Part shown: positions 1 through 32,000 of the stretch, piece after piece
Layout: each line of letters begins with the position of its first letter
Position numbering within the stretch: the stretch's first letter is position 1
Assembly (NCBI RefSeq): GCF_037902255.1
Contig: NZ_CP147990.1
Coordinates: 2,280,001 to 2,312,000, forward strand
DNA: 32,000 nt
Direction: 5' to 3'
Source of the DNA: Candidatus Electrothrix sp. GW3-4
GTDB taxonomy: Bacteria; Desulfobacterota; Desulfobulbia; Desulfobulbales; Desulfobulbaceae
The notes under the pieces: generated by a model
What the model saw: the letters and a program-made list of their open reading frames with translations, nothing else
Databases searched by the model: none
What the model was told of the DNA's origin: nothing
Translations under genes and position numbers: made by a program

Positions 1-549
1 TTTTCCCCACATCATCTACAGCCCCTTTCATGGTTGTCCCGATATTGGCCACTACAATAGGGACAACATCACGTTTTATCCTGAGGGTCTCTTGCAGATC
101 ATGATAGTCTATTTCCCCGTTATCCAGCGACCTGATCATAATATTTTTGATATTCAACAGGCGCAGTATCTTGGTCACGCTGTAATGGGTATCCTGAGAG
201 TAATAGACAATGGCGTTGGGATAGAGTTCTCTGGCCAGATAGAGACCGTACATATTCCCTTCCGTGCCCCCATTGGTGACATAGCCCCAATAGTCATTAT
301 CTGTATGCGTGAGTTGAGCAAAAAGGAAAGCACTTCTCGCTCAATCTCATGGGTGTTCACCTGATAGTTGCTGGAGACAAAGGGGTCGCCGACATTATTG
401 AGAGCGAACCTGAAAAACTTATATAATTCCGAGTAGTCGAAATCTAAGCTACAGGGATAACCGATAAAGCTCTCAGACTTTTCTTGAAGTTTCCGATACA
501 GCTGAGCAATTTTATCTGCTCCCTGCTGAGAAAGTCGGGATGATCCCAT
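1..549 (-). pseudogene. PLP-dependent (group II) histidine-decarboxylase-like gene. The 3' end runs off the window and the frame is broken by a 1-nt frameshift at the A5/T5 run 320-324.
   Basis: Minus ORF 175..549 reads IGYPCSLDFDYSELYKFFRFALNNVGDPF...NTHEIEREVLSF, the conserved N-terminus of Gram-negative-type PLP histidine decarboxylases. After 320-324 the homologous sequence continues in the adjacent minus frame down to position 1: FAQLTHTDNDYWGYVTNGGTEGNMYGLYLARELYPNAIVYYSQDTHYSVTKILRLL...NGEIDYHDL...ANIGTTMKGAVDD. Family call is from remembered motifs. Confidence 0.75.
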
Positions 550-1171
550 TAATTATCTCTCCTGCGCCGTTGCCTTGGTAAAGATTCACCCTACTGAGTA
601 CAGCGCGGTGTACCGCGAGGCAACATTTCATCTTCAATTTCATTTTCAACAACCCATTATAGAGCGTTTGCGTCTGGTCGAAAAAGGATCAGGTAACAGA
701 CCCAAGCTGACCCCTGAAAAAAATAATCATTCCTGATCAACTTCTCTGGATTGAAAATATTTTTTATTGATTTGTAATTCTCCTCCTGTTATTCCTCCTG
801 TTATGAATGGATGCTTTTACCCTGTAACAAGAAGCTGGCAACCAAGACAACATTCATCTATATTCTCGACATTACGACAATGCAAACCTGACCGTATGCT
901 ACAGCATGGTGGTTACGGCACAATCCGCAAGCCCGATAAAGGACATAAACAGACTTTATCAGGCTTTGTAAAAATGTCAATGTGGCAATACAAGCTGTAA
1001 CGAACAGGGCGAATAAGGGACGGCAACAAACTTGATGAGATAACAGCCTCAGGAAATCAGCACCAAACGCTGTCTCTTCTGCTCCTGAGAAGAAAAGAGA
1101 AGAAAGACGCCTGAGTTGCCTCATAAAGATAAAAAAAAAATTATACTGTGAAGAGAAAAGAGGTGTACCCC

Positions 1172-3078
1172 ATGGAACGATCAACCGACAAGGCAGTAAC
1201 CCATGTGCTGAGCAAACATAAAGGCGGCAAGCAGGTTCAGACCGCTTGGGACAGATACGAGGCCCAGCAACCGCAATGCGGTTTTGGTGAACTCGGCGTC
1301 TGCTGTCGTCATTGCATGCAAGGCCCCTGCCGCATCGACCCCTTTGGTGAAGGCCCTGACCGGGGATCTGCGGCGCTACTGCGGACACCATTGTTGCCCG
1401 TGGACTGGCCCGTACCATCGCAGGCGGCACTGCCTCACATAGTGGCCATGCCCTCCATGTGGCCCATGTCTTCAAGAAAACGCTGGCAGGAGAAGCCCCT
1501 GACTACGCCATCAAGGACGAGGCAAAACTCAAGGCAGTAGCAACTCGCTGTGACATCGAGGTTGCAGGCCGCTCAACCAACGAGATCGCTCTGGAGCTGG
1601 TGGACAAGGCCCTGTCGGAATTTGGCGACAAAGGTGAGGCCCTGACCTGGGCTGCAACCACTGTTACCCCTGGTCGGATTGATACCTGTAACGAGCTGGG
1701 CATCGTGCCCACCAGTATTGACGGCACCATTGCCGAGGTTATGCACCGGACCACCTATGGCGTGGATGCCGACCCGATCAATATCCTCCTTGGTGCCCTG
1801 AAATGTGCAGTGGCTGATTATTCAGCCTGCCATCTGGCCACCGATCTGTCTGACATCCTCTTTGGCACCCCGCAACCTGTGGTCAGCAAGGCCAATCTGG
1901 GGGTACTCAAGGAGGATGCCGTCAATATTGCCCTGCACGGTCATAACCCGCTGCTCAGCGACATCATTGCCCAAGTCGCCTCAGAGCCGGAACTGATTGC
2001 CGAGGCCAAGGCCGCAGGAGCGCCCAAAGGACTCAATGTGGTCGGCATCTGCTGCACTGGCAACGAAGTCCTGATGCGGCACGGCATTCCCCTGGCCACC
2101 AGCTCGGTCTCCCAGGAGGTAGCGATCATGACCGGTGCCCTGGATGCTATGGTGGTGGATTACCAATGCATCATGCCAGCAGTAGCCACCATAGCAGAGT
2201 GCTTTCACACCAAGATCATCACCACCATGCCCATTGCCAAGATGCCCGGTGCCGAGCACATGGCCTTTCAAGATGAAAACGCCGTGGAATGTGCCCGGGC
2301 CATCCTCCGCCAGGGAATCGAGCGCTTCAAGGCCCGCAACCCGGACAAGGTCTGCATCCCGCAGGAGTCTTCCACGGCCATCGCGGGTTTCTCGGCCGAG
2401 GCCATTATTGGCGCCCTGGCCAAGGTCAATGCCGAGGATCCCCTCAAGCCTCTGATCGACCATATCGTGGCAGGCAATATTCGCGGCATCTGCCTCTTTG
2501 CCGGTTGCAACACGGTCAAGGTGCCCCAGGACAAGAACTATGTCGAGATGGTCAAAAAACTCCTGGCCGAGAACGTCCTGATCCTGGCCACGGGCTGTGC
2601 CTCAGGAACCTATGCCCGCCACGGTTTCATGACCTCCGAGGCAACCGAAAAATATGCCGGTAAAGGGCTGGCCGCTGTCCTGACCGCCATTGGCGAGGCC
2701 GCTGGCTTAGGAGCCCCCTTACCGCCGGTTCTCCATATGGGCTCCTGTGTGGATAACCCCAGGGCCGTGGATGTAGCGGCTGCTGTGGCCAATAAGCTGG
2801 GTGTGGACATGAGCCAATTACCGGTTGTGGCCTCGGCCCCGGAAGCAGTCACAGAAAAAGCGGTGGCCATTGGCACCTGGGCTGTGGTTGGAGGCTTCCC
2901 CACCCACCTCGGGGTAGTGCCGCCAGTGCTGGGCAGCAAGCTGGTGACCGAGACCCTCACGGCCACCCTGAAAGATCTGCTGGGCGGCTATTTCCTTGTT
3001 GAGCCGGATCCGGCCAAGGCGGCTGAGGCCCTGCTCGCGGTAATCAATGAACGCCGGGCTGGCCTGGGCCTGTCATAA
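1172..3078 (+). pseudogene. cooS: Anaerobic carbon-monoxide dehydrogenase catalytic subunit CooS, split by a 1-nt frameshift at the G4 run 1362-1365
   Basis: ATG 1172 is preceded by GAGGTG. The N-terminal piece carries WDRYEAQQPQCGFGELGVCCRHCMQGPCRIDPFGEGPDRG (CooS cysteine motifs). The expected continuation ICGATADTIVARGLARTIAGGTASHSGHALHVAHVFK is open in the frame of ORF 1459..3078 from ~1366. The joined product is ~635 aa, the normal CooS size. Confidence 0.85.
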
Positions 3079-3088
3079 GGAGGCGATC

Positions 3089-3582
3089 ATGGAAGTTATT
3101 TATGTCAGAGCGGATCGCTGCCTGGGCTGCAAGACCTGTGAGGTTGAGTGCCGGGTTGCCCATGCCGATAATGAGGATAATGAGAAAACGCTGTTGGCCG
3201 CAATCAGGCAGGCGCGGCCTCCCAAAAGGAGGCTGTTCGTGGAACAGGGAGCAACCGGTAAGGTCCCGGTGATCTGTCGCCACTGCGAAGAGGCCCCTGT
3301 ATTGTTGACTGTATCAGCGGCAGCATCTACCGGGACGAACAGGGCTTTGTCCGGCGCAAAAAGGAACGCTGCATGGGTTGCTGGTCCTGTATCATGGCCT
3401 GTCCCTTTGGAGTGGTTGTCCGGGATGCAGAGGCCCATATCGCGGTGAAATGCGATCACTGTCCTGATCTGGAGACCCCGGCCTGTGTGGCGGGCTGCCC
3501 GACTAAGGCCCTGCTGCTGGTTGATGTAGACAGCCTGCCCCAGGAGCGCCGCAAAGAACTTCTGCTCACAAAAGAGGCCTGA
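3089..3582 (+). pseudogene. cooF: CooF-type 4Fe-4S ferredoxin, split by a 1-nt frameshift at the C4 run 3294-3297
   Basis: ATG 3089 follows AAGGAGG at 3078-3084. Cys motifs present: CLGCKTCEVEC, CRHCEEAP, CMGCWSCIMACP, CDHC...CVAGCP. After CRHCEEAP the sequence CIVDCISGSIYRDEQGFVRRKKERCMGCW is read only in the frame of ORF 3373..3582. Confidence 0.8.
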
Positions 3583-4796
3583 TGATGAGGTATGTTATTG
3601 TTGGCGGCTCCATTGCCGCCACCACGGCCCTCAATGTAATCCGAGCCAATAGGCTGGATGCGGAGATCCAGGTGGTCGCGGATGAGGCAAGGCCCTTTTA
3701 TTACCGGGCGCTGATCCCCTTTCTCCTAGACAACAGCCGGAGCGTGGAGGAGCTCCTCTTTACCGAGCAACCCACGGACGATGAACGGGTCCAATTCCGT
3801 CATGATCGCTGTATCGGTGTGGACCCGCAACAAGGGGCCATTGGCCTGGCCTCAGGCGGTACCCTGCCCTATGACAGGCTCCTGCTGGCCGCAGGCAGTT
3901 CGTCTCTTACCCCTGATATCGCTGGGGTGGACAGCAAAGGGGTCTTTAGCCTCCGTGACCTGGATGAAGCCCTCAAGGTTCGAGCGTATCTGAAGGGATG
4001 CAAAAATGCCGTGGTGATCGGCGGTGCCCTTGCTGGCATCAAGATGGCCGAGGCCCTCCAGCGCACTGCTCTGCAGGTGGCCGTGGTCGAGCAGCGTCGC
4101 CATATCCTGCCCCACATAGCAGATACGGAAACCGCCCAGCGTATAGGCCAACGGCTGGGGCAGGAGGGGATGGAGATCCTCACCAGCGACTCGGCCGCAG
4201 AGATCCTGGCCTCAGACGGCAAGGTCACAGGAGTCCGGCTTTCTTCAGGAAAAACGGTTCCCGCTGATCTGGTTCTGCTGATGACGGGTGTACAGCCCAA
4301 TATCGAATTTCTTGCCGGATCCGGTATTGCTCTTGATCAGGCGGTGTTGACGGACCAGGAGATGCAGACCTCGGTCCCGGATATCTATGCTGCCGGAGAT
4401 ATGGTCCAGATCCATGACCCGGTCATGGGTAAGGATGTGGTCAGCGCCCTCTGGGGCAATGCCGTGCACATGGGGCGGACTGCGGGCTTTAATATGAGTG
4501 GCATCAAGGCACTTGCCCCGCCCTTGCTCTCCTCATTCAACAGCACCGAGATCGCTGGGTTGCCGATTATCTCGGCTGGCCTGCTCCATACCCAGTCAGA
4601 GCAGTATGCCGTCTACGCAGAGGCCCAGGACGAAAATTACCGCAAACTCATCTTTGCCCAGGATCGCCTTGTAGGCATGATCTTTCTGGGCAAGGTGAAC
4701 AGGGCTGGTGTCTACACCAACCTGATTCGCAACCGAATCCCCCTGGGGGACCGGCGAGACGCCTTGATTCGGGAGGTCATGGGAGAGATCGCCTAA
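3582..4796 (+). CDS. FAD/NAD(P)-dependent pyridine-nucleotide-disulfide-type oxidoreductase, third gene of the coo cluster
   Basis: Intact 404-aa ORF whose ATG overlaps the cooF stop (TGATG). It has two dinucleotide-binding motifs (VIVGGSIAATTA, VVIGGALAGIKMAEAL) and a YAAGD FAD motif. Confidence 0.8.
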   Translation: MMRYVIVGGSIAATTALNVIRANRLDAEIQVVADEARPFYYRALIPFLLDNSRSVEELLFTEQPTDDERVQFRHDRCIGVDPQQGAIGLASGGTLPYDRLLLAAGSSSLTPDIAGVDSKGVFSLRDLDEALKVRAYLKGCKNAVVIGGALAGIKMAEALQRTALQVAVVEQRRHILPHIADTETAQRIGQRLGQEGMEILTSDSAAEILASDGKVTGVRLSSGKTVPADLVLLMTGVQPNIEFLAGSGIALDQAVLTDQEMQTSVPDIYAAGDMVQIHDPVMGKDVVSALWGNAVHMGRTAGFNMSGIKALAPPLLSSFNSTEIAGLPIISAGLLHTQSEQYAVYAEAQDENYRKLIFAQDRLVGMIFLGKVNRAGVYTNLIRNRIPLGDRRDALIREVMGEIA

Positions 4797-4886
4797 GGGT
4801 TCATCAAAACATACCCTTACACCTCCCCCTTCTTCCCAGTACCTTGCTTGTTCCGCAACAAAATTGATAGGTTCGTACTCACAGCG

Positions 4887-5079
4887 CGGGCATCCTTTCT
4901 TAAAGGCTGCCCATTTTTTTTATATCTCCAGCTCACTCTTTATCCCTTCCCGCAACGCATCATAGAAAACACTGTCTCCTATTCCCATTTCCTGAATATC
5001 GCCCAATTGCCATAATCCGCAAGCTGTAGCCCATATTTGACATTGAGGCATGATGCAGCACCCGGAACTGACAACCTGA
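4887..5079 (-). repeat. Left copy of a ~190-bp direct repeat: a degraded, orphaned 3' end of a DUF3800 gene plus terminator half
   Basis: Colinear with 12659-12849 at high identity by eye, with small indels (T8 vs T5; ctcctattccc vs cccctgattccc; gtagcccat vs gtagccccat) that break the frame. It still encodes ...GLQLADYGNWAIFRKWE on the minus strand. Confidence 0.85.
4888..4921 (+). terminator. Rho-independent terminator of the coo cluster
   Basis: GGGCA(t)CC at 4888-4895 pairs with GG(c)TGCCC at 4905-4912. It is followed by a T8 run at 4914-4921, ~90 nt after the oxidoreductase stop. Confidence 0.6.
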
Positions 5080-5092
5080 GTATGCATTCAGC

Positions 5093-6547
5093 ATGTCCGG
5101 GCTGTGCTGGTACCGCTTTGATGAAAACTGCTGGCGGAAATGTGCCGCTGCGGAGTTTGAGGGTGCCCTGAACGCTCTGCTCTACCCGGCAACTGCCGGA
5201 CTCGGTTTCAGCAACAATTACCAAAACGGAATAAGCCAGCTCTTGCAGAAGAGCGGACGGAACCCGCTACCCGATCCCCTACCCGGCACCATCCCCTTTC
5301 AAAATGGTCTGCTGGATCAAAGATCAATGGAGTTGTCACCTGTGACCCCTGAAAATGCCCATACCTGGGTATTGCCTTATGAATACTCCCCTGATGCTGA
5401 TTGCCCAAACTTCCTTGCATGGCTTAAAACAGCTTTGGACGATGACCCGGAGTCTATCCGACTGATTCAGGCATGGTTCAACGCACTGCTGACTGGCCGC
5501 CCGGATTTACAGGTTTTCTTCCATCTCATCGGCCCGGCAGGCACAGGCAAAAGCACTCTGGGAAGGCTGGCTTTTCAATTGGTGGGCAATGAAAACACCA
5601 CCACAACCAGCCTGAAGGAACTGGAAACCAATAAATTTGAAACCGCCAATATCCACGGCAAACGGTTAACCGCCATTGAAGAGGCGGACAAGTACGGCGG
5701 TTCGGTCAGCCAACTGAAGGCCATGACCGGACAAGACCCGCTACGGCTGGAGCGCAAGAACAAACAGCAGGAAGGTTCATTCATCTATGAGGGGCAAACC
5801 CTTATGATGAGCAATGAACGGCTTGTCAGCACGGATTATACAAGCGGCCTTGAGCGCAGAAGAATAACCCTTGAATTCTACAGAAGGATAACAAAGGAAA
5901 AGCGGGCCGCATGGGACAAACGCGGCGGTGAGCGGGCGATTCTGTACAAGGAGGCACCGGGTATCATCAATTGGGCCTTGCGGCTTCCCCGTGAAGAGGT
6001 CACGGATATTTTCAGGTCTATGCCGGAACGGGTACGCCGGGCCAATCTGGACGCGGCCATGTTCAACAATCCTCTCTTTGCCTGGATGGCGGAAAACCTC
6101 CTGCCTGATTCTGATTCGTCGGTGCAGATAGGCGTAAAAAAGGAACATCGGGAAGATGGAGCTGTTTCTTATGAGCACTCCGATGACCGGCTGTATCCTA
6201 ATTATCTGATCTGGTGCAAAGAAAACGGCAGGGAAAGCGTTTCAAACCAGCGTTTCAGCGCATCAGTGACAGATGCAGCACAGACGCAGGGGGCGCACGT
6301 ATACAAGAAAAAGGTGAGCGACGGCATGAAAATGTTCGGACTGCGGATTCGCCGGGAGGGGGAAAGCTCATGGCTTGAAGAACTTAAAGGCGGAGAGATG
6401 CAGGATGAAATGCAGACCGGAATGAAGGATAACTATCTGGAAGTGCAGGAGATGCAGGAGATGCAGGGCTTTTCATCAACTTCCTCTCATGAAAGAGGGT
6501 ATATACCCTCTGACTCTCCGGCTGAACAGGTTGAGGTGGAGTTTTGA
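5093..6547 (+). CDS. P4-family primase C-terminal / D5-like NTPase (primase-helicase) protein, probably 5'-truncated
   Basis: 484-aa ORF. It has a D5_N-like region (LPYEYSPDADCPNFLAWLKTALDDDPESIRLIQAWFNALLTG), Walker A (GPAGTGKST) and a Walker B-like site (RLTAIEEADKY). The frame is open only from 5072, at the repeat boundary 5079/5080. Confidence 0.7.
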   Translation: MSGLCWYRFDENCWRKCAAAEFEGALNALLYPATAGLGFSNNYQNGISQLLQKSGRNPLPDPLPGTIPFQNGLLDQRSMELSPVTPENAHTWVLPYEYSPDADCPNFLAWLKTALDDDPESIRLIQAWFNALLTGRPDLQVFFHLIGPAGTGKSTLGRLAFQLVGNENTTTTSLKELETNKFETANIHGKRLTAIEEADKYGGSVSQLKAMTGQDPLRLERKNKQQEGSFIYEGQTLMMSNERLVSTDYTSGLERRRITLEFYRRITKEKRAAWDKRGGERAILYKEAPGIINWALRLPREEVTDIFRSMPERVRRANLDAAMFNNPLFAWMAENLLPDSDSSVQIGVKKEHREDGAVSYEHSDDRLYPNYLIWCKENGRESVSNQRFSASVTDAAQTQGAHVYKKKVSDGMKMFGLRIRREGESSWLEELKGGEMQDEMQTGMKDNYLEVQEMQEMQGFSSTSSHERGYIPSDSPAEQVEVEF

Positions 6548-6954
6548 AACCGGCAGCTTTTCTTGAACTTGCCGAACAGGCAGGGGTAATCCTCTCTATC
6601 GGTTCGGTAGGGAAGATCAAGGCAAAGGGCGGGGCGGAGCAGGTAGACCGCTTCGCCCCGCTTATCCGGGAGCATAAAGCGGAGCTGCTGGCGTTCCTTC
6701 AGAGCGGATCAGCGCGGCGGCATGAATCGCCGTTGCCGTTTCTGGATGATCAGGGCAGGCTACGAATTCCCCTTGATGCTGATGATAAATACCGGTATTG
6801 GCAGGGCGGGCAATCGGTCTTTGCTACCCTGCTGGAGCTGGGAGCGTCGGACAAAGAGATTGAGGCGCATATAGGGCCGATCAGCACCTCGGAGAGCTGG
6901 CGGCAATGGCAGAAGAAACCCGCATCATTTGCGCGGCTTGATTTTGTTCTGTGA
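6544..6954 (+). CDS. Hypothetical protein of 136 aa. The N-terminus resembles a TubC_N-like docking motif often seen next to mobile-element primases.
   Basis: The TTG start overlaps the primase stop (TTGA). The motif is FLELAEQAGVILSIGSVGKIKAKGGAEQVDRFAPLIREHKAELLAFL. No firm family assignment. Confidence 0.45.
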   Translation: MKPAAFLELAEQAGVILSIGSVGKIKAKGGAEQVDRFAPLIREHKAELLAFLQSGSARRHESPLPFLDDQGRLRIPLDADDKYRYWQGGQSVFATLLELGASDKEIEAHIGPISTSESWRQWQKKPASFARLDFVL

Positions 6955-7082
6955 TACCTATGCGGGTACCTTTCTGTATAAAATTCCAGATTCCAGTTTA
7001 CTTTTTTAATTCAGCATGGTTTAAGTTTTGTTTGGGCATCACTATGATTATATTTGCTTTTTATCACTATCAGGGGGTTGGA

Positions 7083-7967
7083 ATGGTATTGTACGAAGAT
7101 TTTGATTTTGATGTATTAAATGATCCTGAATTTAAGGAGGATTCTGTACGAGAAGAGCTTGTGCAACCTCTAGTGAAGTTTCTTGGATATAAAGTTTCTG
7201 GAAATATACGAGTTATAAGAAGTCGATCATTAAAACATCCTTTCGTATCTATTGGTTCAACTAGAAATAAGATCTCGATAATTCCTGATTATGTATTTGA
7301 AGTAAATGGTAAAGTTCACTGGATATTGGATGCAAAATCCCCCTCTGAAAATATCTCAAAAACTAAGCATGTAGAACAGGCGTATAGCTATTCAATACAT
7401 CCTGAGATAAGGTCAAATCTTTACGCTCTGTGTAACGGAAGAGAATTTATTTTATATGATGTAAAAAAGAATGATCCTGTCTTGTTTTTCAAAATGACCG
7501 ATATTGATGAGTCCATCGAGAATCTTGTCAGAATTTTAGACCCTCGATTTATGGCTAATTCAGACGTTGTAGATTTTTATCCTGATTTGGGGCTGGCTTT
7601 AAGAAAGATAGGGAAAAGCCCAGGGTTTAGATTTATAGCTTTAAGTGTCCATGCGAATTTCATTTCTAAAGTTCAAGATGGTAAATATACAACGAGTACT
7701 TTGATACCTGATGACGGGAGAGGTCTGTTAGGAAGTTTTGACTTTGATGAAAATCTCTACAGAAAGTTGCTATCAATAGTTGATGAGGAGAAAGCAAGGT
7801 TAATAGAACAGTCACTATCTCAACAACCATATTCCTTGATGTTAGAAAATGAAGAATTCCTTTTCGGTTTAGTAGCGGATCTTCAGGGAGAGGTTGTAAA
7901 TAAACCAGAAGAGTCATTTGTCCCTTTTAAGGTTATTGATTTCATGCCATACAGTGAAGCACCTTAA
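7083..7967 (+). CDS. HsdR_N-like (type I restriction enzyme R N-terminal domain) PD-(D/E)xK nuclease-fold protein with a C-terminal half of unknown function
   Basis: ATG 7083 follows a GGGGG run and is preferred over the 6951 start of the track. The motif layout is EELVQPLVKFLGYK...IPDYVFEVNGKVHWILDAKSP...QAYSYS...LCNGREFILYD, matching the D...(D/E)xK...Q..Y...NG pattern of HSDR_N_2. The gene is visibly AT-rich. Confidence 0.6.
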   Translation: MVLYEDFDFDVLNDPEFKEDSVREELVQPLVKFLGYKVSGNIRVIRSRSLKHPFVSIGSTRNKISIIPDYVFEVNGKVHWILDAKSPSENISKTKHVEQAYSYSIHPEIRSNLYALCNGREFILYDVKKNDPVLFFKMTDIDESIENLVRILDPRFMANSDVVDFYPDLGLALRKIGKSPGFRFIALSVHANFISKVQDGKYTTSTLIPDDGRGLLGSFDFDENLYRKLLSIVDEEKARLIEQSLSQQPYSLMLENEEFLFGLVADLQGEVVNKPEESFVPFKVIDFMPYSEAP

Positions 7968-8406
7968 TAAAAAAAACTGAATGATAAGCATATGAGCTTA
8001 TTATAATATTAAAAAGTCGCATAATGTGTGATTATGTTAAATCCTGCTCCCTGCCGAGACGGATACCGGAACAACACTGCCGCCTTTACCCCCCTTGCGA
8101 TCACTATCAACGAAGGGCAATCAGTCCGCTCTGTTCAACCTCAATCAACACCGCAACAGTAAAGGAAGCACACCCGCACGGGAACAGGTGTTTCCTTTTG
8201 CCGACACAGCAAACTCGATACGCGGCCTGAAGAGCATTCGACCGCAGAGAAAATTTTATCCTGCCTTCCCCGAAAGCCCCGCCCGGTCAAAGCAAGCCCG
8301 CAATCGACACAGAGCACCCCGGAGAGCTGGCGGTGGTGGGTGGAGATTAAGGAGGGGCAGCAGGATTGAGTGTTCATTTTTAGTTTTTTTTGAGGTAAAA
8401 TAAAAG

Positions 8407-8435
8407 ATGATATATTATCATGCTGAACTATTCAG
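8407..8435 (+). promoter_or_regulatory. Two adjacent palindromes upstream of the Panacea/toxin operon, candidate operator sites
   Basis: ATGATA-tat-TATCAT at 8407-8421 and CTGAA-cta-TTCAG at 8423-8435, about 100 nt upstream of ATG 8531 in an AT-rich spacer. Confidence 0.3.
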
Positions 8436-8530
8436 TTCAGATGGCAGGAAGCGGGAACCCTGTTTATATCCTTAAATATCGTTATATTACATGTCGTAAC
8501 GGTTGATAGAACTCTATAGCGCAAGAATAA

Positions 8531-9316
8531 ATGAATACGTTGCGAATACAAAATTTAGTTCAATATATTTTAACCGAGGCTGCTCAGGATGAAGATTGGA
8601 GAAATCGTGAGCTTGGCCCGATACATATAATTAAATATCTGTATCTTGCTGATATGTATTATGCAATGGAAAAAGAGGGCGAGACATACACAGGTATTGA
8701 CTGGCAATTTTATCATTTTGGCCCGTGGAATCTTGAGCTTTACAAAAATATACCTCAATCAATTGAGAATATTGGTGCATACACAAGAAACTTTGAAAGC
8801 CAATATAATCAGGACGGAGTACGTTGGTCGTTAAAAAACGCTCAATATGATGAAGTAGTAAAACGTGTACCTTCTCAAATTTTATTCCGTTTAAAAAAGG
8901 ATATACGAGATTATGGTGCTGCTACTTTTGATCTGCTGCATTATGTATATGCCACGGAACCGATGCGTTCGACTGCACCAAACGAGTCTATTAATTTTGG
9001 TCTATTCTTAAACAGAGAAAAACAAATCCAATCAACAGAAATTGACAGCATCTCGTTGAGCAAGAAAAAACAAAAAAAACTCAAAGAAAAGATGCGGAAT
9101 CTAAAAGAACTGAATAAAGCGAAACTCGCTGAAAAGAAGAGGAATGCTTTGGTTAAACCACCGATCACCCCACGCTACGACGATGTATATACAGAGGGGG
9201 TAGAGTGGCTTGAATCATTGGCCGGGCCGGAGATTATACAAGGAAAACAAGAAGTTGTTTTTTCGAACTCTATCTGGAAATCTCCGGCGCGAAAGAGAGA
9301 TCATGTTTCCAACTGA
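8531..9316 (+). CDS. Panacea-domain (DUF4065, SocA/PanA-like) protein with a lysine-rich C-terminal extension; putative antitoxin
   Basis: 261 aa. IHIIKYLYLADMYYAMEKEGETYTGIDWQFYHFGPWNLELY fits the remembered Panacea core (KLLY.AD...G..iTG..y....GP....Y). A stop lies immediately upstream of ATG 8531. Confidence 0.6.
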   Translation: MNTLRIQNLVQYILTEAAQDEDWRNRELGPIHIIKYLYLADMYYAMEKEGETYTGIDWQFYHFGPWNLELYKNIPQSIENIGAYTRNFESQYNQDGVRWSLKNAQYDEVVKRVPSQILFRLKKDIRDYGAATFDLLHYVYATEPMRSTAPNESINFGLFLNREKQIQSTEIDSISLSKKKQKKLKEKMRNLKELNKAKLAEKKRNALVKPPITPRYDDVYTEGVEWLESLAGPEIIQGKQEVVFSNSIWKSPARKRDHVSN

Positions 9317-10010
9317 TGCTGTGCAAAATATTTGCGACTCTTGGTGGGTAGAAAACAACAACGAACTGAAAAGAGGTGCGTTGCTCTATGCTTTTCTTCC
9401 TCATGTCGATCAGATACCTGTTACTTTAAGAGAAGAGGGGAGGAATGATCCTACAAGTCATGATAGAGCCATACTTAATGTAACTCCTCTACGAATTCAA
9501 GACCACAGGCCCAAGAAAACATTACCTGTAGCTGCACTATCTTTAGATGAGGGAGAATTATGGACTGCATACAGGGCAAAAAAACGACCGTGTTTAGTGA
9601 TAGGTGAAGAGCCGCCTTCTGTGGATAATGTCCTTAGACGTGATATGCCAAAAAAATTGACCTCTCCAACCGTTCTTGTGGCTCCATATTACGGGGCGGA
9701 TAAAGACGGAAGGCGTGCCGGTTATAATGCTGCATTAGTAGAACGAATCAGGCATGCTGAATATCCGCAATTTTTAGTGGATCAGCTTCCTATAGGCGGC
9801 CCGAAAGAATCAATACTGAGATTTGATCATATTCAACCGATAGGCTTAAATGACTACGCCTATGAACATACAGGGTATTGTTTAAGCGATGAAGCCGTGG
9901 AGTCCATTTTGAATGATTGGCTTATCTGGGTCTTTTACGGCGGACTTCCGCCAGAAAGCATGCTCATTCTTTTTCAAGAAGAGATACTATCTATCTACGG
10001 AAATAATTGA
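9303..10010 (+). CDS. Putative toxin: an extended PemK/MazF-like protein with large insertions
   Basis: ATG 9303 overlaps the upstream gene by 14 nt. Motifs occur in MazF order: LKRGALLYAFLP; KKRPCLVIGEEP; PTVLVAPYYG; ESILRFDHIQPIGLNDYAYEHTGYCLSDEAVESILNDWL. At 235 aa it is about twice the canonical MazF size. Confidence 0.45.
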   Translation: MFPTDAVQNICDSWWVENNNELKRGALLYAFLPHVDQIPVTLREEGRNDPTSHDRAILNVTPLRIQDHRPKKTLPVAALSLDEGELWTAYRAKKRPCLVIGEEPPSVDNVLRRDMPKKLTSPTVLVAPYYGADKDGRRAGYNAALVERIRHAEYPQFLVDQLPIGGPKESILRFDHIQPIGLNDYAYEHTGYCLSDEAVESILNDWLIWVFYGGLPPESMLILFQEEILSIYGNN

Positions 10011-10112
10011 CAATATAAGAGCACCTAGAGCACCGCCAGCAACACACACCACGGGAACAGCCAGCAATGATGCAGGAAGTTCCGAGAATACCTCGTTATG
10101 AGGGGTTAATTC

Positions 10113-10652
10113 CTACTCCCTGAAAGTCAGAAGGTCAAAAAACATTAACCGGGTTCTGTCCTCAGCGACTTCGGGCCGAATGTCAAGAAACTGAAAGCCG
10201 TTCCGCTTGTAAAACTCCAGCGTCCTTTCATTATTTGCCGCATCCACGATAATGAAACGGCAGCCTGTTTTATTGCCTTCCGTAAACCACACCTTGATAA
10301 GATCAAGAATACGGGTTCCTATTCCCTGACTCTGAAAGTCGGAATTCGTCGCAAGCCGTCCGATTTTCACCGCTGGCATATTTGCATATCTTTTGGCTGC
10401 CGGAATGCTGGAACGTATCTTTTTGAATCTTGAGCGTGTGGTATCTTCCGCCCGTATGGAGTCATTGGAGACACAGAAAAAGGCGACTGTTGAGCCATCC
10501 ATTTCCACAGCATAGGTTACGGCCACAAGCTCCCTGTCCGCCTCCCTTGAATCTTCATGGAAGAATTCATTCAGGTCTTGACTGCCGCAATAAAAAAGGG
10601 GCCGATCTTCATCGGCCCCCATTCGTCTAAATATAATTTCTGAACTATCCAC
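10113..10652 (-). CDS. GNAT-family N-acetyltransferase of the TA-toxin type (TacT/AtaT/KacT-like)
   Basis: 179 aa. It has an N-terminal FYCGSQDLNEFFHEDS motif (the F.CG...L..FL hallmark of GNAT toxins), the acetyl-CoA motif QSQGIGTRIL, and ...EFYKRNGFQFL. GTG 10652 is the track start; ATG 10622 is an alternative. Confidence 0.7.
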   Translation of the reverse strand: MDSSEIIFRRMGADEDRPLFYCGSQDLNEFFHEDSREADRELVAVTYAVEMDGSTVAFFCVSNDSIRAEDTTRSRFKKIRSSIPAAKRYANMPAVKIGRLATNSDFQSQGIGTRILDLIKVWFTEGNKTGCRFIIVDAANNERTLEFYKRNGFQFLDIRPEVAEDRTRLMFFDLLTFRE

Positions 10653-10809
10653 AGGCGGAACAGACTACTTTGAAATTTTTGTATGCCTCTTTTGCCCGAT
10701 CATAATCGGCCTTGGGCACCTTTTTCTGTTCATTTGCCCTTATAGTCTTGAGAAAATGGCGGGCTGCCTCCCCTTTCAGAACAGGGGTTTCTTTGATTGC
10801 TGTTGCCAT
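10645..10809 (-). CDS. Small 54-aa protein, putative cognate antitoxin of the GNAT gene (below the ORF-track size cutoff)
   Basis: Hand translation gives MATAIKETPVLKGEAARHFLKTIRANEQKKVPKADYDRAKEAYKNFKVVCSACG*. GGAGG lies 7 nt upstream of ATG 10809. Its stop overlaps the GNAT GTG start by 8 nt (GTGGATAG). Confidence 0.6.
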   Translation of the reverse strand: MATAIKETPVLKGEAARHFLKTIRANEQKKVPKADYDRAKEAYKNFKVVCSACG

Positions 10810-11018
10810 GATGTTTCCTCCGTATACGTTCCTATTCCTTCCTGTACCTTCTTATACTTTAATTATATTGCCGGAAAAAATCAATGATTATCCGGTTTAC
10901 TGATAAGATGCCGCGTCCCCTGTTCTTGCCTGTGGGGGCAGTTTTTCACAAGCCACAGGTAAAGCCCCACCCCTGCAACCTCCCTGAGCAACCGGAAAGA
11001 CAGAAAAGAAATGCAGGT

Positions 11019-11150
11019 GGCGTGAAGACCTGCATGAAAGACAACCCCTTGAAAGTGTTTAAAATGAATACCGTGAACACCTTTGCATTAACTTCTATAG
11101 GGGAACGCGCTATATATCTGCCCGCCTTCAGCATTGAAACAAGGGTGAAA
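11019..11150 (+). repeat. Copy A of a diverged ~130-nt direct repeat; contains a possible small ORF from ATG 11034
   Basis: Colinear with 12416-12548. The shared core is cattaacttctataggggaacNcgctNtatat (11086-11117 vs 12483-12514). It is flanked by ggcgtgaaga...atgaa and ...ttcag..ttg.aa.aagggtgaaa. Confidence 0.75.
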
Positions 11151-11290
11151 TACGGCAAAGTTTTTGCTATGCTGAACGAAAGAATAAAGATTTTCCTTTT
11201 TATTTCGAGCAAAAACGCATCAACAACAGGCTGAATCAGTCCGCAATTGTGGGTAATTCTTATACCCCATAAAAAGAAAAGAATCTCACC

Positions 11291-11590
11291 ATGAAAAAAC
11301 AGCCGCTGTCAGAACTCCAGAAGCACATTTTAAAGCTCGCTGAACAGAAAGAGTATGTCTGCTATAAGGACGTGCTGCAAAGCTGGTACGGCTTTACTCC
11401 GAATCGAGAGAATACCAACTCCAATCAATCCACCTTCACAAATCATGATCATGTCCGAAAAAAGATCAATACGGCGCGGGTGGGTATCTGCAAAGCTTTT
11501 AACCGACTGGAAGCGCGGGGCCTGGTACAGCGGGTTCATTTTTCGGGTCACTGGAGTTCAATAATCTTGAACGAGGAAAAACGTAGGTAA
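11291..11590 (+). CDS. Small winged-helix-like DNA-binding protein, 99 aa
   Basis: ATG 11291. LSELQKHILKLAEQKEYVCYKDVL ... ICKAFNRLEARGLVQRV resembles a wHTH recognition helix plus wing. No family assignment. Confidence 0.5.
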   Translation: MKKQPLSELQKHILKLAEQKEYVCYKDVLQSWYGFTPNRENTNSNQSTFTNHDHVRKKINTARVGICKAFNRLEARGLVQRVHFSGHWSSIILNEEKRR

Positions 11591-11786
11591 TTTTCCGATG
11601 CCTGTAAAGAGGAAGAGGGGGCGCAGTCAAGAGGCGGGACATTCAAGCATAGGAGGAAATAAAGTCTATATGCTCGCATAACTCACTGTCAATCGGATTC
11701 CTGAGAGGGTCAAGTATGCCCCCATGTTACTGCCGGGAGAAATTTTTATAGGTTCTCCGGGGATCGCACGGGGCACTTTCTTTCTA

Positions 11787-12011
11787 TTAATGCAACTCTC
11801 CTTGAATTCGGGTCAGTCCGTCGGATATAAGGCCGGTGTAATGATCGACAATTTTTCCGGTCAGAACGGTATCGCATGTCCGATCCGCATCAATCAGCAA
11901 TCTGCCGATAAATCCCAGAGAAGCGGAAAAAACGAAAAGTTCAAGCAGGATATCTTCAATATATTCCTGTTCTGCTTCTTTGGGGGCCGTGTTGTCCTTA
12001 TCTTTCTTCAT
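11787..12011 (-). CDS. Hypothetical 74-aa protein
   Basis: Internal ATG 12011 of the 232-aa track ORF is preceded by AGGAGG at a 7-nt spacing. The product is MKKDKDNTAPKEAEQEYIEDILLELFVFSASLGFIGRLLIDADRTCDTVLTGKIVDHYTGLISDGLTRIQGELH. The upstream part of the 232-aa ORF is low-complexity (S/C/L/P-rich) and unconvincing. Confidence 0.4.
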   Translation of the reverse strand: MKKDKDNTAPKEAEQEYIEDILLELFVFSASLGFIGRLLIDADRTCDTVLTGKIVDHYTGLISDGLTRIQGELH

Positions 12012-12085
12012 GCTGCGGCCTCCTGCATCTCCGAACGGATCATTCTGGAATTCGTGACGGTGGGCTGTGCTGAGAGATCTTTCAT
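12008..12085 (-). CDS. Possible 25-aa leader peptide translationally coupled to the 74-aa gene
   Basis: Hand translation gives MKDLSAQPTVTNSRMIRSEMQEAAA*. AAGGAG lies 8 nt upstream of ATG 12085. The stop overlaps the next start (ATGA). This is short enough to arise by chance. Confidence 0.2.
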   Translation of the reverse strand: MKDLSAQPTVTNSRMIRSEMQEAAA

Positions 12086-12415
12086 GGTGGGGTCTCCTTA
12101 GTGAAAATGCTTCACCATCCTTCGCTTGCAAACGAAAAATGGCTGTTAAGCAGGTTGCAAGACCGCCACTAAGAACGGCAGACCCGGAGGTCTCCTGCTC
12201 AACAGCCAAAGAGAGTGCGCTGAAAATAGGACACAATACCGCCTGTGCATAATAAAAAAGCGGATGTCCTCTTAGTGGTCGGGCTTGCAATCCCGGCCCA
12301 CGGATTTTGCCGCAGGCAATGAACAAATTACAGGGGGAACGGGCTGTGGTCAACAAAAAATATGATATGTCTCTGTCCTCTGTTATCAAGAGCAGAGAAT
12401 GAAGGACTGAAGGAA

Positions 12416-12548
12416 GGCGTGAAGAGCTGAATGAAGGATAAGGTGTTGATAATGAACAACATGAAGAAGATGAAGACCTTTTCATTAACTTCTATAGGGG
12501 AACTCGCTCTATATCCACTCGGTTTTCAGGTTTGCAAGAAGGGTGAAA
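12416..12548 (+). repeat. Copy B of the ~130-nt direct repeat; contains a possible small ORF 12431..12643
   Basis: See copy A. The spacing from ggcgt to cattaac is 67 nt in both copies. Confidence 0.75.
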
Positions 12549-12659
12549 AACTCTTTACAACCCTGCAAGAACAGCTTACCTTATGTATAGAGAAAGGTTC
12601 CTCCCTGATGACAAGAAACCAAGGGTTTCTTCTGAAAGGATAGTCGGGGGGGTCGAATC

Positions 12660-12690
12660 GGGCAGCTTTCCAGGAGGCTGCCCATTTTTA
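12660..12690 (+). terminator. Rho-independent terminator; part of the right repeat copy
   Basis: Perfect 7-bp stem GGGCAGC (12660-12666) / GCTGCCC (12677-12683) with a 10-nt loop, then ATTTTTA. Confidence 0.55.
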
Positions 12691-13332
12691 TATCTCCAGT
12701 TCGCTCTTTATCCCTTCCCGCAACGCATCATAGAAAACACAGTCCCCTGATTCCCATTTTCTGAATATTGCCCAGTTGCAATAATCCGCAAGCTGTAGCC
12801 CCATATTTGACATTGAGGCATGATGCAGCACCCGGAACCGACAACCTGAAGGCAGCATTCTTTTCAGCACCGTCTTGACCGCCTTTTCTACAGCAGCCCG
12901 TTTCTTTTTTATCGGTATACTGTCAGTAATCACGATCAGCTCTTTCATGCTGTCCAGCTCTTCCCGCTCTTGTTCAGCAACGTGCCGGATCAGGTGCCCC
13001 AACATTCGAGGATAGAATTCTTCAGAAGCCTGCAAGGCCGGAACGATTTTGCTTTTCTCTACTATCAGCGAATCCACCCGCAAATCTGCAATATTCTCCT
13101 TGATGATCCCAAACACCCGCTGCCGAACATGGCGGTTGTCTTTGGTGCAGTGGAAATACGAAAAATCAAACCCGTATTCGATCAGGTCAAACTTGTATTT
13201 TCCCAATTCATGGCAGGCGGTAAAGGGGCGTTTGGTACAAACACTTGTCAGGGTGAAATACTTTGTCCCGGATGCCGCAAAATCCAGATTCCCCCCTTCA
13301 TCAAGAAAGATGTATAAACAGCCGTTGCTCAT
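12688..13332 (-). CDS. DUF3800-family protein, intact
   Basis: 214 aa. The N-terminal LYIFLDEGGNLDF and C-terminal GLQLADYCNWAIF match the remembered DUF3800 signature (y.D.SG ... lQ.AD). Its last ~53 codons plus the downstream terminator (12659-12849) form the right copy of the 190-bp repeat. Confidence 0.65.
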   Translation of the reverse strand: MSNGCLYIFLDEGGNLDFAASGTKYFTLTSVCTKRPFTACHELGKYKFDLIEYGFDFSYFHCTKDNRHVRQRVFGIIKENIADLRVDSLIVEKSKIVPALQASEEFYPRMLGHLIRHVAEQEREELDSMKELIVITDSIPIKKKRAAVEKAVKTVLKRMLPSGCRFRVLHHASMSNMGLQLADYCNWAIFRKWESGDCVFYDALREGIKSELEI

Positions 13333-13570
13333 GGAGTCCTTGCAGGGTTCAGAAAACAGAAAGCCTCGTTATTATTGCCGGGAGAAATTGAAAGAGGTCT
13401 CCGGCAACGCATAGAGGATATTTTTTCAGGGGAGGATAAACAGGAGCGGGTGGAGTGTCAACGGTTCTTCAGAGAGTGAAAAAATATTTCGTCCGTATTT
13501 TTTCAGAGCAGATAATTTGCCCCCATAACCGAAAAAGTGGGGGCAGTGTGGGGGCTGGAGCGCAAGGCAC

Positions 13571-13607
13571 AAAAAAAGGGACTCAGCTCAATACAAGCTA
13601 AGTCCCT
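13571..13607 (-). terminator. Rho-independent terminator downstream of tRNA-Lys
   Basis: The minus strand reads AGGGACT-loop-AGTCCCT followed by T7. On the plus strand the stems are at 13577-13583 and 13601-13607 and the A7 run is at 13571-13577. Confidence 0.6.
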
Positions 13608-13615
13608 ATATATAT

Positions 13616-13691
13616 TGGTGGGCCGTGAAGGATTCGAACCTTCGACCAATTGATTAAGAGTCAACTGCTCTGCCAGCTGAGCTAACGGCCC
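13616..13691 (-). tRNA. tRNA-Lys, anticodon CTT, with encoded CCA
   Basis: The reverse complement folds by hand as GGGCCGT TA GCTC AGCTGGCA GAGC A GTTGA CTCTTAA TCAAT TGGTC GAAGG TTCGAAT CCTTC ACGGCCC A CCA. That gives a 7-bp acceptor stem, D, anticodon and T arms, and a TTCGAAT T-loop, 76 nt in total. Confidence 0.92.
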
Positions 13692-13767
13692 TTACCTTCG
13701 TAAGGTTCACATCTATATATCATAAAACCGGGATCAGGTCAAGATTTTATCTACGGTTTATAAAATA

Positions 13768-16047
13768 TTACCGATAATAGAGACTCGGGCTGCCCATGGT
13801 CTGCATAACCTGGTACAGATGACGGCGAAAATCACGCCGATCGGTTATCCCTTGAATATGGCCCCGTTTGAGGGCATTCCTCGCATCATGATAATCCGGC
13901 GGGATATCAATACCCGTGGTCTCGCGGATAACCCGTGGTCCGGCAAAACCGATCCGACTGGAACGGATAGCGAACTGATAGGGAGAGCAGCCCAGGAAAG
14001 AGGCAACCGGTCCGGCATAGGAGTTATTATCATAGACCACGATATAGAGGCCACCGGAATCAATATATTCCCGAACTGCCATTGTGCATTTAGGCATCTG
14101 GGCGACACCTAAGGTGCCTTCCTGAATCCGGATACCGCCCGTGGTATGCACATAGGCAAGCAGAGGCCGCTTCTTCCGCCGGGCTCGATCACAGGCACGG
14201 ACGAACTTTTCCCCTTCCGCAGAACCCACGGTTCCGTTCCGAAAATCAGAGAACAGCATGGTCACAACCAGGTGGATATCCTTGACCTTGGCATCAAAGG
14301 TCAGGTTGGCACTGCCCATACCTGTCCTGGAGCGTGCCGCCTTAAGACGCTCATCAAACCCTTCATAATTCAAAGGATTACGGGAAAAAATCTCGTTATT
14401 AAAGATCCGAACAGAACCTGGATCAAAAACATTCTTCAGATACCATTGATATTCCAGTGGGAAATGATACCCGCAATTTTCACAAACACCACAGAACTCA
14501 CCGTAGAGATCAGGAATCCACAGATCCTGACAACCGTGTTTTTCTGCATTTGGGCAGGTGACGGTTCGATCCTCATTAGCCAGAGGACTGGTGTAGGTAT
14601 CTGTGAGCTCCAGGGGGTCAGGAATAATGCAATAATCACCAGCGGCCTGGGCCGCAATGGCAGGTGATATGGCAGCACTCACTCTTTTCTTCTCATCCTG
14701 CACAAAGATCTTACTATGCACAGAGGCAAAGGGCGCAACGAGGCGATTGACCAAGGCCGTCCCCTCACCAGAGACCTCTTTCAAGGTTTTCTGCATCTGT
14801 TTATGCTGATTTTTCAGCACATCATAGCGAAAGGTATACCAAAGTTTCTCTGAAGCCGAATAAAGGGACTTAAACATGTTTTCCGCAGGGATATTGATCA
14901 CTCCAAAGCTCTGCATACTCATGTTCCGATATTTTCTGGAGCGTGCCCTGAGCAGGCGCTCGGTTTCTTTGGGGCCAAGATCCCACGGAATATCAATCTG
15001 TGGGGCCTCATCCGGGCTCTCCGCCTTTTTCCTCTTCACCTCATAGGAACGGAAGCCACGCACGCTCTTGGTCTTCAGGACCACCTCGTCCGTGGCTCGG
15101 ATAATTTCAGAGCGGATACGAGCAAAAAAAGCGAAATCATCGGTCTTCGCCCCCAGGGGTGGCTCTTGAATAATACGATCAATGGTACCGAGGCGCAGAT
15201 TATCTGCTGCTGTGATATTCAGCTGGCGGGCACAGCGCTCAATCAGGTTCGGAGACACCTTTTCTCCTTCTCTGACCCGACCTTCAATAGCTGCGGCCCC
15301 TTCTGGAGATATCACCGAATAATAGCCGTGGGAGAACATAAGGCGAAAATCGCTCAAGCCCACAGCCTCAGCTCCACCAGATCCCCCCTCTGAAATAACA
15401 GAGATCATGGGCACCCGGAGCTTGGTCATGGTATAGAGGTTACGGGCAATCTGCTGGGCCGCACCTGGGTATTCCTCAACAGGATACGAACCTGGGGTAA
15501 AAATATAAAAATGAATAGGAATACCCTCGGTTTCGGCTACCTTCATATAGCGCATGGCCTTTTCGTTTCCCCAGGGTTTACAGGAACCACCGTTACGGAA
15601 TTCTTCGCCGTGGCCGACCTCCTGCCCGATGATCATCACCGGCGAGGTATAGGGTTTTTTCTTGATCCGGCGGACAATATTGGCCTTGGCAACCACCAGG
15701 GCCGGGTCAATATTGGCCTCACCCTCGCCGCCAAGCTCGGTATGTTCCTCATACACATTTTCGAGAATATCTTTCAGAGAAAAACGTAACGGAGAGCGAA
15801 CAATCCGCACCCGCTCCATGGAGGTAAGGCCCTCCTCGCAACGTTCTTCGAGAAAACGAACAGAGTCTTCCAGTTTTTCAAGTCGTGCACTGAACTCCGC
15901 GTTATCCAGATCAAAAATAGCATCTTTCAGCTGTTCGGCTTTTTCTTGGAATTCAGCAAGATTGCCCCAGTCAGCGTTATCCTTTATATGAATCAGATAA
16001 CCTATACGCTGGTCAACCCTCTGAAGCTGTTTGATAAGATCATTCAT
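13768..16047 (-). CDS. Acetyl-CoA carboxylase carboxyltransferase, a fused alpha (AccA-like, N-terminal) and beta (AccD-like, C-terminal) polypeptide
   Basis: 759 aa. The N-terminal half has PVMIIGQEVGHG...FTPGSYPV...ISEGGSGGAEA...SVISPEG (AccA-like). The C-terminal half has a Cys-rich zinc-finger region (CGVCENCGYH) and ...GGIRIQEG...IGFAGPRVI (AccD-like). Confidence 0.85.
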   Translation of the reverse strand: MNDLIKQLQRVDQRIGYLIHIKDNADWGNLAEFQEKAEQLKDAIFDLDNAEFSARLEKLEDSVRFLEERCEEGLTSMERVRIVRSPLRFSLKDILENVYEEHTELGGEGEANIDPALVVAKANIVRRIKKKPYTSPVMIIGQEVGHGEEFRNGGSCKPWGNEKAMRYMKVAETEGIPIHFYIFTPGSYPVEEYPGAAQQIARNLYTMTKLRVPMISVISEGGSGGAEAVGLSDFRLMFSHGYYSVISPEGAAAIEGRVREGEKVSPNLIERCARQLNITAADNLRLGTIDRIIQEPPLGAKTDDFAFFARIRSEIIRATDEVVLKTKSVRGFRSYEVKRKKAESPDEAPQIDIPWDLGPKETERLLRARSRKYRNMSMQSFGVINIPAENMFKSLYSASEKLWYTFRYDVLKNQHKQMQKTLKEVSGEGTALVNRLVAPFASVHSKIFVQDEKKRVSAAISPAIAAQAAGDYCIIPDPLELTDTYTSPLANEDRTVTCPNAEKHGCQDLWIPDLYGEFCGVCENCGYHFPLEYQWYLKNVFDPGSVRIFNNEIFSRNPLNYEGFDERLKAARSRTGMGSANLTFDAKVKDIHLVVTMLFSDFRNGTVGSAEGEKFVRACDRARRKKRPLLAYVHTTGGIRIQEGTLGVAQMPKCTMAVREYIDSGGLYIVVYDNNSYAGPVASFLGCSPYQFAIRSSRIGFAGPRVIRETTGIDIPPDYHDARNALKRGHIQGITDRRDFRRHLYQVMQTMGSPSLYYR

Positions 16048-16145
16048 TAGAGATTAAGACGAATAAGATACATATATTAAAAATGACAGAGAGTCGAGCA
16101 GCCACCAAAACAGACCAGCTCCCCAACCCACTTTCAGCGCAGAAC

Positions 16146-17555
16146 TTAGAAGGTCAGAAGACGATCAAGATTTTCGCGCAGATAATCAAGATTTGTCAGG
16201 ATGATATCACCGGAGCTATTGACCCCCTCAATCTGCGAGGCATCAATAAACTGCCGGGCACGTTCTTTGGCCTCTTCTACATTCTCTCCCCAGACTAAGG
16301 CCAAGGCGAGGTTGGGGTCATACTCACTGGGGATGGGATAGGGTCGATCGGTCGGAACATGACTATAGGTGGCCGACCATTCATATTGTGGCAGGTCAAA
16401 TCGGGTGATAGTGCCGATCCAGGGGGCAAAGTCACGTTGGGTGTTTTCAGCAACTATGCGCAGCTCAATGCTTGCGCCCCGAAAGAGCACGTCACTCTGC
16501 TGATAGCCCATAGGCTCACCAAGGGCCAGACGAATCTGTTCCCGAAGCAGGTTGGGGTGCGTGTCATTGAGATAACTTATCCGGGCCGACACATCGTTTT
16601 CCACCTGGATACGGGTATTGACCTCCAGGAGATAGGGTTTACCGCTCCGGCTGACTATCCACTCCCAGGTCCCGACATTATCGTACTGCACATGCTCAGC
16701 CAGTTTCAACGAATAGTCAACGATATTATCCAGGACCTTTTCCGCATTAAAATCGTAATCAAAACAAGAGGTATGAAATCCAGGTGCAGCCTCGACCCGC
16801 TTTTGCCTGCCCGTGGACTGGATAGTACAGTTCCGAGACCCGAAATGGATTCGTTCATCATGACGGGAACAAACCAACTGCACTTCAAGATGATTAAAAT
16901 CACGCAGTCGCTGCTCAATCAGCACTCCACCATCACCGAATTGACGTTTGGCATAATTTTGCACCTGGCGATAAACCCGGCGAAAATGTTCAATCCTATT
17001 GACCTCCTCAATTCCCATCCCGCCCCCGCCAGCAGCGGCCTTGATCAAGATAGCCGGATTTGGCTCATCCTCCTCCCTCTGCATATCAAAGAGATGCTGG
17101 GCAATCTCCTCGGCCTCCATCTCATTATAGATAGGAGCAGAAGTGCCTGGGATCGTGGGAATCCCCAACTTATTGGCAACTCGCTTGGTATTGATCTTAT
17201 CACCCAAGTCGCGGATAACCTCCCAACTTGGACCGATAAAGACGAGAGGTCGATCGCGAACCGTTACCCGGCGCGCGAAGCGATAATCTTCCGAAAAAAA
17301 ACCATATCCGGGGTGAATTGCCGTACATCCGGTATGATCAGCCACGGACAGGATATCATTAGGATCGGTGTAGCTGGCCACTCGCCATGCATTCTGCTCA
17401 TTACCGTTCTGCCGATTACGCTGGACATGTTCAGAGTCTTGATCAGCATCAGTGTAGATAATCGTGTATTCAAGACCGAGATCTTGACAGGCCTCCATAA
17501 TGCGGATAGCGATCTCGCCGCGATTAGCAATCAGTACTTTGCCTTGCACAAACAA
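16146..17555 (-). CDS. accC: Biotin carboxylase (AccC-type)
   Basis: KVLIANRGEIAIRI at the N-terminus, an ATP-grasp region, and a 469-aa maximum ORF. The likely true start is GTG 17549, which sits 6 nt after AAGGGG. Confidence 0.85.
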   Translation of the reverse strand: MFVQGKVLIANRGEIAIRIMEACQDLGLEYTIIYTDADQDSEHVQRNRQNGNEQNAWRVASYTDPNDILSVADHTGCTAIHPGYGFFSEDYRFARRVTVRDRPLVFIGPSWEVIRDLGDKINTKRVANKLGIPTIPGTSAPIYNEMEAEEIAQHLFDMQREEDEPNPAILIKAAAGGGGMGIEEVNRIEHFRRVYRQVQNYAKRQFGDGGVLIEQRLRDFNHLEVQLVCSRHDERIHFGSRNCTIQSTGRQKRVEAAPGFHTSCFDYDFNAEKVLDNIVDYSLKLAEHVQYDNVGTWEWIVSRSGKPYLLEVNTRIQVENDVSARISYLNDTHPNLLREQIRLALGEPMGYQQSDVLFRGASIELRIVAENTQRDFAPWIGTITRFDLPQYEWSATYSHVPTDRPYPIPSEYDPNLALALVWGENVEEAKERARQFIDASQIEGVNSSGDIILTNLDYLRENLDRLLTF

Positions 17556-17879
17556 CCCCTTAAAACTTTATCTGTTGTTGGAAAACTCTGAACTCTTCGA
17601 AAATGCTGCTGCATTCTCTCGCAGGGAACAGGGAAAAAGTCCGAGTATAAAAGTTCGAGTATACCTCGCCGATAATTTTTTCATTCTACTCCACCTTCGA
17701 CAAGTTGAAAAGTTGTAAATGGAAATTCGTAAATAGAAAAGAGCAGATATCTTGATCTGCCGGGGTATAATCACTGGGTTACTGACAATTTTCTTGACTT
17801 TCTTTATCTATTTTCTAGAGTTAGAATAACAGATCATCATGGAATAAACATCCTTGTACTAGGAAGACATGTGAAGAGT

Positions 17880-18728
17880 ATGGCGGAGAAAAAGGAGGAC
17901 AATGGGAGAAAATCACTTTGGCAACGAGTCAAGTCTCTGGCCAAATTCAGAAGATCTCCTGACACCACCCAGGAATTAGAGCATGAAATCCAGGGATTAC
18001 TGGAAAATGGTGAAGAACAGGGTTTAATCAGCAGTCACGAGGAGCAATTGATTAACTCTATTTTTCATTTTCGGGCCACTGTTGCCTCCGAGATAATGAC
18101 ACCAACAGCGGAAATCGTACGAATCAATGTTAAAAACTCTGTTCAAGAGGCGATAGCCTTAATCAACGTAGAGGGCTACACGAGAATACCGGTCTTCAGT
18201 GGCAGCCAAGACAATATTATTGGCATTCTCCATGCGAAGGACCTGCTACGCACCTTTGAAGGAAGAACTGAGCCAGAGAGGCATTTAGAAAATTACCTCA
18301 ACCCTCCTATGATTATCTCCGAATCCAAGCCCATTACTGAGCTTCTTCGGGAATTTCAGGCGAAAAAAAATCACATAGCTGTGGTTACGGACGAATTTGG
18401 TGGCGTTCGAGGCCTGATCACCCTTGAAGATGTCATTGAGGAGATCGTCGGCGAGATCGACGACGAACACGATCAAGAAGAGCGTGAACTCATGCAGGTT
18501 GATCAACAAACCGTTGTAGTGGATGCAAAAATTGATATTGAAGAGGTGGAAAAACATTTTCAATGCAGGCTGCCAGAGGGACCGTATGAATCCATAGGCG
18601 GGTTCATCATCCACTGCCTGGGGCGTATGCCCCAAAACGGCGAGACTGTAGAGAGCGCCCCTCTGACCTTAACTGTCCTCGTGGCAAATCCCCGAAAAGT
18701 TCGTACAGTAAGAATTCGTAAGGTATGA
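17880..18728 (+). CDS. corC: CorC/HlyC-family CBS-domain protein (YbeX-like)
   Basis: CBS pair region (IMTPTAEIVRI...ILHAKDLL; HIAVVTDEFGGVRGLITLEDVIEEIVGEIDDEHD) plus a CorC_HlyC C-terminal domain. The corC-lnt gene order is conserved. ATG 17880 is preferred over GTG 17871. Confidence 0.8.
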   Translation: MAEKKEDNGRKSLWQRVKSLAKFRRSPDTTQELEHEIQGLLENGEEQGLISSHEEQLINSIFHFRATVASEIMTPTAEIVRINVKNSVQEAIALINVEGYTRIPVFSGSQDNIIGILHAKDLLRTFEGRTEPERHLENYLNPPMIISESKPITELLREFQAKKNHIAVVTDEFGGVRGLITLEDVIEEIVGEIDDEHDQEERELMQVDQQTVVVDAKIDIEEVEKHFQCRLPEGPYESIGGFIIHCLGRMPQNGETVESAPLTLTVLVANPRKVRTVRIRKV

Positions 18729-20371
18729 CAAAAACAAACACCCTACCCTCTATTAAACCGCTGAGGGGGTATACCCTTTATATTCGGGCGTTCTTGAGCG
18801 CTTTCCTGCTCGCCCTGGCCATGCCGGGAATCACTGACTGGTGGCCCCTGCTCTTTATTGCCCTTATCCCTCTCTTCTCAGCACTTGGCCACTTATCTGC
18901 AAGACAAAGCGTCTTTATGGGGCTGACCTGTGGCCTCCTCTATAACACCAGTCTCTTTTACTGGATAGTCCCGGTCCTGCAACGCTTTGGCGGACTCCAT
19001 GCTGCGACAGCCCTTGCTGTCCTCCTTATGCTGGCTGCGTACATGGCGATCTATATCGGCCTGTTCTGCTTGCTGATCAATCATTTATTGAGCAAATCTA
19101 GATCACAGGGAAAATCTGCTGCCCTTCTTCTGCTCACCGCTCCTACCCTCTGGACAGGGCTTGATTTTCTTCGCAGCTCTTTGTTTACCGGCATACCCTG
19201 GATGGATCTGGGATACGCCCTCTACCGGCAGCCATTATTGATCCAGGCCGCAGATCTGGGGGGGCATTATCTGATTACCTTCTCTGTGGTGCTGATCAAC
19301 GCATTGCTTTTCTGGTTCCTGGAGAGGGCATTCGCCTCCTTTTCCTCCTCTTCTCCTGTCTCTGATTATCATTTCGGCCAGCCAGTGACGGTCTTTCTCC
19401 TGCTCACCTGTCTTGGAGGATATTCTGTCTTACGTTATCAACAGATTGCCTCTGAGGCGACAGCGGCAGAAACGACCTATCTCAGCACTGTTCAGGGAAA
19501 TATTGAGCAAAGCATGAAATGGTCGCCAACACAAAAGGAAAAAACTGTGGAGCGCTACCTTTCGCTCTCAGCACAAGCTCTTGCAGGCGAGGAAAAACCG
19601 GATCTGCTCGTCTGGCCGGAAACAGCCCTCCCCTTCTACCCAGCGCGTGAGCCCCTCATGAATCGGGTTCGGACCTTTATTCGAAAAAATGAAGTCCGTG
19701 TATTGACCGGTTCTCCCTACTTCACGGTGAATCCGCAGCAACAGGAGTCGGTATCCTATTATAATAGTGCCCTCCTTCTCAATCGTTCAGGCAGGTTGTC
19801 AGGCCGCTACAACAAGCAGCATCTTGTTCCCTTTGGGGAATATATCCCTCTGCGCACCTATCTCTGGTTTCTCAAACCAATAGTTGAACTGATAGGCGAC
19901 TTCACGCCCGGTGACTCGTTCACCCCTCTTGATGCAGAAAAGATTCAGGTCGGGGTCCTGATCTGTTTTGAATCAATCTTTCCAGACATTGCCCGCCAAG
20001 AGGTTTTTGAAGGGGCTAACCTCCTGGTCAATCTGACAAATGACGCCTGGTACGGAAGATCAAGCGCCCCATACCATTCCTGGGCCATGACCGTATTCCG
20101 AGCAGTAGAAAACAGGCGAAGCCTGGTGCGGGCAGCAAATACCGGCATCAGTGGTTTTGTCAGCCCTGAAGGAGAAGTCCATAAAGAAACCCCTTTGTTC
20201 ACGGCACAAGCAACAAGCATGAGGATGCCCTTGCTCACAGGTCATACCATCTTTATGCGGGGTGGCTATCGCTTTGGGGCACTCTGCTTAATACTGATTC
20301 CAGTTTTCCTGTACCTCTCTGCGAGGAAAAGATCGAAAAGCAAAGCGCGGGTCAAGAGCATACGTTCATGA
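18725..20371 (+). CDS. lnt: Apolipoprotein N-acyltransferase
   Basis: 548 aa with a multi-TM N-terminal half and a nitrilase-like C-terminal half carrying VWPETA, LICFESIFP (catalytic Cys context) and NLTNDAWYG. The ATG overlaps the corC stop (ATGA). Confidence 0.85.
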   Translation: MTKTNTLPSIKPLRGYTLYIRAFLSAFLLALAMPGITDWWPLLFIALIPLFSALGHLSARQSVFMGLTCGLLYNTSLFYWIVPVLQRFGGLHAATALAVLLMLAAYMAIYIGLFCLLINHLLSKSRSQGKSAALLLLTAPTLWTGLDFLRSSLFTGIPWMDLGYALYRQPLLIQAADLGGHYLITFSVVLINALLFWFLERAFASFSSSSPVSDYHFGQPVTVFLLLTCLGGYSVLRYQQIASEATAAETTYLSTVQGNIEQSMKWSPTQKEKTVERYLSLSAQALAGEEKPDLLVWPETALPFYPAREPLMNRVRTFIRKNEVRVLTGSPYFTVNPQQQESVSYYNSALLLNRSGRLSGRYNKQHLVPFGEYIPLRTYLWFLKPIVELIGDFTPGDSFTPLDAEKIQVGVLICFESIFPDIARQEVFEGANLLVNLTNDAWYGRSSAPYHSWAMTVFRAVENRRSLVRAANTGISGFVSPEGEVHKETPLFTAQATSMRMPLLTGHTIFMRGGYRFGALCLILIPVFLYLSARKRSKSKARVKSIRS

Positions 20372-20676
20372 GAATCATAAGAAAAAATGCGCTGAATAAT
20401 CTGAAAAGAAATTCAGGGGAGCGAACCAAGGTGACAAAGAAAAAAAAATATATCGGCGTCAGTCAGAATGAAGACGGAAGCTGGCAATTTACCGTATGTA
20501 AGGAAAACGGCAAAATAAAGACCAGTGTAGGGCACAGTACAGCAAAGGTAGCAGCGCTCATGCGAGATGAGTATATCCTGAGACATGGTTTGGAGGAAAA
20601 GAGTAATTTTCCGGTCAAACGGATGGCAAAAATGCGCAACGAGGCCTATGAACAGATGTTCGGCATCTTGAAATAA
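20368..20676 (+). CDS. Small basic protein with an AP2-like DNA-binding domain
   Basis: 102 aa. YIGVSQNEDGSWQFTVCKENGKIKTSVGHSTAKVAALMRDEYILRHG fits the bacterial AP2 pattern (y.GV....g.W.a.i...gk...lG.f.t.eeAa.ayd.a....G). The ATG overlaps the lnt stop (ATGA). Confidence 0.5.
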   Translation: MRIIRKNALNNLKRNSGERTKVTKKKKYIGVSQNEDGSWQFTVCKENGKIKTSVGHSTAKVAALMRDEYILRHGLEEKSNFPVKRMAKMRNEAYEQMFGILK

Positions 20677-20793
20677 GACGTGACCAAGCTCCTTTCATTG
20701 CCATAAAAATACTTTCCTCATAATATGAGGGAAAAAACAACGAATAACAGCTTCGTAAAAAAAGAAGAAAGGAAGACCATAAGGAAACCGAGA

Positions 20794-21907
20794 ATGGCAG
20801 AACTGAACGAAACGGCAGAAGCAAAACAGAAACTCCAGGAACTGAAAGAGAAAATGCTTGCCCTGAAGGAGCATCTTTGACTTAGATGGCAAAAAACTCG
20901 ACATTGAACGACTGGAGTCAGAGTCTCTGGCCCCCAACTTCTGGAACGATCAGGCTAATGCGAAAAAGGTCCAGAAACAATTAGGCCAGCTACAGGATCT
21001 GGTCAAAAACTGGGAACAGAACTTCCAGGATCTGGAAGAGGCAGACATGCTCCTGGACATGGCCATTGAGGAGCAGGACCTTGAAACCCAGCAAGAGGTT
21101 GAGTCTTCCTTGAGCCAGCTGGGCAAACGGGTAGATCTGGTTGAACTGGAGTGCATGTTCGACGGTGAACATGACGAGAGCAACGCCCTGCTGACCATCC
21201 ATGCCGGAGCAGGAGGTACCGAGGCCCAGGACTGGGTAAGCATCCTTATGCGTATGTATCTGCGCTGGGCAGAGGCCCATGATTTCCCCTCAGACATTCT
21301 TGATTATCTGCCAGGAGACGAGGCAGGAGTCAAGTCCGTGACGGTCCGTATCAAAGGAAAGAATGCCTACGGCTATACCCGTTCTGAAGTAGGTATCCAC
21401 CGCCTGGTGCGTATCTCGCCCTTTGATTCTTCTGGACGACGCCATACCTCCTTTGCCTCGGTCATGGTCCTGCCGGAGCTGGACGATACCATTGAGGTGA
21501 AGATCGACGAAAAGGAGCTACGGATAGACACCTACCGGGCCAGTGGCGCTGGAGGGCAGCATGTCAATAAAACCGACTCCGCCATCCGGATCACCCATCT
21601 GCCTACAAACATTGTAGTGCAATGCCAGAACGAACGTTCCCAACATCGCAATAAGGACATGGCCATGAAGATGCTCATGGCCCGGCTCTATGAGAAACAG
21701 CAGGAAGAGCAGGCCAAGGCCCAGGAAAACCTGCACGGTGACAAGAAAGAGATCGCCTGGGGCAGTCAGATCCGCTCCTATGTCCTCCAGCCCTACCGCC
21801 TGATCAAGGACCACCGGACCGACCAGGAAGAGGGCAATGTGGACGCGGTGCTCGATGGACGGCTGGATCCCTTTATCAAGGCCTTTCTCCTGTGGCAACC
21901 GAGCTAA
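20794..21907 (+). CDS. prfB: Peptide chain release factor 2, expressed through the programmed +1 frameshift at 20875-20881
   Basis: Frame 0 reads MAELNETAEAKQKLQELKEKMLALKEHL then TGA at 20878. Shifting +1 gives DLDGKKLDIERLESESLAPNFWNDQ... and joins ORF 21047..21907. The RF2 motifs SPF (RISPFDS) and GGQ (GAGGQHVN) are present. Confidence 0.92.
20866..20881 (+). promoter_or_regulatory. RF2 autoregulatory +1 frameshift site
   Basis: AAGGAG cat CTT TGA C: an internal SD-like element 3 nt upstream of the slippery CTT followed by the in-frame UGA-C, matching the canonical prfB recoding signal. Confidence 0.9.
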
Positions 21908-23133
21908 ACTGTGCCAAATGCGGGGCCTGTGCTGTAGTTTGCCCGGTCTTTCGGGTGGATGAACAAGAGGTGCTGACTGCCCGGGGCAAGATGCACCTCC
22001 TGACCACAGAACTAGCTGAGTACCCCTCTGCTGTTTTTGAGGACCGCTTTTCCCGCTGCCTGCTCTGCGGGGCCTGTGAGCAGGTCTGTCCGCGCCATTT
22101 GCCGATTACAGATCTCATTTCCCAGGCCCGCAGTACCTTTTCCCGTTTTTACGGACCCAATGGGCTGAAAAAAGCTGCAGCCTGTGCTGCGTTACGTCGC
22201 CCGGAGCTTGTAGAGGGGTTAGTTAAAGCTGGCATCAGCCTTCAACGTCTTCAGGCTCTGCCTCTTCATTCAGGTCTGCGCCTGAAACTGGGCCTACTGG
22301 AAAAACGCTCAATCCCGCAGCCCCCCCTCGCTCAACCTCCTTTAGGGAAAGAGGACGAGAGTAGACCACAACAGAATATATCCACAGCCTCTCTCAGTTA
22401 TTTCACCGGCTGTGTTGCCCGTCATATCCAACCTACTATTGTGCAAGCAACCCAATCCTTATTACAAAACAGCGGCCTGCCATCTGCCCATACCCCGGCT
22501 GATCAATACTGCTGCGGCTTGGCTGCCTGGAGTGCTGGCAAAAGGGATCAGGCTCGCGAGCTGGCTCGGAAAAATATTCAGGCCTTTTCTGGATCAGAGG
22601 GGCTAATTGTCACCTCCTGCGCCTCCTGCTCTTCCCATCTCCTTGCATACCCTACCCTGTTTAACGAAGATGATCCGTGGCATGATAAGGCCCTATCCTT
22701 TGCTGAACGAGTTCAGGAATTCACCCATTTTTTTAATGACAAGCTTCCTCCACTTTCCCGGATTGAAAATTCTGAACATCCTGAGCAACGGGTTTTCTAC
22801 CATGATCCCTGTCATCTTCGCTTTAAGGACAAAGGCATGAGTACACCGCGTTTGCTTTTGCAAAAAAGAGGGGTGCAGATTATCGAGCCAGAGGATGGCC
22901 CACGCTGCTGCGGGCAAGGTGGGCTTTTTCACATTGCCTGTCCTGAGCATTCTTTGCAGATATTTGAGCAAAGTAGCAGACAGGCCCTTGCGGGTTCACC
23001 CGCTTATATCACGACGACCTGCTCTGGTTGTTTGATGCAGTTTAAGGAAGGGATGGCACGGCAGGGGCAGGGGGTTGAGGTGGTGCATCTGGCGGTTCTG
23101 CTGGCAGATGCTGCTGTGGTCAGGCGTTCCTGA
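21892..23133 (+). CDS. (Fe-S)-binding oxidoreductase subunit, GlcF/HdrD-like (two 4Fe-4S motifs plus two CCG domains)
   Basis: 413 aa with a GTG start overlapping the prfB end. Motifs: CAKCGACAVVCP and CLLCGACEQVCP, then CCG-type cysteine motifs (YFTGC...CCG; YHDPCHL...CCGQGG). Confidence 0.75.
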   Translation: MATELNCAKCGACAVVCPVFRVDEQEVLTARGKMHLLTTELAEYPSAVFEDRFSRCLLCGACEQVCPRHLPITDLISQARSTFSRFYGPNGLKKAAACAALRRPELVEGLVKAGISLQRLQALPLHSGLRLKLGLLEKRSIPQPPLAQPPLGKEDESRPQQNISTASLSYFTGCVARHIQPTIVQATQSLLQNSGLPSAHTPADQYCCGLAAWSAGKRDQARELARKNIQAFSGSEGLIVTSCASCSSHLLAYPTLFNEDDPWHDKALSFAERVQEFTHFFNDKLPPLSRIENSEHPEQRVFYHDPCHLRFKDKGMSTPRLLLQKRGVQIIEPEDGPRCCGQGGLFHIACPEHSLQIFEQSSRQALAGSPAYITTTCSGCLMQFKEGMARQGQGVEVVHLAVLLADAAVVRRS

Positions 23134-23215
23134 TCAGGAGTCATAGAAGCGTCTGAGCTGGCTATCACTGGTGTGTCAAATCATGTGCATCCCTGTAACT
23201 ACTCAGCCCAACGAA

Positions 23216-23260
23216 AAAGGCCGCTTTCAGGAATGATGAAGACGGCCTTTCCTGTTTTTT
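23216..23260 (+). terminator. Probable terminator after the GlcF-like gene
   Basis: AAAGGCCG (23216-23223) pairs with CGGCCTTT (23243-23250), followed by a T6 run at 23255-23260. The loop is long at 19 nt. Confidence 0.4.
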
Positions 23261-23265
23261 ACTTT

Positions 23266-24537
23266 TTATGCTGCGGCGTCGGGAATAAAAGGATTTTCTA
23301 GGAAAGCATTTCTGATCGCCTCGAAAATGTTTTTTGAATTTTTACGGGCCGTGGAGATCTATCCCCGGATACAGGCGAATCGTTCCGCACCGTCAACAGT
23401 CTGGAAGCAACCCGAAACCTTCTGCTTGACCTTCATCATACGCACATCCCTTTCCGCTGCGTTGTTGTCAAACGGTACCCGAAAATCGTACATGAAGGCG
23501 AGGGTCTCTGTTCTGTAATCCCGAAGCCTTGTCAGGAGTTTGAGTGGAGGGGTTTTCTTCACCCGTCCTCTTTTTTTCTCTTTCGGTGGAGTGAAAGGAT
23601 TGTCCGCGAAGCCCTGGCAGATGATTTCATCGTATCGCCGCTCGAAGTTTTCGATTTCTTCCGACCCGAAAGCATCCCGGTCCGGCTTCAGTTTTTCGAC
23701 CTCCTCTTTTATCTCAAGCAGCAGATCAGCCATGTCTCCGGCCCATGCCTGTTCATACTGTTTGCCTATGAATTTAAGCTCGCGAAGGTGGTGTGAGTTG
23801 CACAGTCCATGACGGCAGTTTTTATATCCGAAGTACGATATCCAGTGATCATGCAGCATCGTTCCTTCGAATTCGCTGAGAATTCCGGCTGCATCCATCG
23901 CTTCTTTTCCCCGCTTTTCATGCACGTTATAATGAGTGAGCAGGTCCGACGAAGCGACATGCAGCCAATGGAGTTTTCCTTTGACCCACAGCCCGGTTTC
24001 GTCCGCATTCAGCACTTCGGCATGACGGAGAAGCTCCGCAGTCGCTTCGGTCGAGGGGCAAACACACTCGGAAAGCTCTTCAGACGCCTTGAGCAACGAA
24101 CCCTCTGAAATTCCGTGCCCGGTCAGATCCTCAATAATCTGTGCTGTGCGTTCAAGCGGAATATGATGCTGATTCCCGAAATACGCGGCATAAGTCTTTA
24201 TGCCTGTGCCGTATCGAACGCCCCGTTCGACGTTTTCCGGGAATTCACCCCGGTTTTCCGTGCCGCATCCGGGACAGATCTTTATTTCCGCCCGGTGCAC
24301 AGCCACTTCAATCCGAATCGCCGGAATATCGTAAACCTGCCGTTCCTCATCTCCGACAGCGAAGACGTCCTCAAGCGACGTCCGGCAGCACGGCAAACGC
24401 ATGACTTTCGCTATAAATTCAGCAGAATATTGCTTCCGCGTTATCGTGCCGGGGTACGCTGGCCTATTTGTGTAATGAACAACATAAAAAGTGTCGAGAA
24501 CGTGGCATGGCCCAGTATCTCCTAATTTCAGCCCCAA
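23266..24537 (-). mobile_element. IS66-family transposase (TnpC-type) remnant with an in-frame TAG at 23359-23361 and no upstream tnpA/tnpB
   Basis: Motifs: RQVYDIPAIRIEVAVHRAEIKICPGCG, GKLHWLHVASSDLLTHYNVHEKRGKEAMDAAGILSEFEGTMLHDHW, and NNAAERDVRMMKVKQKVSGCF. After IRG-TAG the same frame continues ISTARKNSKNIFEAIRNAFLENPFIPDAAA to a TAA at 23266. Confidence 0.75.
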
Positions 24538-24576
24538 AAGCTCCAGGTTGTAACTTGCTGATTTTTTATGGGCAAG

Positions 24577-25317
24577 TCATGCGTTTGCCCTGACCTCATG
24601 GCGACCGTGATCTGTATTGTCGCTACGGTAAAAATCAAACTTGGAACTCTCCAATTCTTCCATACTTGCGTTGCCGAAAAGGTCATCAATTGCCTGAAAC
24701 AGGCCCGGCTGATTACCTTTGACGGCTATCGCATAATCTCCGCCACGATCAACGATCTTTTGGGTAATTTTCTTCTGACAACCCATAGCGTCAATTGTCA
24801 CGATGCATCCCTCTATTTCCAAAAGATTGAGTAGTTCAGGGATCGCGGTTATTTCATTCGATTTTTCTTCTGTCTTGACCTGTCCAAGCACGAGGCGGCT
24901 TGCTGAGGCCCAGGCACTAACCATGTGAATCGCTGCTTTATTTGATTTTTTATCATACGATCTTCGTAATGTTTTCCCGTCAATTGCGACGACTTGACCT
25001 TTGGTTATTTTAGCCGCCGCCTGAATCCACCCTGAAAAACATCGTTGGAACTCTTCGGTATTTATAAATGAAAATAATCGGTTAAACGTGTCGTGCGAAG
25101 GAATACCGTTGGGCAGCTCCAGAAAAGTGGCGAACCAGTCTTTTTTTGCGTTGCCGTATTCCTCTATTTCGACCCAGTTGTCTGCTGCGGAGATGACTGC
25201 ACAAACAGCAATCACTATAATATCAATCAGTTTATGTTCATTCTTATTGACATGAACACGCGGATCGGGCAAAGTCGAAAAATGTTCTATAATACTGGCT
25301 GTAGTGTGCTCCGACAT
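24577..25317 (-). mobile_element. ISAs1-family (H-repeat-associated) transposase, C-terminally truncated fragment
   Basis: N-terminus is IIEHFSTLPDPRV...LIDIIVIAVCAVISAADNWVEIEEYG, followed by the DDE region VVAIDGKTLRRS...IHMVSAW...IVTIDAMGCQKKI. Homology stops at ...DHGRHEVR (~24590), whereas family members are ~370-380 aa from memory. The likely start, ATG 25317, follows AGGAGG. Confidence 0.75.
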
Positions 25318-25426
25318 GTTGTCCTCCTGAGAATTCATCTTAGAGGACACTCTATAAAATTAAAATGAGCGGGACGCACGTATTATTTACAAGGTCAGTT
25401 AACTTTTAGAAGTTATTGAGCAAGTC

Positions 25427-25945
25427 ATGCGTTTGCCGTGGGATTTGCAGGAGCAAGTGGAGAGTTACAAGCGCCGAAATGGCTACTACCCGGCAGTCGT
25501 GCTGGCTGATCAAATTTACGGCTCAAGGGAAAACCGTAAATATCTCAAAGAGAAAGGTATTCGCTTTGGTGGCAAGCGAATGGGCAGGCCCCCGGAAGAG
25601 ACGGAAGAAAACAAAGAACACCTTCGGGAACTGAAAGCACAACGGATTCGGGATAGCCGGGAACGGATCCCCATTGAGGGGAAATTTGGCCAAGGAAAAA
25701 ACGGCTACCGACTCAACTACATCCGGGCAAAACTTCAGCGAACCTCTGAAGCATGGATCAACTGTATCTTCCTGGTCATGAATCTGATGGTTCTGCTCAG
25801 GAAGTTGCAGGAACAGCTCGAAAATTTATATTTTTCACCTTTGTGCAGTTTGGTGAAATACATTACCGCTCGATTAAGGGCATTCGTTGGACAAATGCCA
25901 AGGCAAATCTTGCAGTATTGTCTGTATAAACGTCTGGCTTTTTGA
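25427..25945 (+). mobile_element. IS5/IS1182-type DDE transposase, C-terminal fragment only
   Basis: LADQIYGSRENRKYLKEKGIRFGGKRMGRP...RIPIEGKFGQGKNGYRLNYIRAKLQRTSEAWINCIFLVMNL matches the C-terminal D...E/IEG.FG..K pattern of IS4/IS5-superfamily transposases. There is no N-terminal half upstream. Confidence 0.6.
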
Positions 25946-25952
25946 GGAGGCT

Positions 25953-26312
25953 CTATTTAAGTGACACCTCAGTACATTTCACTCCAAGTACAAGGTCCTC
26001 AGTCCTGCAAATTTCACCTCTAACACTGCATTTCGTCGGTGCCCTCCTTTCACAATGTCTGCGAGCAGTAACACATCCTTGATAGCACTCCACAGAAGTG
26101 ATCTCATTCCCTTCAAATACGCATCCATGTTGAACCATAGTAGCGCAACTCCTTTGGCAGTCGTTCGACACGAGCACTCTCGCAGCAAGAATATTATAAA
26201 GGGTGTCTTTTGCAACACATCCCTGCCCCGTAGCAGAATTGCAAGCGCCCCCCATTAGAATCATCGTCCCTGCAAAAATCGTTACAACCAACCTTCTAAA
26301 ATATTTACCCAT
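25953..26312 (-). CDS. Cysteine-rich secreted protein or putative lipoprotein, 119 aa
   Basis: Strong SD (GGAGGA) before ATG 26312. The signal-like N-terminus is MGKYFRRLVVTIFAGTMILMGGAC. The protein has 11 Cys. No family recognised. Confidence 0.55.
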   Translation of the reverse strand: MGKYFRRLVVTIFAGTMILMGGACNSATGQGCVAKDTLYNILAARVLVSNDCQRSCATMVQHGCVFEGNEITSVECYQGCVTARRHCERRAPTKCSVRGEICRTEDLVLGVKCTEVSLK

Positions 26313-26421
26313 TATCCTCCTCTGAGTTTTTAGTAGCTGATGTTACATTGCCTGAAGTTGTTTAAAATGTCCCCATTGTCAAGACAGTGATCACCAAAAA
26401 GTAAGACAGAGCAGCAGGCTG

Positions 26422-27345
26422 CTAACGGCTTTTCCGTCGGACAATCCTCTTTGTTCCATTCTCGCAGCTGCCTATTATTTTCCCGCTCCCTGTCCGATCC
26501 TTATCCACAATGGCAAGAACAAACGAGGGTACACCTGCGGCGACCAGCTTGGCAGCTATCTCGGACTTCAGCTCCTCACAGTCTTTAATACCATAGGCAA
26601 GGGTTACGGCAGGGAGAGAGGGTCTCTCTGCCTGCCCGACCCCGAACAGAGAACCGGCTGGCAGAAGATGCACTATCCTCTTGGTTCCCTTGTCGCAGCT
26701 GCCCAGTACTTGATCGGCACCTACCCAGTCCTTATCCACAAGAGCCAGACCAGACGGGGAAATGCCTGTAGCGACCAGCTTGGCAGCTATCTCGGACTTC
26801 AGCTTCTCACAGTCGTGCATACCGTAGTAGGCAAGGGTTGCGGAGGGGCGCAAAGATTTTTCTGCCTGCCCGGCCCTGGCCAGAGAACCGCTTGCCGGAA
26901 GACGCACAATCCTCTTTGCTCCCCCCTCGCAGCTGGCCAGTATTTTCCCGTTCCCTGTCCGGTCCTTATCCACAATGGCAAGAACAAACGAGGATACACC
27001 TGCGGCGCTCAGCTTGGCAGCTATCTCGGACTTTAATTCATCACAGTCTTTCCTACCATAGGCAAGGGTTATAGAGGGGCGGGAGGGCCTCTCTGCCTGC
27101 CCGGCCCTGGGCGCAAAAGCGGCTACAGGAAGACGCACGATCCTCTTTGTTCCCCCCTCGCAGCTGCCCAGTATCTTCCCGTTCCCAGCCTGGTCCTTAT
27201 CCACAATGGCAAGAACAAACGAGGATACACCTGCGGCGCTCAGCTTGGCAGCTATCTCGGACTGCAGCTCTTCACAGTTTTTAATAGCAGCGACAGCCTG
27301 CCCCGAAGTCAATATAATCAGACAAAACACAATAACGTTCTTCAC
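26422..27345 (-). CDS. Secreted protein with four tandem DUF1161-like domains
   Basis: Signal peptide MKNVIVFCLIILTSGQAVAA. The unit C(E/D)ELKSEIAAKL...VDKD...G(S)CEGGTKRIV occurs four times, joined by LP...GQAE..(R)PS.TLAYG linkers. The Cys-to-Cys period is 77/78/77 aa. Confidence 0.65.
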   Translation of the reverse strand: MKNVIVFCLIILTSGQAVAAIKNCEELQSEIAAKLSAAGVSSFVLAIVDKDQAGNGKILGSCEGGTKRIVRLPVAAFAPRAGQAERPSRPSITLAYGRKDCDELKSEIAAKLSAAGVSSFVLAIVDKDRTGNGKILASCEGGAKRIVRLPASGSLARAGQAEKSLRPSATLAYYGMHDCEKLKSEIAAKLVATGISPSGLALVDKDWVGADQVLGSCDKGTKRIVHLLPAGSLFGVGQAERPSLPAVTLAYGIKDCEELKSEIAAKLVAAGVPSFVLAIVDKDRTGSGKIIGSCENGTKRIVRRKSR

Positions 27346-27510
27346 CAGTTCCTCTCCATGAATAGTCCAGGAGACCCACCCCTCCTCTCTCGACAGAGAG
27401 ATAACCCGTAGAGTATTTGATGGATATAGTATTTAATTGTATACCTGATAAGTAAGTCAAGCATTAAAAACCGGATCATCAGAAGCAGCCCGATCCATCC
27501 TTCGATTGTC

Positions 27511-27539
27511 TTGACAAATTCCCCTCTATTTTTTAGGAT
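27511..27539 (+). promoter_or_regulatory. Candidate sigma-70 promoter for murA
   Basis: TTGACA at 27511-27516, a 17-nt spacer, then TAGGAT at 27534-27539, ~115 nt upstream of ATG 27655. Confidence 0.3.
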
Positions 27540-27654
27540 GGCGGCCCGCCTTTAAAGCCGCATGCGAGGTTCGAAAACGATTGCCAGAAAGAGATTCACC
27601 GGATACAACACAATAAGCTCTCAGCCCATAACCAACTCATCAGTAAAGAACATA

Positions 27655-28938
27655 ATGGACAAAATACAAATCAACGGAGGACGCCCACTCCAGGGAAACA
27701 TCAAAGTCAGCGGTGCAAAGAATGCAGCCCTGCCCCTGCTGGCAGCCACCATCCTGGCACCAGGGACTTATACCCTCCATAATGTCCCGGATCTCAGGGA
27801 CACTCGCACCATGCTCATGCTTCTCCAGACCTTAGGCGCGAGCTGGGAACGCACTGACGGTTCCGTGCAAATCAACACCACCGATCTGACCGGTGCAGAA
27901 GCCCCCTACGATCTGGTTAAAACCATGCGGGCTTCAGTTCTTGTCCTCGGCCCTCTGCTCACACGGGCAGGCTGCGCTCGGGTTTCCTTACCTGGTGGGT
28001 GCGCCATCGGTGCCCGGCCCATCAACTTCCATCTCCGCGGTTTTGAGCAGCTCGGTGCCGTCACCCGGCTTGCGAGCGGTTACGTAGAAGCGCGGGTTGA
28101 AGGAGAACTAACAGGAAACACGGTCTATTTTGATATCCCCTCAGTCACGGGAACAGAAAATGTGCTCATGGCCTCGGTCAAGGCAAACGGAACAACCATT
28201 ATCCGCAACGCGGCCAAAGAACCAGAGGTAGGTAACCTCATTGACATGCTCACCGCCATGGGAGCAAGGATTGAAGGACGGGACACAGATTGTCTCACCG
28301 TCACCGGTGTTGCCTCGTTACAGGCCACAGAGGCAAGAATTATCCCTGATCGTATCGAGGCAGGCACCTATGCCATCGCCGTGGGGGCCACGGGTGGCGA
28401 GCTGGAGATCACTGACTGTGACCCCTCGCACCTGCCGGTCCTTATAGAAAAACTTCGGGCGACCGGTATGGAGATAGCAGCAAAGAAAAGCAGCATCATC
28501 GTATCATGCCCTGTCAATGAACAGGGAGACCGCTGTCCTTTACAAGCTGTTGACATTACCACCATGCCCTACCCTGGCTTTCCCACTGACCTCCAGGCCC
28601 AGTTCATGGCCCTGATGATCCAATGTTCAGGCGTGTCGCTTATCCATGAAACAATCTTTGAGAACCGCTTCATGCATGTTGCTGAGCTGCAACGGCTGGG
28701 AGCAAAAATCAATATTGACGGGGCCACAGCTGTTGTCAACGGGATCGCCCGCAACAAACTCATCGGGGCCCCCATGATGGCAACCGACCTACGTGCCTCT
28801 GCCTCCCTGGTCGTTGCAGGCCTGGCCGCATCAGGGACAACAGAAATATCGAGGATATATCATCTTGAACGGGGATATGAAAATATGGTGGAGAAACTCC
28901 GCCAGGTTGGCGCCGAGATTGAACAGATTGCCGGTTAA
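27655..28938 (+). CDS. murA: UDP-N-acetylglucosamine 1-carboxyvinyltransferase
   Basis: [31 protein letters not shown]..., the active-site region [13 protein letters not shown], and a C-terminal ...[14 protein letters not shown]. The internal ATG 27655 gives the canonical N-terminus. Confidence 0.9.
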
Positions 28939-30686
28939 CCTTTTTCTTCGCCCTCTTCATCTTCCGTAGGTGTTGCCGGAAGGGGGAGCTGTATTGCCAC
29001 AATACTCCCCTCCTCCGGCTCCAGTAGCTTCACTGTCCCACCCTGCTGCTCAACAAATTGCTGGACAATGGCCAGCCCCAGCCCAGCGCTATCCTCCCGG
29101 CCGGAAAAAAACGGGTTAAACACCTTTTCCCTGATCTCATCGGCAATCCCTATCCCCTTATCGACGACGGCAATACAGAGGCAAGACTGCTCTTCTGGCT
29201 CTTCCTGAACCTGGACAATAATGGGTTCTGCACTGTCTTTTGAGGCAAAACAACTATTCTCCAAAAGGTGGGTCAAAATGATTTGTACTTGGCGCCTGTC
29301 TCCCCAGCAGTCAAGATTCTCTGGAATGTCAGCAAGGATAGTACAGCCGGGATAACGGGATTTCTTTCCCTGTATCTGCCGGACAGCATCGATAACTACT
29401 CGTTTCAGATTAAACCATTCCGACTCCAGCTCTTTGGGATGAGAAAATTGGAGGAAATCATTAATCGTCTTCTCCATCCGGTCTGATTCCCGCAAGATAA
29501 TATCTGTCAGATGGCGGTTGGTACTTATGATGGGATCATCAGACCCTTTCTGTCTCTCCCTCATATGAACACTCAGGATCTGGGCAGATCCTGAAATAGC
29601 TGCCAAGGGATTACGAAAATCATGAGCAATAGCTCCACTCAGTTCGCCAATGGCCGCCATTTTCTCGCTATCCCTGACCTGCTGCTCCATCTTTTCCAGG
29701 ACACTAATATCCTGCATAGTGATCACCTTACAACGCGCATCATCCTGATCACCTTGTACCTCTGGGTCAGGGGGAAGGTTCAACTGTGCCAAGGTAAACC
29801 TGACCCGAGCAGAGGACCTATCCTCTCTTGCAAGATCAACCACTTGCTTACTTTCGTCATTTTCAGTAAGAATAACTGCCGGAAAAAAGGCAGCAAAAGG
29901 AAGACCAATAATTTTCTCCGCTGAAAAACCGGTTATCTTTTCAAAGGCCATATTACATGAGGTAACCAGATTCCTCCCATCAACAGTAATGATACCGGTA
30001 TTAATATCATCAAAGATCTGCTTATAGAGACGATTGAGACGATCAAACTGCACTGAGGTCCTGGAAAGCGCCTCCTCTGTCCTGCGCAACCTCGCTGCAA
30101 CGATACTGCTTGACAGGCCGATAGCATAAAAAATAACCACATACACGGCAAATTTATTCACAACATCAAGAAAATAATCGGGTGGGATATAATTGGTATG
30201 GGAATAAAAGGGAGGAATATATTCCAGATACTCACAGAGAAGAATTGCCCCGTACAAGAGGGAAGAAGCCGTGGCAGCCAGCAAGCCGCCAATTCGGTTC
30301 AGGTTCAAACCACCAACAAGGACAGGAAAGATAAAGATTGGCCTGAAGATAGATTGACTGCATCCGGTGCCCAACACTAATAAAGCCGAAAATACCGTGT
30401 CCGAAAGGACTTGAATAAGCCCAAAACGAGGCAGGTGACTGGTTTTCGTCTGCAAGAGCCCGGCAGAGCCGACAGAGTAGATAAACACCACAGAGAGAAA
30501 GGCCATGGTCACCGATGTAGGCGGCAGAATAACATTACGCCCCAAACTCTGCAAAACAACTGTCACAGCGATCAACAAGGTGAACAGGATCACCCTTGTC
30601 ATGATCATCCAGATCAGGTGACGAAGCAGCTGTTCCTTTGAATCTTGTATGGGTTTCAACTCGTTGATAAGCTTATTTATAGACAT
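28935..30686 (-). CDS. Membrane sensor histidine kinase (multi-TM N-terminus, PAS, HisKA, HATPase_c)
   Basis: 583 aa. It has an H-box ([18 protein letters not shown]), N/G boxes ([21 protein letters not shown]), and a PAS-like region ([30 protein letters not shown]). The stop overlaps the murA stop by 4 nt (convergent genes). Confidence 0.8.
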
Positions 30687-30760
30687 AATATATTATTCGG
30701 ACTGGTTGGTTTAAAATACGGTCAACAGATCTTTCTTTCCTCTTTCAATCAATTTTTTTT

Positions 30761-32000
30761 TCAATCAATCTCGTATTTTTTCGTTTTATAACGCAGCGAT
30801 CTAAAACTGATCTTCAGTAATTCAGCAGCCCGCATTTTCGACCCTTCAGCCGCTTCCAGTGCATGCCTGATCATCCTGGTTTCCAGGTCAATTAAGATAT
30901 CTTCCATTCCCCGATCAAAGAGTTCCTGTTCATCCTGTGCCCCGACAAATAAGGCCTCTTTCTGCAAACGGGGTCTCTCCTTTCGGGAAAGTATAAGACT
31001 TTCTGGAAGAATGATATTGGAGGATTCAAGGGCGACCCCACGCTCAATGATATTTTCCAGTTCACGGACATTACCTGGAAAATTGTACTCCATAAGTACT
31101 TCCAGGCCGTATGAAGAAATGGTTTGTACTTCTTTGCCAAGCAATTTGGAGTATTTTTTCAGAAAATACTCCACCAGCAGCGGAACATCACCTTTTCGTT
31201 CCCTGAGCGGTGGTACCCGGATCGGCACAACAGCCAGCCGGTAAAAGAGGTCTTCCCGGAAACGCTTTTCTATGATTTCGTCTTCCAGGTTCCGGTTGGT
31301 TGCCGAAACAATACGAACATTCACCTGCTTTGTCCTGGTTGCCCCCACTGGCATGAACTCGCGCTCTTGGAGCACCCGCAAAAGCTTGGTCTGGATAATG
31401 GGTGTAAGCTCGCCGATCTCATCCAGAAAGGCCGTCCCTGAATCGGCCTGTTGGAAGAGCCCAGGTTTATCGGCCACAGCCCCTGTAAAAGAGCCTTTCA
31501 CATGGCCAAACAGTTCGCTCTCAAGAAGACTTTCAGGTATTGCACTGCAGGTAATCGGAACAAAGGGATTAGCTGCGACTTTGGAATGCTCATGAATAGC
31601 CTTGGCAACCAATTCCTTCCCTGTCCCAGATTCACCATAGATAAGCACACTGGCCGGAGTGGGTGCGACTCGTCTGATCAGGTCAAAAATACGGAGCATC
31701 TCCGGGCTTGAGCCAATGATCCCTGCGAAACTCTCCCCTTCCTCTTTCCTTTCTGCTGATACTTTTCTTTGAACCGCCGTTCTGATGACATTTTTCAGCT
31801 CATCAACATGAAAGGGTTTGGTGATATAATCAAAGGCGCCCTGCTTCATTGCCAGCACAGCGTCATCAGGTGAGGCATATGCGGTGAGCATGACCACCGG
31901 CAAATCAGGATAATGCTGTTTCAGCTCTGCCAGGAGTTCGAGCCCGTTCATACCGGGCATACGAATATCAGTAATAACAACATCAAAGGGATCTTTAACA
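30761..32000 (-). CDS. Sigma-54-dependent (NtrC-family) response regulator; the 5' end lies beyond the window
   Basis: A REC domain tail (DVVITDIRMPGMNGLELL, read through 31961-32000), an AAA+ domain (GESGTGKELVAKAIH, GSFTGA, ESELFGH) and a Fis-type HTH (AAELLKISFRSLRYKTKKY). It sits upstream of, and co-oriented with, the kinase. Confidence 0.85.
   Translation of the reverse strand, partial: VKDPFDVVITDIRMPGMNGLELLAELKQHYPDLPVVMLTAYASPDDAVLAMKQGAFDYITKPFHVDELKNVIRTAVQRKVSAERKEEGESFAGIIGSSPEMLRIFDLIRRVAPTPASVLIYGESGTGKELVAKAIHEHSKVAANPFVPITCSAIPESLLESELFGHVKGSFTGAVADKPGLFQQADSGTAFLDEIGELTPIIQTKLLRVLQEREFMPVGATRTKQVNVRIVSATNRNLEDEIIEKRFREDLFYRLAVVPIRVPPLRERKGDVPLLVEYFLKKYSKLLGKEVQTISSYGLEVLMEYNFPGNVRELENIIERGVALESSNIILPESLILSRKERPRLQKEALFVGAQDEQELFDRGMEDILIDLETRMIRHALEAAEGSKMRAAELLKISFRSLRYKTKKYEID

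Follow-up and report, generated by a model that had tools for sequence, protein, structure and literature searches.

A Panacea-type gene coupled to a gene for an enlarged MazF-like protein in a cable bacterium: a candidate PanAT toxin–antitoxin module

Two overlapping genes on a genomic island of Candidatus Electrothrix sp. GW3-4 raise the question of whether they encode a toxin–antitoxin (TA) pair and, if so, whether that pair belongs to a class already described. They lie in a stretch of 32,000 nucleotides (NZ_CP147990.1, positions 2,280,001 to 2,312,000), which was analysed as a whole and is hereafter denoted the window; all coordinates refer to it (Table 1). The original prediction, made from the DNA letters and translated reading frames, was of a PanA-like antitoxin (gene 1) translationally coupled to an oversized, divergent MazF-fold toxin (gene 2).

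Table 1. Positions of the gene pair, its upstream elements and the regions of the encoded proteins within the window
Feature	Position	Strand	Description and basis
Sigma-70-like promoter candidate	8390..8418	+	TTGAGG, 17 nt, TATTAT; consensus scan, 9/12 matches
Palindrome 1, candidate operator	8407..8421	.	ATGATAtatTATCAT, ATGATA-tat-TATCAT; sequence reading
Palindrome 2	8423..8440	.	CTGAACT-attc-AGTTCAG, 7-bp arms; contains CTGAA-cta-TTCAG CTGAActaTTCAG (8423-8435)
Gene 1	8531..9316	+	ATG to stop, 261 aa; ORF list and sequence reading
Divergent Panacea (SocA-like) domain, gene 1 residues 1-160	8531..9010	+	PF13274, sub-threshold
Lysine-rich segment, gene 1 residues 161-205	9011..9145	+	Partly helical; charge count and model
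Conserved C-terminal extension, gene 1 residues 206-261 and stop	9146..9316	+	PRYDDVY..G.EWL..LAG ... FS..IWKS.AR
Shine-Dalgarno-like element of gene 2	9291..9300	+	GAAAGAGAGA; purine-rich, inside gene 1 3′ end
Gene 1/gene 2 overlap	9303..9316	+	14 nt; read as translational coupling
Gene 2	9303..10010	+	ATG to stop, 235 aa; ORF list and sequence reading
N-terminal β-rich extension, gene 2 residues 1-83	9303..9551	+	Family alignment, model
MazF/PemK-like core, gene 2 residues 84-212	9552..9938	+	Foldseek and hhalign
Extra C-terminal helix, gene 2 residues 213-235 and stop	9939..10010	+	Model helix 220-232

The gene pair, its upstream region and its genomic setting

The 14-nt overlap described in the original prediction (gene 1 stop at 9316, gene 2 ATG at 9303) is confirmed by the sequence and the ORF list, with the TGA of gene 1 spanning codons 4–5 of gene 2 (ACT GAT; Asp5 is invariant). 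An overlap of 11–20 nt is kept in 60 of 67 loci (11 nt in 34 of them, 14 nt in 13, 20 nt in 11 and 17 nt in two), the gene 1 stop codon is TGA in 61 of the 67, and most loci carry GGAAAGG or GGAGGGG equivalents of the Shine-Dalgarno-like element ahead of gene 2. A TTG start for gene 2 at 9210 was rejected, since the family alignment opens at M-(Y/F)-P-x-D.

Gene 1 lies directly upstream of gene 2, on the same strand, in all ~76 distinct gene 2 loci with upstream sequence, and a reciprocal check from three gene 1 homologues gave identical pairing. Homologues of the two genes are adjacent in every locus in which this could be checked; the locus survey and the conserved overlap together bear out the earlier claim of an obligate, translationally coupled pair. 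PanAT pairs (Kurata et al. 2022) are recognised as two genes of one strand that are separated by 100 nt or less, recur in two species or more and stand outside any conserved operon of over three genes. The present genes show this arrangement across several phyla, and a conserved third gene was not seen, there being no flanking family common to more than four loci.

Each protein has hundreds of full-length homologues, and at 50% identity the gene 2 family falls into at least 566 clusters; every source that names a member calls it ‘hypothetical’. The pair is mobile and is distributed over Desulfobacterota, Gammaproteobacteria, Binatia, Acidobacteriota, Nitrospirota and others; elsewhere it often adjoins mobile-element or defence genes, among them those for BREX, type I restriction-modification systems, integrases, resolvases and transposases, and many loci are set among housekeeping genes. 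Six copies of the pair are located on predicted viral or prophage contigs, and no gene 2 copies were found in the deposited phage and plasmid collections. In the cable bacterium itself, the pair (GC 0.42, versus 0.53–0.60 at 1–7 kb of the window) is within a variable genomic island adjoining tRNA-Lys, together with a D5_N/DUF5906 primase, a restriction-type nuclease-like cassette, a GNAT pair, a DUF3800 gene (PADLOC DUF3800_VII) and a C4-type antisense RNA; an att repeat of the tRNA-Lys end delimiting the island was not found.

Upstream of gene 1, the −10 hexamer of the candidate promoter sits within palindrome 1. The promoter scan of this region returned 7 sites against 5.0 expected, which is weak taken alone; conservation of the promoter region extends to Ca. 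Electrothrix YB6. Both palindromes are present as originally claimed (8407–8421 and 8423–8435). Palindrome 1 is expected 0.05 times per window at up to one mismatch, and among 84 loci its arms recur upstream of gene 1 in just two, locus L005 and that of Ca. Electronema aureum (L083). Exact matches to ATGATA-N3-TATCAT occur three times in ~730 kb (the window and the 84 loci), in each case upstream of gene 1 and in three cable-bacteria genomes. Palindrome 2 is the best palindrome of the 160-nt upstream region (p = 0.08 against composition-matched shuffles of that region), with no conservation seen beyond the near-identical YB6 locus. Across 73 loci the sequence ahead of gene 1 shows no enrichment in palindromes, and with one of the 73 at p ≤ 0.05 a family-wide operator palindrome is ruled out; any operator role of the palindromes in the window is putative.

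Domain composition of the two proteins

Gene 2 has no match in Pfam, NCBIfam, PHROG or PADLOC, and neither the window protein nor the family consensus matches PF02452 (PemK_toxin), which is matched by one of 35 family members at E 0.25. The evidence for its fold comes from an AlphaFold model (pLDDT 87.9, pTM 0.83), for which Foldseek against the PDB returned MazF chains at ranks 1–8 and 10–12; the 11 best informative matches are all MazF toxins (best match E 0.014, prob 0.98; range E 0.01–0.5, TM 0.38–0.55 per MazF length). Comparison by hhalign with a MazF/Kid/EndoA/ChpBK profile gave probabilities of 70% for full-length gene 2 and 82% for residues 84–235, values which depend on the five sequences that make up the MazF-side profile. 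The real score (36.0) lies 6–8 sd above those of shuffled sequences (12.8±2.8 and 15.7±3.2). Fold comparison and profile alignment against shuffled controls support the predicted MazF-like core. Other searches were less informative: HMMER profiles of both families against PDB sequences gave noise only, a fold search of gene 2 in BFVD gave nothing useful, and a homologue search from MazF seeds, meant to broaden the MazF profile, yielded nothing beyond near-identical Bacillus NdoA. PemK genes were absent from the fetched loci.

In the hhalign alignment, R95-P96 of gene 2 correspond to MazF R29-P30, P128-Y129-Y130 to MazF P50-C51-T52, and R173 and D175 to R73 and D75 of Kid. The strand-2 arginine is catalytic (E. 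coli R29, B. subtilis R25; PMC10893535), Kid R73 and D75 likewise have catalytic roles, with D76 being the MazF counterpart of D75, and catalytic residues are reported to ‘roam’ within the MazF family (PMC3879964). R95 does not vary among 35 gene 2 sequences and is conserved to 90% or more in 91, and R173 and D175 are each at least 90% conserved in the family. Y130, part of a conserved APYYG, replaces the threonine or serine of MazF (E. coli T52, B. subtilis T48). With a pI of 5.2, the gene 2 protein of the window is acidic, which is unusual in an RNA-binding toxin.

All peptide blocks quoted in the original prediction are found in the translations. Of the four blocks proposed as MazF motifs, KKRPCLVIG, TVLVAPYYG and ESILRFDHIQPIG... 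stand in exactly the proposed register, but RGALLYAFLP is not supported as strand 1, which hhalign places on G84-ELWTAY. With that block unsupported, and with residues 1–83 resembling neither MazF nor residues 84–235 to a significant degree, the length of gene 2 is redescribed: the protein is enlarged as predicted, but rather than two long insertions it has an N-terminal extension of ~83 aa, insertions of 12, 5 and 16 aa, and a C-terminal helix, which the MazF alignment does not reach and which is missing from canonical MazF. The same dissimilarity rules out an internal duplication, in which gene 2 would be a fused pseudo-dimer of two MazF halves. The extension contains the invariant residues D5, Q8, W14, W15, H34, D36, Q37, R47 and H53, and strands are modelled at residues 15–17, 26–33, 40–44 and 58–62.

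Gene 1 of the window matches PF13274 at E 8e-4 with 20.7 bits, below the cut-off of 25.7, and the family consensus reaches 23 bits. Amongst 32 homologues, PF13274 is the sole Pfam family matched, by 25 of them at E<0.01 (best 9e-7); precomputed PF13274 matches exist for 6 of 120 homologues, and NCBI or UniRef label some as Panacea or SocA proteins. The proposed Panacea core therefore rests on the family, which matches PF13274, and not on this sub-threshold protein by itself. The AF2 model has pLDDT mostly of 83–97 across residues 1–160; it retrieved no Panacea structure from the PDB.

Beyond the Panacea domain, helices are modelled at residues 158–171 and 178–205, with low confidence at about 161–180, and residues 161–205 carry a net charge of +10 in the window (family mean +7.6). 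The C-terminal extension matches no named domain; in it D217, W249 and R254 are invariant and P214, R215 and G223 near-invariant. Its modelled pLDDT is 63–79, falling below 50 at residues 258–261, values that would fit folding on binding. By analogy with the Phd-C element of PanA (PMC10440598) and the MazE C-terminus (PMC3879964), we propose that the extension may be the toxin-binding, neutralising element. An acidic MazE-like tail is weakly supported and was not relied on, since the C-terminal net charge averages −3 and is −1 in the window.

Proposed mechanism and its alternatives

On balance, and with modest confidence, we read the locus as a self-contained, horizontally mobile two-gene PanAT module comprising a MazF-like RNase toxin and a PanA antitoxin. 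Residues 84–212 of gene 2 would adopt the MazF/Kid fold, retaining R95 of the ‘RP’ motif and the Kid-type R173 and D175, and we infer that the putative toxin is most likely an endoribonuclease that acts on cellular RNA and arrests translation; the 83-residue N-terminal region probably reshapes substrate recognition or regulation. The putative antitoxin would have three parts, namely the N-terminal Panacea domain, presumably a scaffold or sensor, a basic helical linker, and the conserved C-terminal extension, which, as in other multidomain PanAs and MazE, would bind and block the toxin. Both genes would be co-transcribed from the promoter overlapping the palindrome, and their coupled translation would allow antitoxin to be made together with toxin.

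What such a module does for its host is a separate matter from its chemistry. That it acts in abortive infection, and not in addiction or the stress response, the Panacea domain sensing a phage cue and releasing the MazF-like effector, overlaps with the TA explanation and is possible, if on the unlikely side: the primase, nuclease-like cassette, DUF3800_VII gene and C4-type antisense RNA of the variable island, the BREX, type I restriction-modification, integrase and resolvase genes adjoining the pair elsewhere, the six viral or prophage copies and the hypothesis of Panacea as a sensor (PMC10440598) all point this way, whereas neither protein matches PADLOC, gene 2 is without copies in deposited phage or plasmid collections and many loci lie among housekeeping genes. 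The chemistry itself might also differ, with gene 2 using the MazF/CcdB architecture as a scaffold only and acting either as a CcdB-like stoichiometric poison or through new catalysis by N-terminal His, Asp, Gln and Arg residues. About half of its invariant residues lie in residues 1–83, outside the MazF-like core, and this reading would also accommodate the tyrosine at the MazF threonine position, the acidity of the protein and the ‘roaming’ of MazF-family catalytic residues (PMC3879964). We nonetheless consider it unlikely; the family conserves the equivalents of MazF R29 and of Kid R73 and D75, the MazF-fold PanTs tested earlier act by inhibiting translation (PMC8832971), and a CcdB-like reading is ruled out at the profile level (hhalign probability 0.2% and score 11.4 against F-plasmid CcdB), with no CcdB chains among the top 50 Foldseek matches of the gene 2 model.

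Very improbable, in our estimation, is a pair that is no TA system at all, but a conserved module of two non-toxic proteins, such as an enzyme of nucleic-acid processing and its regulator, in which complex formation alone would account for the tight linkage. The toxicity of gene 2 is a prediction, gene 1 is sub-threshold for Panacea, and Kurata et al. (2022) found several putative PanTs to be non-toxic (supplement, PMC8832971); however, the patchy cross-phylum spread with unrelated neighbours and the association with mobile-element genes are each typical of selfish or defence modules, and the antitoxin-first, overlapping gene order is that of type II TA systems. A broader combination of these ideas, which we regard as doubtful, has gene 2 founding a new branch of the toxin superfamily, with a MazF-derived core and an N-terminal module whose PHxDQ, R47, H53 and W14-W15 would form a composite active site or confer a new target specificity (structured RNA such as tRNA or rRNA, or non-RNase chemistry), and its partner serving as a phage-sensing switch; the pair would then be a new abortive-infection system widespread in Desulfobacterota, Gammaproteobacteria and Binatia.

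Should the preferred reading of a MazF-like toxin with a PanA antitoxin be correct, the PanAT network would gain a large toxin family that has hitherto lacked annotation, and the MazF core would prove capable of enlargement by an N-terminal module and of losing its catalytic threonine while keeping the arginine and aspartate positions. Gene 1, with its basic helix and C-terminal extension, would be a test case for whether Panacea itself neutralises, or senses while an appended element neutralises. Pfam or NCBIfam models of the two families would give an annotation to hundreds of gene pairs that environmental genomes list as ‘hypothetical’.

Comparison with known systems

With MazEF and Kis-Kid (PemIK; PF02452), the pair probably shares the core fold, including the C-terminal helix, and it has in common with them the strand-2 ‘RP’ arginine and later-strand aspartate (and the Kid-type arginine), a (putative) antitoxin gene in first position and translational coupling. 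Gene 2 differs in having no PF02452 match, in being twice the size of the single-domain MazF (~100–120 aa) and in having a tyrosine as its Thr52 equivalent; its partner is a Panacea-like protein and not a MazE or PemI of AbrB or RHH type, and this antitoxin candidate has no recognised DNA-binding domain. Multidomain PanAs (Phd-C, PAD1, ZBD; Ernits et al. 2023) provide a parallel for gene 1, in that a Panacea domain is joined linearly to an extra conserved element, and C-terminal PanA extensions can carry neutralisation (PMC10440598); unlike theirs, the extension of gene 1 has no named domain, and its neutralising role is suggested by analogy.

The original prediction held the architecture not to be a described system, which was too strong, because PanA:MazF-fold pairs have already been published and validated. 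PanA is paired with PemK, and with toxins whose MazF fold is detected by HHpred only (clusters T5 and T6), and two PanA:MazF-fold pairs have been validated experimentally as TA systems in which translation is inhibited (Kurata et al. 2022; PMC8832971). In the part of the Kurata 2022 and Ernits 2023 supplementary tables covered here, none of the representative accessions or genera of the family was identified. A Sulfuricaulis limicola PanA, tabled as ‘no_PanT’ in the part covered, may or may not be a family member.

The closest likeness is to the T5 and T6 PanATs (e.g. the Pseudomonas moraviensis and Bifidobacterium ruminantium PanTs), in which the Panacea gene likewise comes first and overlaps or abuts the toxin gene, the kinship of the toxin with MazF/PemK is visible just by profile or structure methods, and the bicistronic module is horizontally mobile. 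By their descriptions, these systems differ from the present pair, in which gene 2, at 235 aa, has internal insertions, an additional C-terminal helix and 83 extra N-terminal residues, and the putative PanA has a basic helical linker and a conserved C-terminal extension. The pair is most likely a new, enlarged toxin family together with a PanA bearing a conserved C-terminal extension, inside the described PanA TA class.

An overlapping gene pair with conserved linkage

Gene 1 (the proposed PanA-like antitoxin) and gene 2 (the proposed MazF-like toxin) overlap by 14 nt according to both the sequence and the ORF list, with the gene 2 ATG at 9303 and the gene 1 TGA ending at 9316, as originally noted; both palindromes described upstream were also located, and every quoted peptide block is present. 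A longer ORF, which would start gene 2 at TTG 9210, was rejected because more than 300 homologues start with M-(Y/F)-P-x-D at the point that corresponds to ATG 9303. The GC content at the pair is 0.42 vs 0.53–0.60 further upstream.

Features of the gene pair and its surroundings (window coordinates)
Feature	Position	Strand	Details
D5_N/DUF5906 primase-like gene	5093–6547	+	
34-nt imperfect direct repeats	6883–6916 and 8313–8346		on both sides of the cassette
Extra cassette	6917–8312		1.4 kb, 34% GC; absent from the collinear YB6 locus
HSDR_N-type nuclease-like ORF	6951–7967		restriction-enzyme N-terminal, type IIG-like; inside the cassette
Sigma-70-like match	8390–8418	+	TTGAGG, 17 nt, TATTAT; -10 hexamer inside palindrome 1
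Palindrome 1, ATGATAtatTATCAT	8407–8421		upstream of gene 1
Palindrome 2, CTGAActaTTCAG	8423–8435		upstream of gene 1; alternatively drawn with 7-bp arms, 8423–8440
Gene 1	8531–9316	+	ATG to TGA, 261 aa
Purine-rich GAAAGAGAGA	9291–9300	+	5′ of the gene 2 start, within gene 1
Gene 2	9303–10010	+	ATG to stop, 235 aa
GNAT acetyltransferase gene	10113–10652	-	start overlapped by the 54-aa ORF
54-aa ORF	10645–10809	-	no family match; overlaps the GNAT gene start
C4-type antisense RNA	12135–12213	-	Rfam, 46.2 bits vs 45 cut-off
DUF3800 gene	12688–13332	-	also PADLOC candidate defence model DUF3800_VII
tRNA-Lys	13616–13691	-	

A one-genome-per-species scan returned 102 relatives, from which 80 loci were kept. 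Searching the six-frame ORFs of all loci with both family profiles (hmmsearch) bore out the predicted pairing: wherever a locus includes sequence upstream of gene 2, a gene 1 homologue comes directly before it in the same orientation; the five loci that lack gene 1 each have less than ~120 nt of upstream sequence. The reciprocal search, begun with three gene 1 homologues, recovered the pair as well. By exact start/stop mapping the overlaps are 11 nt (34 loci), 14 nt (13), 20 nt (11) and 17 nt (2); the gene 1 stop, which is TGA in 61/67 loci, falls within the gene 2 codons for the conserved P-(D/E)-D. No flanking family around the pair is common to more than four loci.

Hosts in the species scan include Desulfobacterota, Gammaproteobacteria, Binatia, Acidobacteriota, Thermodesulfovibrionia, Myxococcota and Zetaproteobacteria, among others, and the neighbours of the pair vary widely, with housekeeping genes in some loci. 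The pair adjoins a transposase and BREX genes (BrxB, BrxC) in Desulfurivibrio alkaliphilus (locus L085, CP001940.1), and type I restriction-modification genes and a resolvase in locus L004; in locus L087 it lies between an integrase and a resolvase. Six copies are on predicted viral contigs, and none was found in the deposited phage or plasmid collections. In an acidobacteriotal locus (L076, 3234–3722) the PanA-like ORF is cut short and stops ~270 nt upstream of the gene 2 homologue; it may be frameshifted, a pseudogene or wrongly assembled.

In the sequence upstream of gene 1, palindromes in general show no enrichment (73 loci). The exact sequence ATGATA-N3-TATCAT occurs just three times in ~730 kb (the window and the 84 loci fetched by then), each time upstream of gene 1: as palindrome 1 of the window, at 3101–3115 in the Ca. 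Electrothrix YB6 locus (L005), and at 3191–3205 in that of Ca. Electronema aureum (L083), whose proteins share only ~41–46% identity with those of the window. This restricted occurrence suggests a candidate clade-specific operator, overlapping a -10-like TATCAT.

Gene 2: a MazF-like core with added segments

Gene 2 has no match in Pfam, NCBIfam, PHROGs or PADLOC, and neither have 35 family members and the family consensus, save one PemK match at E 0.25. The family is nonetheless large and uniform, with 316 close homologues and, by exhaustive HMMER scan, 566 representatives at 50% identity; full-length representatives are ~225–260 aa among the 150 matches listed. The family alignment reveals many invariant polar residues, both in residues 1–83 (D5, Q8, W14, W15, H34, D36, Q37, R47, H53) and after them (E85, K93, R95, R138, Y154, Q156, S170, R173, D175, H176, Q178).

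AlphaFold models gene 2 with confidence (pLDDT 87.9, pTM 0.83), and in a Foldseek search of 350,542 PDB chains MazF toxins of E. coli and M. tuberculosis occupy ranks 1–8 and 10–12 (best E 0.014, probability 0.98), with TM values, normalised to MazF, of 0.38–0.55. When the family was compared by hhalign with a small MazF/Kid/EndoA/ChpBK alignment, support for MazF rose as the profile widened, from 11% with 35 sequences to 70% with 91 more diverse sequences, and was 82% for residues 84–235 alone; the real score of 36.0 compares with 12.8±2.8 for column shuffles, 15.7±3.2 for block shuffles and 23.9 for the reversed profile. Both methods support the predicted MazF-like core. CcdB, which had been named beside PemK as an expected fold, gave no signal by profile.

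The alignment register is the same across runs, placing K94-R95-P96 on MazF H28-R29-P30, A127-P128-Y129-Y130 on MazF V49-P50-C51-T52, and S170-I-L-R173-F-D175-H176 on Kid G70-V-V-R73-C-D75-Q76. As R25/R29 and T48/T52 are essential in MazF (PMC10893535) and R73 and D75 form the catalytic pair of Kid (PMC3879964), gene 2 keeps the MazF Arg and Kid Arg/Asp positions, with Thr replaced by Tyr. It probably works like MazF/Kid.

The extra length of gene 2 is real, but the two long insertions originally proposed describe it only in part. A greedier alignment places MazF strand 1 (GDLIWV) on G84-ELWTAY, which in the model forms a tight hairpin with strand 92–101. Most Foldseek alignments cover only 90–142 columns, which would be too short to take in the strand at residues 26–33, and residues 1–83 resemble neither MazF nor the remainder of gene 2 significantly. 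The additions are best summarised as an extension of ~83 aa at the N terminus, where about half the invariant residues lie, three insertions (12, 5 and 16 aa) and a C-terminal helix (220–232).

Gene 1: a probable divergent Panacea protein

The sole Pfam match of gene 1 is SocA_Panacea (PF13274), at E 8e-4 and a sub-threshold 20.7 bits (cut-off 25.7); NCBIfam and PADLOC returned no match, and PHROGs only weak matches to families of unknown function. Its family comprises 175 homologues of ~260 aa, some of which carry Panacea or SocA names from NCBI or UniRef; of 32 sampled members, 25 match PF13274 (E<0.01, best 9e-7) and no other family, and the consensus scores 23 bits. In the AlphaFold model (pLDDT 83.9), a well-predicted N-terminal domain (residues 1 to ~160) is followed by a helical, lysine-rich segment (~161–205; net charge +10) and then by a conserved, less confidently modelled C-terminal part (206–261) with the motif PRYDDVY..G.EWL..LAG...FS..IWKS.AR, in which D217, W249 and R254 are invariant. 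No Panacea structure was found among its PDB matches by Foldseek. Given the sub-threshold score, the family matches and this structural result, we regard gene 1, at the level of its family, as a divergent Panacea protein, an assignment that is not certain from the gene 1 protein alone; the original Panacea call holds to that extent.

The model's top PDB match is a DarTG structure from M. tuberculosis (chain B, 7yk3_B; E 0.1, probability 0.93), with winged-helix DNA-binding proteins next. These matches hint at a possible relationship of the Panacea fold with the part of DarG that binds DarT, with winged-helix domains, or with both. Separately, a 598-aa Methylomonas sp. CM2 protein named 'RhuM family protein' (P0241) shares a 90%-identity cluster with a 264-aa PanA-like protein (P0204) and may represent either a fusion of RhuM with PanA or an error in gene calling.

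Genomic setting and relation to known systems

Ca. Electrothrix sp. YB6 is the closest relative (protein identity 90–93%), and the window is collinear with it over 5594–6916 and 8313–11117. The absence of the cassette from YB6 and the repeats that flank it suggest that the cassette was gained at a hotspot a short way 5′ of the PanA-like pair. The ~8.5 kb around the pair, which holds the primase-like gene, the GNAT gene with its small ORF, the DUF3800 gene, the C4 RNA and the tRNA-Lys, has the look of an island of mobile or defence genes. The primase-like gene, C4 RNA and tRNA-Lys bracket this region, in a way reminiscent of phage satellites or integrative elements; neither an integrase nor an att repeat was found. 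The GNAT gene and the 54-aa ORF, an arrangement kept in the YB6 locus, look like a GNAT-toxin/small-antitoxin pair.

PanAT systems were defined by Kurata et al. 2022, who list PemK among PanT domains, recognised some PanT clusters as EndoA/PemK/MazF by HHpred only, and validated two such HHpred-only MazF-type pairs as translation-inhibiting TA systems (PMC8832971). Elements appended to PanA, such as Phd-C, PAD1 or ZBD, can do the neutralising, and Panacea has been proposed as a possible sensor (Ernits et al. 2023, PMC10440598). The most likely reading, which we favour with moderate confidence, is that the pair forms a PanAT module of type II whose toxin is a MazF-derived RNase; it may plausibly serve in defence. 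The original prediction is supported as to the pair, the Panacea family and the MazF-like core; its suggestion of an undescribed architecture goes too far, as PanA paired with MazF-type toxins is already published. Gene order, spacing, conservation and the lack of a longer operon all agree with the PanAT class. Gene 2 lies outside Pfam PemK by profile, size and Thr position; what differs here from the known PanAT pairs is the enlarged toxin and the C-terminal extension of PanA.
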